Assembly (NCBI GenBank): GCA_934162195.1
Contig: CAKPHO010000002.1
Span: forward strand, 13,689-77,688
Reading direction: 5' to 3'
DNA: 64,000 nt
DNA from: an uncultured Bacilli bacterium
GTDB taxonomy: Bacteria > Bacillota_I > Bacilli_A > RF39 > UBA660
Shown: piece by piece, positions 1 through 64,000 of the stretch
How positions within the stretch are numbered: the stretch's first letter is position 1
Layout: every line of letters begins with the position of its first letter
Position numbers and translations under genes: made by a program
Notes under the pieces: generated by a model
What the model was told of the DNA's origin: nothing
Seen by the model: the letters and a program-made list of their open reading frames with translations, nothing else
Database searches by the model: none

Positions 1-290
1 ATGGTGGTACTGTAGCAGCGCCGATTGCTCGTCAAGTACTATTAGATTCAATTGATGCTTTAAATATAAACAAAAGAGAAGGTGCTTCTGATAAAAAATA
101 TAATTATAATGATAAAAAGTATATAGAAGTTCCTAATGTGGAAGGTAAGAGTGTAGAAGATGCTATGAAAGAATTAAAAAGTTTTAAAGTAGAATTTAGT
201 GGTAGTGGAAATAATGTTTCTATTCAAACACCAAGTGCTGGAGAAAGAATTTTAGAAGGAGAAACAATAAAATTATTGTTAACTGAATAG
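1..290 (+). CDS. penicillin-binding protein, C-terminal fragment with PASTA-like domain (5-prime end outside window)
   Basis: Frame 3 reads GGTVAAPIARQVLLDSIDAL...KYIEVPNVEGKSVEDAMKELKSFKVEFSGSGNNVSIQTPSAGERILEGETIKLLLTE, with TAG at 288-290. The pattern is PASTA-like, and the fragment sits directly upstream of mraY as in dcw clusters. Confidence 0.6.
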   Translation, partial: GGTVAAPIARQVLLDSIDALNINKREGASDKKYNYNDKKYIEVPNVEGKSVEDAMKELKSFKVEFSGSGNNVSIQTPSAGERILEGETIKLLLTE

Positions 291-300
291 GGGTGATAGA

Positions 301-1293
301 GTGTTAATAATGACTAAATCGGTATTAAGTTTAATGTGTAGTTTCTTATTTTCGATTGTAATAGGAATTATTTTAGTACCACTTTTAAAAAAATTAAAAG
401 CAGGTCAAAGTCTTAGTATTTATTTGAGTGAAAGACACAAAAGCAAGAACGGAACACCAACAATGGGAGGATTAATCTTTATTATTCCAACTATTATAAT
501 TACTATTATTTTAATTGCTATAAAAAAAATTACCATTACTCATAATTTTTTAATTATCATATTTACATTTATTGGTTATGCTTTAATAGGATTTATTGAT
601 GATTATTTAATTATAGTTAGACATAATAATAAAGGTTTAAGTGAGAGTACTAAACTTTTGATGCAAGTAATTATATCAGTGGTATTTTTCTATTTGTTTA
701 TGAGAAGCGGTAATGAACCACTTCTATGGATACACACCTTAAATATAAAGATAAATATTGGTTGGTATTACGGTTTATTCATCTTACTAGTTTTAGTATC
801 AAGTAGTAATGCGGTTAATTTAACAGATGGCTTAGATGGGCTAGCCGGTGGTCTTTCAATAATAGCATTTTTAGCATTTGGAATTATTACTTGGAATACA
901 GGATGGTTGGAAGGTTATGAAGATATTGCTATCTTTATCTTCATCTTAATTGGATCATTATTAGGTTTTCTATTGTTTAATTTAAATCCTGCTAAAATTT
1001 TTATGGGGGATACTGGTTCTCTTGCTTTAGGAGCAACTTTAGGTAGTTTAGCCATTATTACTCGTCATGAACTATTACTCATTATTATAGGTATTGTGTT
1101 TGTTTTAGAAACATTAAGTTGTGTTATTCAAAGAGTGTATTATAAATTTACTAAAAAAAGAATATTTCTGATGACTCCTATTCATCACACTTTTGAAAAA
1201 CTAGGTTGGAAAGAAATAGATATTGTTAGATTGTTTTGGGTTATAGGATTAATAGGCGCTATGGTATCTATAGCTTTTGGAGTACTACTATGA
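301..1293 (+). CDS. mraY: phospho-N-acetylmuramoyl-pentapeptide transferase
   Basis: 330-aa polytopic membrane protein with MraY hallmarks (GTPTMGG, IDDY, NAVNLTDGLDGLA, MGDTGSLALG, HHHFE-like PIHHTFE). The start may be ATG 310 rather than GTG 301. Confidence 0.95.
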   Translation: MLIMTKSVLSLMCSFLFSIVIGIILVPLLKKLKAGQSLSIYLSERHKSKNGTPTMGGLIFIIPTIIITIILIAIKKITITHNFLIIIFTFIGYALIGFIDDYLIIVRHNNKGLSESTKLLMQVIISVVFFYLFMRSGNEPLLWIHTLNIKINIGWYYGLFILLVLVSSSNAVNLTDGLDGLAGGLSIIAFLAFGIITWNTGWLEGYEDIAIFIFILIGSLLGFLLFNLNPAKIFMGDTGSLALGATLGSLAIITRHELLLIIIGIVFVLETLSCVIQRVYYKFTKKRIFLMTPIHHTFEKLGWKEIDIVRLFWVIGLIGAMVSIAFGVLL

Positions 1294-2381
1294 AAAAGAA
1301 CAAACCAGAATTATTACTTTTAATAAGTGTTATTGTTATATCTTTATTTGGACTTATTATGATATATTCAGCGTCTTATATTTGGGCAGAATATAAATTT
1401 AATGATGCTTTCAAATTTGTAAAAAACCAAGGCATATTTTTTATTGTAGGTGTAATACTTATGATTATCATTAGTAAAATAGATTATCGTAAGTATTATG
1501 AAAAAGCAAATCTTCTATTATTAGGATGTGTAATTCTTTTAATACTGGTTTTAATCCCTGGTGTTGGTAGCGTTAGAAATGGTAGTAGAAGTTGGTTTGG
1601 AATAGGTTCTTTTGGCATTCAACCTAGTGAATTTACTAAATTAGCGCTTATTATTTTTACTTCTAAATATTTAGTTAATAATGAAAAGAACATGAAGTAC
1701 TTTAAAAAAGGAGTTCTTCCTATTTTGGGTATTACTCTAGGTATATTTGCGATTATAATGTTACAACCAGATTTTGGAACTGGAACAATTATTGTTATGT
1801 CTATCATCGGATTACTTTTTGTTGGTGGTGTTGATTTTAAATTTTTTCTAAAGATTGGTCTAGTTGGTTTAGCGGGTGTAGTAGCTTTAATTGCAGTTGC
1901 TCCTTATCGCTTAAGCCGTATTTTATCATTTTTAAATCCTTGGACTGATCCCTTGGGAAGTGGATTTCAAATTATTCAATCGTTATATGCAATTGGCCCT
2001 GGGGGATTATTTGGTTACGGTTTTTTAAATTCTCGTCAAAAACATTTTTATCTTCCGGAACCACAAACGGATTTTATTTTTTCTATCATCAGTGAAGAAT
2101 TTGGCTTTTTAGCAGTCCTACTAGTAACTTCTTTATTTTTAACAATCATTTTAACGGGGTTTAAAATTGCTCGTAATTCTAAAGATTTGTTTGGCAAATA
2201 TTTAGCTTTTGGAATAATGTTTCAAATATCATTTCAAACTCTACTTAATTTGATGGTTGTCGTAGGTTTAATTCCAGTAACTGGTGTAACACTTCCTTTT
2301 CTTTCATATGGAGGATCTAGTTTACTTATTACTTTGTGTGAAATAGGAATAGTATTAAATATATCAAGATATGAGAAATAA
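1290..2381 (+). CDS. ftsW: FtsW/RodA/SpoVE family peptidoglycan glycosyltransferase
   Basis: SEDS motifs are present (QPSEFTKL, LQPDFGT, LPEPQTDFIFS, PVTGVTLPFLSYGGSS). ATG 1290 overlaps the mraY stop (ATGA). I moved the ORF-track start at 1236 to this ATG (MKKNKPELL). Confidence 0.9.
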   Translation: MKKNKPELLLLISVIVISLFGLIMIYSASYIWAEYKFNDAFKFVKNQGIFFIVGVILMIIISKIDYRKYYEKANLLLLGCVILLILVLIPGVGSVRNGSRSWFGIGSFGIQPSEFTKLALIIFTSKYLVNNEKNMKYFKKGVLPILGITLGIFAIIMLQPDFGTGTIIVMSIIGLLFVGGVDFKFFLKIGLVGLAGVVALIAVAPYRLSRILSFLNPWTDPLGSGFQIIQSLYAIGPGGLFGYGFLNSRQKHFYLPEPQTDFIFSIISEEFGFLAVLLVTSLFLTIILTGFKIARNSKDLFGKYLAFGIMFQISFQTLLNLMVVVGLIPVTGVTLPFLSYGGSSLLITLCEIGIVLNISRYEK

Positions 2382-2418
2382 TTTGGATAACTATAACTTT
2401 TAATAGGTAAAGATATTA

Positions 2419-2447
2419 TTGTCAAATGTAATAAAATGTGTTAATAT
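2419..2447 (+). promoter_or_regulatory. candidate sigma-A promoter (TTGTCA-17-TAATAT) in the ftsW/response-regulator spacer
   Basis: TTGTCA at 2419, a 17-nt spacer, then TAATAT. No annotated gene lies between it and the terminator at 2529-2563. Confidence 0.35.
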
Positions 2448-2454
2448 GTATGTA

Positions 2455-2563
2455 GCAAGAAGTCTTGCATAAAATAAAAAAGAGGAACATTCAATTTTGC
2501 AAGTGAATGTCGCCTCACAAATGTGTGTGACACCCTACATATGCAGGGTGTCTATTTTTTTTT
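2455..2563 (+). ncRNA. candidate ~110-nt small RNA (or carrier of a 22-codon ORF)
   Basis: Three hairpins follow the promoter: GCAAG-AAGT-CTTGC, ACATTCA-(10 nt)-TGAATGT, and the terminator hairpin GACACCCT-(8 nt)-AGGGTGTC plus T9. A TTG-initiated ORF (MQVNVASQMCVTPYICRVSIFF) after AAGAGGA is an alternative reading. Confidence 0.3.
2529..2563 (+). terminator. intrinsic terminator
   Basis: The 8-bp stem GACACCCT/AGGGTGTC is GC-rich for this genome. It has an 8-nt loop and is followed by a run of 9 T. Confidence 0.75.
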
Positions 2564-2765
2564 AATGCTAGTACCAGTAAGGTAGATAGTAGTAAAATTA
2601 TAGAAATGTATCTAAGAACTTTTAAAACTAACTTTTTTAAAGAAGCAATATCTTTAATTTTAATATGGAGATATTTATTTGACATAAAAAGTGACAAATG
2701 GCAAAAAAATAACAAATTATCTTTATTATCAAAGAAAATATGTTATAATTAATATAGGTGATAAT

Positions 2766-3536
2766 ATGAAAGATGTTAGTTTTTTAGTTGAAAATGGAAT
2801 CGATGTTAAAGGAAGTTTAGAATTGTTTGGAGATATGGACATGTATAATGAAACAGCGTCTGATTTCTTGAATTCAGTTTCTAAGAAATTAGCAGATATA
2901 AAAAAATATAAGGAAGCATCTGATATGCCAAATTACGCTATACTTGTTCATTCTTTAAAAAGTGATTCCAGATATTTAGGGTTTACTAAGTTAGCTGAAC
3001 TTGCTTATAATCACGAAATGAAAAGTAAAGCTAATGATATTACATATGTTTATAATAATTATGATGAACTTATGAGAGAAGCACATCGTATTGTTAACGT
3101 TGTTAAAGAGTATATGGGGATGGAAGTAGAGGAACAAGAAGAAAAACCAATAATAGTAAAAGATAAAACGATCCTTGTTGTAGATGATTCTAATATTATT
3201 AGAAACTTTATTAAAAAGATATTTAACGATACATATGAAGTTATAGTAGCAAATGATGGAAAAGAAGCACTAGATATGATAGCGTTAAATCAAAACAGTA
3301 ATATTGTTGGAATGTTGCTTGATTTAAATATGCCAAACATAAATGGTTTTGAAGTATTAGAATATTTTGATAAGCATAATTTATTTTCTAAAATTCCAGT
3401 TTCAATTGTAACAGGTGATGATTATCGTGAAACTGTAGATAGGGTATTTGCATATCCTGTTGTAGATATTCTAATTAAACCTTTTAATGAAAGAGATATA
3501 AAAAGAATTGTAGAAAAAACAATTAATCGTGGGTAA
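2766..3536 (+). CDS. Hpt-domain plus receiver-domain protein (phosphorelay component, no output domain)
   Basis: The N-terminal half has an HPt-like helix bundle with HSLKSDSRYLGF. The C-terminal half is CheY-like REC (ILVVDDS, LLDLNMPNINGF, KP). ATG 2766 follows an extended -10 TGTTATAAT. Confidence 0.8.
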   Translation: MKDVSFLVENGIDVKGSLELFGDMDMYNETASDFLNSVSKKLADIKKYKEASDMPNYAILVHSLKSDSRYLGFTKLAELAYNHEMKSKANDITYVYNNYDELMREAHRIVNVVKEYMGMEVEEQEEKPIIVKDKTILVVDDSNIIRNFIKKIFNDTYEVIVANDGKEALDMIALNQNSNIVGMLLDLNMPNINGFEVLEYFDKHNLFSKIPVSIVTGDDYRETVDRVFAYPVVDILIKPFNERDIKRIVEKTINRG

Positions 3537-3540
3537 AATA

Positions 3541-3570
3541 TTAAAAGTAGTTGCAAAAACTACTTTTTTA
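3541..3570 (+). terminator. intrinsic terminator
   Basis: AAAAGTAGTT-GCAA-AAACTACTTTTTT hairpin with a T-tail, directly after the stop codon. Confidence 0.7.
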
Positions 3571-3659
3571 TGATAAAATTTATCTTGTCGTGATCCGCTG
3601 GGATTAAAAAATATTATATATTACTTATGATCATAGATTTAAAAAAGGAGAGTGAAATC

Positions 3660-4001
3660 GTGAATTTAGTTGAAAAAATAACTAAGAGTCAAATTAGAAC
3701 TGATATTCCTGAATTTCAAGTTGGAGATACTGTTCGTGTTGATGTAAAAATCGTCGAAGGTAAACGAGAAAGAATCCAAGCTTTTGAAGGTATTGTTATT
3801 GCTATTCAAGGACGTGGAATTGGAAGAAACTTTATTGTAAGAAAGATTTCAGGTGGAGTAGGAGTTGAAAGAACATTCCCTATTAATTCACCAAAAGTTG
3901 CTGCTATTACAGTAGTAAGAAAAGGTGTAGTACGTCGTGCTAAAATTGGTTCTTACTTAAGAAAATCAGTTAAACAACCAAAGATTAAAGAAAGAAATTA
4001 A
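3660..4001 (+). CDS. rplS: 50S ribosomal protein L19
   Basis: The sequence [30 protein letters not shown]...[14 protein letters not shown] is classic L19. GTG 3660 is preceded by AAGGAGAG, and I regard the ORF-track start at 3627 as too long. Confidence 0.9.
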
Positions 4002-4042
4002 TAAGACGTATGAGTCTTATTTTTTCGTATGAGAGGTGAATT

Positions 4043-4537
4043 ATGAAATTTATAAAAGAACTAGTTCCTTATATAGTAATAATAGTCGTAGTAGTACTTA
4101 TTAGAACTTTTATTGTTACTCCAGTTCAAGTGGATGGAGAATCCATGTATCCAACATTACTTGATAATCAAATATTAATTTTAAAGAAATATGACCATAG
4201 TTATGATAGATTTGATATAGTAGTTTTTAAATATAATAATTCTAAATTAGTAAAAAGAATTATTGGGTTACCTGGAGAAACAGTAAGTTATAAAAACAAT
4301 ACTTTATATATCAATGATAAAGAAATAGATAACATAAAATTAGATGCTTACACATATGATTTTAATTTAAGCGAACTTGGTTTTGATAAGATACCAGAAG
4401 GATATTATTTTGTTTTAGGTGACAATAGAACAAATTCTTTAGATAGTAGAATGATAGGACTTATACCAGAAGATAGTATCCTGGGGGCAACTAATTTTAG
4501 TATTTTTCCTTTCAAAAGATTTGGCAGTATTAAATAA
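4043..4537 (+). CDS. lepB: signal peptidase I
   Basis: S26 motifs GESMYPTL, VKRIIGLPGE and GDNRTNSLDSR, with an N-terminal TM anchor. Confidence 0.9.
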   Translation: MKFIKELVPYIVIIVVVVLIRTFIVTPVQVDGESMYPTLLDNQILILKKYDHSYDRFDIVVFKYNNSKLVKRIIGLPGETVSYKNNTLYINDKEIDNIKLDAYTYDFNLSELGFDKIPEGYYFVLGDNRTNSLDSRMIGLIPEDSILGATNFSIFPFKRFGSIK

Positions 4538-4586
4538 TAGAATTTATTTCTATTATTTTTTTTGGTATAATTGATATGGTGATGGT

Positions 4587-5567
4587 ATGAACAAAAAGAC
4601 AGTAGCGTTAATAATATCTTTGCTAATTATACTTTTTCTAAGTATTTTCTTTATAAATACCAAAAAAGAATATAAAGCAAATATGTATTATATGGATACA
4701 TATATATATATAAAACTATATAGTAAAAAAGATGCTAGTGAGATACTAAAAAAAATAGATGATATATATAAAGAGTATCACTCTTTAACAGATAGATATA
4801 ATCATTATGAGGGAATTGTTAATATCTATGATATTTATCATAATACTTTAAGTGATAATGAATTAATAATAGATCCTAAACTATATGATATGTTAAAGTA
4901 TGCTAAAGAGTGGGAAGAAAAGTATCCCAAATTTAGTATTGAAATAGGTAGTACTATTGATGTATGGAAAAAATATAGAGATAGTGGTAAAGGTATTCCG
5001 TCAAAAGAAGAACTTGATAATACTAAAGAATATACAAAATTAATTTTGCTTGAAGATAATAAAATATTAAATAATCATCCTAATTTAGATCTAGGAGCTA
5101 TATCTAAAGGATATACTACAGAAGTAGTTGGTAAATATTTAGAGAGTATTGGCATTGACGAATATTTAATAAATGCTGGTGGTAATGTCAAAGTAGGAAG
5201 TAACTATAAAAAGAAAAATTATAGTATTGGTATCCAAAGTCCGATTAAAGGTGAAGATCTAATGTCAGTAATAAAAGGAAATAATATTAGTGTTGTAACC
5301 AGTGGCGGATATGAAAGAAATTATGAATATAATGGGATTACTTATCATCATATTATAGATCCAGATACTTTATATCCAAGTAATAATATGAAAAGTGTTA
5401 CAGTAGTTACAAAAGATAGTGCATTAGGTGATATACTTTCAACAACATTATTTTTAAGTAGTGTAGAAGAAGTTCAAGAAATAATTAAAAATTATGATTG
5501 TGAAGCCATATGGTATACTAATGACAATAAAATAATTAGAAGTGAGAATTTCAATAAGTATGAATAA
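4587..5567 (+). CDS. apbE: FAD:protein FMN transferase (ApbE family)
   Basis: ApbE motifs ISKGY, INAGGN, TSGGYER and HHIIDP, with an N-terminal membrane anchor. Confidence 0.85.
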   Translation: MNKKTVALIISLLIILFLSIFFINTKKEYKANMYYMDTYIYIKLYSKKDASEILKKIDDIYKEYHSLTDRYNHYEGIVNIYDIYHNTLSDNELIIDPKLYDMLKYAKEWEEKYPKFSIEIGSTIDVWKKYRDSGKGIPSKEELDNTKEYTKLILLEDNKILNNHPNLDLGAISKGYTTEVVGKYLESIGIDEYLINAGGNVKVGSNYKKKNYSIGIQSPIKGEDLMSVIKGNNISVVTSGGYERNYEYNGITYHHIIDPDTLYPSNNMKSVTVVTKDSALGDILSTTLFLSSVEEVQEIIKNYDCEAIWYTNDNKIIRSENFNKYE

Positions 5568-5928
5568 AAGTGATTGGAAATTAGTTATAAGTTTAGCACT
5601 TGTAATAATCGTTAGCTTTGCATTATTATTTTTAGTTAAAAATAATAATACCCCTAAAAAAGCACTAGTATATTATGAAAATGAATTAGTATTAGAAATA
5701 GATTTAAGTTTAAAAGGAGAACATGAATATCATGTTTCTGGATATAACGGAGATATATTAATTAAAACAAATGATAATAAAATTAAAGTTGAAGAGGAAA
5801 ATAGTCCTAATCATATATGTTCTAAACAAGGATATATAGATAGTAGTTATGAAGTACTTGTTTGTCTTCCTAATAAAGTAGTTATCAAAATAGAAGATAA
5901 TAAAGAAATAGATACGGTTGTGAAATGA
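5560..5928 (+). CDS. NusG domain II-containing membrane-anchored protein
   Basis: N-terminal TM followed by a beta-rich domain ending ICSKQGYI...VCLPNKVVI, typical of the NusG_II/DUF1312 family. ATG 5560 overlaps the apbE stop. Confidence 0.65.
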   Translation: MNKSDWKLVISLALVIIVSFALLFLVKNNNTPKKALVYYENELVLEIDLSLKGEHEYHVSGYNGDILIKTNDNKIKVEEENSPNHICSKQGYIDSSYEVLVCLPNKVVIKIEDNKEIDTVVK

Positions 5929-6425
5929 TGAAAAAATTTACAAGATTAACAATGTTACTAGCACTTAGTGTAGTATTAAATATTATAGAAAGTTTTATAC
6001 CACTCTTTAATGGTAATATTCCAGGATTAAAGTTAGGTCTTGCTAATATTATTATTTTAATAGTTTTATATATGTTTTCTTTTAAAGATGCTTTATATGT
6101 ATCACTACTTAGAATAATATTAGTAGGTATTTTAAGAACAGGTTTATTTAGTATGACCTTCTTCTTTTCATTAGGGGGAGCTTTCCTTAGCTTGTGTTCT
6201 ATGTTTATAGCTAAGAAGACTAAACTCTCTATTATAGGTGTAAGTATTGTAGGCTCTATCTTTCACAGTATAGGACAAATTTTAGTTGCAATTCTAATTA
6301 TAAAAAATAGGTACATAATTTATTATGTACCTTGGTTACTTTTATTTTCTATTCCTACAGGTATATTAGTAGGATTTACAAGCAAGACTATTTTAAATAA
6401 CTTGGAGAATAGAAAAATAATATAA
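5925..6425 (+). CDS. Gx transporter family protein (heptaprenyl diphosphate synthase component I-like)
   Basis: 166-aa five-TM protein beginning LALSVVLNIIESFIPL. The context is the usual ApbE / NusG_II / Gx trio, and the start overlaps the upstream stop (ATGATG). Confidence 0.65.
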   Translation: MMKKFTRLTMLLALSVVLNIIESFIPLFNGNIPGLKLGLANIIILIVLYMFSFKDALYVSLLRIILVGILRTGLFSMTFFFSLGGAFLSLCSMFIAKKTKLSIIGVSIVGSIFHSIGQILVAILIIKNRYIIYYVPWLLLFSIPTGILVGFTSKTILNNLENRKII

Positions 6426-6485
6426 AGATACTTGCAAACTGGATGACAATGATGTATACTTAGTACAGTAAAGGACAGTGGTAGT

Positions 6486-6545
6486 ATGGTTAAAGTAGCT
6501 TTGAAAATAATAGCAAAAGCACCAACCTGGGGGGGGGTTATTTAA
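6486..6545 (+). CDS. candidate 19-codon leader peptide MVKVALKIIAKAPTWGGVI
   Basis: AAAGGA lies 10 nt upstream of the ATG. The paralogous copy at 31989-32048 has the same length and frame and the same MVK...PTWGGVI ends, although the middle differs at the nucleotide level. Confidence 0.45.
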   Translation: MVKVALKIIAKAPTWGGVI

Positions 6546-6575
6546 TCATACTATAGTATTAAATGATAAAGAAAA

Positions 6576-6624
6576 CACAAAGTTTCTAGACTTTTTAGTA
6601 GTCTAGATTTCTTTGTGCTTTTTT
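6576..6624 (+). terminator. intrinsic terminator between the uORF and the pilin gene
   Basis: CACAAAG-TTT-CTAGACT / AGTCTAG-ATT?TTT-CTTTGTG long hairpin with a 3x3 internal loop, followed by CTTTTTTG. It is conserved in copy 2. Confidence 0.65.
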
Positions 6625-6674
6625 GTTGTACCTTTACAAAAAAAGTAAATCTAAATAAAAGAAGGAGGAAGATT

Positions 6675-7574
6675 ATGAAATTAAAAAATAAATACGGATT
6701 TACACTTATTGAATTACTAGCGGTAATAGTAGTATTAGCAATAATCGCACTAATCGCAACACCAATAGTAATGAATACAATTAAGAATGCGAAGAAAGGA
6801 GCGGCTGAAAGAAGTGCGGATAGCTATGTTAAACAAGTAGAAGTAGCAGTAGCAGAAGAACGACTAAATAAAAATGAAGTACCAGAAGGCGAATATCAAA
6901 TAACAAGTGATGGAAATCTATGTAGAGATAAAAGTGCAAGTTGTTCAGATGAAGAAAAAATAAAAATTGAAATGAGCGGAACAAAACCAACATCAGGGAA
7001 AATAAAGATAACAAATGGAAGTGTTGATCAAACATCATCAAGTATGACAATAGGAGATTATACTGTTTCATATAATTCTACTAAAAAAACATATGAAGCA
7101 ACAGAGAAAGGGAATACAACTCCTGATACACAATCAACAACAGTAGTGTATAGATGGGCACCAGATACTATAGAAATAGGTGATACAATAAATCCAAGTG
7201 ATTATACAAAAGATGCAAGTACATTAGGAAAAAGTAATTATTTAAAACATGTATTAGATAAAGATGATAAAGTAATAGAATCATATGCATGTGTTATATT
7301 TAATAGTAAAGAATATTGTTTAAGAGGAGGGAACTCATCTTTCTATGGATATGCAGAAAATGAAGCAGATTATACAGGAAATGCGTTAATATTAAAACAA
7401 ATAAAAGATGCAAAAATAGAGGGAATAAGCTGCTACTTCAATGCTAGCAACTGTAACTGCCATGATGGCTCCGTTAGTTTGAATGTGAATTCGTATGGTG
7501 ACGTTAGTGCGGGCGATGTTGATGGCGGCTGCTCCGTCGGTGGTGATGGTAGTTCGTATTGCGTAAGCGCGTAG
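6675..7574 (+). CDS. modular type IV pilin-like protein A (class III signal peptide plus C-terminal Cys/Gly-rich domain)
   Basis: MKLKNKYG/FTLIELLAVIVVLAIIALIATP has the prepilin cleavage motif with Glu at +5. RBS GAAGGAGGA precedes ATG 6675, so the ORF-track start at 6615 is rejected. The first ~145 aa are paralogous to the pilin at 32257. Confidence 0.85.
   Translation: MKLKNKYGFTLIELLAVIVVLAIIALIATPIVMNTIKNAKKGAAERSADSYVKQVEVAVAEERLNKNEVPEGEYQITSDGNLCRDKSASCSDEEKIKIEMSGTKPTSGKIKITNGSVDQTSSSMTIGDYTVSYNSTKKTYEATEKGNTTPDTQSTTVVYRWAPDTIEIGDTINPSDYTKDASTLGKSNYLKHVLDKDDKVIESYACVIFNSKEYCLRGGNSSFYGYAENEADYTGNALILKQIKDAKIEGISCYFNASNCNCHDGSVSLNVNSYGDVSAGDVDGGCSVGGDGSSYCVSA
7428..7574 (+). other. 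adenine-avoiding, codon-phased segment at the pilin A C-terminus (candidate DGR variable region)
   Basis: Of 48 codons, 47 end in C, T or G (a single GTA). GC is ~50% by hand count against ~30% upstream. Locally rare codons are used (GCG, TCG, GTG), and the boundary at ~7428 is sharp. Confidence 0.45.
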
Positions 7575-7606
7575 TTGTGCGCCTCTGTTCATATGATTAT
7601 AGTTAT

Positions 7607-7638
7607 AGATTATAGATAGATTCTATAATCTTTTTTTT
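7607..7638 (+). terminator. intrinsic terminator
   Basis: AGATTATAG-(7 nt)-CTATAATCT followed by T8. Confidence 0.7.
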
Positions 7639-7716
7639 AAGTAAAAAATATAATTTAAAATACTTGAAAAAAAATAACTAATATTATATACTTAATGTAT
7701 AGAAAGTAGGGATAAG

Positions 7717-8283
7717 ATGAAAAAAAGTTTAGGTATTGTGATTGGAGTAGTGGCTGCTGTTTTAATTATAATTGGTTTATTTGGTTCAAGCTACAATAAG
7801 ATGGTTAAAGAAAACGAAAATGTTGAAAGTAAATATTCAGATATTTCTGTTCAATTAAAAAGAAGAACTGATTTAATTCCAAATTTAGTTAATACTGTTA
7901 AAGGTTATATGGAACATGAACAAAATGTTATTGATAGTATTACTACAGCTCGTTCTAATTTAATGAGTGCAAAGACAGTTGAAGAACAAGCTAAAGCTAA
8001 CTCTGAATTAACCAGTGCATTAAATGCTCTTGCTGTTGTTGTAGAAAATTATCCAGATTTAAAAGCTAATACAAATTTTATACAATTACAAGATGAATTA
8101 GCTGGTACTGAAAATAGAATAGCTGTATCACGCAAAGATTATAATGATGCTGTTAAGAGTTATAATCAAATGATTAAAAGCTTTCCAAAAAATTTAGTTG
8201 TTGGTATGTTTGGTTTTGAAAAGAAAGCATATTTTGAAATTTCAGAATCAGAAAAAGAGGTACCAAATGTTTCATTTGAATAG
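7717..8283 (+). CDS. lemA: LemA family protein
   Basis: N-terminal TM plus LemA signature regions (RRTDLIPNLV, YMEHEQ, ENYPDLKAN, ELAGTENRIAVSRKDYN). Confidence 0.9.
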   Translation: MKKSLGIVIGVVAAVLIIIGLFGSSYNKMVKENENVESKYSDISVQLKRRTDLIPNLVNTVKGYMEHEQNVIDSITTARSNLMSAKTVEEQAKANSELTSALNALAVVVENYPDLKANTNFIQLQDELAGTENRIAVSRKDYNDAVKSYNQMIKSFPKNLVVGMFGFEKKAYFEISESEKEVPNVSFE

Positions 8284-9196
8284 GATTAAAAAGTATTTAA
8301 TCCTTCTTCTTTTATTTATTAGTATAGGTTGTTTTAGTAATGTAAAAGCTTTGGTAAATCCTACAAATGAATTTTATGTAAATGACTATGCTAATATATT
8401 ATCTGAAGAAACTGAAAAATATATTATTGATAAAAGTTCAAAACTAGCTAATGTTGATGGAACGCAAATTGTTGTTGTGACAGTTCCAAATTTAGAAGGT
8501 CAAAGTTTGGAATCTTATGCAACTGCGTTATTTCGTAAATTTGGAATAGGCAATAAAGAAAAGAATAATGGATTACTGTTATTACTTGCTTTAGAAGAAA
8601 GGCAGTTTAGAGTAGAGGTAGGATATGGTCTTGAAGGTATACTTCCAGATGGAAAAACAGGAAGGTTTCAAGATCAATATATAATTCCATATTTAAGAGA
8701 GAATAATTGGGATGAAGGAATTAAAAATGGTTATGATGCTTTCTATTCTGAAATAGTTAAACAAAATAATTTGGATTTAAGTTATACTGAAGCTACTGCT
8801 ATTGCGGATAGTCAAGGAGATTCGGAAAATTTAATGTTACTATTATTCTTAGGAGCGGTAATTGGATGCGTAAATGGTGCCATTTTAAAGAATGTGGTAA
8901 AAAATAAAGGTATTGGAATAAAGGTTTTAGCATTTATTTTGTACTACGTATTTGTATTTATTGTTGCAGGATGGGCACTTAGTAATAATTTACAAAATTT
9001 ATTTCTTTGTTTATGCCCAATGAATCCTATCGCATTCTTGTTTGGTTATTTAAATTTGCAAACTCGAATAGGTTCTGGATCTGGTGGATATGGAGGATGG
9101 TCATCAGGTGGTAGTAGTTGGGGTTCTTCCGGAGGCGGAGGATTCTCTGGCGGAGGAGGTTCTTCTGGTGGTGGAGGAAGCTCAAGAGGTTTTTAG
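8267..9196 (+). CDS. TPM domain-containing protein (YgcG-like) with Gly/Ser-rich tail
   Basis: Signal peptide, a TPM phosphatase-like domain (VNDYANILSEE...QIVVVTV...NGLLLLLALEERQFRVEVGYGLEG), TM segments and a GGSSGGG tail. It forms the usual LemA-TPM pair. ATG 8267 was chosen instead of 8198. Confidence 0.8.
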   Translation: MFHLNRIKKYLILLLLFISIGCFSNVKALVNPTNEFYVNDYANILSEETEKYIIDKSSKLANVDGTQIVVVTVPNLEGQSLESYATALFRKFGIGNKEKNNGLLLLLALEERQFRVEVGYGLEGILPDGKTGRFQDQYIIPYLRENNWDEGIKNGYDAFYSEIVKQNNLDLSYTEATAIADSQGDSENLMLLLFLGAVIGCVNGAILKNVVKNKGIGIKVLAFILYYVFVFIVAGWALSNNLQNLFLCLCPMNPIAFLFGYLNLQTRIGSGSGGYGGWSSGGSSWGSSGGGGFSGGGGSSGGGGSSRGF

Positions 9197-9210
9197 AAAG
9201 GAATATAAAA

Positions 9211-9645
9211 ATGAAAAAAATATTAATTAGTGTTTGTTTATTAGTATGTATGATTGGTATATGTGGTTGTGAAAAAGTAGGCTACAAAGAAGGAAAATAT
9301 AGTGGTAGTGCCTTAGATACTTATAATAACGAAGAAAATACTGCTACTGCAGATGTTGTTATTAACAAAGAAGGAAAAATCGAAAGTGTTTATATTGATA
9401 CAACTTATCAAGGAACTACTAAAAAAACTTTAGGATATAATTATAATATGCAAAAATATTATCCATCTGCACAAGGTGAATGGTTTGAACAAGTTGAAAG
9501 ATTAGAAAAAGCAATTGTTGAAAATCAAGGAACTGAATTCTTAAAATTAAATGAAGATGGTAAGACAGATGCAGTTAGTGGATGTACTATTAAAATAGAT
9601 GCTATAGTAAAAGCTGTAGATGCTGCTTTAAGTAAAGCAAAATAG
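9211..9645 (+). CDS. FMN-binding domain lipoprotein
   Basis: MKKILISVCLLVCMIGICGC is a lipoprotein-like signal. The C-terminal DAVSGCT resembles the ApbE flavinylation motif. ATG 9211 was chosen instead of 9118. Confidence 0.7.
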   Translation: MKKILISVCLLVCMIGICGCEKVGYKEGKYSGSALDTYNNEENTATADVVINKEGKIESVYIDTTYQGTTKKTLGYNYNMQKYYPSAQGEWFEQVERLEKAIVENQGTEFLKLNEDGKTDAVSGCTIKIDAIVKAVDAALSKAK

Positions 9646-9717
9646 AGTAGAATTTCTACTCTTTTTTTATCTTTGGAAATAATTAAAAAAGATGATATAA
9701 TATTAAAGGTGAGTGAG

Positions 9718-10188
9718 ATGAAAAAGATATTACCAATTAGTTTATTATTAGTTGTAATAGATCAAATAGTTAAAATACTTGTCATAAATAAGATGGCTCT
9801 ACAACAATCTATTATTGTTATTAACAATTTTTTTAATATAACATATGTTAAAAATACTGGAGCAGCATGGAGTATCTTAAGTGGTAATGTATTACTTCTA
9901 ATAATGATTTCAATCATTGCTTTAGGTGTTATATATTATTGTTTGATTAAAGGTAAAGAATTAAAAAAAATAGATATAGTAAGCTATAGTATGCTAATAG
10001 GTGGTATAATAGGAAATCTAATTGATCGAGTAGTACATGGCTATGTTATTGATTATTTAGATTTTAAAATATTTAATTATAATTTTCCAATTTTTAATAT
10101 CGCAGATACTTTAATAGTCATCTCTATTATAATAATTGGAATTAGCTTGATAGTAGGTGAATATCGTGAACAAAATAGAAATAAATGA
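9718..10188 (+). CDS. lspA: lipoprotein signal peptidase II
   Basis: NTGAAWS, NLIDR and FNIADT motifs in a 4-TM protein. ATG 9718 follows GGTGAGTGAG. Confidence 0.9.
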   Translation: MKKILPISLLLVVIDQIVKILVINKMALQQSIIVINNFFNITYVKNTGAAWSILSGNVLLLIMISIIALGVIYYCLIKGKELKKIDIVSYSMLIGGIIGNLIDRVVHGYVIDYLDFKIFNYNFPIFNIADTLIVISIIIIGISLIVGEYREQNRNK

Positions 10189-11068
10189 AGAAGTAAAAAC
10201 AAGATTAGACCAATATTTAAGTGAAAAAACTGAGTATAGCCGTAGTCAAATACAAAAAATGATTAAAGATGGTCTTGTTTTAGTAAATGATAAAAAAATT
10301 AAGAGTAGCTATATCCTAAAAATAGGTGATGTTTTAGAAATTGGTGAGCCAGAAGTGGATGTGTTAAGTGCAGAACCAGAAAAAATGGATTTAGATATAG
10401 TCTATGAAGATGATGATATTATTGTTGTTAATAAAGCAAATGGTGTAGTAGTACATCCTGCTGTTGGAAATAATCATGGAACACTTGTTAATGGTCTTGC
10501 TTATCATTCTAAAAATCTTAGTGATTTAAATGGTGAATTTAGACCGGGAATAGTACATAGAATTGATGCATATACAACAGGCTTATTAGTAGTTGCTAAA
10601 AATAACAAAGCACACGAGTCATTAGCGCGTCAATTAGAAGAAAAGTCAACACATCGTAAATATATCGCTTTAGTTTGGGGTGTTATTAATAATGAAACTG
10701 GTACTATTGATGCTCCTATCGGTAGAGATGAAAAAGACCGCAAAAAGATGGCTGTAACATCAACTAATAGCAAGCATGCTATTACACATTTTAAAGTATT
10801 AGAAAGATATAAAGATGCTACTTTAATTGAAGTAGAACTTGAAACTGGAAGAACACATCAAATTAGAGTTCATATGAATTATATAGGACATCCAGTAGTT
10901 AATGATCCAGTTTATGGAAATAAAAAATTAATAGATGAAACAGGACAATGTTTACATGCTAAAGAGTTAGGATTTGTTCATCCAACTACTGGAAAATATG
11001 TAGAATTTTCTAGCGAATTACCTAAATGTTTTGTTAATATTTTAAACAAATTTAAAGGGAGTGATTAA
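10166..11068 (+). CDS. rluD: 23S rRNA pseudouridine synthase, RluA/RluD family
   Basis: S4 domain (RLDQYLS) plus HRIDAYTTGLLVVAK and TGRTHQIRVH motifs. The lspA-rluD order is conserved. The start (GTG 10166) is uncertain by a few codons. Confidence 0.9.
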   Translation: MNKIEINEEVKTRLDQYLSEKTEYSRSQIQKMIKDGLVLVNDKKIKSSYILKIGDVLEIGEPEVDVLSAEPEKMDLDIVYEDDDIIVVNKANGVVVHPAVGNNHGTLVNGLAYHSKNLSDLNGEFRPGIVHRIDAYTTGLLVVAKNNKAHESLARQLEEKSTHRKYIALVWGVINNETGTIDAPIGRDEKDRKKMAVTSTNSKHAITHFKVLERYKDATLIEVELETGRTHQIRVHMNYIGHPVVNDPVYGNKKLIDETGQCLHAKELGFVHPTTGKYVEFSSELPKCFVNILNKFKGSD

Positions 11069-12217
11069 ATGGAAAGTATAATCAATAAAAATGATGAATT
11101 GGTTATGAAATTATTACATTATTTCATAACAGAAAAAGGTTATAATCCAATTGTTTTACATGGTGCTCAAAATGAAATATGGCTTGAAAACTTGGATCAA
11201 GACTATAAGATTGTAAGAATTGTAAGTAATTATATTCATAATGATGAACAATTAGATTTTGATATATTTAAAACAAAAAATATTATGAAAAAGATTAAAA
11301 GAAAAACCTTTTCTTTTAATATGAATGCTTTAAGTATTTTTCTAAATTTAGGTGATAATGTTCATTTTAATAATGATAAATTTGGTTCTAATTTGATTGC
11401 CATTGATTTAAAGAATTTTAATGATTTAGAAAATAACCAAGCAATAATAAAATCATTTCCAGATATTTGTAAAAAAGAAGAAACAAATGAAGATGGTTTT
11501 AATTTGTTTATGAAATTGACAAAGGATATTAATGATAAAAACGAGGTCGAAGCTAAGAAAGCAGAAGATATATTTACAAAGAAAAGACCGATTATTACTT
11601 ATGCTTTAATAATTATTAATGTCTTGGTTTTTATAGCAATGTATATTTTTGGTAAAGGTAGTGAAGATAATTTAACATTAGTATTATTTGGTGCTAATTA
11701 TCCAGCTTTAGTAAGAGCGGGAGATTATTATCGCCTTATTACAAGTGCTTTTCTTCATTCAGGTTTACTACATTTAATATTTAATAACTATGCATTATAT
11801 GTAATAGGTTCACAATTAGAAAGTTTTTTAGGTAGAGTTAAATTTTTGATCATATATTTAGTAAGTGCTATATGTGGAAGTTTAATGTCAATGTTATTTA
11901 GCAATGGAATAAGTGTAGGAGCTAGTGGTGCAATATTTGGTCTTTTAGGTTCACTTTTATATTTTGGATACAATTATCGTGTATATTTAGGTACTGTTTT
12001 AAAATCTCAAATAATACCTCTAATTATTCTTAACTTAATAATTGGTTTTGTAACACCAGGAATTGATAATGCTGCTCATATCGGAGGACTTTTAGGAGGA
12101 CTTGGTATGACTATGGCATTAGGTATCAAATATAAAACAAGTACATTTGAGAAAGTAAATGGTAAAATAATAATGGCTATATATGTAGGATTTTTAATTT
12201 TTATGGCATTTTTTTGA
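11069..12217 (+). CDS. rhomboid family intramembrane serine protease (YqgP/GluP-like)
   Basis: Cytoplasmic N-domain followed by a rhomboid core with HSGLLHLIFN, GASGAIFGL and AHIGG motifs. Confidence 0.85.
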   Translation: MESIINKNDELVMKLLHYFITEKGYNPIVLHGAQNEIWLENLDQDYKIVRIVSNYIHNDEQLDFDIFKTKNIMKKIKRKTFSFNMNALSIFLNLGDNVHFNNDKFGSNLIAIDLKNFNDLENNQAIIKSFPDICKKEETNEDGFNLFMKLTKDINDKNEVEAKKAEDIFTKKRPIITYALIIINVLVFIAMYIFGKGSEDNLTLVLFGANYPALVRAGDYYRLITSAFLHSGLLHLIFNNYALYVIGSQLESFLGRVKFLIIYLVSAICGSLMSMLFSNGISVGASGAIFGLLGSLLYFGYNYRVYLGTVLKSQIIPLIILNLIIGFVTPGIDNAAHIGGLLGGLGMTMALGIKYKTSTFEKVNGKIIMAIYVGFLIFMAFF

Positions 12218-12305
12218 TAAGAAAGGGTACAAGGATTTGTACTTTTTTTGTTTATAAAAAAGGAAATAGAAAAGTTATCTTGTATATTATAAGTAGGAGG
12301 TAACT

Positions 12306-13196
12306 ATGAACTATTATGATGAAATAAAAACTAAATTAATAGATAATGAAATATATTCTAGAGTAAAAGATTATTCAAAAGAGAGAAATACTGTTATTAC
12401 ATATTTTGAAATAGGTAAATTATTAAATGAAGCAGGCGGTAAATATGGGGATAATATTATAGATGAATATTCTAAAAAATTGGTTTTAGAAGTAGGTAAA
12501 AAATATAATAGAAGTACATTATTTAAGATGAAAAAATTATATAATGTATTTAGAAATGAAAAAGTGGCACCACTGGTGCCACAATTAACTTGGAGTCAGT
12601 GTTTATTGTTAATACCAATAAATAACATAAATGAAATCCGTTATTATGCAACGCAAGCTAAAGAAAGAAATTTATCAAAAAGACAGCTAGAAGAAATAGT
12701 TAAAAATAAAGAATATGAAAGATTGCCTATAGAAACTAAGAATAAACTAATGAATGAAGAAAAACTGGAAGTAAAAGATTTAGTGCCTAATCCAATATTA
12801 ATAAGAAATAAAAATAATATAGAGATAATTACAGAAAAAGTATTACATAATCTAATACTTGAAGATATAACATTATTTATGAGAGAGCTTGGTAATTCAT
12901 TTAGTTTTATAGATAGTGAATATAAAATAAAAATAGGAGATAGATATAATTATATAGATTTATTACTTTATAATATAAAGTACAATGCCTATATTGTGGT
13001 AGAACTAAAAGTAACTGAATTTAAAGTAGAATATATATCACAAGTACAAAAATACATGAATTATATAGATAAAAATGTTAAAGAAATAAGTAATAATAAT
13101 ACAATAGGTATCTTAATTTGTAAAAAGGAAAATAAATTTGTTATCGAATATTGTTCAGATGATAGAATTACAGTTAGAGAATATGAATTAGTGTAA
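12306..13196 (+). CDS. PDDEXK nuclease family protein (YhcG/DUF1016-like), intact copy
   Basis: 296 aa with the DUF1016-like N-terminal region (ITYFEIGKLLNEAGGKYGD, LTWSQ) and the core YIDLLLYN...VVELK. A paralog lies at 45462. Confidence 0.7.
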   Translation: MNYYDEIKTKLIDNEIYSRVKDYSKERNTVITYFEIGKLLNEAGGKYGDNIIDEYSKKLVLEVGKKYNRSTLFKMKKLYNVFRNEKVAPLVPQLTWSQCLLLIPINNINEIRYYATQAKERNLSKRQLEEIVKNKEYERLPIETKNKLMNEEKLEVKDLVPNPILIRNKNNIEIITEKVLHNLILEDITLFMRELGNSFSFIDSEYKIKIGDRYNYIDLLLYNIKYNAYIVVELKVTEFKVEYISQVQKYMNYIDKNVKEISNNNTIGILICKKENKFVIEYCSDDRITVREYELV

Positions 13197-13307
13197 AGAA
13201 TAATTAAAAATTTTAAAATATAAAAAATATTTTGTCAACTAGGTTAAAATCAGAGACAATCCTTTGCGATTGTTTTTTGTTGTGGTAAAATAAATGTGGT
13301 GATGGAA

Positions 13308-14021
13308 ATGCAAAGATATTTCAGTAATAAATTAAAAGATAATAAATTTGAACTTAGAAATGATGATATTTATCATATAACTCGTGTTATGCGTATGAAA
13401 AGTGGAGATAACATTGAGGTTGTTTATGATGAGAAAGTATATTTGTGCTGTATAGATTTTGTAAATGGAAATCTTGAAGTAAATGTAGTTAAGTGTCGTG
13501 AAACAAGTGATGAAAAGATAATTGAAAAAGTATTAATCATTCCACTTTTAAAAGAAACAAAAATGGATTTAATTTTACAAAAGGCAACAGAACTTGGAGT
13601 AAATAAGATTATTCCAGTTGAAATGGAACGTAGTATTATCAAGTTAAATAAAGAAAAAGAAGATAAAAAAATTGAAAGATGGATGAGAATAGTAAAAGAA
13701 GCTAGTGAACAATCTATGCGTGTTAATATTCCTATAATAACTGAAGTAAAAAAGATGAATGAATTAGAAAGCGAAACTGGCTTAAAACTAGTTTGTAGTA
13801 CTAAAGAAAAAGAAAATACTATCAAAATGGTTTTGCAATCACATAAAAGTTATGATAAAATTAATATAGTAATTGGACCTGAGGGAGGAATATCTCCGAA
13901 AGAAGAAGAGTACCTAAATAGTATTGGGTTTAAAAGTGTTAGTTTAGGGAAAAACATTATGAGAGTAGAGACCGTTCCTCTTTATATACTAAGTGTATTA
14001 AATTATGAAAATATGGAGTGA
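13308..14021 (+). CDS. rsmE: 16S rRNA (uracil1498-N3)-methyltransferase
   Basis: The RsmE pattern is present (HITRVMRMKSGD, KLDLILQKATELGV, ERSI, GPEGGISP, LGKNIMRVETVPL). It is followed by mtaB as in the yqeU-yqeV order. The start is ATG 13302 or 13308. Confidence 0.85.
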   Translation: MQRYFSNKLKDNKFELRNDDIYHITRVMRMKSGDNIEVVYDEKVYLCCIDFVNGNLEVNVVKCRETSDEKIIEKVLIIPLLKETKMDLILQKATELGVNKIIPVEMERSIIKLNKEKEDKKIERWMRIVKEASEQSMRVNIPIITEVKKMNELESETGLKLVCSTKEKENTIKMVLQSHKSYDKINIVIGPEGGISPKEEEYLNSIGFKSVSLGKNIMRVETVPLYILSVLNYENME

Positions 14022-14025
14022 TATT

Positions 14026-14697
14026 ATGAATTCATTAATGAATATTATTAATAATTCAACTTTTTATTATGTTGTAGTCGCATTAGCGTATGTTTTAGTG
14101 ATTCTTTTTGTTATATTTTTACTTGTTAGAAACAAAAAGAAAAGAATTGAAAAAAGAATAATGGAAGAAGAGAATAAAAAAGATATAGAGGCAGTTGATT
14201 TAGAAGCTGTTTTGGATAAGATGCAAGAAGATGTAAATAAGACCAAAGTTGATGAAGTAAAATCTTTTGAAGAAGAACAAGAAGAAAAAGCTATTATTAG
14301 TTATCAAGAATTATTAAAAGCTGTAAAAAAAGATGTTGATAATGTTACAAAGGTTGAACTTCCAAAAACAGAAATAGAAGTTGAAACAGAAGAAGAACCA
14401 GTTCAAATTATACCAGAAGAAACTATTGAAAAAGCGGATAATGCTCCTGAATTAGAGGTTATGGAAGAAAAAGAAATTAAAAAACCATCAAAATTTCAAA
14501 ATAGTGAATTTATATCTCCAATATATGGTAGAGTTAACAGTGATATGAAATATCCTAAAATACCTGCTTTTAGAGAAGAAGAGCAAACCAATCATGAAGA
14601 AGATTTAGAAAAAACTATTGTTTTCGATGCAATTAAAGATGATGATAGTGATGAATTTTTAAAAGCGCTAAAAGAATTTAGAAATAACTTAGAATAA
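14026..14697 (+). CDS. membrane-anchored acidic protein, unknown function
   Basis: One N-terminal TM followed by a Glu/Lys-rich low-complexity region. No family was recognised. Confidence 0.4.
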   Translation: MNSLMNIINNSTFYYVVVALAYVLVILFVIFLLVRNKKKRIEKRIMEEENKKDIEAVDLEAVLDKMQEDVNKTKVDEVKSFEEEQEEKAIISYQELLKAVKKDVDNVTKVELPKTEIEVETEEEPVQIIPEETIEKADNAPELEVMEEKEIKKPSKFQNSEFISPIYGRVNSDMKYPKIPAFREEEQTNHEEDLEKTIVFDAIKDDDSDEFLKALKEFRNNLE

Positions 14698-14731
14698 GCT
14701 TAGGCTTATTTTTTTACGAGGAAGTGATAAG

Positions 14732-16015
14732 ATGAAATTTTACATATATACACTAGGGTGTAAAGTAAATACATACGAGAGTAATGTTATGAGTGATTTA
14801 TTAAAAGATAAAGGATATAAAGAGGTATCTGATTTAGATGATGCGGATGTTTATATAATAAATACGTGTACAGTAACAAATACAGCTGATAATAAGTCAT
14901 TGAAAACAATTAGACAGGCGCATAGAACTAATCCTAACGCATTAATTGTAGTTTGTGGTTGTATGAGTCAACACCGCTTTAAAGATCTAATAGGCATGGA
15001 GGGTGTTAGTGTAGTACTAGGAAATAAAAATAAAAGTAAAATAGTTGAGTATATTGAAAAATACCAAAAAGATAAAAAGCAAATAGTTGATATATATGAT
15101 TTAACTGATGTTCCATTTGAAACAATGAAATTAAATAATTTCGATAAAACAAGAGCGTTTGTTAAAATTCAAGACGGATGTAATAACTTTTGTTCTTATT
15201 GTATAATTCCTTATACAAGAGGAAATGTTCGTAGTAAAAAACCAGAAGATGTTTTAGAAGAAATAAAAACTTTAGTTGAAGGTGGACATGAAGAAGTAGT
15301 TTTAACTGGAATTCATACCGGACACTATGGTTCAGAATTTGAAGACTATTCCTTCTCTGACTTATTAACAGATATTTTAAAAATAAAAGATTTAAAGAGA
15401 CTTAGAATATCTTCAATAGAAATTACAGAGTTGGATGATAAATTTTTAGATATATTAAAAAATAATAAAGTATTAGTTGATCATATGCATATACCTCTAC
15501 AATCTGGTTCAAATAAAATATTAAAATTGATGAATCGCAAATATGATAAAAAATACTTTATTGACAAGATTGAAAAGATAAGAAAGATTAGACCATTAAT
15601 TTCTATAACTACAGATATTATTGTAGGTTTTCCTGGAGAAACAGAAGAATTATTTAATGAAACACTAGAAACAGTAAAAAAGATAAGATTTAGTAAAATC
15701 CATGTTTTTCCATATTCTCCACGCGAAGGAACTAAGTCGACACTTATGGATGGACAAGTAGATGAAGTAACTAAAAAAAGAAGAGTTAAAACTTTAATTG
15801 AACTTAGTAAAGAATTAGAAATAGAGTATATGGATAAGTTTATTGGTCAGGAATTAGAATTTATTCCAGAAGTAGAACGTGATGGATATTTATTTGGCCA
15901 CACTGGTAACTATTTATATATCAAAACTAAAGGATGTAAAGAACTATTACATCAAAGTATAATGGTAAAGATAGAAAGTACTAACTACCCTTATTCAATT
16001 GGAGAGATTATTTAA
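14732..16015 (+). CDS. mtaB: tRNA methylthiotransferase, MiaB/MtaB family
   Basis: UPF0004 N-domain, radical SAM CNNFCSYCIIP motif and a TRAM-like C-terminus. It lies next to rsmE as yqeV does. Confidence 0.85.
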   Translation: MKFYIYTLGCKVNTYESNVMSDLLKDKGYKEVSDLDDADVYIINTCTVTNTADNKSLKTIRQAHRTNPNALIVVCGCMSQHRFKDLIGMEGVSVVLGNKNKSKIVEYIEKYQKDKKQIVDIYDLTDVPFETMKLNNFDKTRAFVKIQDGCNNFCSYCIIPYTRGNVRSKKPEDVLEEIKTLVEGGHEEVVLTGIHTGHYGSEFEDYSFSDLLTDILKIKDLKRLRISSIEITELDDKFLDILKNNKVLVDHMHIPLQSGSNKILKLMNRKYDKKYFIDKIEKIRKIRPLISITTDIIVGFPGETEELFNETLETVKKIRFSKIHVFPYSPREGTKSTLMDGQVDEVTKKRRVKTLIELSKELEIEYMDKFIGQELEFIPEVERDGYLFGHTGNYLYIKTKGCKELLHQSIMVKIESTNYPYSIGEII

Positions 16016-16071
16016 TCTCTTTTTTTGTTAACAAAAATCTTTTTATGCATAAACTATATTAGGTGGTTATC

Positions 16072-16437
16072 ATGGATAAAAAAGAGGAATTTAAAGCTTT
16101 TGTTAAAGAAAATCCGAAACTTTTAAAATATGTAAAAAGTGGAGAGATGACATGGCAGAAGTTTTATGAAATGTATGATATGTATGGTAAAGATGATAAT
16201 GTATGGAATGATTATCTAAAAGTAGGTGTTGCTACCGCTGCCGCAAGTGCAAGTGCCTTTTCATTTAATGATGTTATGAATTGGGTGAAAGGAATAAACT
16301 TGGATAGTGTTCAAACAGGAATAGGTAACCTTCAAAGAGTAATTGGGATGGTTCAAGATTTAACTAGTAAAGACTCTACCAATACAAAAAAAGAGGAATA
16401 TAAACCAAGACCTCTTTATAAACATTTTGATGATTAA
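16072..16437 (+). CDS. YlbD-like protein
   Basis: FKAFVKENPKLLKYVKSGEMTWQKFYEMYDMYGKDD resembles the YlbD family, and the protein precedes a YlbE-like ORF and rsmD (ylbH). Confidence 0.5.
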   Translation: MDKKEEFKAFVKENPKLLKYVKSGEMTWQKFYEMYDMYGKDDNVWNDYLKVGVATAAASASAFSFNDVMNWVKGINLDSVQTGIGNLQRVIGMVQDLTSKDSTNTKKEEYKPRPLYKHFDD

Positions 16438-16658
16438 TGATTCTAAAACTACAATTTATGATTAAAAATAACCCCAATTATGTTAAATATTTACATGAAC
16501 ACTCTGAGTGGTATAAGATATTAAATCGTAACCCTAATGCCTTTTCTTTGTTTGAAGAAAAAATGAAAGAAGATTATAAGTTAAGACCAAGTGATAAATT
16601 TGAAAGAGTTATTAGTACAATTGATATGTTACAAACAGTTCTTTCAACTTTAAAATAG
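16437..16658 (+). CDS. YlbE-like protein
   Basis: 73-aa protein containing YLHEHSEWYKILNRNP, in ylb-cluster synteny. Confidence 0.5.
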   Translation: MILKLQFMIKNNPNYVKYLHEHSEWYKILNRNPNAFSLFEEKMKEDYKLRPSDKFERVISTIDMLQTVLSTLK

Positions 16659-16685
16659 ATGTGGTAAAATATTGTTGGTGGTAAT

Positions 16686-17213
16686 ATGCGAATTATTAGT
16701 GGCAAATATAAAGGTAGAGAAATTAAAGGCTATAATATAGATGGTACTAGACCAACAATGGATAGAGTAAAAGAATCTTTGTTTGCATCTATTCAAAATT
16801 ATGTAAAAGGTAGTATATGTTTAGACTTATTTGCTGGATCCGGTGGCCTTGGAATAGAAGCTCTAAGTGAGGGAGCACTATCTTGTTATTTTGTAGATAA
16901 TAATAAAATAGTCATTGATACTTTAAGGCAAAATCTTACTAAGTTAAAAGTGGAAGAAGATTATTTTTTAATAAAAAAAGATTATGTGGAAGCTTTAAAA
17001 ACGTTTGATACAAAATTTGATATTATTTTTTTGGATCCACCATATCATTTAAATATGATGAACAATGCTATTGATTTAATAATTAAAAATGACCTATTAA
17101 ATGATGGTGGAATTATTGTTTGTGAATATGAAGAAGGAACAGTTAACTGTGACTTACAAATATTAAAAGAGAAGAAGTATGGAAGTAAAAACGTTACTAT
17201 TTTAAAAAAATAG
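16686..17213 (+). CDS. rsmD: 16S rRNA (guanine966-N2)-methyltransferase
   Basis: GTRPTMDRVKESLF, DLFAGSGGLGIEALS and the FLDPPY motif. Confidence 0.9.
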   Translation: MRIISGKYKGREIKGYNIDGTRPTMDRVKESLFASIQNYVKGSICLDLFAGSGGLGIEALSEGALSCYFVDNNKIVIDTLRQNLTKLKVEEDYFLIKKDYVEALKTFDTKFDIIFLDPPYHLNMMNNAIDLIIKNDLLNDGGIIVCEYEEGTVNCDLQILKEKKYGSKNVTILKK

Positions 17214-17281
17214 TAATTTTTTTTTGTAAAAAAAAGGATATAGCAAAATTTTAGCGAATGTTATAAGTGAGGAGGGAAAAA

Positions 17282-19351
17282 ATGACAAAGTATCCGTTTG
17301 TTAAACAAGTAGATTTAAAAGATTGTGCTAGTTGTTGTCTTTTAATGATTATTAAATATTATAATGGGTTTGTCTCGTTAGAAAAACTTAGGGATATAAC
17401 AAAGACAACAAAGCTAGGAGTTAATGCTTATAACTTATGTGAAGGTGCTAAAGAAGTTGGATTTGAAGCCGAATGTTTAAAGGTAAGTATTGAAAATTTA
17501 GATAAAAAAGAAATTTTTTTACCTATAATCGCTCATGTTAAAATAAATAACTATGGTCATTATGTGGTTATTTATAAAGTAAATAAAAAGAAGAAATATT
17601 TGATTATTGGAGATCCGGCTTCTAAAGTAAAAAAAGTTACATTTGAAGAATTTCTTAAAATATGGAATGGAATTATAATAAATTTACATCCTTGTAGAAA
17701 AATGCCCATGGAAAATGATAACTCAATTTTTTATTTCATTGTAGAATTAATTAAACCTTTTAAAACTATCTCTATTTTCGTTTTCTTGTTATCTGTTCTT
17801 GTTATAATTTTTTCATGTGCATCATCTTTATATTTTAAGATAATTTTAGATAATATAAATACCTCGTATAATTATCTCTTGTTTATTTTTATTATTTTTT
17901 TGATTATTGAAATTATAAAGTTATTAAACACTTACCTCAGAAATAGACTTGTAATTTTTTTAAATCAAAAATTAGACATGAATATTTCTAGTAATGTTTT
18001 TGATAAAATCATTGACCTTCCTTATCAATATTATCGCAATAGGACAACTGGAGAAATAGTATCTCGCTTTAATGACCTCAACTTGATTAAAGATACTATT
18101 ATCAAAATAATAGTTAGTGTAAGTACTGATTTACCACTTTTGATTGTTTCACTTATTATTATGTTTTTCACAAGCATTAAATTAAGTATAATCCTTGTTT
18201 CATTTGTCGTTTGTTATGTAATCATGGTTATTATTTTTCACCCCTTAACAAATAAAAAAATCCATGATTTACAGTTTCAAAAAGAAGATTATACATCAAC
18301 CATAGTAGAAGCAGTAGGAGGATTTGAAACCATTAAAAACTTAAATATTGAAAGTAGTATAAAAAATAAATTTGGACTCAAGTATTATAATTTTCTAGAA
18401 AAATATTTCAAATTTCAGAGCATGATTAATTTTAAACAACTGTTAAGTGATTTAATACTTGGAGTAAGTATCACTATTATAATTTATTATTCATCAGTTC
18501 AAATATATGATAATAATTTTACGATAGGCACTTTGATGATGTTTTATACTCTTGCTAATTATTTTATCGATTCTATTAAAAATATTTTAAATTTAGATGT
18601 TAATTTTAAAGAAGCTATTAATTCACTAAAAAGAGTAGTAGGACTTTTCATTGATTATAAAGATAGTGGAATTGTTAATAATTTCAACTTTAAAAAAATT
18701 GAAATTTCTAATCTTACATATTCTTATGATAATTGTGAAACTATTCTTGATAACATTAATTTAGAAATAAATAGAGGAGAAAAAATATTAATAACCGGAT
18801 CTTCTGGTAGTGGTAAATCAACACTATTTAAAATATTGATGAAGTATTATCCAATAGATAATAATAAAGTTTTTGTTGATGATATTGATTATAATTATTT
18901 TAGTAAAAAAGCTATATCTAGTAGTATCACTTATATAAGTCAAAATGAAATATTATTTTCAGATACACTTTTAAATAACTTAAGTGTTTATAAAAAGGAT
19001 AAGTTAGAAGAAGTAATTAGTTTATGTGAGATAGATAAAATCTTGAACAAAAGAAAAATTAATTTAAATTACGTTGTAGAAGAAAATGGATTTAATTTTT
19101 CAGGAGGAGAAAAGCAACGTTTTATATTGGGACGCTCTTTACAAAAAGACTTTAAAATTTTACTTATTGATGAAGAATTAAATCAAATGGATGTAAATTT
19201 GGAAAGGAGAATCTTAAAAAGATTATTTTCTAAATATCATGATAAAACAATAATAATAGTTTCTCATCGCTTAGATAATTTAGATTTGTATGATCGAAAC
19301 ATAGAAATTAAAGATGGCAAAATAGAGAAGGATGTGAAAAAAAGTGAATAA
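17282..19351 (+). CDS. bacteriocin-processing ABC transporter with N-terminal C39 peptidase domain
   Basis: C39 catalytic context (QVDLKDCASCCLLMI; HYVVIY), 6-TM domain, Walker A GSSGSGKST, signature FSGGEKQR, Walker B LLIDEE. ATG 17282 follows GAGGAGGG. Confidence 0.9.
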   Translation: MTKYPFVKQVDLKDCASCCLLMIIKYYNGFVSLEKLRDITKTTKLGVNAYNLCEGAKEVGFEAECLKVSIENLDKKEIFLPIIAHVKINNYGHYVVIYKVNKKKKYLIIGDPASKVKKVTFEEFLKIWNGIIINLHPCRKMPMENDNSIFYFIVELIKPFKTISIFVFLLSVLVIIFSCASSLYFKIILDNINTSYNYLLFIFIIFLIIEIIKLLNTYLRNRLVIFLNQKLDMNISSNVFDKIIDLPYQYYRNRTTGEIVSRFNDLNLIKDTIIKIIVSVSTDLPLLIVSLIIMFFTSIKLSIILVSFVVCYVIMVIIFHPLTNKKIHDLQFQKEDYTSTIVEAVGGFETIKNLNIESSIKNKFGLKYYNFLEKYFKFQSMINFKQLLSDLILGVSITIIIYYSSVQIYDNNFTIGTLMMFYTLANYFIDSIKNILNLDVNFKEAINSLKRVVGLFIDYKDSGIVNNFNFKKIEISNLTYSYDNCETILDNINLEINRGEKILITGSSGSGKSTLFKILMKYYPIDNNKVFVDDIDYNYFSKKAISSSITYISQNEILFSDTLLNNLSVYKKDKLEEVISLCEIDKILNKRKINLNYVVEENGFNFSGGEKQRFILGRSLQKDFKILLIDEELNQMDVNLERRILKRLFSKYHDKTIIIVSHRLDNLDLYDRNIEIKDGKIEKDVKKSE

Positions 19352-19766
19352 GTATCAAGAACTAATATTTAGAAAGAATCCTCACTGTATTTTCACTACA
19401 ACAATAAGTCTAACTATTATATTACTAACACTTATTATTATTAGCTGCTTTTATAAATATAATAGATATTATTATTTTAATGGAATAAAAAACGAGGAAG
19501 GAGGAAATAATTGTGTTAATATCTTGGTTCCACATGATGAAGTGGATATTATCAAGAATAATGATCTCTTTATAAATAAGAAAAAGATTGGTTTCTCTTA
19601 TGAAATAACAAGTGATTATTATAATGATTCTAATAAAATATATAATAATGTAATAATGCACTTTGATACTAATATTGATGTTAATGTAGTTAAACTAGTT
19701 TTTGAATCTAGTAAAACAACATTTATGAAAGAAATTATAAAAAAAATTAAGAAGGGAATGATATAA
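19344..19766 (+). CDS. small membrane-anchored accessory protein of the bacteriocin export locus
   Basis: It overlaps the ABC gene stop and has one TM followed by a ~100-aa domain. The position matches bacteriocin secretion accessory proteins, but it is much shorter than HlyD-type partners. Confidence 0.4.
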   Translation: MNKYQELIFRKNPHCIFTTTISLTIILLTLIIISCFYKYNRYYYFNGIKNEEGGNNCVNILVPHDEVDIIKNNDLFINKKKIGFSYEITSDYYNDSNKIYNNVIMHFDTNIDVNVVKLVFESSKTTFMKEIIKKIKKGMI

Positions 19767-19906
19767 TGAATAAATTAAAAAAAGAAGAAATGTTAAAAGT
19801 TAATGGTGGTGGATTTAGTTTTGGTTTTTGGGCTTTAATTGGTAGTGGTATTGTTTTTATAGTTGGACTTATAGACGGGTTTGTTCGTCCGCTAAAATGT
19901 AATTAG
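19766..19906 (+). CDS. double-glycine leader bacteriocin precursor 1 (46 aa)
   Basis: MNKLKKEEMLKVNGG / GFSFGFWALIGSGIVFIVGLIDGFVRPLKCN. The start overlaps the upstream stop (TAATG), and the ORF is absent from the ORF track. Confidence 0.75.
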   Translation: MNKLKKEEMLKVNGGGFSFGFWALIGSGIVFIVGLIDGFVRPLKCN

Positions 19907-19914
19907 GAGGTACT

Positions 19915-20076
19915 ATGAAATTAGGAAAAAAAGAAATGTTAGAAATATATGGTGGAGCTATTTCAGGAACTTTATTTAGTTCTATCGTAAGAGGAATTAG
20001 TGCAATGTTAGATTTAGGTAGAAGCTTAGGTTCTGCTATCAGAAGGCTAACTGCTAATCGTTTATGTCAAATATAA
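19915..20076 (+). CDS. double-glycine leader bacteriocin precursor 2 (53 aa)
   Basis: MKLGKKEMLEIYGG / AISGTLFSSIVRGISAMLDLGRSLGSAIRRLTANRLCQI. RBS AGGAGG lies 7 nt upstream, and the ORF is absent from the ORF track. Confidence 0.75.
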   Translation: MKLGKKEMLEIYGGAISGTLFSSIVRGISAMLDLGRSLGSAIRRLTANRLCQI

Positions 20077-20228
20077 TAAGTTTTATAGAAAAGAATAAAA
20101 AAATCTTATTACTCGTATTATTTATTCTTTTAATACCAATTATAGAGCCAATTGTAGAAGTACTTGGAAAGATTCTATTTTACCTTGGTAAATATATAGG
20201 AACTTTTACGAGAAAAATAATGATTTAA
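20064..20228 (+). CDS. candidate immunity protein (54-aa membrane peptide)
   Basis: MSNIISFIEKNKKILLLVLFILLIPIIEPIVEVLGKILFYLGKYIGTFTRKIMI. It overlaps the end of precursor 2 by 13 nt, and the operon terminator follows. Confidence 0.4.
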   Translation: MSNIISFIEKNKKILLLVLFILLIPIIEPIVEVLGKILFYLGKYIGTFTRKIMI

Positions 20229-20230
20229 CT

Positions 20231-20260
20231 AAAAAAGTGGTTTTTTATGCCACTTTTTTT
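20231..20260 (+). terminator. intrinsic terminator of the bacteriocin operon
   Basis: AAAAAAGTGG-(loop)-CCACTTTTTTT. Confidence 0.7.
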
Positions 20261-20357
20261 GCAAATTACTAAGTAAAACAACGATTAAATAAAATTTTTC
20301 TTGTAATAAATAATAATTGGTGTTATAATATTGACAGTCAAGAAGGGAGGGATATAG

Positions 20358-20555
20358 ATGTCTACAGTAGTAGTAAAGAACGGAAACGTTGAAGGTGCAT
20401 TACGTACTATGAAACAAAAAAATATGAGAGACGGCCTCCTAAAAGCAGTTAGAGAAAGAAACGAAGGTTATATGAAACCAGGCGTTAAAAGAAGATTAGC
20501 TAAAAAAGAAGCAATCCGTAATAGTCGTAAAAGAAATAGAGAAAGAGATTATTAG
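20358..20555 (+). CDS. rpsU: 30S ribosomal protein S21
   Basis: 65-aa basic protein: VVVKNGNVEGALRTMKQK...KPGVKRRLAKKEA. Confidence 0.9.
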   Translation: MSTVVVKNGNVEGALRTMKQKNMRDGLLKAVRERNEGYMKPGVKRRLAKKEAIRNSRKRNRERDY

Positions 20556-20593
20556 TAGAACCAATTAAGGTTCTCTTTTTGAAAGGTGATACT

Positions 20594-21040
20594 ATGAAAG
20601 AAAAGATTTTAATTGATTTAAAAAATGCGATGAAAAATCAAAATAGAGATTTATTATCAGTAATTAGAATGGTTAAGGGCGCTATCCAATTAGAAGAGAT
20701 AAAAGTAAAACATGAACTTAATGATGAAGAAATTATTACTATTATTGGTAGAGAAATAAAAACAAGACGTGAATCAATTAAAGAATTTGAAAAAGGTGGA
20801 AGACAAGATTTAATTGATAAAACACAAAAAGAAATTGATATACTAAGTAAGTATATGCCAGCTCAAATGAGTGAAGAAGAAGTGTTGAAAGTAATTGATG
20901 AAGTGTTTGCAAAAGTAAATCCTACCGGTCCTTCAGATATGGGAAAAGTCATGGGAGCAATCGCACCAATGGTTAAAGGTAAAGCTGATTTAGGTTTTGT
21001 TAATAATAAAATAAAAGAAAGATTAGCTAATTTAAAATAG
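20594..21040 (+). CDS. yqeY: GatB/YqeY domain-containing protein
   Basis: LKNAMKNQNRDLLSVIRMVKGAIQ...EIKTRRESIKEFEKGGRQDL...MGKVMG. The rpsU-yqeY order is conserved. Confidence 0.85.
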   Translation: MKEKILIDLKNAMKNQNRDLLSVIRMVKGAIQLEEIKVKHELNDEEIITIIGREIKTRRESIKEFEKGGRQDLIDKTQKEIDILSKYMPAQMSEEEVLKVIDEVFAKVNPTGPSDMGKVMGAIAPMVKGKADLGFVNNKIKERLANLK

Positions 21041-21085
21041 ATATATTTATTTATATCTATTTTTTTGTTATAATGTCTTTGTAAT

Positions 21086-21161
21086 GCTGAAATAGCTCAG
21101 CTGGTAGAGCAGCTCCCTCGTAAAGAGCAGGTCGGGGGTTCAAATCCCTTTTTCAGCACCA
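21086..21161 (+). tRNA. tRNA-Thr (anticodon CGT), CCA encoded
   Basis: Hand-folded cloverleaf: acceptor GCTGAAA/TTTCAGC, D arm GCTC/GAGC, anticodon loop CTCGTAA, T arm GGGGG-TTCAAAT-CCCTT. An extended -10 TGTTATAAT lies at ~21066. Confidence 0.8.
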
Positions 21162-21164
21162 TAT

Positions 21165-21238
21165 GCCGATATAGTTTAGTGGTAAAATAGGTCATTGGTA
21201 ATGATCAGCGGATAGTTCAATTCTATCTTTCGGCACCA
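21165..21238 (+). tRNA. tRNA-Thr (anticodon GGT), CCA encoded
   Basis: Acceptor GCCGATA/TTTCGGC (one U-U mismatch), anticodon stem GGTCA/TGATC with loop TTGGTAA, T arm GATAG-TTCAATT-CTATC. A hairpin terminator follows at ~21279-21316. Confidence 0.7.
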
Positions 21239-21406
21239 TTAGAAAATTTATTTATATTTTTATAAGTTTGGATTTGACATAAAAAATATCAATTTTAAAA
21301 TAGATTGATATTTTTTGTTGACTTAAAATATTATAGTAGAAAAATTTTAATTGATTTCTGTTAGAACAGTTAATTTTCATGTTATAATAAAATAGGTGAT
21401 AACTCT

Positions 21407-23917
21407 ATGGAAATAAATTACAATGATGCACTTCAACAAACAATGCTTAATTGGAAATATTATGATAAAAATATGGATCCATTTTATGGTTGCCTAATAT
21501 CATATCTAATAGAAGTTGGCGGTTACAAATTAAGTAAAGATGGAAGTGAACGTGATCAAGTAAAAAAGATAGAAATTATTTTAAAAAATGAACCCAAAAT
21601 ATTTAAAGGTATACTTAAAATATTGATGCAAAATGAATTTTCTGGTAATTTAGGTTTTAGATATCAATATAGAAACACGCTTTATAAAGGGCGTGATGAA
21701 GAAAATCATTTTAGTATACTAAAATTTAAAATAATCGATGATAAATTATATGTGTATGACTTAATTGTCAGTAGAGAAAATAGAAAATATGTAGAAATTA
21801 AAAAAATAAATAACGTTGATGCTAATGAGCTTATAGCTTTGTTAAAAAATGATGGATATTCTGAGGAAGAAATAGAAATTCTACTTCAGCACAAAGAGGT
21901 ATTGCAAGCTTATGGTATTGACAGTTTATCTTATACTATAACAGTGTTAAATAATAATTTAATTAACATGCAACTAGATGATCCAAATATTAAATTAGAT
22001 TTTTCTATTTTCTACAAAGAACACGCTAAATCTAATTTGCTCACTAAGACTAATTTTTCTTTAAAACCTGGAACAAGTGATAGTAATGCTTCTTATGGTT
22101 ATGATAGTAATATAAAGTTATTATTTTTGTTGCATGGTCTATGTAAAAGCCAAAAAGATTTATCTTTTTTTGAGAATGCATATAAGAAAAATGTTGGTTT
22201 GTTAGGCGATGGTAGTAATACAGATATTAATGTAGATTGGGTGTTTTTGAGTAGCTTCTTTTTATTTAATCGCGAAGAAAAGAATACATTGCCTGATTAC
22301 TTGTATCTTGATTTAGAAAGAAAACTTAAATTGGTTAGTCCATATGGGGCAATGTGCATATTTTTAGATGAAAATAATAAAGAAGTATCTTATCAATCTA
22401 ACTCAACACAATTAGATTATGGAAGTAATGATTATATACTAAAAGATGGAAAACTTGATTCAAAAATGTTATTTCATGCTATAAGAAACGCTTTAGCTCA
22501 CTCATCGTATGAAGTTATTGATAAAAATTATATTCGTATTTTTGGATATAATAATGAAGGTGTAATGAATTGTAATTTTAAAATTCATAGAGATATGGTA
22601 ATTGAATTTATTAATAAATTATCGGCCTATAATAACTTTGGAAATATATTTCCAATATGCACATTGGAAAAACCAAATTATGCTAATAATCCCATTTTAA
22701 CAAAAGAAGATTTAAAAAGCTATTTAGAAAGCATTATTATTTCAGATATTACTAATGTTAAGTATCAAGACTTAGACGCCTTAAAAAAGCTTCAAATGTA
22801 TGCACAGCGTTTTGTCAAAGAGGAAAACAAAGAGGTAAATAAAAATATAGATTATAAATTTTTAGAAGTGCTTGAATATGATTATGAACGAAAAATTCAT
22901 TACCTAAAACAAGAATTACAAAGCCCTATGACAGTAAAGCCTGAATTTGTTGAATTTATTACCAAATCACGACTTAAGTATTTCTTAGATTATAAATTAG
23001 AAGAATATAGGTTATCCGAAATACAAATTAATAAAATTGTTGAAAAAATAGAACAAATATCTGATACTTTTTATGGACATAGTGCAACAAACCAACATGC
23101 AATAATAACTGAATTAATAAGAAATCAAATAAATCCAAGTAGAAATATATCAATGATTATAGAAGATATTATTGAAACAAGTGATAAATCTAATGGCACA
23201 ATTATGGATATGTTAAATGATACTTCTATAAAATATATTGATTATGATAAAGTACTAAAAGCAACCATTATAGCGTATTTAAATAATATACTTTTATATA
23301 GTTATAATGGTACAAAAATTGATTTGAGTGATTTAAATTTTTCAAAATTAAAGTGTGATATTGATTTTGAAAAATTGATTTCTGATAAGCAAAAAAGACT
23401 CAATGATTTGAGAAGAGAAAATAGTAATATTTGCAAGACTAATAGAAAGAAGAAAAAAAGAATTAGTGATATAACTATTCGACTTAAAAAAATAACTGAT
23501 GAAGAAGAAAGAAATAGGTTGATTGAAGAAAAACAAATCCTTGAAGATAGCCTTCGCCAAGATGATAACTCTAAACAAGAAGAAAACATTAAAGAAATGA
23601 CTGATTTAATAAATGATTTAGAAGATTTAAATAACAGGAGATTGGATAGTCCTTTTATAAGTGCTTATATATTAGAACATTTGAGAAATTCTCTTGCCCA
23701 TGGAAATATATTCTTTTCTGATACAATTGATTTAAATGATATAGGAGATTTGCAAATAACATTTATAGATTATTATCCTGATACAACAGACGAATCGTTT
23801 AAAGCCACAATTAAGCTTGAACAATTATTGACTATATTGAATAATGATAAATTTATTAGCAGTATTTTTGCAAATACACATAAAAAATCTATTGATAATC
23901 ATTCTCAAAAAAACTAG
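21407..23917 (+). CDS. tandem-HEPN-motif protein, 836 aa, unknown family
   Basis: Two RX4H motifs in similar sequence context: IRNALAH (R360-H365, nt 22484-22501) and LRNSLAH (R760-H765, nt 23684-23701). A Lys/Glu-rich coiled-coil-like stretch lies between them. The gene has its own extended -10 promoter (TGTTATAAT ~21381). Confidence 0.6.
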   Translation: MEINYNDALQQTMLNWKYYDKNMDPFYGCLISYLIEVGGYKLSKDGSERDQVKKIEIILKNEPKIFKGILKILMQNEFSGNLGFRYQYRNTLYKGRDEENHFSILKFKIIDDKLYVYDLIVSRENRKYVEIKKINNVDANELIALLKNDGYSEEEIEILLQHKEVLQAYGIDSLSYTITVLNNNLINMQLDDPNIKLDFSIFYKEHAKSNLLTKTNFSLKPGTSDSNASYGYDSNIKLLFLLHGLCKSQKDLSFFENAYKKNVGLLGDGSNTDINVDWVFLSSFFLFNREEKNTLPDYLYLDLERKLKLVSPYGAMCIFLDENNKEVSYQSNSTQLDYGSNDYILKDGKLDSKMLFHAIRNALAHSSYEVIDKNYIRIFGYNNEGVMNCNFKIHRDMVIEFINKLSAYNNFGNIFPICTLEKPNYANNPILTKEDLKSYLESIIISDITNVKYQDLDALKKLQMYAQRFVKEENKEVNKNIDYKFLEVLEYDYERKIHYLKQELQSPMTVKPEFVEFITKSRLKYFLDYKLEEYRLSEIQINKIVEKIEQISDTFYGHSATNQHAIITELIRNQINPSRNISMIIEDIIETSDKSNGTIMDMLNDTSIKYIDYDKVLKATIIAYLNNILLYSYNGTKIDLSDLNFSKLKCDIDFEKLISDKQKRLNDLRRENSNICKTNRKKKKRISDITIRLKKITDEEERNRLIEEKQILEDSLRQDDNSKQEENIKEMTDLINDLEDLNNRRLDSPFISAYILEHLRNSLAHGNIFFSDTIDLNDIGDLQITFIDYYPDTTDESFKATIKLEQLLTILNNDKFISSIFANTHKKSIDNHSQKN

Positions 23918-24068
23918 TGAAAACTAATTAAATTGCGTTTAAATTAGAATTTGACAAAAACAAAAAAATGTATATAATATATAGCAACAACGGGGATAAA
24001 GACTGATTTGACAATATATAAGTAATGTGTTAGAATATAGCACATTCAGTAAGAAGAGGGGGATTTAT

Positions 24069-25043
24069 ATGAAAAATAAAGATACTTTATATGAAGAATC
24101 AAAAAAAGCTGTTCAAGAAGGTGAAAACAACAAATCATCACAAATAGTTGTGTATACACCACAAGAAGAAATGGCTAAGAAAAAATTTAAGTTAACTAAA
24201 AATAAAAAAGTAAGAGTTGTTGCTGGTACTTTAGCGTTCCTTGTTCTTTTAGGAGCAATCGTACTTGGTGCTAGATCTTGTAAAAAAGATAATAGAAATA
24301 CTGGCGCTGAGACTACAGTTTCATATAGTGATGATGAATTAAAAGTAATTTATATTGATAAAGAAACATATTTACAAAATGTTCAAACTTTAGCTCAATA
24401 CTTAAATAATTACGGTAATAAAAATGTTAAACCTGTTGATGTAAATAGTTTTTATTACCTAGCTAACATGGATAATATTAAATCTTCTACTTTTAAAGAA
24501 TTAGTTGAAGAAGGATATTTACCAGAAAGTGAAACTGATATTATTATTCAAGCTTTAGGTATCATGGATGATTTAAGAGATACAGTTGCTTTAGAAGGTA
24601 TTGCTGGAAAAGAAGCTTCAGTTGATTATTCTAAAATATTTGTAAACTCTAGAACAGCTAAAGTATTTAGTTCTGCTCAAGATGTATACAATGACGCTGT
24701 AAGAACATCACAAGGTGATACTAGAGATAGTATTTTAGAAGATAAAAGTGCTCCAATTAAAGATCAATTAACTAAATTAGGTGAAATAGAAGATAATTAT
24801 GAATTAGGAGAAAATACATTAAATGTAAATATTCCTGAATTTGGTACATTATCTGCTGCTGAACAAGTACTTTATTACAATCTTCAATCAAAAACATTTG
24901 ATATATTATTAGCTAATTATGGTGTATCAGTTGGTGGAGAGGCAAGAGATTATCGTATCGATGATATTTCTAACTTAGTAGTTTCATTACGTGATGAATT
25001 TGCTTGTCTACAAGATGAAAAGGGAAAAACTTATCAAAAATAG
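24069..25043 (+). CDS. single-pass membrane protein, unknown function
   Basis: RBS GAGGGGGA precedes ATG 24069. A ~60-aa cytoplasmic N-terminus and one TM (AGTLAFLVLLGAIVLGA) are followed by a ~240-aa external domain. No family was recognised. Confidence 0.4.
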   Translation: MKNKDTLYEESKKAVQEGENNKSSQIVVYTPQEEMAKKKFKLTKNKKVRVVAGTLAFLVLLGAIVLGARSCKKDNRNTGAETTVSYSDDELKVIYIDKETYLQNVQTLAQYLNNYGNKNVKPVDVNSFYYLANMDNIKSSTFKELVEEGYLPESETDIIIQALGIMDDLRDTVALEGIAGKEASVDYSKIFVNSRTAKVFSSAQDVYNDAVRTSQGDTRDSILEDKSAPIKDQLTKLGEIEDNYELGENTLNVNIPEFGTLSAAEQVLYYNLQSKTFDILLANYGVSVGGEARDYRIDDISNLVVSLRDEFACLQDEKGKTYQK

Positions 25044-25091
25044 TCAATGTGACTATTTTTTTTCTTTTTCATAAAATATATTGGTGATGAT

Positions 25092-26048
25092 ATGAATAGT
25101 TTAATAGGTAATACACCTCTAATAAAAATAAAATACGAGTATAATAGTAAAATTGAAGAAATATATACTAAGTTAGAGTATTACAATCTAACAGGTAGTA
25201 TAAAAGATAGAATGGCTGATTTTATTATAAAAGAAGCTTATAAAAGTAAATTGTTGGTAAAAGGTCAAGCTATAATAGAAGCTACTAGTGGTAATACTGG
25301 TATATCGCTTGCTTCAATAGGGGCTTTCTATCATAATCCTGTATATATATTTATGCCTGATTGGGTAAGCAGTGAAAGAAAAAAGATAATGGAAATGTAT
25401 GGAGCTACAGTAACGTTAATAAGCAAAGAAGAAGGGGGATTTAAAAGATGTATAGAAGAAGCTGAACGTTTAGCTTCTAAAATTAATGGTTTTAGAGTTA
25501 ATCAATTTAGTAATCCAAATAATCTTTTAGCCCATTTTCAAACCACGGGTGCAGAAATAATAAATAAGTTGAAAAAAGTAGATGGGTTTGTTAGTGGTAT
25601 TGGTACTGGTGGAACTTTGATGGGTACTGCTAGTAAGATAAAAGAGGTTAATAATAATTTAGTAGTATGTGCTGTAGAACCTAAAGAACTTCCTATATTA
25701 AAAAATGAAAATAGTGTAGGAAGTCATAAAATAGATGGTATAGGGGATGATTTTATACCTGAACTTTTAGATAGAAATAAAATAGATGTTATTTATGATA
25801 TTAGTGATGAAGATGCAATAAATATGTCGCGATTACTTTCATCTAAACTAGGATTAGGTGTTGGAATATCAAGTGGATGTAATTTTTTAGGTAGTATTTT
25901 ATTAAATGAAGAACTAGATGGTAATATTGTTACAGTATTTCCTGATGATAATAAAAAGTATCTTAGTACAAATTTAAGTAAAGGAATCAGCAAAGATGAG
26001 AAATTAATATCAAATAAAATAAAACTAATATCTTACGAAATAGTTTAA
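25092..26048 (+). CDS. cysK: cysteine synthase (PLP-dependent, CysK/CysM family)
   Basis: The SIKDR lysine motif, TSGNTGISLA and GIGTGGT are present. Confidence 0.85.
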   Translation: MNSLIGNTPLIKIKYEYNSKIEEIYTKLEYYNLTGSIKDRMADFIIKEAYKSKLLVKGQAIIEATSGNTGISLASIGAFYHNPVYIFMPDWVSSERKKIMEMYGATVTLISKEEGGFKRCIEEAERLASKINGFRVNQFSNPNNLLAHFQTTGAEIINKLKKVDGFVSGIGTGGTLMGTASKIKEVNNNLVVCAVEPKELPILKNENSVGSHKIDGIGDDFIPELLDRNKIDVIYDISDEDAINMSRLLSSKLGLGVGISSGCNFLGSILLNEELDGNIVTVFPDDNKKYLSTNLSKGISKDEKLISNKIKLISYEIV

Positions 26049-26089
26049 AATGTAATAAATTATGATATAATTAATATGGAGTTGATTAT

Positions 26090-27484
26090 ATGAAATTATA
26101 TAATACATTAACAAGAACTATAGAAGATTTTATTCCAAACAAAGAAGGTCATGTATCAATGTATACTTGTGGGCCTACGGTTTATCATTTCGCACATATT
26201 GGAAATCTTCGTACATATATATTTGAAGATGTTTTAGAAAGAAGTTTAAACTTTTTAGGATATGATGTAAAGAGAGTCATGAATATTACTGATGTTGGAC
26301 ATTTAAGTAGTGATTCTGATAGTGGTGAAGATAAAATGCTTAAAGGTGCTAAAAGGGAACATAAGTCAGTTTTAGAAATAGCCGATTTTTATACAGAAGA
26401 GTTTAAAAAAGATTGTGCTAAATTAAATATTAAGTGGCCTAAAATTGTTTCTAAAGCAACAGATAATATTGATTTTTATATAAAGATAATAACTAAACTA
26501 CTTGAAGATGGTAAAGCTTATATAGCTGGTGGAAATGTTTACTTTGATACTTCTAAGTTAGATGACTATTATAAATTAACTAATCATAAGGAAGATGAGA
26601 TGGTAGTTGGCGTACGTGATGGTGTAGAGGAAGATTCTAACAAAAAGAATCAAGCTGATTTTGTTTTATGGTTTACTAAATCAAAATTTGATTCTCAAGA
26701 ATTAAAATGGGATTCTCCTTGGGGGTATGGATATCCTGGTTGGCATATTGAATGTTCTGGTATTTCATTGAAATATTTAGGAGAATACTTAGATATACAC
26801 TGTGGTGGTGTTGATAATATTTTTCCTCACCACACTAATGAGATAGCTCAATCAGAAAGTTACCTTGGACATAAGTGGTGTAATTATTGGGTTCATGGGG
26901 AACATTTAAACGATAAAGATGGAAAGATGAGTAAATCAAAAGGAGAATTTTTAACTGTATCTTTACTAGAAAGTAAAGGTTATAATCCCTTAAGTTATCG
27001 TTTTATGTGTTTACAATCTCATTATCGTAAAGTGTTAGAATTTAGTTATGATGCTCTAGATAATAGTACTAATGCTTATAATAAATTAAGAAGCAAGATT
27101 AGTGATATTAAAGAAAATGGTGATATTGATTTAGATGGCTCTAGTAAATATATGAATCAATTCAAAACTGCTCTAGAAAATGACCTTAATACATCTGCTG
27201 CTTTAACAACTTTATATGATGTTTTAAAAAGTGATTTAAATAATACAACTAAATTATATTTAACTAAAAAGTTTGATGAAGTGCTAGGTTTAAATTTATG
27301 TGTAAAAGAAGAACTTGAGATAGATTCCCAGTTAGAACAATACATAAAAAATAAAATAGAAGAAAGAAATATAGCTAAAAAGAATAAAGATTACTCTTTG
27401 GCTGATCAGATCCGTGATGAATTAAAAGAAAAAGGAATAATAATCAAAGATACAAGGGAAGGAACTATTTTTGAAATAGTATAG
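26090..27484 (+). CDS. cysS: cysteine--tRNA ligase
   Basis: Class I motifs HIGN (HIGH) and KMSKS, plus WHIECS zinc-site context. Confidence 0.95.
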   Translation: MKLYNTLTRTIEDFIPNKEGHVSMYTCGPTVYHFAHIGNLRTYIFEDVLERSLNFLGYDVKRVMNITDVGHLSSDSDSGEDKMLKGAKREHKSVLEIADFYTEEFKKDCAKLNIKWPKIVSKATDNIDFYIKIITKLLEDGKAYIAGGNVYFDTSKLDDYYKLTNHKEDEMVVGVRDGVEEDSNKKNQADFVLWFTKSKFDSQELKWDSPWGYGYPGWHIECSGISLKYLGEYLDIHCGGVDNIFPHHTNEIAQSESYLGHKWCNYWVHGEHLNDKDGKMSKSKGEFLTVSLLESKGYNPLSYRFMCLQSHYRKVLEFSYDALDNSTNAYNKLRSKISDIKENGDIDLDGSSKYMNQFKTALENDLNTSAALTTLYDVLKSDLNNTTKLYLTKKFDEVLGLNLCVKEELEIDSQLEQYIKNKIEERNIAKKNKDYSLADQIRDELKEKGIIIKDTREGTIFEIV

Positions 27485-27492
27485 GTGATATT

Positions 27493-28194
27493 ATGAATTA
27501 TGGAACATGGGGATATGAAGATGGATTAACTTTACTTCTTAGTTTAATTGGTTTTATCATTGTTATTTATGCCCAAATAAAAGTAAATCTTAGTTATGCA
27601 AAAACCAGTAAAATTAAGTCAAATAGAGGATTATCAGGTCAAGAAGTAGCACGTAAAATACTTGATAGTAATGGACTTAATAATATTCATATTGTTGAGG
27701 TACAAGGCAAACTAACAGATCATTATGATCCAAGCAGAAAAGTATTAAGATTATCTCACGATATTTTTAATGGTGATAGTATTGCTTCTGTTTCGGTAGC
27801 GGCTCATGAATGTGGTCATGCTATTCAAGATAAAGACGGTTATGTTTTTATGCGTATTAGAGGCTTTTTAGTTCCTGTAGTTAATTTTGTTACATATATA
27901 GGATATTTTGTTGCTATTATATCTCTTATAGGAGGTATTACAGGTTATTTAAAAGTAAGTTTATTAATTATACTTGCAGCTGTTTTATTTCAACTAGTAA
28001 CTCTTCCTGTTGAGTTTGATGCTTCAAATCGTGCAAAAGAAGAATTGTTAAAACTAGGTTTAATAGATAATGAAGAACAAAAGAATGTAAAAAATATGTT
28101 AGGTTCTGCTGCGCTTACTTATGTAGCAAGCTTAGTATCTTCTATTTTAAATGTACTTAGAATTTTAATAATGTTAGGAAGAAGAGATGATTAG
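27493..28194 (+). CDS. zinc metallopeptidase, YugP/peptidase_M?-like membrane protein
   Basis: AAHECGHAIQD HExxH motif, TM segments at both ends, and the YugP-like N-terminal context SGQEVARKILD. Confidence 0.75.
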   Translation: MNYGTWGYEDGLTLLLSLIGFIIVIYAQIKVNLSYAKTSKIKSNRGLSGQEVARKILDSNGLNNIHIVEVQGKLTDHYDPSRKVLRLSHDIFNGDSIASVSVAAHECGHAIQDKDGYVFMRIRGFLVPVVNFVTYIGYFVAIISLIGGITGYLKVSLLIILAAVLFQLVTLPVEFDASNRAKEELLKLGLIDNEEQKNVKNMLGSAALTYVASLVSSILNVLRILIMLGRRDD

Positions 28195-28217
28195 TCTCTT
28201 TTATTGTCGGTGAAAAT

Positions 28218-29093
28218 ATGAATGGAATATTACTTGTAAACAAGGAAAAAAATTATACTAGTAGAGATATTGTAAATAAAGTTGGAAAGATTTTAGGAAC
28301 TAAAAAAATTGGTCATACCGGGACCTTAGATCCACTAGCAATAGGAGTATTAGTTTTATGTATAGGTTCAGCAACTAAACTAAATGAAATTTTAACATCT
28401 ACTTATAAAGAATATGAAGCAGAAATTACCTTAGGCCTTCTTACTGATACCCTAGATATAACTGGTAATGTGTTAAAAGAAGAAAGTGTGAAGGTAAATA
28501 AAGGACAATTATTAGAAGCTTTAAATAAAATGATTGGCAAATATATACAAGAAGTACCAATTTATTCAGCAGTTAAAGTAAATGGTAAAAAACTTTATGA
28601 ATATGCTAGAAATGGTGAAAGTGTTGAACTTCCTAAAAGAGAAGTTGATATAAAAAAACTGGAACTAGTAGGAGATATTAGATATATAGATAATAAAACT
28701 GTTTTTAATATTAGATGTTTAGTTAGTAAAGGAACTTATATTAGAGCCCTAGTTAATGATATAGCTACTAATTTAAATACAATTGGTGTTATGTCAAAAC
28801 TAAAAAGAACGAAACAAGGAATCTTTAATCTTGAGGATTGTTATACGTTAGATGATATAGAAAATGGTAATTATAAATTAATTAGTGTTGATGAAGTGTT
28901 GAACGAATATCCTAGAGTTATGGTTGAAGGAAGAGAAGAAAAATTAGTAAGTAATGGAGCAATTATAGATAATAGTTGGAATAAAGATAAAATATTATTT
29001 ATAGATAAAAATAATATTCTAATAGCGCTTTATAAAACTTATGAAAAAGATAAAACAAAATTAAAACCATGGAAAATGTTAAAAAACAAGTAA
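28218..29093 (+). CDS. truB: tRNA pseudouridine(55) synthase
   Basis: GHTGTLDPLAIGVL catalytic Asp motif and YSAVKVNGKKLYEYAR. Confidence 0.9.
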   Translation: MNGILLVNKEKNYTSRDIVNKVGKILGTKKIGHTGTLDPLAIGVLVLCIGSATKLNEILTSTYKEYEAEITLGLLTDTLDITGNVLKEESVKVNKGQLLEALNKMIGKYIQEVPIYSAVKVNGKKLYEYARNGESVELPKREVDIKKLELVGDIRYIDNKTVFNIRCLVSKGTYIRALVNDIATNLNTIGVMSKLKRTKQGIFNLEDCYTLDDIENGNYKLISVDEVLNEYPRVMVEGREEKLVSNGAIIDNSWNKDKILFIDKNNILIALYKTYEKDKTKLKPWKMLKNK

Positions 29094-29107
29094 GAAAGGA
29101 GGAATTT

Positions 29108-29338
29108 ATGAAAGAAATATATCGAGGTGACATTAGAAGGTTAGATCATGGAAAGACACCACTTGTTAAAGAAAGTGCGACTTTAATGAAAATAAATCAA
29201 TACCATTATTTAGACGTTGATTGTATTTTTAACGGAAAAAAGAAAGTTTATAATGTACTACCAAAAGAAGGTAATTGCTTTGTTGATGTTTATTCATTAA
29301 TAACAGTAAAAGAAAAAAGTTATCAAAAAATAAAATAA
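29108..29338 (+). CDS. small hypothetical protein (76 aa)
   Basis: AAGGAGG precedes ATG 29108. It occupies the slot where ribF often sits between truB and rpsO. No family was recognised. Confidence 0.35.
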   Translation: MKEIYRGDIRRLDHGKTPLVKESATLMKINQYHYLDVDCIFNGKKKVYNVLPKEGNCFVDVYSLITVKEKSYQKIK

Positions 29339-29450
29339 TACTTGCATGTTTTTAAAAACTCGTGTATATTATTAGTAGTACTTATTCTTGGATTGAGGAT
29401 TCTCCGTCCCTGTCTCAGTTTAAGCAAATAAAAAGAAAAGGAGAGATAAT

Positions 29451-29720
29451 ATGGCATTAAGTAAAGAAAAGAAAGCTGAAATAGTTAAAAATTTTGGTAC
29501 TTCAGCTAACGATACTGGATCTTGTGAAGTTCAAATTGCAATTTTAACAGAAGAAATTAAAAATTTAACTGAACACTTAAAAGAACATCAACATGACTTT
29601 CATTCTAGACGTGGATTACTTAAAAAAGTAGGTCAAAGAAGAAGTTTGTTAAATTACTTAGTTAAAAACGATGTTACAAGATATCGTGAAGTTATTAAGA
29701 AATTAGGATTAAGAAAATAA
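29451..29720 (+). CDS. rpsO: 30S ribosomal protein S15
   Basis: [42 protein letters not shown]. Confidence 0.95.
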
Positions 29721-29781
29721 TCATAAATAGTAGGCACTTATTTTAAGTGTCTTTATTTTTAATTAAAGAAGGAGGATTTAA

Positions 29782-31914
29782 ATGAAAAAAGTATTTGAAA
29801 TGGATTTTAGAGGAAGAAAAATAGTTGTTGAAAATGGAGAAATGGCTAAACAGGCAAATGGTGCAGTTTTAGTTAGATATGGTGATACTGTAGTACTATC
29901 TACAGCAGTTGTAAAAAAAGAAGCAAATATTTTATCTGACTTTTTTCCTTTGATGGTAATATATCAAGAAAAATTATATTCAGTTGGAAAGATTCCAGGG
30001 GGATTTATAAAAAGAGAGGGAAGACCAACGGATGCGGCTACACTTGCTGCGCGTATGATTGATCGTCCTATGCGCCCAATGTTTAGAGAAGATTTTAAAA
30101 ATGAGGTTCAAATTGTTAATACAGTATTATCTGTAGATACTGATAATTCACCTGAATTAACAGCAATGTTAGGCTCTTCTCTAGCAGTAGGAATTAGTGA
30201 AATACCTTTTGATGGACCAATTGCTGGTGTTAAAGTAGGGCATGTTAATGGAGAATTTATTATTAACCCAACTCCTGCTGAACTAGAATTATCTGATATC
30301 GATTTAACTGTTGCCGGAACTAAAGACGCTATTAATATGGTAGAAGCAGGAGCTAAACAAGTATCAGAAGATTTAATGTTAGAAGCATTAATGTTTGGTC
30401 ATGAAGCAATTAAAGAACTTGTTGAATTCCAAGAAAAAATCATTGCTGAAATAGGCGAAGAAGACATGGAATATGAAAAACTAGAGATAACTTCTGAATT
30501 CAAAAAAGAAATTAGAGATCTAGTTGAAGATAAATTAAATAAAGCTATGCGTATTAAAGAAAAGTTAGAAAAATATGCAGCTATAGATAATGCTAAAGAA
30601 GAAGTTGTAGAAAAATATCGTTTAGAATATGAAGATAAAATAAAAGAAAAAGAACTAAACGAATTATTAACTAAAGTTAAATTAGTACTTGAAGAAATAG
30701 AATATGAAATATTTAGATGTATAGTAGTTAAAGAACATACTCGTGCAGATGGACGAGCTATGACAGAAATTAGACCATTATCAACTGATATTGATATTCT
30801 ACCACGTACTCATGGTTCAGCGTTATTTACAAGAGGAGAAACACAAGCTTTAGCAATTACAACACTTGGAGCTTTAGGTGAACACCAAATATTAGATGGT
30901 CTTTCTTTAGAAGCCGAAAAGAGATTTATGTTACATTACAACTTCCCAGCATTCTCAGTAGGAGAAACAGGAAGATATGGAGCTCCTGGTAGAAGAGAAA
31001 TTGGACATGGAGCATTAGGAGAAAGAGCTTTACTTCAAGTAATGCCAAGTGAAGATGAATTCCCTTACACTGTTCGTGTTGTATCAGAAGTATTAGAAAG
31101 TAATGGTTCATCAAGCCAGGCAACGATTTGTGCTGGATGTATGAGTTTAATGGCTGCTGGTGTTCCTATTAAAGCCCCAGTTGCTGGTATAGCTATGGGA
31201 TTAATTACTGATGGTGATGATTATACTATTCTTACTGATATTCAAGGTATGGAAGATCATTTAGGAGATATGGATTTTAAAGTGGCAGGTACAAGAGATG
31301 GTATTTGTGCTTTACAAATGGATATCAAAATTAAAGGTATTACTAAACAGATTTTAAAAGAAGCTTTAGCTCAAGCAAAAGCAGCTCGTATGGAAATTCT
31401 TGATGTTATAGAAGCTCAAATAAAAGAACCAAGAAAAGAAGTTAGTAAGTATGCACCTAAAACTTTAACATTTACAATTGATCCAAATAAAATTAAAGAT
31501 GTTATTGGTAAAGGTGGAGAAACAATTACAAACATCATTCTTGAAGCTTCAAATGTAACAGCAGTAACAGATATGAATGCCGTTAAAGTTGATTTAGAAG
31601 ATGATGGTAGAGTAATTATTTATCACTCTGATAAAGAGATAATTGAAAGAACTGCTCAAATGATTAAAGATATTGTTCGTGAAGTAGAAGATGGCAAAGT
31701 TTATACTGGTAAAGTAGTAAAAGTAGAGGACTTTGGATGCTTTGTAGAATTATGGCCTGGATGTGAAGGATTAGTACATGTTTCACAACTTGCTAATGAA
31801 AGAGTAGAAAAACCTAGTGATGTTGTTAAAGTAGGGGACGAAATAATAGTTAAGTCATTAGGATATGATAAAAAAGGAAGATTAAATCTTTCTCGTAAAG
31901 AAGCTTTAAAATAG
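29782..31914 (+). CDS. pnp: polyribonucleotide nucleotidyltransferase (PNPase)
   Basis: Two RNase PH domains, a KH domain (VIGKGGETI) and an S1 domain ([15 protein letters not shown]). The rpsO-pnp order is conserved. Confidence 0.95.
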
Positions 31915-31988
31915 AAGCTTTATGGAAAAAACTACTTGTCAATATATCTAAAAAATGATACTATTGATATAGTAAAGGTAGTGATAGT

Positions 31989-32048
31989 ATGGTTAAAGAG
32001 ATAAATATGAAACTAGCTCAAAATCCAACCTGGGGGGGGGTTATTTAA
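31989..32048 (+). CDS. candidate 19-codon leader peptide MVKEINMKLAQNPTWGGVI
   Basis: Same length, frame, RBS spacing and MVK/PTWGGVI termini as 6486-6545. The G9 tract at 32032-32040 encodes W-G-G. Confidence 0.45.
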   Translation: MVKEINMKLAQNPTWGGVI

Positions 32049-32078
32049 TCATACTATAGTATTAAAAAATAAAGAAAA

Positions 32079-32125
32079 CACAAAGTTTCTAGACTTTTTG
32101 ATAGTCTAGATTTCTTTGTGTTTTT
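32079..32125 (+). terminator. intrinsic terminator between the uORF and the pilin gene
   Basis: Same hairpin arms as 6576-6617, followed by TTTTTAT. Confidence 0.6.
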
Positions 32126-32256
32126 ATGTGTACCTTTATAAGAAAGGGGTTGTTGTATAAATACATAAATATAGATAAAACATGTATTATGACTAGATGT
32201 TTATAAGAAATAAAACAAGGTATAATTAAAGTATAAAGTAAATAAGGAGGTATAGT

Positions 32257-33417
32257 ATGAAAAAGAAAGGATTTACTTTAATAGAATTACTAGCGGTAAT
32301 AGTAGTATTAGCAATAATAGCACTAATTGCAACACCAATAGTAATGAATACGATAAAAAGTGCAAAGAAAGGAGCTGCAGAAAGATCTGCGGATAGTTAT
32401 ATTGGAGCCGTAGAAACAGCAGTTGCAACAGCAAAATTAGATGGTAAAGATATACCAGATGGAACATACCAAATAGATAGTGATGGTAATTTAACAGGAG
32501 AAGGGTTACCAGATGGTAAATTAACAATAGATATGAAAGGAAATAAGCCAACAGGAGGAACAATAACAATAAAGAATGGACAAGTAACAAATGATTCAGA
32601 GATGACTATTGGAGATTATGATGTTAAATATAATGAAGATAACAATAAATATGAAGCAACCAAGTTAAAAACATATATAAATGGAGAGGTAGTATATTTT
32701 AATGTAACAACAGGAGAAAAATGTACATCATCAGATTATACAGAAACACAAAGTAATACAGGAACAAATAGGGGCTGTATGAAATTTTATGCCTTTAATG
32801 ATGATGGAGGAAATACAGTAAACTTAATATTGGATCACAATACAACAGCAACTGTAGCATGGAATTCAAGTAATAGTAATACAAATGGGCCAAAAGAAGT
32901 ATTAGAACAATTAAAAAAGGATACTGAATCATGGGAAGGGACAATAACACCGGCAAATTATACAATGGATCAAACAGGACAACCAAGTAATGCAAAATAT
33001 ACAATAGATTATAGTAGTTATAAAGCAAGATTAATAACAGCTAACGAAATAGCAAAAATTACAGGAAATACTTCTTGGAACGAGAAAACTGCAAGTAACA
33101 TATTCTATTTTGATACCAATACATCAACGATAAGTTCAACATGTGCTAAAGGAAATACAAGTGGATGTTCATATAGATGGTTATATGATAGATCAAGCAC
33201 CTATTGTACAACATATGGATGTTTAAATAATGCTGATTCTGCAATGACTGGAATTGGATATTGGACAGCATCTTCTCATGTCGGCTACGTTGGCACCATC
33301 TCTAACCGTGCTTGGTACGTGAACTGCCGCGCTCACGCGAACTACGGCGGCGTTTTCGATTCGAGCAGCCTTGGCGTTCGCCCAGTTATAGAAGTATTAA
33401 AATCTAAACTTTCATAA
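32257..33417 (+). CDS. modular type IV pilin-like protein B (pilin module plus DUF1566/C-type-lectin-like C-terminal domain)
   Basis: MKKKG/FTLIELLAV prepilin motif. The C-terminal domain carries ARLITANEIAKITG, GYWTASS and GVRPVIEV, as in Lcl/DUF1566-like folds. Confidence 0.85.
   Translation: MKKKGFTLIELLAVIVVLAIIALIATPIVMNTIKSAKKGAAERSADSYIGAVETAVATAKLDGKDIPDGTYQIDSDGNLTGEGLPDGKLTIDMKGNKPTGGTITIKNGQVTNDSEMTIGDYDVKYNEDNNKYEATKLKTYINGEVVYFNVTTGEKCTSSDYTETQSNTGTNRGCMKFYAFNDDGGNTVNLILDHNTTATVAWNSSNSNTNGPKEVLEQLKKDTESWEGTITPANYTMDQTGQPSNAKYTIDYSSYKARLITANEIAKITGNTSWNEKTASNIFYFDTNTSTISSTCAKGNTSGCSYRWLYDRSSTYCTTYGCLNNADSAMTGIGYWTASSHVGYVGTISNRAWYVNCRAHANYGGVFDSSSLGVRPVIEVLKSKLS
33280..33384 (+). 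other. adenine-avoiding, codon-phased segment near the pilin B C-terminus (candidate DGR variable region)
   Basis: Of 35 codons, 34 do not end in A. GC is ~61% by hand count. All three Arg codons are CGY although AGA dominates elsewhere in the window. AAC, TAC, CAC, AGC and GGC codons are enriched. Confidence 0.5.
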
Positions 33418-33426
33418 AAAGAAGAT

Positions 33427-33452
33427 AAACTGTGTAAGAACACAGTTTTCTT
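33427..33452 (+). terminator. intrinsic terminator
   Basis: AAACTGTGT-AAGA-ACACAGTTT followed by TCTT. Confidence 0.6.
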
Positions 33453-33515
33453 ATGATTTTAAAAGTGTTTACTTTATAATATAATTGTGGTAGAATACAT
33501 TCACGAGGTGAATGT

Positions 33516-33959
33516 ATGAAAAAAGCAAGTAATGACGTAAATGTAACTAACACAAAAACATTAACAATAATTAAACCAGATGGAATGAAACATATCGATG
33601 AGATTATTAATATGTTTTATGAGAATGGTTTAAAAATAAGTTCTTATAAGATTGAACAATTAACAGATGAAATTCTTGAAGAGCATTACTCTCATCTATT
33701 AGATAAACCATTTTATCCAAAGTTAAGAAATTATATGATGAGTGCTCCTGTAGCAATTATGGTTTTAGAGGGAGAAAATGCGGTTGAAAAATTAAGAAAT
33801 CTAATGGGACCTACCGATGCTACAAAAGCTGAACCTAACACGATTAGAGGTAAATTTGGAACAGATATAACTTATAATGCTATACATGGTTCAGATTCTG
33901 ATGAAAATGCTAAAATAGAAATAGAAAGATTTTTTAAGACAAAACAAAAGAGGATTTAA
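33516..33959 (+). CDS. ndk: nucleoside-diphosphate kinase
   Basis: TLTIIKPDG, GPTD and the NAIHGSDS active-site His motif. Confidence 0.9.
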   Translation: MKKASNDVNVTNTKTLTIIKPDGMKHIDEIINMFYENGLKISSYKIEQLTDEILEEHYSHLLDKPFYPKLRNYMMSAPVAIMVLEGENAVEKLRNLMGPTDATKAEPNTIRGKFGTDITYNAIHGSDSDENAKIEIERFFKTKQKRI

Positions 33960-34351
33960 TCCTCTTTTAATTTTTTATAAATATTTTCTACATTATCTAT
34001 AGCACTATCATTTTTAATTAACTTAATTGATATATTATCTTTATAGTATGGTTTTAAGTGCATATGATAATGTTTTACTTCTTGAACACATCCATTATTT
34101 TGTAGTAATGAAATGCCATCACACTGAAGTTTTTTTTCTAACCTCTTTTTTATTTTTTTACTAGCTTCATTGATGTGAGTTAAGGTTTCCATATCGATAT
34201 CATCTAAGTCTTGAAAATGTTTTTTGGGAATTATCAAAGTATGACCATTAGAATCAGGGTTGATATCTAAAAAAGCAAGAACATAATCATCTTCATATAA
34301 TTTATAACATGGTATTTCTCCAGCAATAATTTTACAAAATAAACAATCCAT
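33956..34351 (-). CDS. HIT family protein
   Basis: MDCLFCKIIAGEIP... and the histidine triad HYHMHL. ATG 34351 was chosen, so the 36-codon ORF-track extension is rejected. Confidence 0.85.
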   Translation of the reverse strand: MDCLFCKIIAGEIPCYKLYEDDYVLAFLDINPDSNGHTLIIPKKHFQDLDDIDMETLTHINEASKKIKKRLEKKLQCDGISLLQNNGCVQEVKHYHMHLKPYYKDNISIKLIKNDSAIDNVENIYKKLKED

Positions 34352-34653
34352 TTTATCATCTCCTATTTTGATTATAACAAAAAAAGAAAGAGAGATAAAC
34401 TCTTTTTTGTTTACTTGATAAAATTTTAAACAAGAATCGAGAGTAGTAATGCCCATCAAAATTCAAGCTTGTAGAAAATATCAGTAGTGATATCTGTGAA
34501 ACAAAAAATAAGAACCTAAGGTTCTTAAAATAAATTAAAACATTTATTATATGTTCTGAATACTGCGAATATTCATTATATTATTAGACAAAATAAATAA
34601 AAATATACAAAATAATAAGAAATTAATGTATAATACTAGTTGGAGATGATTTT

Positions 34654-35439
34654 ATGCATACATTAACAATTAAAAATTTAAGTGTGGAAGTTAATCATAA
34701 ACAGATATTAAAAAATTTAAATTTAGAGATAAATAGTGGTGAAATACATGCCATTATGGGTCCTAACGGAACCGGTAAATCAACTCTTACTAAAGTGATA
34801 ATGGGTGATAGGAACTATAAAGTAACTGAAGGTGAGATTCTTTTTGATGGAAAAAAAATAGATACTTTAACAACTGATGAAAGAGCCCGTTTAGGTATTT
34901 TTTTAGGTCTTCAAATGCCTTTAGAAATAGAAGGAGTTAGTAATGCCGATTTTATGAGAAGTGCATTACATGCTAAGGAAGGAAATAATTTTAAATTATT
35001 TAATTTTATTAAAGATATGGACAAATATGTCGAAAAATTAAAAATGAATAAAGACATGATTCATCGTGGTGTTAATCAAGGATTTTCTGGTGGCGAAAGA
35101 AAGAAAAATGAAATTCTTCAAATGTATTTATTAAAACCTTCTATGGTTTTGCTAGATGAGATAGATTCTGGTCTTGATGTTGATAGTTTAAAAATAGTAG
35201 GAGAAAATGTAATGGATTATTATAATGAATCAAATGCAGGAATTTTAGTAATTACTCATTACCAAAGATTACTTGACTACATTAAACCTACACATGTTCA
35301 TATCATAAAAGATGGAACAATTATCAAAAGTGGTGGTAATGAACTTGTTAAATATATTGAAGAAAATGGTTATGAAAAAATAGAAAAAGAAACAATATCT
35401 GGTACTTGTATAATTAAGGAAATTACTAATCATGAATAA
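34654..35439 (+). CDS. sufC: Fe-S cluster assembly ATPase SufC
   Basis: Walker A GPNGTGKST, FSGGERKKNEI and LLDEIDSGLD, with the SufC-like C-terminus. Confidence 0.9.
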   Translation: MHTLTIKNLSVEVNHKQILKNLNLEINSGEIHAIMGPNGTGKSTLTKVIMGDRNYKVTEGEILFDGKKIDTLTTDERARLGIFLGLQMPLEIEGVSNADFMRSALHAKEGNNFKLFNFIKDMDKYVEKLKMNKDMIHRGVNQGFSGGERKKNEILQMYLLKPSMVLLDEIDSGLDVDSLKIVGENVMDYYNESNAGILVITHYQRLLDYIKPTHVHIIKDGTIIKSGGNELVKYIEENGYEKIEKETISGTCIIKEITNHE

Positions 35440-36226
35440 AATAAATATAGTTAATAATGAATTAAAAAAAACTAAGTTAGACAAAAGTATTGAGTGTAGT
35501 TTTGATATTAATGATCGTTATGGTATTAATGTTTTAAAATTAATTATTAAAGAAAGTACAGATATAGAGTTAGATATTGAAGCACTAGAAGAATTAACTA
35601 TTGAAATTAATGTTTTGGTTTTAGATAATGTTACTTCAAATATATATGAAAATATAAATGGTAAAAAAGCTAAAATAAGAAGTAAATATGAATTAAAAAA
35701 AGATAGTAACTTGATAATCAAAAAAATTAATAATATAGATTCAATAAAGGAACAATGCATATTTTCACTGAATGGTGAAAAAGCTAGTGTTAAAAGAGTA
35801 TTGAAGACAATCAGTTGTAGTAATGAAAAGTACGATGTTATTGTAAATCATAATAGTAGAGCAACTAAAAGTGATATTATAAATCATGGTGTAAATATTG
35901 AAAAAGGAACATTGGTTTTTGATGTTTCTAGTATTGTTCCAGAAGATATGGATAAGTGTTACGTTAATCAAAGCAATAGGATTATTAATTTAACTAACAA
36001 TAAATGTAGTATTAGTCCTAATATGTATATTGATTGCTTTGATGTTATCGCAAACCATAGTGCATTTATAGGAACATTTAAAGATGATGAACTATTTTAT
36101 TTACAAAGTAGAGGAATAGATAAAATAGGAGCTACTAAATTATTAATTAGAGGATTCTTGACAAGTGAATTAAGTGAAGAACAAAAAGAAACATATAATA
36201 AGATAATTGATAAGTATTGGAGGTGA
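35432..36226 (+). CDS. short SufB/SufD family protein
   Basis: It sits between sufC and sufS. The C-terminal FYLQSRGI...A..LLI.GF motif is typical of SufB/D. At 264 aa it is shorter than canonical SufD. Confidence 0.6.
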   Translation: MNKINIVNNELKKTKLDKSIECSFDINDRYGINVLKLIIKESTDIELDIEALEELTIEINVLVLDNVTSNIYENINGKKAKIRSKYELKKDSNLIIKKINNIDSIKEQCIFSLNGEKASVKRVLKTISCSNEKYDVIVNHNSRATKSDIINHGVNIEKGTLVFDVSSIVPEDMDKCYVNQSNRIINLTNNKCSISPNMYIDCFDVIANHSAFIGTFKDDELFYLQSRGIDKIGATKLLIRGFLTSELSEEQKETYNKIIDKYWR

Positions 36227-36229
36227 ATT

Positions 36230-37426
36230 ATGAATAGGGAAGATTTTCCAATTCTTAAAAAGAATATAATTTATTTTGATAATAGTGCTACAACGTTGAA
36301 ACCAAAAGTATTATGTGATGGTTTAAATGATTATTATATGAATTATAGTGCTAATGCACATAGGGGAGACTATGATATTAGTTTAAAAGTGGATAAGATG
36401 TATGAAGGCACTAGAGAAAAAATTAGAAAGTTTATTAATGCTAAATATGCTCGTGAAATAATATTTACAAGTGGAGCAACTGACTCTTTAAATAAAATAA
36501 TTTTTGGTTATTTCAGAAATTATTTACAAGAAGGCGATGAAGTTATTTTGAATCATGCTGAGCATGCATCTAATCTGTTACCTTGGTATGAATTAAAAGA
36601 AGAAAAAAATTTAACTATTAAATATATTGAATTAGACAGTAATTATGCTGTAACACTAGAAAATGTAAAAAAAGAAATTACGGAAAAAACAAAAGTAATT
36701 TCTATTGCGCAAATAACTAACGTTGTAGGTGACGTAAGAGATGTAAAAGAGATAATAAAATATGCGCATTCTAAAGGAATATTAGTTGTTGTTGATGGTG
36801 CTCAAAGTGTTCCACATTTAAAAGTTGATGTTCAAGATTTAGATTGTGATTTCTTAGTTTTTTCAGCTCATAAAATGTGTGGACCTACAGGGTTAGGAAT
36901 TATGTATGGTAAGGAAGAATATTTAAATAATACACATCCTATTATCTTTGGTGGAGGAATGAATGCTTCATTTGATGAGGATGGTGTCCGTGTTTATAAA
37001 GAGATTCCAGGTATTTTAGAAGCCGGTACACCAAATATAGCGGATGTTATCGCTTTTGGAAATGTTATTGATTATTTAAATAATATAGGGATAGAAAATA
37101 TTGAAAAATATGAGCAAGAGTTAAAGGATTATGCTATATCTAAATTAAAAAAGGTAAAAGATATTATTATTTATAATGAGAATACAAAGAGTGGTATTGT
37201 AACATTTAATATGAAAGATATTTTTGCTCAAGATTTAGCTATTTATTTAAATAAATATAATATTTGTGTTAGGGCAGGTAATCATTGTGCTAAAATATTA
37301 AAAAATGATTTAAAAATAAAAAATACATGTCGAGCTAGTTTCTATTTTTATAACACAAAGGAAGAAATAGACAAACTAGTAGAAGTTCTTAGCAATCCTA
37401 ATATAAAAAATGAACTTATATACTAG
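36230..37426 (+). CDS. sufS: cysteine desulfurase, SufS family
   Basis: NSATT, the SAHKMCGPTG PLP-lysine motif and the RAGNHCA catalytic Cys loop. Confidence 0.9.
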   Translation: MNREDFPILKKNIIYFDNSATTLKPKVLCDGLNDYYMNYSANAHRGDYDISLKVDKMYEGTREKIRKFINAKYAREIIFTSGATDSLNKIIFGYFRNYLQEGDEVILNHAEHASNLLPWYELKEEKNLTIKYIELDSNYAVTLENVKKEITEKTKVISIAQITNVVGDVRDVKEIIKYAHSKGILVVVDGAQSVPHLKVDVQDLDCDFLVFSAHKMCGPTGLGIMYGKEEYLNNTHPIIFGGGMNASFDEDGVRVYKEIPGILEAGTPNIADVIAFGNVIDYLNNIGIENIEKYEQELKDYAISKLKKVKDIIIYNENTKSGIVTFNMKDIFAQDLAIYLNKYNICVRAGNHCAKILKNDLKIKNTCRASFYFYNTKEEIDKLVEVLSNPNIKNELIY

Positions 37427-37616
37427 TATTATATTTTACAAATTATAATATATATTTTAGATGTATAATGAAAAATTTAATCCAAATGGTTATTTTTTAA
37501 AATCTGTATGACTGAATATCTAAATTTTTAAGTTTATAAAATTTAATAAAAAGATGACAATTCATCTTTTTTTTGATATAATGTTTAAGTCTTAAAACGA
37601 AATGAAAGGAGAATTT

Positions 37617-39266
37617 ATGAGTAAAATAAAAATATTTAGTTTAGGCGGATTAAATGAAATAGGTAAAAACATGTATGTTGTAGAAGTTAATGATGATATT
37701 TTTGTTTTTGATGCAGGATTAAAATATGCGGATGATAATATGTTAGGTGTTGACTATATTATTCCTAACTATGATTATTTAATTGAAAACAAAAATCGTA
37801 TTAAGGGGTTGTTTATAACTCATGGACATGATCAACAATTAGGGGCTATATCAGACATATTGCTTGATATTCCTGATTTAAAAATATATGGTACAACATT
37901 TACTTTAGAAATATTAAAAGAACAATTAAAAGAAGATAATATTAGTACGGACAATTTATTTGAAATAAAAGCTCATAAAAAAATTTATTTTGGTGAAAAT
38001 AGCATTTTTCCAATTAGTTTAACTCATGCTGTACCAGATGCTGTAGGATATGTTTTGTATACTGTTGATGGAGCTATTTTTTATACTGGAAACTTTGTAT
38101 TCGATCCTAGTATGCAAGGGGCTTATAAAACAGATGTAGGAAAGCTTGCTTATGTTGGAAAACAAGGTGTACTTTGTTTATTAAGTGAATCATTATATGC
38201 GGATAAAAAAGGCTTTACTTCACCAAATCATCGTACCTCAAGTATAATTCGTGAGGCTTTATTTAAAAATAATAATTCAAGGATATTATTTAATACTTTC
38301 CAAGCTCAGTTATATCGTATTCAAGAATTATTTACAGAGGTTATGAAAACTAATCGTAAAGTAATTATTATGGGCAAAAGATTAGAATCTTTACTTGTAA
38401 AAGCAATTGATAATGGATATATCAATTTTGATAAATCAAGAATAGCTAGTTTAAAAGAAATTAATGATAAAAATGTAGTTATAATTATTTCTGATGAAAG
38501 AGAAAAACCATATTCTAATATTAAGCGTATTATTAGAGGTTATGATAAATTTATTAAAATAAGTGAAGAGGATACTATTATTTTTGCATCTCCTGTTTAT
38601 GATGGGATGGAAAAAAGTTCAACTAAAGTATTAGATGATTTAGCATCATTAGGAGTTAATATTGTAACTATCCCAACTAAGAAGTTTTTATCACTCCATG
38701 CATCTAGTGAAGATTTAATGTTAATGTTGGATTTGATGAAACCAAAATATTACTTTCCAGTAATTGGGGAATATCGACATCAAGTTGCAAACAAAGAAGT
38801 TGCAGAACAAATTGGTATGAGTGCTGAAAATGTAATTTTAAATTTGAATGGTGATGTGGCAACTTTTATAGATGGTAAATTAGTAGAAACTGGGGAAAAA
38901 GTAAAAGTTGATGATATTTTAATTGACGGTAAAACACCAGGTGATATTGGAGAGTTAGTATTAAAGGACCGTGAACTTTTAAGTGATAATGGTATTGTTA
39001 TTGTAACTGCTACTTTAGATAAAATAACTAAACAGATTTTAGCTGGGCCTGAAATATTAACACGCGGTTTCATTTACGTTAAGGAAAACATAGATTTAAT
39101 AAAAGAGGCTCAAAACATATCTCGTGATATCATTGAAAATAATATTAAACCACATTATGTTGATTTTAATAAAATCAAAATGGAAGTTAGAGACAAAGTA
39201 GGAAAATACTTCTATGAAGAAACAGAATGTAAACCTATGATTTTAATCGTTATACAAGAAGTTTAA
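37617..39266 (+). CDS. ribonuclease J family protein with degenerate metallo-beta-lactamase motif II
   Basis: RNase J architecture: IFSLGGLNEIGKNMY, a beta-CASP region and a C-terminal domain. Motif II reads THGHDQQLG instead of the canonical HGHEDH. Confidence 0.8.
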   Translation: MSKIKIFSLGGLNEIGKNMYVVEVNDDIFVFDAGLKYADDNMLGVDYIIPNYDYLIENKNRIKGLFITHGHDQQLGAISDILLDIPDLKIYGTTFTLEILKEQLKEDNISTDNLFEIKAHKKIYFGENSIFPISLTHAVPDAVGYVLYTVDGAIFYTGNFVFDPSMQGAYKTDVGKLAYVGKQGVLCLLSESLYADKKGFTSPNHRTSSIIREALFKNNNSRILFNTFQAQLYRIQELFTEVMKTNRKVIIMGKRLESLLVKAIDNGYINFDKSRIASLKEINDKNVVIIISDEREKPYSNIKRIIRGYDKFIKISEEDTIIFASPVYDGMEKSSTKVLDDLASLGVNIVTIPTKKFLSLHASSEDLMLMLDLMKPKYYFPVIGEYRHQVANKEVAEQIGMSAENVILNLNGDVATFIDGKLVETGEKVKVDDILIDGKTPGDIGELVLKDRELLSDNGIVIVTATLDKITKQILAGPEILTRGFIYVKENIDLIKEAQNISRDIIENNIKPHYVDFNKIKMEVRDKVGKYFYEETECKPMILIVIQEV

Positions 39267-39316
39267 TCTTCTTGTATTTTTTTTTATTTAAAGATATAAT
39301 AAATATAGGTGATAGA

Positions 39317-40270
39317 ATGAAACGAGGATTTACTTTAATAGAATTGATGGCTGTTATTGTTGTTCTAGGTATATTAGCAACAATATCAATAATATCTGTA
39401 GATAAGATAATTAAAGAAAATAAAGAAGAAACATATAAGGCACAAATTGCAACAATAGAAGATGCTGCCCGTACCTGGGGAGTAAAGCATATAAAAGAAC
39501 TTCCTGATAGTAATGGTGCTATATCTGTACCACTTCTTTATTTTAAAAATGAAGGAATAATACCACAAGATTTTAAAAATCCCAAAACAAATAAACCATT
39601 TAATGATGATTTATATGTAAATATTAGTTATGAAGGCGGTATATATAAATATGAAGTTGATGAAGCAAGTGGTCTTGGAACAAATGCTAATCCAACATTA
39701 TTAAAAAGAAGATATAGTTTATGTAAATTAGTAAATGGAACAAAGGAAACGGTAGGAGCAAAATATACATGTCATTTAGATAGTGATAGAACATTCTATG
39801 TATTAGAAACAAGTAAAGATAATGTATCACTAATTATGGATAGAAACTTCACAGATGCTATTGTACCTTCCAAATTAGCGTGGTGTATAGATGGTGGAAG
39901 TGATGGTTCAACATGTAAGAGTATAAATTCGAAAGAATATGGAACACCATTAAAACATATTCAAGATATATTTGGAACGGAGGTAGAAGTAAGTATTCCA
40001 AGTCCTAATCAAATAGCTGCTGCATCTGGAAAGACATTTTCTAGTGGAGACTTAATTTCTGGCTTATCATCTTGGTTATATGATTATTTAGATGGTACAA
40101 CTCACCCAGTATCTGGAGTATTAGGCTATTGGATATCAACAACTATAGATTCTAATTCTTCAAGTGCTTATATTACCATATACACTGGAAATATGTATGG
40201 AAGCAATGTTAACTCTAGCGATGGAGGCCTTCGCCCAGTTATTACAGTTGCAAAATCACAATTACAATAA
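39317..40270 (+). CDS. modular type IV pilin-like protein C (pilin module plus DUF1566/lectin-like C-terminal domain)
   Basis: MKRG/FTLIELMAV prepilin motif. The C-terminus has PSPNQIAAASG, GYWISTT and GGLRPVITV. Codon usage is AT-rich throughout, and the uORF leader is absent. Confidence 0.85.
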   Translation: MKRGFTLIELMAVIVVLGILATISIISVDKIIKENKEETYKAQIATIEDAARTWGVKHIKELPDSNGAISVPLLYFKNEGIIPQDFKNPKTNKPFNDDLYVNISYEGGIYKYEVDEASGLGTNANPTLLKRRYSLCKLVNGTKETVGAKYTCHLDSDRTFYVLETSKDNVSLIMDRNFTDAIVPSKLAWCIDGGSDGSTCKSINSKEYGTPLKHIQDIFGTEVEVSIPSPNQIAAASGKTFSSGDLISGLSSWLYDYLDGTTHPVSGVLGYWISTTIDSNSSSAYITIYTGNMYGSNVNSSDGGLRPVITVAKSQLQ

Positions 40271-40295
40271 AAAGGTATCTTAAATACCTTTTTTT
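40271..40295 (+). terminator. intrinsic terminator
   Basis: AAAGGTAT-CTTA-AATACCTTT followed by a T-run. Confidence 0.7.
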
Positions 40296-40322
40296 GTGAT
40301 AAAATTAAGAAGGAGGGATAAT

Positions 40323-41048
40323 ATGATTTATACATCGACAGATAATAAAAAAATTAAAGAATTAAAAAAATTAAATATTAAAAAATATCGTGATCAAAGT
40401 AATTTATTTTTAGTAGAGGGAGAACATCTTGTTTTAGAAGCTTATAAAAAAGGATTGTTAGAAGAACTTTTTTTAGAAGAAAATGCTGTATTAGATTTAG
40501 ATGTAAAGACATCATATTTATCTCGTAATGTAATTAAATTTATAAGTGAATTAGATAATCCAAGTAATATAATAGGATTGTGTAAAAAAGTAGAAAAAAA
40601 AGAAATTGGAAATAAAATATTAGTTTTAGATAATATACAAGACCCCGGCAACTTTGGAACAATTATTAGAAGTGCGGTTGCGTTTAACATTGATACTATT
40701 ATTGTTAGTAATAATACGGTTGATCTTTATAATTCCAAAGTTATTAGGGCAAGTCAGGGAATGCTTTTTAATATAAACGTAATAAAAAAAGATTTAGCTG
40801 TTTTTATACCAGAATTAAAAAATAATGGTTATCAAATATATGCAACAAAGGTAAATGGTGGTAAAAGTTTAAAAACTATTGAAAAGATGGAAAAATTTGC
40901 TATAATAATGGGTAATGAAGGCGCAGGGGTTAGTGATAATTTAATAGATTTAGCAGATGAGTATTTATATATTGATATGAATACTAATTGTGAAAGTCTA
41001 AATGTTGCTGTTGCAACAAGTATTATTTTATATGAATTAGATAAGTAG
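40323..41048 (+). CDS. SpoU/TrmH family RNA 2-prime-O-methyltransferase
   Basis: DNIQDPGNFGTIIRSA, IMGNEGAGVS and SLNVAVATSIILYE motifs. Confidence 0.85.
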   Translation: MIYTSTDNKKIKELKKLNIKKYRDQSNLFLVEGEHLVLEAYKKGLLEELFLEENAVLDLDVKTSYLSRNVIKFISELDNPSNIIGLCKKVEKKEIGNKILVLDNIQDPGNFGTIIRSAVAFNIDTIIVSNNTVDLYNSKVIRASQGMLFNINVIKKDLAVFIPELKNNGYQIYATKVNGGKSLKTIEKMEKFAIIMGNEGAGVSDNLIDLADEYLYIDMNTNCESLNVAVATSIILYELDK

Positions 41049-41055
41049 GTGGATT

Positions 41056-41550
41056 ATGAAAGAAGTATATATTGGTAGAATAGTAAATACTCATGGAATA
41101 AAAGGAGAATTAAGAATTATATCTGATTTTCAATATAAAGAAGAGGTATTTAAACCAAATTTTATACTTTATGTAGGAAAAAAAAGAGAACCTCTTACTA
41201 TAGTTTCTTGTCGAAAACATAAAAATTATGATATGGTACAATTTGCTGATATTAATGATATAAATGAAGCCTTACCATATAAAGGTGAAGAGGTTTATAT
41301 AAATAGGGATGATCTTAATATTGATGGATATGTTAATGAAGATCTTATTGGATTAGAAGTTTACAGTAATGATAAATATGTGGGGGTACTTATCAATATA
41401 ATCAATAATGGAGCTCATGAAATATTAGTTATAGATAAAAATGGAGTTAATAATTTAGTTCCTTTTGTAGATGAATTCATAAATAAAATAGATATTAATA
41501 ATAAAAAAATATATATTAATGAAATAGAGGGATTAATAAATGAAGATTGA
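41056..41550 (+). CDS. rimM: ribosome maturation factor RimM
   Basis: IGRIVNTHGIKGELRI, followed by a PRC barrel. The rimM-trmD order is conserved. Confidence 0.9.
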   Translation: MKEVYIGRIVNTHGIKGELRIISDFQYKEEVFKPNFILYVGKKREPLTIVSCRKHKNYDMVQFADINDINEALPYKGEEVYINRDDLNIDGYVNEDLIGLEVYSNDKYVGVLINIINNGAHEILVIDKNGVNNLVPFVDEFINKIDINNKKIYINEIEGLINED

Positions 41551-42208
41551 TATTTTAACACTATTTCCAAATATGTTTACAGGTTTTTTAACTGAATCAA
41601 TTATTAAAAGAGCAATAGAAAATAATAAAGTAGAAATAAATATACATGATATTAGAAATTATTCTAAAGATCCACACAAAAAAGTAGATGATTATGGGTT
41701 TGGCGGGGGAGATGGAATGGTTCTTATGCCTCAACCTATATTTGATGCAGTAAACAGTTTAAAAAATGAGGATTCACATGTTATTTTGCTTACACCTCAA
41801 GGTACTCCATATCATCAAAGTAAAGCGCACCAACTATTAAATTATAAGCATATAATTATGGTATGTGGACATTATGAAGGTTTTGATGAAAGAATTAGAA
41901 CTTTAGCAGATGAAGAAATAAGTATTGGAGATTTTGTCCTTACCGGTGGAGAACTACCAAGTATGGTTATAAGTGATAGTATAATTAGACTTTTGAATGG
42001 TGTTATAAAAGAAGGATCACATCAAAATGATTCTTTTGAAAATGGATTACTTGATTATCCTGTTTATACTCATCCTGTAGATTACGAGGGAATGAAAGTC
42101 CCCGAAGTATTATTATCTGGACATCATGAAAACATTAGAAAATGGCGTTATGAGGAACAGATAAAAAGAACAAAAGAAAGAAGACCAGAATTATTAGAAA
42201 AGAGTTGA
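41540..42208 (+). CDS. trmD: tRNA (guanine37-N1)-methyltransferase
   Basis: MKIDILTLFP, GGGDGMVL, CGHYEGFDER, SIGDFVLTGGE and GHHENIRKWR. Confidence 0.95.
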   Translation: MKIDILTLFPNMFTGFLTESIIKRAIENNKVEINIHDIRNYSKDPHKKVDDYGFGGGDGMVLMPQPIFDAVNSLKNEDSHVILLTPQGTPYHQSKAHQLLNYKHIIMVCGHYEGFDERIRTLADEEISIGDFVLTGGELPSMVISDSIIRLLNGVIKEGSHQNDSFENGLLDYPVYTHPVDYEGMKVPEVLLSGHHENIRKWRYEEQIKRTKERRPELLEKS

Positions 42209-42212
42209 TATT

Positions 42213-42671
42213 ATGGTACAAGGGAGAACTTATAAATTACATAAAACTAGTGATAATAAAAACTTATTAGATTTAAAAGATGGAAAAATAGATGGTTTTA
42301 GATTTGCTCCAAAATATACCAATGAGTATATGGGAATGGAAGTAAATAAAATGGTAGTTATAAATCCTAGCCTTATTGAAAAAGTTTTAAAGAAAAAAAT
42401 AAAAAGAAAACTAGATTTATATTTACAATTTATTGTTAGTGTAATTGATGATGAAGATACTGATCCATCTAACCTAAGATATGTTTTAGATGATTTAGAA
42501 AGATATCGACGTACAATTATCAATAAATATCAACATTATTTAGATGAAAAATATATAAATCTTCTTCTTAAGAAAATTGAGGTTTTAAATAATGAATTAA
42601 AAACAAAATTAATATATATGAGAAAGTCTATTGAAAAAGAAGAAGAAAAAGAAAATAATAGAACCCGTTAG
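42213..42671 (+). CDS. hypothetical protein (152 aa)
   Basis: Coding-like ORF directly after trmD. No family was recognised. Confidence 0.35.
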   Translation: MVQGRTYKLHKTSDNKNLLDLKDGKIDGFRFAPKYTNEYMGMEVNKMVVINPSLIEKVLKKKIKRKLDLYLQFIVSVIDDEDTDPSNLRYVLDDLERYRRTIINKYQHYLDEKYINLLLKKIEVLNNELKTKLIYMRKSIEKEEEKENNRTR

Positions 42672-42803
42672 ATTTTTCTTGGGTTGTTACACTCTTAAAC
42701 ATTTTTATAAAAATCATGAAATTTAAAAATTTTATGATTTTTTTTTAAAATAAAAAGGATATATGATAATTTTGTGGAATATTAGAAGTGAAAGGAGGAA
42801 AAA

Positions 42804-43475
42804 ATGAAAAGTATTTTAAATTTCATCAAAAAATATAAATATTTAATATTAAGTGGATTTATTATTTTAATTATGTTAGTAGGGGGTATGATGATATATA
42901 TTTTTAAAGAATCTGAATCAAAAGAAATAGTTAATGAAGATAGTATTAATGTAATAGAAGAAGTACATGCCATAGAAGAAGATGATGATGTAAAAGAAGA
43001 AACTATTACAATTGATATTAAAGGTGAAGTAAATAAACCTGGAGTATATGTTTTACCAATGGGTTCTAGGGTAATAGATGCTATAAAAATAAGTGGTGGA
43101 ACAACAAATAAAGCAGATACTTCAATGTTAAACTTAAGTAAGGTTCTTGCTGATGAAAATGTTATTATTGTTTATAATAAATATAACCAACAATCTATTA
43201 AATATGTAGAAAAAGAATGTAATTGTGATGCTTGTATTAATAACAGTAATGTTTCTTCTAATAGCAGTAAAGGTAGTACAAACAAAAAAATTTCTATTAA
43301 TAAGGCTACTAAAGAAGAACTTATGAATTTAAGTGGTATTGGGGAAAGTAGAGCTATCGATATTATTAATTATCGTAATGAAAATGGTTCGTTTAAGAGT
43401 GTTGAAGATTTAAAAAAAGTAAGCGGTATTGGAGATAAACTATTTGAAAAAATCAAAAATCAAATTATTATTTAG
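42804..43475 (+). CDS. comEA: competence protein ComEA (DNA receptor)
   Basis: N-terminal TM, SLBB-like region (VNKPGVYVLPMGSRVIDAI) and a C-terminal helix-hairpin-helix pair (INKATKEELMNLSGIGESRA...LKKVSGIGDKLFEKI). Confidence 0.9.
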   Translation: MKSILNFIKKYKYLILSGFIILIMLVGGMMIYIFKESESKEIVNEDSINVIEEVHAIEEDDDVKEETITIDIKGEVNKPGVYVLPMGSRVIDAIKISGGTTNKADTSMLNLSKVLADENVIIVYNKYNQQSIKYVEKECNCDACINNSNVSSNSSKGSTNKKISINKATKEELMNLSGIGESRAIDIINYRNENGSFKSVEDLKKVSGIGDKLFEKIKNQIII

Positions 43476-45450
43476 TTTTTTAATTATTTGTTGCTTTATT
43501 TATTGTTACTGGTACTTAAATAGTTATCACAAATCAAAGTATGATATTAAAGAAAGTGAATTTATTATTAAGGTTACAAAAATTAATTATAAAGATGATA
43601 GGATAGTAATTGAAGGAAAAGGAAAAGAAAAGTTGCTTATTAATTATAAAGGCGATTTTAAATATGAATTAGGTGATAAAATAATAGTTCATGGAGTATT
43701 AAATGAACCATCAGTAAATACTAACTTTAATTTATTTAACTATAAAGAATATTTATTAAGTAAGAAAATATATTATATTTTAAATGCTGAAGAAGTGAAA
43801 CTTTTGGAAAAGAACAAAAATATTTTTTATAAAATAAAAAATAAGATAATAAATAAATTAAATGGAAATATTTATTTAAATGGTTTTATATTAGGTGATA
43901 ACAGTTATATAGATGAAGAAGTAAAAAAGTCGTATCAACTAAATGGTATTAGTCATTTGTTTTCAGTATCGGGTATGCATGTAGGTTTTATTGTTTTTAT
44001 ATTAACAGCTATTTTTAAGAAGTTTAAATGGTATGAAATTTTTCTTATTTTAGGATTATTATTTTACTCTTTCTTAACTAATTTTTTACCATCGATTATG
44101 AGATCAGTGATATTTTTCTGCTTATGTTTAATTAAAAAAAAGAGAAAATGGGAAATTAGTACATTTTATTTGTTTTTGATTATGACCGTATTCTTTCTTT
44201 TTTATAATCCATTTTATATTTATAATATAGGATTTGTTTATAGTTTTGTAATATCAGGTTCTTTAATATATTTTAGTGATAAGTTAAAAGAAAAAAACTA
44301 TTTTAAAAGTTTATTTAAAATATCTCTTTTTTCTTTTTTATTTAGTTTTCCAATAACAATGTATAATAACTTTTCTATTAATCTTTTAAGCCCTATATTA
44401 AATTTATTTTTTGTTCCCTTTGTATCCTTAATTATATTTCCATTATCATTTATTATTTTCTTTTTATCTTTACTAAATACATTATTTTTGTTTTTAATAA
44501 ATATTTTAGAACAAATAAGTTTATTTTGTTCTAAAATTACTGTATTTAATTTAACATTTGCCAAACCATCTATTTTATTTTTACTAGTTTATTATATAAT
44601 TATTGTTTTTTCTATTAAAAATAAAAAAGGTTTTATCGTTTTATTTATATTTGCAGTTATTCATTATAACATTCATTTTTTTAAAGTATCACCAGCAGTA
44701 ACAATGTTAGATGTTGGACAAGGTGATTCATTGTTATTAGAATTGCCTTTTAATAAGGGAAATATGTTGATAGATACAGGAGGAAAGTTATTTAATGAAT
44801 CTAATAACATTAGTAACAATGTAATTATTCCATATTTAAAATCAATAGGTATAAACAAGATAGATTATTTAATAACTACACATGGTGATTATGATCATAT
44901 GGGGGAAAGCATTAATTTGATAGGAAATTTTAAAATAGATAAAGTTATATTTAATTGTGGTAATTATAATGATCTAGAAAACAAATTAATTAGTATTTTA
45001 GATGATAAAAAAATGAAATATTATTCATGCATTAAAGAATTGGATTTAAATAAATATAAACTGAAATTTTTAAATACAAGAGAATACGATAACGAAAATG
45101 ATAATTCTAATGTCATTTATATTGAATTAAATGGTTATAAATTTTTATTTATGGGTGATGCAGGAATTTACAAAGAAAAAGATATATTAGAAAAATACAA
45201 TTTGACTAACATTGATTTTTTTAAAGTAGGACATCACGGTTCTAATACATCATCGAGTGAGGATTTTATAAATAGAATAAATCCTAAATATTCATTAATT
45301 AGTGTAGGTAAAAACAATAGATATGGTCATCCAAAAGAAACAGTCTTGAGCATTTTGCATAATTCTAAAATTTATAGGACTGATTTAGACGGAAGTATTA
45401 AAATAAAACTAAACAATAATGGGTATGAGATAAAAACTTGTGATTCATAG
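43429..45450 (+). CDS. comEC: DNA internalization competence protein ComEC/Rec2
   Basis: Competence domain (GISHLFSVSGMHVG), a polytopic membrane region and a C-terminal MBL domain (VGQGDS, THGDYDHMG, VGHHGS). The start is uncertain: TTG 43429 or TTG 43444 after GGAGA. Confidence 0.85.
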   Translation: MEINYLKKSKIKLLFSFLIICCFIYCYWYLNSYHKSKYDIKESEFIIKVTKINYKDDRIVIEGKGKEKLLINYKGDFKYELGDKIIVHGVLNEPSVNTNFNLFNYKEYLLSKKIYYILNAEEVKLLEKNKNIFYKIKNKIINKLNGNIYLNGFILGDNSYIDEEVKKSYQLNGISHLFSVSGMHVGFIVFILTAIFKKFKWYEIFLILGLLFYSFLTNFLPSIMRSVIFFCLCLIKKKRKWEISTFYLFLIMTVFFLFYNPFYIYNIGFVYSFVISGSLIYFSDKLKEKNYFKSLFKISLFSFLFSFPITMYNNFSINLLSPILNLFFVPFVSLIIFPLSFIIFFLSLLNTLFLFLINILEQISLFCSKITVFNLTFAKPSILFLLVYYIIIVFSIKNKKGFIVLFIFAVIHYNIHFFKVSPAVTMLDVGQGDSLLLELPFNKGNMLIDTGGKLFNESNNISNNVIIPYLKSIGINKIDYLITTHGDYDHMGESINLIGNFKIDKVIFNCGNYNDLENKLISILDDKKMKYYSCIKELDLNKYKLKFLNTREYDNENDNSNVIYIELNGYKFLFMGDAGIYKEKDILEKYNLTNIDFFKVGHHGSNTSSSEDFINRINPKYSLISVGKNNRYGHPKETVLSILHNSKIYRTDLDGSIKIKLNNNGYEIKTCDS

Positions 45451-45461
45451 GAAGGAGAGAG

Positions 45462-46185
45462 ATGATGAATTATTACAATGAAATAAAAAATAGAATAATA
45501 GATAATGAGGTATATTGTAAGGTTAAGGATAATTCAAAAGAAAGAAATACTGTTATTACTTATTTTGAAATTGGTAGATTGTTAAATGAGGCAGGTGGAA
45601 AGTATGGTGATAATGTTATTGATAAGTATTCTGAAAAATTAATTATAGAGGTTGGTACAAAATACAATAGAAGAACCTTATTTAGGATGAAACAATTTTT
45701 TCTTTTGTTTAATGATCAAAAAGTGTCGCCACTGGCGACACAATTAACATGGAGCCATTATTCTGAACTGTTATCCATAAAAAATAGAAATAAATTAATA
45801 TATTATATAAATCTTACTATAGAAAATAATCTTTCAAAAAGGCAATTAAGAGAAAAAATCAAAAATAATGAATATGAAAGATTGCCGTTGGAAACGAAAA
45901 GTAAGCTAATTAATAGCGAAAAAATTGAAATTAGCGACTTGGTTCCTAATCCTATATTAATCCAAAATAAAAGCGGTATAGAAATTGTTACAGAAAAAGT
46001 ATTGCATAGTTTAATATTAGAGAATATAGAAGAATTTATGAAAGAACTTGGTAATTCATTCAGCTTCATAGGTAGTGAATATAAGATTAAAAACGGGAAT
46101 ATTAATATGTAAAAAAGAAAATAGATTTGTAATAGAATATTGTTCAGATGAACGAATTACAGTAAGAGAATACGAATTTGTATGA
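45462..46185 (+). pseudogene. YhcG/DUF1016-like nuclease paralog with internal deletion and frameshift
   Basis: Colinear with 12306-13196 up to SEYKIK, then a stop at 46110-46112. The C-terminal tail KKENRFVIEYCSDERITVREYEFV continues in another frame to 46185. The ~65-aa PD-(D/E)XK core (D...ELK) is missing. Confidence 0.7.
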
Positions 46186-46215
46186 TATAATTGATACATA
46201 ATAGGAGATGAAATT

Positions 46216-46845
46216 ATGGCTTCAGCAGTAATTCATTTAGCAGTAGCTAATGAAATAAACAAAAAACTAAATAGAGATAAAAGTAAACTATTGATTGGAT
46301 CAATCGCTCCAGATATATCTAAGCTGATAGGAGAAGATAAAAGTATAAGTCACTTTATAAAAGAAAAGGAAAACAATATTCCTGATATAGAAACCTTTGT
46401 AAAGAAATACAGAAATAATTTGAATGATGATTTTGTTATGGGATATTTTATACATTTATATACTGATTATTTGTGGTTTAAATATTTTATTACTGAATTT
46501 TATAATAAACCAATGATCACTAGATTAGATGGAACATCAGTTGAATGTGATGAAGAATTGTTAAGTTTTTATATTTATAATGACTATACAGATTTAAATA
46601 TTAAGTTGCTTGATGAATATAATATGGATTTAAAAATTTTTTATAATGATTTACCATATTTAAACAATATTATAGAAGAAATTCCAATGTCAAAGTTACA
46701 ATTAATAGTTGATTACATGGGAATAATAATCAAAAACAGCAGTAAAAAGAAGAATTATGTTTTCAATATAAAAAATGTAGAAATGTTTATTAAAACTAGT
46801 ACTGAATTGATTTTATCAAAAATAAATAATGGAACTATCAAGTAG
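46216..46845 (+). CDS. zinc-dependent phospholipase C-like family protein (tentative)
   Basis: N-terminal AVIHLAVANEI...GSIAPDISK...SHF and HLYTDYLW resemble the His/Asp metal-site pattern of that family. The assignment is weak. Confidence 0.4.
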   Translation: MASAVIHLAVANEINKKLNRDKSKLLIGSIAPDISKLIGEDKSISHFIKEKENNIPDIETFVKKYRNNLNDDFVMGYFIHLYTDYLWFKYFITEFYNKPMITRLDGTSVECDEELLSFYIYNDYTDLNIKLLDEYNMDLKIFYNDLPYLNNIIEEIPMSKLQLIVDYMGIIIKNSSKKKNYVFNIKNVEMFIKTSTELILSKINNGTIK

Positions 46846-47032
46846 ATAGTTTTTTATTTACACATAATAAAAAAATAAGAATATACTATTAATGAGTAAA
46901 AAATTTATGAATATCTTTTGCAAAATATGGATATATTAAAAGTAGATTGTTAAAAGTTGGTACGCTAACGTGTTAGCGTTTTATATATAGATGGGTAAAA
47001 ACCCTAAAAAAAATCAGATATTCTGGTTTTTT

Positions 47033-47581
47033 TTATTTGATTAAATAATTATTTATTCCATATTTTTCATTTAATGAATCTAAAAAGAAATCATTATGAA
47101 GAGGATAATATGTGAAATATGCAAATAAAATTATGAATAAAATAGTAAAGCCAAATGATAGATAGTTTAATACTTTATTATTTTGAGATGAAAGAATATA
47201 ATAACTAGTTATTTGTGATATACATATCGAGATTAATAAAACAATTAATGTGATTATCATATTTTCTCCAATCTGATAGTATATTGGCAACCAAATGATT
47301 AAAAATGATATTATAGAAATAATAGAACTTAAAAATAGAGAACTAAAAAAGTTATTAAACTTAATATTTTTCTTTCTTAAAAAAATATATAAAATAATTC
47401 CATCTATCAAGAAGGCAGTATAAATCATCTTCATATGTTCAAATATACTTTCATTGACAGGAAAAAAGATTGCAAATAAATCAATAGGTATAATTTTATA
47501 TACAAAATGAGTAAAAAATGATAATCCAAAAATTATTAAAATATTAAATTTTAAAATCTTTTTTAAGCCCATTTTTATCAC
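47033..47581 (-). CDS. polytopic membrane protein, unknown function
   Basis: 182 aa with about 6 hydrophobic segments. It is the only long ORF in this interval, and a hairpin terminator lies downstream at ~47005-47030. Confidence 0.5.
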   Translation of the reverse strand: MIKMGLKKILKFNILIIFGLSFFTHFVYKIIPIDLFAIFFPVNESIFEHMKMIYTAFLIDGIILYIFLRKKNIKFNNFFSSLFLSSIISIISFLIIWLPIYYQIGENMIITLIVLLISICISQITSYYILSSQNNKVLNYLSFGFTILFIILFAYFTYYPLHNDFFLDSLNEKYGINNYLIK

Positions 47582-47689
47582 TTCCTACCCAATATTATGC
47601 CTTTTTTTAAAAAAAATATAAAAAATTTCAATAAAAAAAAGGAAATTGAAAAGTTTTGTCGTATATTATAAGTAGGGAGTGTGATATAT

Positions 47690-49444
47690 ATGCCTAAATT
47701 AACAACAGAACAAATTAATGATATTCGTAGTAGTGTTGATATAGTTGATGTAGTTTCAAAATATGTATCACTAACTCAAAGAGGAAAAAATTATTTTGGA
47801 GTTTGTCCATTTCATGATGATCATTCTCCTAGTATGAGTGTTTCCAAAGACAAACAAATATATACTTGTTTCTCGTGTGGTGCTACAGGAAATGTTTTTA
47901 AATTTGTAATGGATTATGAAAACATATCATTTATTGAAGCTATAAAAAAAATAGCTGATATTGGTGGAATAAATGTTAAACTTGATGATTATCACTTCTC
48001 TAAAAAAAGTGTAAATAATTCTTTGTATGATATTTATGATTTAAGCTTAAAATTTTATCAGAACAATTTAAAAACTAAAGATGGTGAAAAAGCCAGAAAT
48101 TATTTGTATAAAAGAAAAATTACTGATGATATGATTAAATATTTTGAAATAGGGTATTCTTTGAAACAAAGAGGATTATTAACCAAATTGTTATTAAAAA
48201 AAGAATTTTTAGAAAACGATATTATAAAAAGTGGTTTAGTTATAAAAAATGAATATGGCCTAAATGATATATATTGTGACAGAATTATGTTTCCATTACA
48301 TGATTTAAATGGGAAAGTAGTCGGATATAGTGGAAGAGTATATGAAGGTACTGATAGTTCAAAATATATAAATAGTAAAGAAACTGAAATATTTAAAAAA
48401 GGTGAATTGCTTTATAATTATTATCGTGCTAAAGATGAATCTAGAAATGTAGGACAAGTTATCATTATGGAAGGATTTATGGACGTAATGAGAGCTTATT
48501 CTATAGGAGTTAAAAATGTAGTAGCTACTATGGGAACAGCGGTTACTAAAAATCAAGCATTACTTATTAAAAGAATGGCAAATGAAGTAATATTATTATT
48601 TGATGGTGATAGAGCAGGAGCCAAAGCAACGTTTTCATGTGCTAATGAACTTTCTAACATTGGAATTAATCCTAAGATAGTTAGACTGGAAGAAAACTTA
48701 GATCCTGATGAATATATTTTAAAATATGGAAAGGACAAGTTCCTTGAAAAATTAAAAAATCCTATTACTGTTATGGATTTTAAGCTTGATTATTTAAAGA
48801 AAGATAAAAATTTAAATGATAGTAATGAAACAGCTCTTTATGTTAATGAAATATTAAATGAACTTAATACAATTTCTGATGATGTTTTAAGAGAGATAAC
48901 GTTAGCAAAATTAAGTAAAGATTCTGCTTTAGATATTGATTTTCTAAGATCTAAGCTTAATTTAGAAAAAAAACCTAAAAAGATAGAAAAGCCAAAAGAA
49001 GTTAAGAAAAATGGTTTAACAAAATATGAAAAGGCAGAAATATATTTAGTTAATTATATGCTTAAGAGTAATGAAGTAGTAAATATATGCATGAATAAAT
49101 TGTCTAATTTGCCAACTAAAAAATATCGTGATTTAGAAAGATTAATTATAACTTACTATAAAGATTATGGTTATATAAATGAAGTTGATTTTCTATCATA
49201 TATTTTGGATAAAGACGACGAATATATGAATACAATAAAGGAAATTAATAAGTTAAATATTAAAGAAAACTTCACATTAGATGAAATTAATGATTATATA
49301 AATGTTGTTTTGGATTATAATATTGAGGAAGAAAAAAAGAGGTTAACTGATTTATTACATTCAACAAACGATGGTACTAAAAGAACTGAAATAGGACAAA
49401 AATTAGTAGAATTAAAAAAGTTAAGAGGAGAAAAGTATGATTAA
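47690..49444 (+). CDS. dnaG: DNA primase
   Basis: Zinc ribbon [13 protein letters not shown]...CFSCG and a TOPRIM domain ([18 protein letters not shown]). The dnaG-sigA order is conserved. Confidence 0.95.
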
Positions 49445-50519
49445 TGAAATTAAAAGTTTTGATGATAGAAAAAAAGAATTAGTAAAAAAAGGAAAAGAAC
49501 AAGGATTTATAACTTATGAGGAATTGGCAAATTCATTAAAAGGTTTGGATTTAGATGCAGATTCTCTAGATGAATTATATAATTTATTTAATGAAAATAA
49601 TATAGCTATTGTTTCAGAAGATGATAATGATGTTAATGCTGGTGCTGATAAGACATTATTAGATGATGGGGCGCTTACTAAAGATTTAACAATAAATGAC
49701 CCAGTTCGTATGTATTTAAAAGAAATAGGTCAAATTAAACTTCTTACGATGGAAGAGGAATTAGAACTTGCTGATCGTATTTTAGCAGGTGACGAAGAGG
49801 CTAAAACAATTTTAGCGGAAGCAAATTTACGTTTAGTTGTTAGTATTGCTAAAAGATATGTTGGTAGAGGAATGTTATTTCTTGATTTAATTCAAGAAGG
49901 TAATATTGGACTTATGAAGGCTGTAGAAAAATTTGATGTTAGTAAGGGATATAAATTTTCTACTTATGCAACATGGTGGATTAGACAAGCTATTACTCGT
50001 GCCATAGCAGATCAAGCTCGTACAATTCGTGTTCCTGTTCATATGGTTGAAACAATTAATAAACTTGCACGTATTCAAAGACAGTTAACACTTGAATTAA
50101 ATCGTGAGCCATCAGAAGAAGAACTTGCCAAAAAAATGAATGTTAGTGTTGAAAAAATTAGAGATATTTATAAAATTAGTCAAGAACCAGTAAGTTTGGA
50201 AACCCCTATAGGTGAAGAAGACGATTCCCATTTAGGTGATTTCATCAAAGATGAAAGAAATATGAGCCCTGAAGAATATGCTACGCATGAAATGCTTAAG
50301 GATGAAATTTCTGATGTTTTACTAACATTAACCGAAAGAGAAGAAAAAGTAATTCGTTTACGTTTTGGCCTTGAAGATGGTAAATCAAGAACTCTAGAAG
50401 AAGTAGGGCAAATGTTTGGTGTAACTCGTGAGCGTATTAGACAGATAGAAGCTAAGGCTTTAAGAAAATTACGTCATCCTTCACGTTCTAGAAAACTAAA
50501 AGATTATATGAGTGAATAA
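49437..50519 (+). CDS. sigA: RNA polymerase sigma factor SigA/RpoD
   Basis: Region 2 ([34 protein letters not shown]) and region 4 ([30 protein letters not shown]). Confidence 0.95.
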
Positions 50520-50520
50520 A

Positions 50521-51165
50521 ATGAGATTAAGCAAAAGATTAAAAACTATTGCTGATATGGTTGATGATAATTACCGAGTTATCGATGTAGGATGTGATCA
50601 TGGGTTACTTGATATATATTTAACTATGAATGATATAGAATGTGTAGCTATTGATAATAAAGAAAGTGTCTTAAAATATTCGAGGAAAAATATTAATGAA
50701 TATGGATTAAGTGATAAAATAAAAATACTACACAATGATGGATTAGAAAATATAAATATAAATAATAATGATTTAATTATTTTGGCTGGCCTTGGGACTA
50801 ATACCATATTAAATGTTATAAAAAATAAAAATGTTGGCCAAATGATTGTTCAAAGTAATGATGATGTTTATAACTTAAGGTTAAATTTATTAAACCAAGG
50901 TTATAAGATAATAGATGAAAAAATAGTTTACGAAAAAAAGTACTATGTTATTATAAAATGGGTTAAGGGTAAAGCTAAATATAATCAAGCGCAATTAAAA
51001 TATGGACCATTACTCTTAAAAGAAAAAAGTAAAGAGTTTGTAAACTACTTAAAAGATAGAAAAAAATATTTAGAAGATTTATTAAATACAATACCTAATA
51101 AATTTATGATAAGAAAGTTAAAGGTATTAATTGAAATATATAGAATAAAAGCGATACTTAAATGA
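50521..51165 (+). CDS. trmK: tRNA (adenine22-N1)-methyltransferase
   Basis: RLSKRLKTIADMV...IDVGCDHGLL and the ILAGLG motif, positioned after sigA as yqfN is. Confidence 0.8.
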   Translation: MRLSKRLKTIADMVDDNYRVIDVGCDHGLLDIYLTMNDIECVAIDNKESVLKYSRKNINEYGLSDKIKILHNDGLENININNNDLIILAGLGTNTILNVIKNKNVGQMIVQSNDDVYNLRLNLLNQGYKIIDEKIVYEKKYYVIIKWVKGKAKYNQAQLKYGPLLLKEKSKEFVNYLKDRKKYLEDLLNTIPNKFMIRKLKVLIEIYRIKAILK

Positions 51166-51173
51166 TATCGCTT

Positions 51174-51530
51174 TTAATTTAAGAAAAAAGTAGGCCCATT
51201 ATTATATGAATTTATATTTTCATGATTAGATGTTGTGTTATTAGTACTTTCTATAGTACTTGTTACATTATTAGAAGTATCTTCTTTTTTAAATTCATTC
51301 ATAATTCTAAACATTGTTTTAGCGTTTTTTACAACAGGAGACATTTGTTTAAACATTGGAATTGCTTGATTTACAATACCTAAAGTTTTTTGTGTATTGC
51401 TTAGTATTGAACTCCAGTTTAATCCTCGTCCTAATAATCTTGAAAATAAACCACCATTAGTAGCTGCGTTACTTAAAGCAGGAGTTACCATGTTTGGATA
51501 CATATTAAAGTATGGGACATAATAATTCAT
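51174..51530 (-). CDS. YqfQ-like protein
   Basis: The ORF was trimmed to ATG 51530 (MNYYVPYF...). The motif LSNTQKTLGIVNQAIPMFKQMSPVVKNAKTMFRIM resembles the YqfQ/VrrA family. Confidence 0.5.
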   Translation of the reverse strand: MNYYVPYFNMYPNMVTPALSNAATNGGLFSRLLGRGLNWSSILSNTQKTLGIVNQAIPMFKQMSPVVKNAKTMFRIMNEFKKEDTSNNVTSTIESTNNTTSNHENINSYNNGPTFFLN

Positions 51531-51645
51531 ATGTAAGCTCCTTTCTAAAATATTATATGAATTTGTAGAAATATGTTTTACAAAAAAAAAATATATGGTA
51601 TAATGGTTATGATAGAAGGATAGGGAGATTGGAAGGTGTTTTTTA

Positions 51646-54081
51646 ATGGACAAAGCAAATACTTCATTTTTTAAACTTGTCTATAAAATACTATTATATA
51701 TATTATTAATACCAGTCAGAAGTGTTAAGCTTTTTTGTTTAGGACTTTTTTACTGTTTTTATGTATTTACCAATTTTATTATAAACACTGTTATTTTAAT
51801 ATCATTTATTTTATATAAAGCAATAAAGTACTGTCTATTATCTTTAACTTTGCCAGTAATGATTGTTAATAGCTTAAAAAGAAAAGTTAAACATAAAAAA
51901 CAATATAACAAAGATGATGAAATTGTTAGAATACCAGATAATGCTCTAGAAATAGAAAATAATTATCAAATTAATAATTCTAAAGAGTTAGAAGATAATT
52001 CTGATGCGACTGTTCCTGATTTAGAAGAACCAGAATTAATGCCTGAAGAAGATACTTCAGTTCCAGAAGATATAGTTGAACCTATTACTGAGGATACTGT
52101 CGCTGATAGCGAACCAGATGAAAGTCTTGAATCATTAGATGTTCCTGAAGTTCAAGATGATGTAATGCCTATTGAAAATAATGAACCAATAGCTATATCA
52201 GAACCTATAAATAGCTCTGATGAGATAATAAAAATAAACGATATTCCTAAAAAGAAGCGTCATATAAGTTGGAGAAAATTATTCTTACCACTTCAAATTA
52301 TTTCTTATCCCGTTTATAAACTAGTTAAATATTTTACTTTTGGATTAGCGGTATTATTAAATTACTTTATAAAGGGATTTACAGTTGTAAGTTTTTATGT
52401 TTATAAATTATTTAAATATTTATTGTTCTCATTAGGTATTTTCTTGATGTTATATAATATTTTTGCTCGTAAAAATGAGAAAGCTAGAGCAATTAAAGCT
52501 AAAATTAAGCTAGAAAGAGTTCAAAAAAGAAAAGAAGCACAATTTAAAGCTAAATTACTTGTTCAACAAAAACAAGAAAATAAATTAAGAGAAGAATTAA
52601 GAAAGAAAAAAGAAAAAGAAGAAAACGAGTATCTAAGCAAAAGAACGCCAACTGAGAAAAAAACATTCAAAGAAAAAGTAGATGCTTTATTAAATTCAAT
52701 TTTCTCTTTCCCTAAAGTTGTTTTTAACAAGATTAAATATGGATTACAAAATTCCGTATTTGTTAAAGATTATAAGAACAAAAAAGATATGAGTAGGCAA
52801 GTTCTTTTGATTAATTTTGAAGGAGAAGATGCTGAAAAGAGTGATATTAAAGTTGTATATCAATATACAGCTAAGGATCCTAATGGAAAGATTGTAACAG
52901 ATTATTTTGAAGCTTATTCAAAAGTAGAAGTTCATTCATTCCTTTTAAGTGAAGGTTACGAAGTATATAATATTAAAACTAATAAGTGGATTCAGTTTGC
53001 TCATAAAAGCGCCTCTGTATCGTCTGCTAAAATGAAAAATAAGGATTTAATATTTTTCTTAACACAACTTTCAACTTATATTAAAGCAGGTATACCTTTA
53101 GTAGAAGCTTTAAAAATTTTAGCTAGACAATATTCTAAAAATAAAGCATATCAAAAATTATTTAGAACTATTATTTATGATTTGTCTATGGGAGAAAGCT
53201 TTAGTACTGCACTTGAAAAACAAAAAGATGCTTTTCCTAGAATCTTAATAAATATGATTAAAGCATCAGAGTTAACTGGAGAGTTGCCAGAAGTATTAGA
53301 TGATATGGCAGAGTATTTCACTGAAATGGAGAAAACAAAAAAACAAATGGTTACAGCGTTAATGTATCCAATGATTATTTTAGTATTTGCCATAGGTGTT
53401 ATTATTTTCATACTCGTTGGAGTTATTCCTCAATTTGTTGAGATTTATAGCAGTATGGATTCAGCGCAAATTCCAGGATTTACATTATTTATCTTATCAG
53501 TTAGTGATTACTTAAAGAATAACTATTTAATATTAATTGTTATTGTAACGGTAGTAGTAGTTACTTTAGTATATTTATATAAAAATGTAAAAGTGTTTAG
53601 GACTCTAGCACAATGGTTCTTTATGCATATGCCAGTTATAGGAAATGTTATCATTTATAATGAAGTAACAATATTTACTAAAACATTTTCTTCATTACTA
53701 TCACACAATGTATTTATTACAGATAGTATGAATATTCTTAATAAAGTAACAAACAATGAAATTTATAAAATGATTATTCTAGATACAATTACCAACTTAG
53801 CTAAGGGTGAAAAAATATCTAAGTCATTTGAAAACCACTGGGCTTTTCCAATACCTGCATATGAAATGTTAGTAACAGGGGAAAAGACTGGACAACTTCC
53901 AGAAATGATGAAAAAAGTTTCTGAGTATTATCAAGATTTACATAAAAACTCAGTTACAAGAATCAAAACATTTATTGAACCAATATTGATAATATTCTTA
54001 ACGGTAATAGTTGGTGCCATTGTATTAGCTATCGTTATACCGATGTTTAACCTTTATCAATCAGTTCAAAATTATAGTTAG
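51646..54081 (+). CDS. pilC: PilC/GspF-family platform protein with ~400-aa N-terminal extension
   Basis: From about residue 395 (VVYQYTAKDPNGKIV) onward it is a canonical two-repeat T2SSF protein. Residues 1-390 contain two related TM-hairpin modules, an acidic Pro/Glu/Asp spacer and a Lys/Glu coil. Confidence 0.8.
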   Translation: MDKANTSFFKLVYKILLYILLIPVRSVKLFCLGLFYCFYVFTNFIINTVILISFILYKAIKYCLLSLTLPVMIVNSLKRKVKHKKQYNKDDEIVRIPDNALEIENNYQINNSKELEDNSDATVPDLEEPELMPEEDTSVPEDIVEPITEDTVADSEPDESLESLDVPEVQDDVMPIENNEPIAISEPINSSDEIIKINDIPKKKRHISWRKLFLPLQIISYPVYKLVKYFTFGLAVLLNYFIKGFTVVSFYVYKLFKYLLFSLGIFLMLYNIFARKNEKARAIKAKIKLERVQKRKEAQFKAKLLVQQKQENKLREELRKKKEKEENEYLSKRTPTEKKTFKEKVDALLNSIFSFPKVVFNKIKYGLQNSVFVKDYKNKKDMSRQVLLINFEGEDAEKSDIKVVYQYTAKDPNGKIVTDYFEAYSKVEVHSFLLSEGYEVYNIKTNKWIQFAHKSASVSSAKMKNKDLIFFLTQLSTYIKAGIPLVEALKILARQYSKNKAYQKLFRTIIYDLSMGESFSTALEKQKDAFPRILINMIKASELTGELPEVLDDMAEYFTEMEKTKKQMVTALMYPMIILVFAIGVIIFILVGVIPQFVEIYSSMDSAQIPGFTLFILSVSDYLKNNYLILIVIVTVVVVTLVYLYKNVKVFRTLAQWFFMHMPVIGNVIIYNEVTIFTKTFSSLLSHNVFITDSMNILNKVTNNEIYKMIILDTITNLAKGEKISKSFENHWAFPIPAYEMLVTGEKTGQLPEMMKKVSEYYQDLHKNSVTRIKTFIEPILIIFLTVIVGAIVLAIVIPMFNLYQSVQNYS

Positions 54082-54089
54082 GGGGATTT

Positions 54090-54854
54090 ATGGAGTTATA
54101 TTATTCTTTATGTTTCTTTGTATTAGGAACCATTCTTGGTTCTTTCTACAATGTAGTAGGTTATAGATTGCCAAAAGGGGAATCAATTGTTTCCCCTCCA
54201 TCTCATTGTCCAAATTGCAATCATAGACTTAAATTTTGGGAATTACTCCCAATTGTGTCGTTTATATTACAAAGAGGTAAATGTACAAGTTGTAAACAAA
54301 AAATATCATGGTTTTATCCAATTTTTGAATTTAGTTGTGGCCTAGTATTTGCTTTAGCTTTTTTATCATTTGGGTTAAGTTGGAATTTGTTAATAGCTTT
54401 AACGTTTGTATCAATGTTAATTATAGTAATGGTAAGCGATTATATTTATATGATAATCCCAGATGAAATTTTACTATTTTTTGGAATAGCTCTATCTATT
54501 GAAATGTTATTTATAGATGGATATCATAGTCTTTTATTAAGTCTAGGAAACGGCTGTATTGCGGCTTTATTCATTTATTTATTAAAAATGTTAGGAGATT
54601 TGATTTTTAAAAAAGAATCCATGGGTGGAGGAGATATAAAGCTATTATTCATTTTTGGTCTAGTATTAGGCTGGCAACTTTCTGTTTTTTCTATTTTTTT
54701 AGCATCAATTATAGGGTTGCCATTATCATTATTAATTTTGTATAAAAACAAAGATCATGTTATTCCTTTTGGACCATTTTTAAGTATAGGGGCGTTAATA
54801 ATTTTGATTACTAGAATAGATTTAAATTGGTTATTGAATATATTGATTAAATAA
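54090..54854 (+). CDS. pilD: prepilin peptidase (A24 family)
   Basis: CPNC...CTSC zinc-binding motifs, the catalytic Asp contexts (VSDYIYMIIPDE, GGGDIKLL) and 7-8 TM segments. Confidence 0.9.
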   Translation: MELYYSLCFFVLGTILGSFYNVVGYRLPKGESIVSPPSHCPNCNHRLKFWELLPIVSFILQRGKCTSCKQKISWFYPIFEFSCGLVFALAFLSFGLSWNLLIALTFVSMLIIVMVSDYIYMIIPDEILLFFGIALSIEMLFIDGYHSLLLSLGNGCIAALFIYLLKMLGDLIFKKESMGGGDIKLLFIFGLVLGWQLSVFSIFLASIIGLPLSLLILYKNKDHVIPFGPFLSIGALIILITRIDLNWLLNILIK

Positions 54855-54985
54855 TATAAAAACAAGGATGATTAAATTGATATAAACCCAATTTCTTTGA
54901 ATAGAAATGGTATTTAGTTCAAAACATCCTTTTATAGTAAACTAATTTAAAATATTACAACAAAAAACGTATTTTATAATACGTT

Positions 54986-56485
54986 TTAATTTTTTTCATT
55001 TTTATTAATTTCTTCAATATCATCGCTCTCACTGTAACCTTCTGTTTGAGCTTCTGCATTAGTATCTACCATTTCAGTTGTTTCTTCTTCATTGTCATTA
55101 TTTGATGTTTCTATCTCTTCAGAATTATCTTCTGTTTTATTATCTGTGTCTTCATTAATATCTTCTTTTTTCTTTTTGTTTGTATTTTCGATTTCGGCTT
55201 CGTTTTCTTTCTGTATTCTTTCATGTTCTTCATTGTTTATATTAGCATACTTAAGCGCTGTTTGTAAATCGTAATCTCCAGCAATTTTATCATCATCATC
55301 TAATTCAATAATTTTTAGTAATTCTTCAAAAGTAGTTAAACCATTAGCAACTTTATCAAGCCCATCTTGAAGTAGAGTAACAACATCTGATTTATAAACT
55401 AATTCACGTAATTTATCACGTCTAATACCTCTACTTATAGCATCTTTGATTTCATCATTAATCATTAATACTTCGTGAATAGCAATACGACCTTTATAAC
55501 CATTACCACATTCTTCACAACCAACAGTAGTATATACTTCATCAATTTCTTTACCGATTACTTTTTTAAATAATTCTTTTTCATAATCATTAGTAGGTCT
55601 TTTTTCTCTACAGTGAGGACACAATCTTCTTGCTAATTTCTGAGAAACAATACCAGTTAAAGCACTAGAAAGTAAGTATCTTTCAACTTCCATATCAAGT
55701 AAACGTTCAATAGTATTTAATGAGTTGTTGGTGTGTAATGTAGAAAGAACTAAGTGCCCAGTAATTGATGCACGAACGGCAATTTTAGCTGTTTCAGTAT
55801 CACGAATTTCTCCAATCATTATTATGTTAGGATCTTGACGTAAGATTGAACGAAGAGCAGTAGCAAAAGTTAACCCGATTTCACTGTTTGTTTGAACTTG
55901 GTTAATACCAGCAATATCCATTTCTATTGGATCCTCAACTGTAATGATATTTGTTTCTTCACGGTTTAAACGTTGTAATATAGAATATACTGTTGTAGAT
56001 TTACCACTACCAGTAGCACCGGTTACAAGAATAATTCCGTTAGGAACATTAATCATCTCTAGCATCTTTTTGTAGTTACTTTCACTAAACCCTAGATGTT
56101 CAAGCCCTGATAAACTCATTGAGTAATCAAGAATACGAATAACTATTTTTTCTCCTTCGCTAGTAGGTAAGCTAGAAACACGGAGGTCTAAGTTAATACC
56201 TTGAAGTGTTGCTTTAATCGCACCATCTTGAGGTAATCTTGATTCAGTAATATTCATACCAGAAATTATCTTAACACGAGTAATTAAATTCTTTTTAATA
56301 GTATTAGGAACTTCTGTATAATCAATTAATTGACCATCAATACGGATTCTTATCTTTAAGTATTCTTCATATGGATCGAAGTGAATATCACTCGCTCCAC
56401 GTTTACTAGCGTCAACTAATATTTCATTAACAACCTCAACGACAGGTATTTTTTCATAATCAAAAATTTTGAGCACTGTACTCAA
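54986..56485 (-). CDS. pilB: type IV pilus / competence assembly ATPase (PilB/ComGA/GspE family) with acidic C-terminal tail
   Basis: SDIHFDP, Walker A GATGSGKSTT, Asp box, Walker B IIMIGEIRD, His box HLVLSTLHTN and the CxxC...CxxC tetracysteine motif. About 100 extra Asp/Glu/Asn-rich residues follow at the C-terminus. Confidence 0.9.
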   Translation of the reverse strand: MSTVLKIFDYEKIPVVEVVNEILVDASKRGASDIHFDPYEEYLKIRIRIDGQLIDYTEVPNTIKKNLITRVKIISGMNITESRLPQDGAIKATLQGINLDLRVSSLPTSEGEKIVIRILDYSMSLSGLEHLGFSESNYKKMLEMINVPNGIILVTGATGSGKSTTVYSILQRLNREETNIITVEDPIEMDIAGINQVQTNSEIGLTFATALRSILRQDPNIIMIGEIRDTETAKIAVRASITGHLVLSTLHTNNSLNTIERLLDMEVERYLLSSALTGIVSQKLARRLCPHCREKRPTNDYEKELFKKVIGKEIDEVYTTVGCEECGNGYKGRIAIHEVLMINDEIKDAISRGIRRDKLRELVYKSDVVTLLQDGLDKVANGLTTFEELLKIIELDDDDKIAGDYDLQTALKYANINNEEHERIQKENEAEIENTNKKKKEDINEDTDNKTEDNSEEIETSNNDNEEETTEMVDTNAEAQTEGYSESDDIEEINKNEKN

Positions 56486-56590
56486 CCCCTTTAATAAATT
56501 TTTTCTATTCTTCCATTTAGGACTAGTATTAATCCTAAAAATATTATATAATAAAAATATAATAAATACAATAATAACGAGGTAAAAAAT

Positions 56591-57043
56591 ATGAAAAAAA
56601 ATAATAAAGGATTTATGCTTGCAGAAGTATTTATAGTTTCTAGCTTTGTACTTGGAATTTTAGTTTATATTTTTGTTCAAACAAACAGTATTATGAGAAA
56701 TTACAATAGAAGTTTTTCATATGATACTGTACAAGGTCTTTATATTACAAATGAAGTAAAGAAGTTTATAGGTTATAGTGGATATGATAAAAATGAACTT
56801 GCTAATGCATGTGATACTTATCAATTTTTTGATGTATCTGATTATTATTATCAACGTATAAAACGAGCAGCAAATATCAAAACTGTTATATTAGGTAATT
56901 TGAATTATATGAAAGAAAATGTGGCAAACGATTCTAATATTTCTGCAAAAGAGAAAGATTATATTAACTATCTTAGTAACAGAGGTAAATGCGTTTTATT
57001 ATTGGAATTTAATGATGATACTTATGCATCATTAAGTATGTAG
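56591..57043 (+). CDS. minor pilin-like protein (prepilin-type N-terminus)
   Basis: MKKNNKG/FMLAEVFIV with Glu at +5 and a hydrophobic helix. Confidence 0.65.
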   Translation: MKKNNKGFMLAEVFIVSSFVLGILVYIFVQTNSIMRNYNRSFSYDTVQGLYITNEVKKFIGYSGYDKNELANACDTYQFFDVSDYYYQRIKRAANIKTVILGNLNYMKENVANDSNISAKEKDYINYLSNRGKCVLLLEFNDDTYASLSM

Positions 57044-57053
57044 TGGAGGAGTT

Positions 57054-57647
57054 ATGAAAAAAAATCAAGGTTTTTCAATTATAGAATTAATAGTATCTTT
57101 TACTTTAACGATGATTATTGTTGTTATTCTGTTTGAAATTATTATTTCTCTTAAAAATGTATATGAAAATTCTGTTACTAAATCTGCATTAATTAGTAAA
57201 CAAAATATTTTAACCGATTATATATATTCGGATTTTTATGACTATGGTTTAACAAATATAGATGTTTGTGGGAATAATTGTATTCAATTTACATATAAAA
57301 ATGGAGATGTTAAAAACTTATCATGGGAATACGAATATGATGATACTTCACAAAGACAATCATTTCAAAAAATTAAATATGGAGATTATACAGTTGATTT
57401 AATTGCTAATTCAAAGTTTGATTTAAGTTTAAGTGCAAGTCATAATACTTATGAATTTAAAGGCGCAAAAGTTTGTAACTCTTCAAAAACTTATTCTTCA
57501 AGGCTTATATATTTCTTAGATATTAAATTACCAGTTTATAATAATAAATTTGAAAATCAAGATTTTGGTTTAAATATTTTGTATGTTTTCCCTTATGATG
57601 GTACTGATGCTATAGTTTCTAGTTTACCTTATTCGCAAGGTTGTTAA
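57054..57647 (+). CDS. minor pilin-like protein (prepilin-type N-terminal cleavage/methylation domain)
   Basis: MKKNQG/FSIIELIVSFTL with Glu at +5. Confidence 0.7.
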   Translation: MKKNQGFSIIELIVSFTLTMIIVVILFEIIISLKNVYENSVTKSALISKQNILTDYIYSDFYDYGLTNIDVCGNNCIQFTYKNGDVKNLSWEYEYDDTSQRQSFQKIKYGDYTVDLIANSKFDLSLSASHNTYEFKGAKVCNSSKTYSSRLIYFLDIKLPVYNNKFENQDFGLNILYVFPYDGTDAIVSSLPYSQGC

Positions 57648-58615
57648 CAAAAAAACAAATCAAAAGTTAAAAAGACTATTAAACCTGAAATTAATGCATG
57701 TATAACTCTAGCAACTAAATATGGGAAATATTTGATTTTAGTATCACTCAAAATACTTATTATTTGCATATGAACACTTATGCCACCAAAAGATATAAAC
57801 ATGACTGAAATAATTGTTTTGATTTTTAAAGGTAAATCAAGAATGCTGATGTATTTTAATCCTTGAGTCATCTCAATAGTCCCATTTAAAATAGCTTGGT
57901 AATATGGCGTAATATTTATTGTATTATTAATTATTGTTGTTATTATTAAAAAGATAGTAACTGTTCCTAATATTAATAGAAGCGTATTAATTGTGTCTTT
58001 GATGGCGATGCTTAATATTTCTCCAAAGCTTTTTTGTTTTTTATTCATTATTTTAAATATATTATTAAATGAGAAGTTATTATTCTCATTTTTGCTAGGA
58101 TATAAATTTCTAATAATTAATCCAATGATAATGTTAGGTAAATAATGTACTATAAGTATTAAAAAACCAACCTCTTTGTTATTTAAAAAAGTTAAAGATA
58201 TAGTTCCAAGTATAAATAAAGGATTAGAAAAATGAGTGAACATTAAAATCTTTGTTCCTTCTTTTTCATCTATTAGTCCTTTTTTATATATTTCTCTTAC
58301 GTATTTAGCACTTGATGGAAAACCGGAAATTAAACTCATAATAAATATGAACGCTCCAGCTCCATTAACTTTAAAAACTTTATTCATAACTGGCTTGAAG
58401 ATTTCACTTATCAGTTCTACAAATCCATAATTAATAAGTATTTCAGACATAATAAAAAAAGGAAATAATGATGGAAAAATACTACCTTTCCAAATAGAAA
58501 AAGAAAACTCAACAGAGTTCATTACTTTATCGGATGTAAGTAAAATTTGAGTTGTAAAAAAAATTAAAATACTTATTGTAATAAAATTGATAATGATGGT
58601 GATATTTTTTTTCAT
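57644..58615 (-). CDS. YlbJ-like nucleoside-recognition (Gate) domain membrane protein
   Basis: 323-aa polytopic protein whose two Gate-like halves resemble sporulation membrane protein YlbJ. It is adjacent to a ylbL-like gene. Confidence 0.55.
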   Translation of the reverse strand: MKKNITIIINFITISILIFFTTQILLTSDKVMNSVEFSFSIWKGSIFPSLFPFFIMSEILINYGFVELISEIFKPVMNKVFKVNGAGAFIFIMSLISGFPSSAKYVREIYKKGLIDEKEGTKILMFTHFSNPLFILGTISLTFLNNKEVGFLILIVHYLPNIIIGLIIRNLYPSKNENNNFSFNNIFKIMNKKQKSFGEILSIAIKDTINTLLLILGTVTIFLIITTIINNTINITPYYQAILNGTIEMTQGLKYISILDLPLKIKTIISVMFISFGGISVHMQIISILSDTKIKYFPYLVARVIHALISGLIVFLTFDLFFC

Positions 58616-58660
58616 AATTGTCCCTCATTTACTATAGAATATAAAGAAAGGAATGAAAAT

Positions 58661-59665
58661 ATGATAAAAAAATTGTATGAAGAAATAAAGATGACAATAA
58701 AAAAAGATTATAAAATGTTTATTATTTTCGTGGCTATTTTTGTATTATGTATAATAGAATTTCCTTTTTATATAGAGGCTCCGGGTGGCGTTATAAAGGT
58801 AGATGATAGAATAAAAATAAATGATAGTTATAAATCAGCTGGTTCGTTTAATCTTGCTTATGTTTCTGAGATAAAAGCAACTATTCCGACTCTTTTATAT
58901 TCACTAATAAATAAAGACTGGGATGTTTTAAAAAAAGAAGATGTTATATATGATAATGAAACTATGAGTGAAGCAAGCTATCGTGATAAGTTATTGTTAG
59001 AAGAAGCTAAAAATAACGCTATTGTAGTGGCATATACCAAAGCGGGTAAAAAAATAGAAATTTCTAATGAACATTTATTTATTATTTATGTAGATGAAGA
59101 TTCTGATACGGATTTAAAAATAGGTGATGAGATATTAGAAGTTGATAATATAAAAATTACTAGTAAAAAACAATTGGATGATATCATGGTTACTAAAAAT
59201 GTAAATGATAAAGTCATTATAAATGTTAAAAGAAATAATAAAGAAATTGATTGTTATGGTAAAATAAAAGAAGTAGGAGGTAAAAAATTAATTGGTTTAT
59301 TACTCTCTAAAACCAGTGATTTAAAAACTGATCCAGAAATAAAACTTGAATTTAAGAAATCAGAATCAGGTCCAAGTGGAGGTTTAGTTTTAGCACTTTC
59401 TATTTACAATAACTTGATTAGTGAAGATATAACAAAAGGTAGAAAAATTGTGGGGACTGGCACAATTGATATTAATGGAAATGTTGGCTTAATTGGTGGA
59501 ATTGAATATAAAATTAAAGGTGCGGTGAAAGAAAATGCGGACATATTTTTAATTCCCGCTGGAGAAAATTATGAAGAAGCAAAAAAAATTATTGAAGAAA
59601 ACAATTATAAAATCACTTTGATACCAATAACTACTTTTGATGAAGCGTTAGAAAAATTAAAATAA
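58661..59665 (+). CDS. PDZ domain plus Lon-like S16 protease (YlbL/SepM family)
   Basis: N-terminal TM, a PDZ segment (GDEILEVDNIKI) and a Lon-type serine motif GPSGGLVLALSIYN with downstream GTGTID and IGGIEYKIKGA. Confidence 0.8.
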   Translation: MIKKLYEEIKMTIKKDYKMFIIFVAIFVLCIIEFPFYIEAPGGVIKVDDRIKINDSYKSAGSFNLAYVSEIKATIPTLLYSLINKDWDVLKKEDVIYDNETMSEASYRDKLLLEEAKNNAIVVAYTKAGKKIEISNEHLFIIYVDEDSDTDLKIGDEILEVDNIKITSKKQLDDIMVTKNVNDKVIINVKRNNKEIDCYGKIKEVGGKKLIGLLLSKTSDLKTDPEIKLEFKKSESGPSGGLVLALSIYNNLISEDITKGRKIVGTGTIDINGNVGLIGGIEYKIKGAVKENADIFLIPAGENYEEAKKIIEENNYKITLIPITTFDEALEKLK

Positions 59666-59714
59666 GCTAACTTTTAGTTAGTTTTTTTGTTATAATAAAA
59701 AAGAGGTGTTTACT

Positions 59715-61481
59715 ATGATTAAAGAAAAGTTATCGCTAGTTCCTAATTTGCCAGGATGTTATTTAATGAAAAATAAAAATGGTATTGTTATATACGTTGG
59801 TAAAGCAAAAAAACTTAAGAATAGATTAAGTTCTTATTTTCGTGGTACACACACTGGTAAAACAGCTAAATTAGTAAGTGAGATTGTTGACTTTGAATAT
59901 ATTGTTGTTGGTAGTGAAACTGAATCATTGATTCTTGAAATAAACTTAATAAAAAAATATGATCCTAAATATAACATTTTGCTTAGAGATGATAAAAGTT
60001 ACCCTTATATTGAACTTACAAGTGAAGATGTTCCAAGATTATTAATTGTTAGAAATTTAAATCGTAAGAAGAATAAAGGGAGATTATATGGACCATATCC
60101 TAACGTATATGCGGCTCGTCAAACTGTTAATCTTTTAAATCGTATGTATCCTTTAAGAAAGTGTAGTACTTATAATAAAAAGCCATGTTTATATTATCAT
60201 ATAAATCAATGCCTAGGTTATTGCACTAATAATATTGATAAAAAGATAATAAAAGATATGGAAGATGAAATAATTAAGTTCTTAAAAGGAGACCATACTA
60301 TAATTTCTAATAAGATTAAAAATGAGATGTTAAAAGAAAGTAATAATTTAAATTATGAAAAAGCAAAGGAATTAAAAGAATTATATGATTACATAAACAT
60401 TACTTTAGCTCGTCAAAAAGTAGAGGTAGAAGATAATGTAGACCGTGATATTTTTGGTTACTTTGAAGATAAAGGAATGTTATCAATTCAAGTACTATTT
60501 ATTAGAGGAAGTAAAATTGTTGGTAGACACTCTAAAATCACGCCTATTATTGATGAAGTAGGCGATGAACTTAATAGATATATAGTATCGTTCTATGAGA
60601 AAGGTGTTTTAAAACCAAAAGAAATTCTAGTTCCTAATATTGCTGATGAAAAAATACTTTCAGATGTTCTTGAAATAAAAGTCAAAGTTCCACAAAAAGG
60701 ATTAAAGTTAAAACTAGTCGATATGGCAAATGAAAATGCCAAAATAAGTTTAGAAAATGAGTTCGAAATGATAAAAAAAGATGAAAAGAAAACAATTGGC
60801 GCTAACGAAACATTATCTAAACTTCTTAATATAGAACCTCTTGATAGAATTGAAATATTTGATAATTCAAATCTTTTTGGCAGTTTCAATGTGTCGGGAA
60901 TGGTTGTTTTTACAAATGGACGACCAAATAAAAATGAATATCGTAAATTTAAAATAACAGTTGATAGGAATGATGATTATGGAACAATGAAAGAAGTTAT
61001 ATATCGTAGATATTTTAGAGTCCTTAGAGATAATCTTACTATGCCAGATTTGATTATTGTTGATGGTGGTATAGGACAAATTAATATTGCTAAAGAAGTA
61101 ATTGATTCTTTAAATTTAAATATCCCTGTAGTAGGATTAAAAAAAGATAATCATCACCGTACTGAGGCTTTAATAACTTCTGATAATATTGAAATAAAAG
61201 TAGAACATAATAGTGACGTATTTTTCTATCTAGAAAGAATGCAAGATGAAGTACACAATTTTACTATCAATTATCATAAACAATTAAGAAGTAAAGGAGC
61301 TATCGAAAGTATCCTTGATAGTATTGAAGGAATAGGAGAAAAAAGGAAAAAAGAACTATTAAAAAAATATAAAAGTATAAATAAGTTAAAAGAGATAGAT
61401 GTAAAAGAATTGGAAGAAATACTGCCAACTAGCGTAGCTATTAATTTAAAAGAATTTCTAGATAGTATGAATGATAAATAA
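59715..61481 (+). CDS. uvrC: excinuclease ABC subunit C
   Basis: GIY-YIG domain (PGCYLMKN...IYVGKAKKLKNRLSSYF), UVR domain, Endo V-like domain and C-terminal HhH (IEGIGEKRKKELLKKY). Confidence 0.95.
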   Translation: MIKEKLSLVPNLPGCYLMKNKNGIVIYVGKAKKLKNRLSSYFRGTHTGKTAKLVSEIVDFEYIVVGSETESLILEINLIKKYDPKYNILLRDDKSYPYIELTSEDVPRLLIVRNLNRKKNKGRLYGPYPNVYAARQTVNLLNRMYPLRKCSTYNKKPCLYYHINQCLGYCTNNIDKKIIKDMEDEIIKFLKGDHTIISNKIKNEMLKESNNLNYEKAKELKELYDYINITLARQKVEVEDNVDRDIFGYFEDKGMLSIQVLFIRGSKIVGRHSKITPIIDEVGDELNRYIVSFYEKGVLKPKEILVPNIADEKILSDVLEIKVKVPQKGLKLKLVDMANENAKISLENEFEMIKKDEKKTIGANETLSKLLNIEPLDRIEIFDNSNLFGSFNVSGMVVFTNGRPNKNEYRKFKITVDRNDDYGTMKEVIYRRYFRVLRDNLTMPDLIIVDGGIGQINIAKEVIDSLNLNIPVVGLKKDNHHRTEALITSDNIEIKVEHNSDVFFYLERMQDEVHNFTINYHKQLRSKGAIESILDSIEGIGEKRKKELLKKYKSINKLKEIDVKELEEILPTSVAINLKEFLDSMNDK

Positions 61482-61545
61482 TTTTATTGAATGCCAATAA
61501 AAAAGAATGTATATTTAAAATAATTTGGCATTACTTCCCCCTGAA

Positions 61546-61576
61546 GAGGACACTTTTTCAATGTGTCCTCATTTTT
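61546..61576 (+). terminator. intrinsic terminator after uvrC
   Basis: GAGGACAC-(9 nt)-GTGTCCTC followed by ATTTTTG. Confidence 0.65.
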
Positions 61577-61846
61577 GTGCCGTAATTACGCCATTTGTTA
61601 ATTTTTGAGTTAATTTTTTTGGCCCAATTTTGGTCCGATTTTATTTAGCGTTTTAACGAATATTTGCCTATTTTATAAAGAAATTAAAGAGATTTGTTTG
61701 GTACCAAGTAAATTATGTATCATACATAAATTTCGTACCTAAATCGTATCTATTACAATAATATTGTAATTTAAATATAGCAGAAGTCCTTATAAATAAA
61801 GAGATTGAGTAAAAAAGTTGCTCTCTTCTAATAGAAATGGAAAATA

Positions 61847-62638
61847 ATGGATTCAGATGCTCTTAAAATAACCACATATGTTATAATTAATATGGTGATA
61901 AAAATGACTAATCATGATAAATTCGTTGTAGAAGAAATGCCAGATTTAACTACTAATATAAAAAATAATCCATATGCTTCACAATTTAGAAATGAATTAT
62001 TGAGATATTCATCCAATAATATCGTTTTAGAAAATGGCCAAATGATATATATAGATTTATCTCAGGAGCTTATAAAGTCTATAAGTGAATATAATATGGA
62101 AATTTTTATTAATATTCTTAGAAGCGAAAATAAAATTATAGAATGTGAAAAAATTATTGATGACTATAAAATTAGTGGTAAGAATAATTCGAATACCTAT
62201 ATTAAAAATTGTTACGACGTTATAATTAACATGGATCAAGTTTATAAATATGTTTGGAATATTTGTAAATTATTAAATGATGATGTAGAAGGATATAATG
62301 ATTATCTACAATGGCAAAAGGATAAAATTAATATAGATTCTAAAATATATGATGATTGGTCAATAATTTATAATATTAGAAATGAAATTGAACATCCTGG
62401 AAATAATTTGTTTCCCACTTTAATTACTAAAGTAAATAATGTAGTTATTATTCCTACAATAACATATAAAGGTAAAAAATATGACTTATTATCGTTAGCT
62501 AAACAATCATTAGAAATAGCAAGTATTTTTGCTCGTTTAGTAATAGGTGCATCATTTTTATATAGTAAATATACAAAAGCTTTTACAGATGAGAATAGAA
62601 TGAATATATATATTGGAAAAGAAGATAAAGAAGTTTGA
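61847..62638 (+). CDS. HEPN-motif protein (Abi-like), unknown family
   Basis: IRNEIEH RX4H motif at nt 62378-62395 in a predicted helical protein. The start is uncertain (ATG 61847, or ATG 61905 after GGTGA). Confidence 0.45.
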   Translation: MDSDALKITTYVIINMVIKMTNHDKFVVEEMPDLTTNIKNNPYASQFRNELLRYSSNNIVLENGQMIYIDLSQELIKSISEYNMEIFINILRSENKIIECEKIIDDYKISGKNNSNTYIKNCYDVIINMDQVYKYVWNICKLLNDDVEGYNDYLQWQKDKINIDSKIYDDWSIIYNIRNEIEHPGNNLFPTLITKVNNVVIIPTITYKGKKYDLLSLAKQSLEIASIFARLVIGASFLYSKYTKAFTDENRMNIYIGKEDKEV

Positions 62639-62687
62639 TAAATAGTTAAACAATTATAGTATAATAAGTCATTAAGGAAGTGATATT

Positions 62688-63258
62688 ATGATGACAAAAT
62701 ATAAATATAGCAAGAATTCAATTGCATCAGTTTTTAACGATTTAAAACTGTTTGAACAAAGTTAGCTATTATTATGAGTATATAAGAAAAAAATATGACG
62801 AAATAGAAGAAGCAAAGATTAAAATTCATGCAGAAATAGCATCTGCTTGCTTCAGACAAGCAAGTGAGTATTATAAAATTGCATCTATGGCAAGCATCAG
62901 TACAAGTTCATTACTATATTCATATGCGCTAAATAATTTGCTTAAAGGGGGGGTATGTTACTTGATAAGTTTTGATGATGAAATTCTAGATGGATTTAAG
63001 GCACATGGATTTAAAGTAGACAATGCTTTTTTAACAGATGATGCCATGAATTCTAAAGTTACAGTTATGAAGCAAAAGGTGGCTGTTCATTCGTTACTCA
63101 AACTATATAATAATGAATTAAGAAAACAGGAAATACCTTTATATAAGGTATTTCGTCATATTCCAGGAATTGAAACGTTCTATTATCACTCTTTAGGAAG
63201 TATTTCATTATTAGCAACCAGAAAAAATAAAGGCGAAAACTATTTGATAACCAAATGA
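62688..63258 (+). pseudogene. YaaC-like protein gene, apparently frameshifted near its 5-prime end
   Basis: ATG 62688 (RBS AAGGAAGTGA) opens a 25-codon frame ending at TAG 62763-62765. The long ORF from 62752 continues in the +1 frame. LLYSYALNNLLKG resembles the YaaC family core. Confidence 0.4.
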
Positions 63259-64000
63259 GAATTGCTATGATTACTGAATATATAATAGACCATTTTAGTA
63301 CAAAAACTAAAACATCTGAAAGCTATGTATATTCAACTCTAGATAACGTTGTAGCAGTAGCTAAAAAGCAAGATGCTGAAGAAATAAAGTCTAAGAAGAG
63401 TATTAATGGCTTCAACTCAATATTCGCCGTATCAAGCATTAAAATGGCTAAAGAATACTATGCTGAATTTAAAAAACAGTTGGATATTAAAAAGAGTAAT
63501 CTTAAAGTAGCTATAATATATTCTTATGGTGTTAATGGAGAAGATGGAGTAATTGATGAAAACTCTGAATCAACAGAAGCATTAAGTACAGATGATAGAA
63601 CATTCTTAGAAAATGCTATTAAGGATTATAATAATATGTTTGGAACAAGTTATGATACATCATCAGAAAGATTCCAAAATTATTATAAAGATGTATCTTT
63701 AAGAATGAAGAATAGAGAAATTGATATATTAATTGTTGCTAATATGTTCTTAACAGGCTTTGATGCAAAAACACTAAATACATTATGGGTAGATAAGAAC
63801 TTAAAATGGCATGGATTAATTCAAGCATTCTCAAGAACTAATAGAATCCTTAATAGTGTTAAGACATATGGAAATATTGTCTCATTTAGAAATTTAGAAG
63901 ATAGATTAAATGAGGCACTTGCTAAATTTGGTGATGAGGAAGCTCATGGAATAGTTTTATTAAAACCATATAACGATTACTATTATGGATATGAAGATGA
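63255..64000 (+). pseudogene. hsdR: type I restriction enzyme R subunit (HsdR), 5-prime-truncated C-terminal portion; runs off the window
   Basis: It starts at MRIAMITEYIIDHF and continues through the helicase C-terminal motifs (ILIVANMFLTGFDAKTLNTLWVDKNL, LIQAFSRTNR). The nuclease and helicase motif I-III region expected upstream is absent. Confidence 0.6.

What the first reader, a model, noticed from the sequence alone, without database searches (positions are those of the whole stretch)
33280..33384. Second adenine-avoiding segment, in the lectin-like domain of pilin B: candidate DGR variable region in a DUF1566/CLec-type scaffold
Seen in sequence: across the 35 codons GTC GGC TAC GTT GGC ACC ATC TCT AAC CGT GCT TGG TAC GTG AAC TGC CGC GCT CAC GCG AAC TAC GGC GGC GTT TTC GAT TCG AGC AGC CTT GGC GTT CGC CCA, GC is ~61% and A ~16% by hand count. 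Every A except the last one is at codon position 1 or 2. All three Arg codons are CGY although AGA dominates elsewhere in the window. The encoded peptide (SNRAWYVNCRAHANYGGVFDSSSLGVRPV) resembles the variable C-terminal strand region of C-type-lectin-fold DGR targets (A..CR.A.....G.R.V). Established knowledge: DUF1566/FGE-type CLec folds are the most common DGR variable-protein scaffolds. The segment is not alignable to the pilin A segment under an A-only-difference model, so two templates or two DGRs would be required. That weakens the simple single-DGR picture but does not exclude it.
Basis: partly seen in the sequence, partly recalled or inferred. Interest (0 to 1): 0.8.

Follow-up and report, generated by a model that had tools for sequence, protein, structure and literature searches.

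The report
Retroelement-written variable tip of a pilin
The GC-rich, adenine-poor stretch at the end of this type IV pilin gene is a variable region of the kind written by a diversity-generating retroelement, as templates and reverse transcriptases in close relatives show, but this genome's own template was not found, so whether the region is still being diversified here is open.

Summary
Window 33280-33384 is 61% G+C in a 26.6% G+C window (z = 6.1). It has 16 adenines, 15 of them at codon positions 1 or 2, and 30 of 35 codons are NNY.

The core interpretation holds at family level. In 86 homologs the variation is confined to residues 341-372, where invariant columns alternate with columns holding 13-17 residue types. 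Relatives carry non-coding AAC-rich template repeats just downstream of one pilin paralog, followed by MutS-like, bAvd and reverse transcriptase genes. Template/variable-region pairs differ only at template adenines: 19/32 A sites against 0/68 non-A sites, and 19/34 against 0/66.

Three things fall short:
- The window has no template and no RT.
- Every related template differs from this copy at 6-9 non-A sites.
- This copy has a unique 12-nt insertion.

Pilin B is itself a strain-variable insertion between pnp and ndk. The retroelement is decayed or frozen in several relatives. The scaffold is closer to Pfam DUF6273 than to DUF1566, and the lectin fold could not be confirmed. The element is a known DGR type (MSL + avd). 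The target, a dispersed type IV pilin multigene family in uncultured gut Bacilli, is barely described.

The parts
31936..31964 (+). Promoter-like box (TTGTCA, 17 nt, TG-TACTAT) at the start of the inserted pilin B cassette, just after the pnp stop codon
   Evidence: Consensus scan. The number of promoter-like sites is no higher than in shuffles, so this is weak. It lies inside the segment that is missing from strains without pilin B.
31989..32048 (+). Short leader ORF MVKEINMKLAQNPTWGGVI* containing a G9 tract (32032-32040). A paralogous leader precedes pilin A (6486-6545, G9 at 6529-6537).
   Evidence: The upstream element 31910-32145 is 79% identical to 6408-6643. In relatives the G tract has 9 G (6 cases) or 11 G (1 case). 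Function not tested.
32088..32110 (+). Terminator-like hairpin plus T run between the leader and the pilin gene (possible attenuator)
   Evidence: 8-bp stem, then TTTCTTTGTG. 4 terminator-like sites were found against 0.5 expected.
32257..33417 (+). Pilin B coding sequence, 386 aa
   Evidence: ORF list. The exact protein is on 3 contigs.
32260..32331 (+). Type IV pilin class III signal and N-terminal methylation motif (KKKG|FTLIELLAVIVVLAIIALIA)
   Evidence: Pfam N_methyl, E = 1.9e-7, 30.8 bits against a cut-off of 21.2.
32929..33414 (+). C-terminal adhesin-like domain (residues about 225-386) that carries the VR. Remotely DUF6273/Lcl_C-like.
   Evidence: The profile of this domain finds 1,169 representative clusters. 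Distant paralogs pass the DUF6273 cut-off. 7 of 15 close members hit Lcl_C weakly.
33271..33385 (+). Variable region (VR): the stretch homologous to template repeats of related genomes, residues 339-377
   Evidence: 17-19 of 30-33 template-A sites differ and 6-9 of about 55 non-A sites differ. The protein entropy peak is at residues 341-372.
33289..33300 (+). 12-nt insertion (GTTGGCACCATC, residues VGTI 345-348), found in none of the other 85 aligned homologs or the templates. It looks like a partial tandem duplication of the preceding GTCGGCTAC.
33373..33385 (+). GC-rich 3' anchor GGCGTTCGCCCAG, identical to the 3' end of the templates in L094 and L117. VR and TR diverge right after it (VR continues ...GTTATA, TR continues ...GATTTCC).
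33427..33448 (+). Terminator-like hairpin after the pilin B stop codon
51646..57647 (.). Type IV pilus machinery in the same window: T2SSF platform protein, prepilin peptidase, T2SSE ATPase (minus strand) and minor pilins. These are the means to process and assemble pilin B.
   Evidence: Pfam annotations of the identical genes in L089.

Best explanation
Window 33271-33385 is the variable region of a diversity-generating retroelement (DGR) target. The target is a type IV pilin whose C-terminal adhesin-like domain ends in the VR.

Proposed mechanism: elsewhere in the genome a cassette lies next to one pilin paralog, in the order pilin - template repeat (TR) - MutS-like (MSL) - bAvd - reverse transcriptase. 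It transcribes the AAC-rich TR. The RT copies it into cDNA with random bases opposite template adenines. The cDNA then replaces the homologous VR, anchored at the shared 3' sequence GGCGTTCGCCCAG. That turns AAY codons into NNY codons, which explains the G+C-rich, A-poor composition with adenines only at codon positions 1 and 2. The pilin is processed and assembled by the type IV pilus genes in the same window, and the variable surface presumably changes what the pilus binds.

Shown: the composition; the family-wide pattern of variation; TRs with the MSL-avd-RT cassette in relatives; strictly adenine-specific TR/VR differences in those relatives.

Inferred: that this particular copy was written the same way from a template of the same family; that such a cassette exists outside the window in this strain; the adhesin function.

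I put about 0.85 on 'written by a DGR' and only about 0.45 on 'still being diversified in this strain'.
For: Composition and codon pattern. In 86 homologs entropy is concentrated at residues 341-372. Near-invariant A342, A352, W353, V355, V366, G373, R375 and P376 alternate with columns of 13-17 residue types dominated by N/S/D/G/Y.

TRs are non-coding, AAC-rich and end in ...CGCCCAG|ATTTCC. They lie 250-350 nt downstream of a pilin paralog in L002, L020, L024, L056, L087, L088, L091-L095, L117-L120, L122-L124 and L127-L131.

Full cassettes with bAvd, an MSL protein and an RVT_1 RT carrying LPIGNMSSQ and YMDD were found.

Cognate pairs: L117 has 19/32 A sites changed and 0/68 non-A sites. The L122 group has 19/34 and 0/66. 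L024 has 18/33 and 1/68.

Two strains of one species differ at 5 VR positions, and in all 5 one strain has A, matching the TR, and the other has a different base.

The window VR differs from the closest TRs at 17-19 of 30-33 A sites but at only 6-9 of about 55 non-A sites. Random window 84-mers give about 43, and TRs of different lineages differ from each other at 9-22 of 84 positions. Every VR position is compatible with at least one of the three closest TRs.

The 3' anchor is identical to the TR ends of L094 and L117. Pilin C in the same window has the same scaffold but is encoded at 38% G+C and 32% A, so the fold does not dictate the composition.
Against: There is no TR and no RT in the 64-kb window, nor in the roughly 6 kb to the left and 3.4 kb to the right that I could reach. 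No TR found anywhere is strictly cognate to this VR. The VR has a 12-nt insertion that no template or homolog shares, and full-length retrohoming would erase it. The exact protein is known from only 3 contigs, apparently one strain, so no allelic variation of this VR was seen.
Confidence: 0.8

Rival explanations
1. Fossil variable region. The segment was written by a DGR in the past, possibly in a donor strain or paralog, but is no longer diversified in this strain because the cassette is absent, decayed or no longer matches. It is now an ordinary, slowly drifting pilin C-terminus.
For: There are 6-9 non-A mismatches to every known TR, plus a unique 12-nt insertion. Pilin B is a strain-specific insertion, absent from three conspecific strains that are 99.0-99.6% identical over 8 kb, so it may have arrived with its VR already written. 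Cassette decay is common in relatives. The RT is frameshifted in L094 (318 + 83 aa against 399-402 aa in relatives). It is split in L091 and fragmented in L112-L115. In L020/L087 avd is truncated and lspA follows directly with no RT. MSL-avd-RT are missing at the L002 site. In the L122 group the TR has a 1-nt deletion and the VR is identical in 7 samples.
Against: At 60-61% G+C this VR is among the most strongly imprinted of 101 VR-equivalents. In a 26.6% G+C genome such an imprint should erode, which suggests it was written fairly recently. The 3' anchor is intact. Inter-lineage TR divergence (9-22 of 84) exceeds the mismatches seen, so an unsampled cognate TR is plausible. Activity is evident in sister lineages.
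Confidence: 0.45
2. Hypervariability without a retroelement: diversifying selection plus gene conversion or recombination among the many pilin paralogs produces the variable C-terminus, and the composition is incidental.
For: Paralogs are numerous and are exchanged between loci and strains. L103 has a pilin only 64% identical to pilin B at the same site. L087 and L088 have different pilins in front of near-identical TRs. Some VRs fit the adjacent TR in one half only.
Against: This does not explain non-coding AAC-rich templates next to an RT and avd, differences restricted to template adenines (0/68 and 0/66 non-A) or the NNY codon bias. Recombination probably acts in addition to the DGR, not instead of it.
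Confidence: 0.05
3. Foreign G+C-rich DNA, or a compositional or assembly artefact.
For: The composition switches sharply within one gene.
Against: The reading frame and the conserved residues (AW.V...GVRPVI) run straight through the segment. The same sequence is present in independent assemblies. More than 1,000 homologs show the same architecture.
Confidence: 0.02

Closest known systems
DGRs of 'Architecture D' (MSL + avd accessory genes; Wu et al. 2018, PMC5758913), which includes the Legionella pneumophila DGR
   Same: The gene set is the same: TR, a small MutS-like protein (140 aa, Pfam MutS_I), bAvd (111 aa) and a DGR-type RT (399-402 aa, I/LGxxxSQ and YMDD motifs). Mutagenesis is adenine-specific, and the VR is at the C-terminus of the target.
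   Different: The targets are type IV pilins, not lipoproteins. There are many dispersed paralogs per genome. The host is an uncultured, AT-rich gut Bacilli ('Tenericutes') lineage. The cassette lies at a chromosomal gyrA...parAB site, and no match was found in viral contigs.
Treponema denticola TvpA DGR with seven non-adjacent targets (as summarised in PMC5758913)
   Same: The retroelement can act on several remote target genes scattered over the chromosome. Pilin B would be such a remote target.
   Different: The Treponema element uses an HRDC accessory gene, and its targets are FGE-sulfatase/CLec lipoproteins. Here no strict A-only match between a remote paralog and a TR has yet been shown.
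Bacteroides DGRs that diversify type V pilus tip adhesins (bioRxiv 10.1101/2024.11.15.621889)
   Same: Gut bacteria use DGRs to vary the adhesive component of a pilus.
   Different: That is a different pilus system (type V, sortase-like assembly, with a separate tip adhesin) in a different phylum. Here the variable domain is fused directly to a type IV pilin N-terminus.
DUF6273-domain DGR targets of Faecalibacterium prophages and 'tentaclins' (PMC11792537, PMC10743442)
   Same: The VR maps to the C-terminal end of a DUF6273-like domain. Distant paralogs of pilin B pass the DUF6273 cut-off. The literature reports that domain as C-type-lectin-like.
   Different: Those are phage receptor-binding proteins. 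Here the proteins are cellular pilins, and the window copy itself does not reach any Pfam threshold for this domain.

Membership tests
DGR variable region (this copy) | A cognate template repeat in the same genome that differs from the VR only at template adenines | tested here: inconclusive
   No TR in the window. The closest TRs from related genomes give 17-19 A-site changes but 6-9 non-A mismatches.
DGR variable region (the protein family) | TR/VR pairs with substitutions restricted to template adenines | tested here: met
   L117: 19/32 A sites, 0/68 non-A. L122 group: 19/34, 0/66. L024: 18/33, 1/68. L118: 19/35, 3/65.
DGR | A DGR-clade reverse transcriptase (I/LGxxxSQ motif, YxDD) linked to the TR | tested here: inconclusive
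   Met in relatives: L094, L117-L131 (RVT_1, LPIGNMSSQ, YMDD). Not present in the window. DGRs can act on remote targets, so absence from 64 kb is not decisive.
DGR | Accessory variability determinant (Avd), here together with MSL | tested here: inconclusive
   bAvd (PF22296) and a MutS_I-like ORF lie between TR and RT in relatives. No homolog in the window.
DGR | VR at the 3' end of the target ORF with a conserved GC-rich 3' anchor shared with the TR (IMH-like) | tested here: met
   GGCGTTCGCCCAG at 33373-33385 is identical to the TR ends of L094 and L117, and divergence starts immediately after it. IMH function was not tested.
DGR | Variable codons correspond to AAY in the template and give NNY codons and their residue repertoire | tested here: met
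   30 of 35 codons are NNY. TR codons at variable positions are AAC or AAT. Variable columns hold 13-17 residue types dominated by N/S/D/G/Y.
DGR | Ongoing diversification: alleles in a population differ at template-A sites | tested here: inconclusive
   Pilin B itself is known from a single strain only. In a sister species all 5 strain differences are at A sites. In another lineage the VR is identical in 7 samples.
Pfam Lcl_C (PF07603, former DUF1566) | Score at or above the curated cut-off (34.9 bits) | tested here: not met
   The window copy has no hit even at E <= 10. 7 of 15 close members hit weakly, best E = 0.0017. Distant paralogs score 11-14 bits. 0 of 61 distant representatives hit at E <= 0.001.
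Pfam DUF6273 (PF19789) | Score at or above the curated cut-off (23.5 bits) | tested here: inconclusive
   The window copy has no hit. Distant paralogs L061 (28.5 bits) and L066 (25.8 bits) pass. 5 of 15 close members and 5 of 61 distant representatives hit, best E = 2e-7.
C-type lectin fold | The structure superposes on CLec-fold DGR targets, with the variable residues on one surface | tested here: inconclusive
   AlphaFold2 models reach pLDDT 53.9 and 62.6 (pTM 0.61 and 0.67), with the VR region below 50. Foldseek against PDB gives a best E of 3.6. A PDB sequence profile search finds nothing.
Type IV pilin | Class III signal peptide (G|F at the cleavage site, E at +5, hydrophobic helix) and cognate machinery | tested here: met
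   N_methyl scores 30.8 bits against a cut-off of 21.2. The sequence KKKG|FTLIELL... has Gly at -1, Phe at +1 and Glu at +5. Prepilin peptidase, T2SSE and T2SSF are in the window.

The most novel reading that the evidence does not exclude
In a reduced-genome, uncultured gut Bacilli lineage, one chromosomal MSL-type DGR at the gyrA-parAB site serves in trans a dispersed family of a dozen or more type IV pilin genes. Those pilin cassettes also move in and out of loci between strains, and each is preceded by a leader ORF with a slippage-prone G9 tract. Three layers (retroelement hypermutation, cassette exchange and phase variation) would then together generate the cell's adhesin repertoire, and pilin B would be one live remote target.
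Probability: 0.3. Interest if true: 0.7.

Novelty: new member of a known kind. Interest (0 to 1): 0.55.

Why it matters
DGRs are the only known natural system of targeted protein hypermutation in prokaryotes, and they are densest in the human gut. Recent work tied them to type V pilus adhesins in Bacteroides. This locus shows the same logic on type IV pilins in an uncultured, AT-rich Bacilli lineage, with 16 loci holding pilin paralogs in one MAG. Pilin-type targets have so far been mentioned only in passing (PMC11661182, PMC6642488). The comparison set also captures DGRs at several stages: a perfect A-only pair; a frozen VR with an out-of-register template; and frameshifted, fragmented or deleted RTs. 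That is useful for asking how long the imprint outlives the element. For annotation, a G+C-rich, A-poor island at the 3' end of a gene in an AT-rich genome is a reliable flag for a DGR target even when the retroelement lies far away.

Tried and rejected
1. The third G+C island (9051-9209) as a template: rejected, because it encodes a Gly/Ser-rich protein tail.

2. Template search in the window under an A-to-N model: only A-rich chance hits with 25-35% identity.

3. RT search in the window and in about 1 Mb of related loci, by motif and by phmmer with a Brt sequence recalled from memory: nothing. RTs were later found through Avd homologs.

4. L043 11016 first looked like a TR. It runs on into coding sequence, so it is an A-rich, barely mutated VR.

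5. Viral contig scan for the TR junction: 18 unrelated high-GC hits. The metagenome scan found only two more copies of the L020 locus.

7. Walking off both window ends: the left side is the dcw cluster, and the right side has a restriction-enzyme fragment and unknown ORFs. No cassette on either side.

8. Strain-level alleles of pilin B: none exist. Conspecific strains lack the gene, and L103 carries a different paralog.

9. Attempts to find the window strain's own cassette through Avd and RT homologs (P0133, P0130, P0168, P0188) returned other lineages or non-cognate TRs.

10. Structure: two AlphaFold runs, Foldseek and a PDB profile search gave no usable fold assignment.

Full report
**1. The observation.**
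It is 61% G+C and 15.2% A, in a window that is 26.6% G+C and 39.8% A. It is the strongest 105-nt G+C peak in the 64 kb, 6.1 SD above the mean. Fifteen of its 16 adenines are at codon positions 1 or 2. Thirty of 35 codons are NNY, against 38% in the rest of the gene. All three Arg codons are CGY, where the window uses AGA for 67% of Arg codons.

Two other G+C islands exist. One is at 7432-7611, the end of pilin A. The other, at 9051-9209, is only a Gly/Ser-rich protein tail.

**2. The gene.**
ORF 32257..33417 encodes a 386-aa protein with a type IV pilin N-terminus (KKKG|FTLIELL...; Pfam N_methyl, 30.8 bits) and no other Pfam hit. The window also encodes a T2SSF platform protein, a prepilin peptidase, a T2SSE ATPase and minor pilins at 51.6-57.6 kb.

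**3. Where the family varies.**
The C-terminal 247 aa have 1,062 homologs, mostly singleton clusters at 65-73% identity. In an alignment of 86 of them, entropy is low over most of the domain and peaks at residues 341-372. There, near-invariant columns (A342, A352, W353, V355, V366, G373, V374, R375, P376) alternate with columns holding 13-17 residue types, dominated by N, S, D, G and Y. That is the pattern expected if AAY template codons are turned into NNY. The window copy has a 4-residue insertion (VGTI, 33289-33300) found in none of the other 85 sequences.

**4. Templates.**
The window contains no template under an A-to-N model and no RT. A scan of species-representative genomes returned 67 loci from MAGs of uncultured gut Bacilli or 'Tenericutes'. 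The family is multi-copy: 16 loci in CAKOTU01, 11 each in CAKPKL01 and CAVEJT01, and 7 in UQVP01.

Several of these MAGs (CAKOTU01, CAKPKL01, CAVEJT01 and JAEYYH01) carry a non-coding, AAC-rich copy of the VR. In three of them it lies 250-350 nt downstream of the stop codon of one pilin paralog, and in JAEYYH01 it lies upstream of two pilins. It ends ...CGCCCAG|ATTTCC, whereas VRs continue ...CGCCCAG|TTATA. Its flanks are conserved: an ATTGGGATAA box upstream and about 150 nt downstream, which fits a DGR RNA unit.

**5. The retroelement.**
In L020, L024 and L087 the TR is followed by a 139-aa MutS_I-like ORF. In L020 and L087 a truncated bAvd-like ORF and then lspA-rluD follow, with no RT. Searching with that Avd led to full cassettes with the order pilin - TR - MSL (140 aa) - bAvd (111 aa) - RT.

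The RT has LPIGNMSSQ (the DGR-type I/LGxxxSQ motif) and YMDD. Its clade holds 3,264 proteins at E <= 1e-20, and the full-length size is 399-402 aa. Intact cassettes lie between gyrA and two Bro-N genes followed by parA-parB-mscS. L002 has the same downstream context (Bro-N fragment, parA, parB, mscS), but MSL-avd-RT are missing there. MSL plus avd is 'Architecture D' of Wu et al. 2018, which includes the Legionella DGR. Remote targets are documented for the Treponema DGR (PMC5758913).

**6. Adenine specificity.**

| Pair | Template-A sites changed | Non-A sites changed |
|---|---|---|
| L117 | 19/32 | 0/68 |
| L122 group | 19/34 | 0/66 |
| L024 | 18/33 | 1/68 |
| L118 | 19/35 | 3/65 |
| L002 | 21/36 | 6/65 |

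Two strains of one species (L020 and L088) are nearly identical across the pilin gene but differ at 5 VR positions. At each of the five, one strain has A, matching the TR, and the other has a different base. This pilin family is therefore a genuine DGR target family.

**7. The window copy against those templates.**
Against the closest TRs (L002, L094, L117, L122), 17-19 of 30-33 A sites differ and 6-9 of about 55 non-A sites differ. Against the L094 template, six of the seven non-A differences are T/C changes. For calibration:
- Random 84-mers of the window give about 43 non-A mismatches.
- TRs of different lineages differ from one another at 9-22 of 84 positions.
- Every position of the window VR equals, or lies opposite an A in, at least one of the three closest TRs.
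- The 3' anchor GGCGTTCGCCCAG is identical to the TR ends of L094 and L117.

The segment was therefore almost certainly written from a template of this family, but its own template was not recovered. Walking off the window ends found no cassette. My look-ups were exhausted before the strain's cassette was identified.

**8. Is it still active here?**
Arguments against:
- the unique 12-nt insertion;
- the non-A mismatches;
- frequent decay of the element in relatives. The RT is frameshifted in L094 and split or fragmented in L091 and L112-L115. It is deleted, with avd truncated, in L020/L087, and MSL-avd-RT are absent at the L002 site.
- In the L122 group, seven contigs from different samples share an identical VR while their TR has lost one base and is out of register.

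Arguments for:
- this VR is among the most G+C-rich of 101 VR-equivalents, of which 58 are at or above 45% G+C and 23 are below 40%;
- its anchor is intact;
- sister lineages show recent activity.

I put this at roughly even odds.

**9. Context of the gene.**
In 8 of 10 related contigs pnp is followed directly by ndk. Three of those are conspecific strains, 99.0-99.6% identical to the window over 8 kb. Only the window strain and L103 have a pilin there, and those two pilins are 64% identical. Pilin B is therefore a strain-variable cassette.

The insert brings a promoter-like box, a 19-codon leader ORF ending PTWGGVI* that is encoded through a G9 tract, a hairpin with a T run, the pilin gene and a terminator. 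Pilin A has a paralogous leader. Pilin C (39272..40270) has the same C-terminal scaffold (...GYWISTT...GLRPVITV) but ordinary AT-rich coding, 38% G+C and 32% A in the VR-equivalent. This is an internal control showing that the fold does not impose the composition.

**10. The scaffold.**
- The window copy hits neither Lcl_C/DUF1566 nor any other domain model.
- Seven of 15 close members hit Lcl_C weakly, best E = 0.0017.
- Distant paralogs pass the DUF6273 cut-off with 28.5 and 25.8 bits against 23.5.
- An exhaustive profile search finds 1,169 representative clusters. Of 61 distant ones, 31 have pilin N-termini, 5 hit DUF6273 and none hit Lcl_C at E <= 0.001. Others carry Listeria-Bacteroides repeats or Ig-like domains, which fits a surface adhesin module.
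- My own models were too weak across the VR to test the fold (pLDDT 54 and 63), and Foldseek and PDB profile searches were empty.

**11. Verdict.**
The element is a known DGR architecture. The target class, a dispersed type IV pilin family in uncultured gut Bacilli, has been noted in the literature only in passing. Three things remain open: this strain's own template and RT, present-day activity, and the fold.

Noticed in passing
window 7428-7590 (3' end of pilin A, 6675..7574): A second G+C-rich island that is hypervariable between conspecific strains: 72-75% identity in the island against about 98% in the flanks. Invariant and variable bases are interleaved. It is a different VR-like class from pilin B's. 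No template for it was found in 1.69 Mb of related DNA.
   Followed up: partly
window 6486-6545 and 31989-32048 (G9 tracts at 6529-6537 and 32032-32040): Both pilin genes are preceded by a paralogous element (6408-6643 against 31910-32145, 79% identical). It has a tiny ORF ending PTWGGVI* that is encoded through a run of nine G, then a terminator-like hairpin. In relatives the G run has 9 G (6 cases) or 11 G (1 case). This may be a phase-variable or attenuating leader.
   Followed up: partly
window about 31915-33500 (between pnp and ndk): The whole pilin B cassette is missing from 8 of 10 related contigs, including three conspecific strains 99.0-99.6% identical over 8 kb. Another strain has a pilin only 64% identical at the same site. 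Pilin genes are therefore gained, lost or swapped at fixed chromosomal sites.
   Followed up: yes
window 39272-40270 (pilin C): A third pilin with the same C-terminal scaffold (...GYWISTT...GLRPVITVAKSQLQ) and a CTTCGCCCAG anchor, but ordinary AT-rich coding in the VR-equivalent (38% G+C, 32% A). It is either an undiversified paralog or one whose imprint has eroded.
   Followed up: partly
L122, L123, L124, L127, L128, L130, L131 (TR and adjacent VR): Seven contigs from different samples share one RT protein, an identical VR (19/34 A sites changed, 0/66 non-A) and a TR that lacks one base relative to the VR (AACG-GAAC against TACGTGAAC). The variable region is frozen and the template is out of register.
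   Followed up: partly
L094 10320-11527; L091 10320-11401; L112-L115; L020 11692-11955; L002 1861-2113: The retroelement is repeatedly degraded in relatives. The RT is frameshifted (318 + 83 aa), split or fragmented (52 + 99 + 178 aa). In L020 avd is truncated to 87 aa and the RT is deleted. At the L002 site MSL-avd-RT are missing while the TR is kept.
   Followed up: partly
L020 10589-10689 against TR 10959-11059; L087 against L088: One VR fits its adjacent TR only in its first half; the second half has an extra codon and non-A differences. Near-identical TRs also sit behind different pilins in different samples. This suggests recombination among paralogs, or more than one template per genome.
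   Followed up: no
L019, L021, L024 and other CAVEJT01 contigs: This MAG is titled 'Bacteroidaceae bacterium', but its contigs carry this Bacilli pilin family and an MSL gene 99% identical to that of the Bacilli MAG CAKPKL01. The bin is probably mislabelled or mixed.
   Followed up: no
window 9051-9209: The G+C-rich island is the Gly/Ser-rich C-terminal tail (GGGGFSGGGGSSGGGG) of the ORF at 8198..9196, next to a LemA-like gene. It is ordinary and unrelated to the DGR.
   Followed up: yes
L043 11016-11135: A pilin VR that is still A-rich and AAC-rich (only 5 of 32 A sites differ from the L020 template). It is a nearly unmutated, 'naive-looking' variable region.
   Followed up: no
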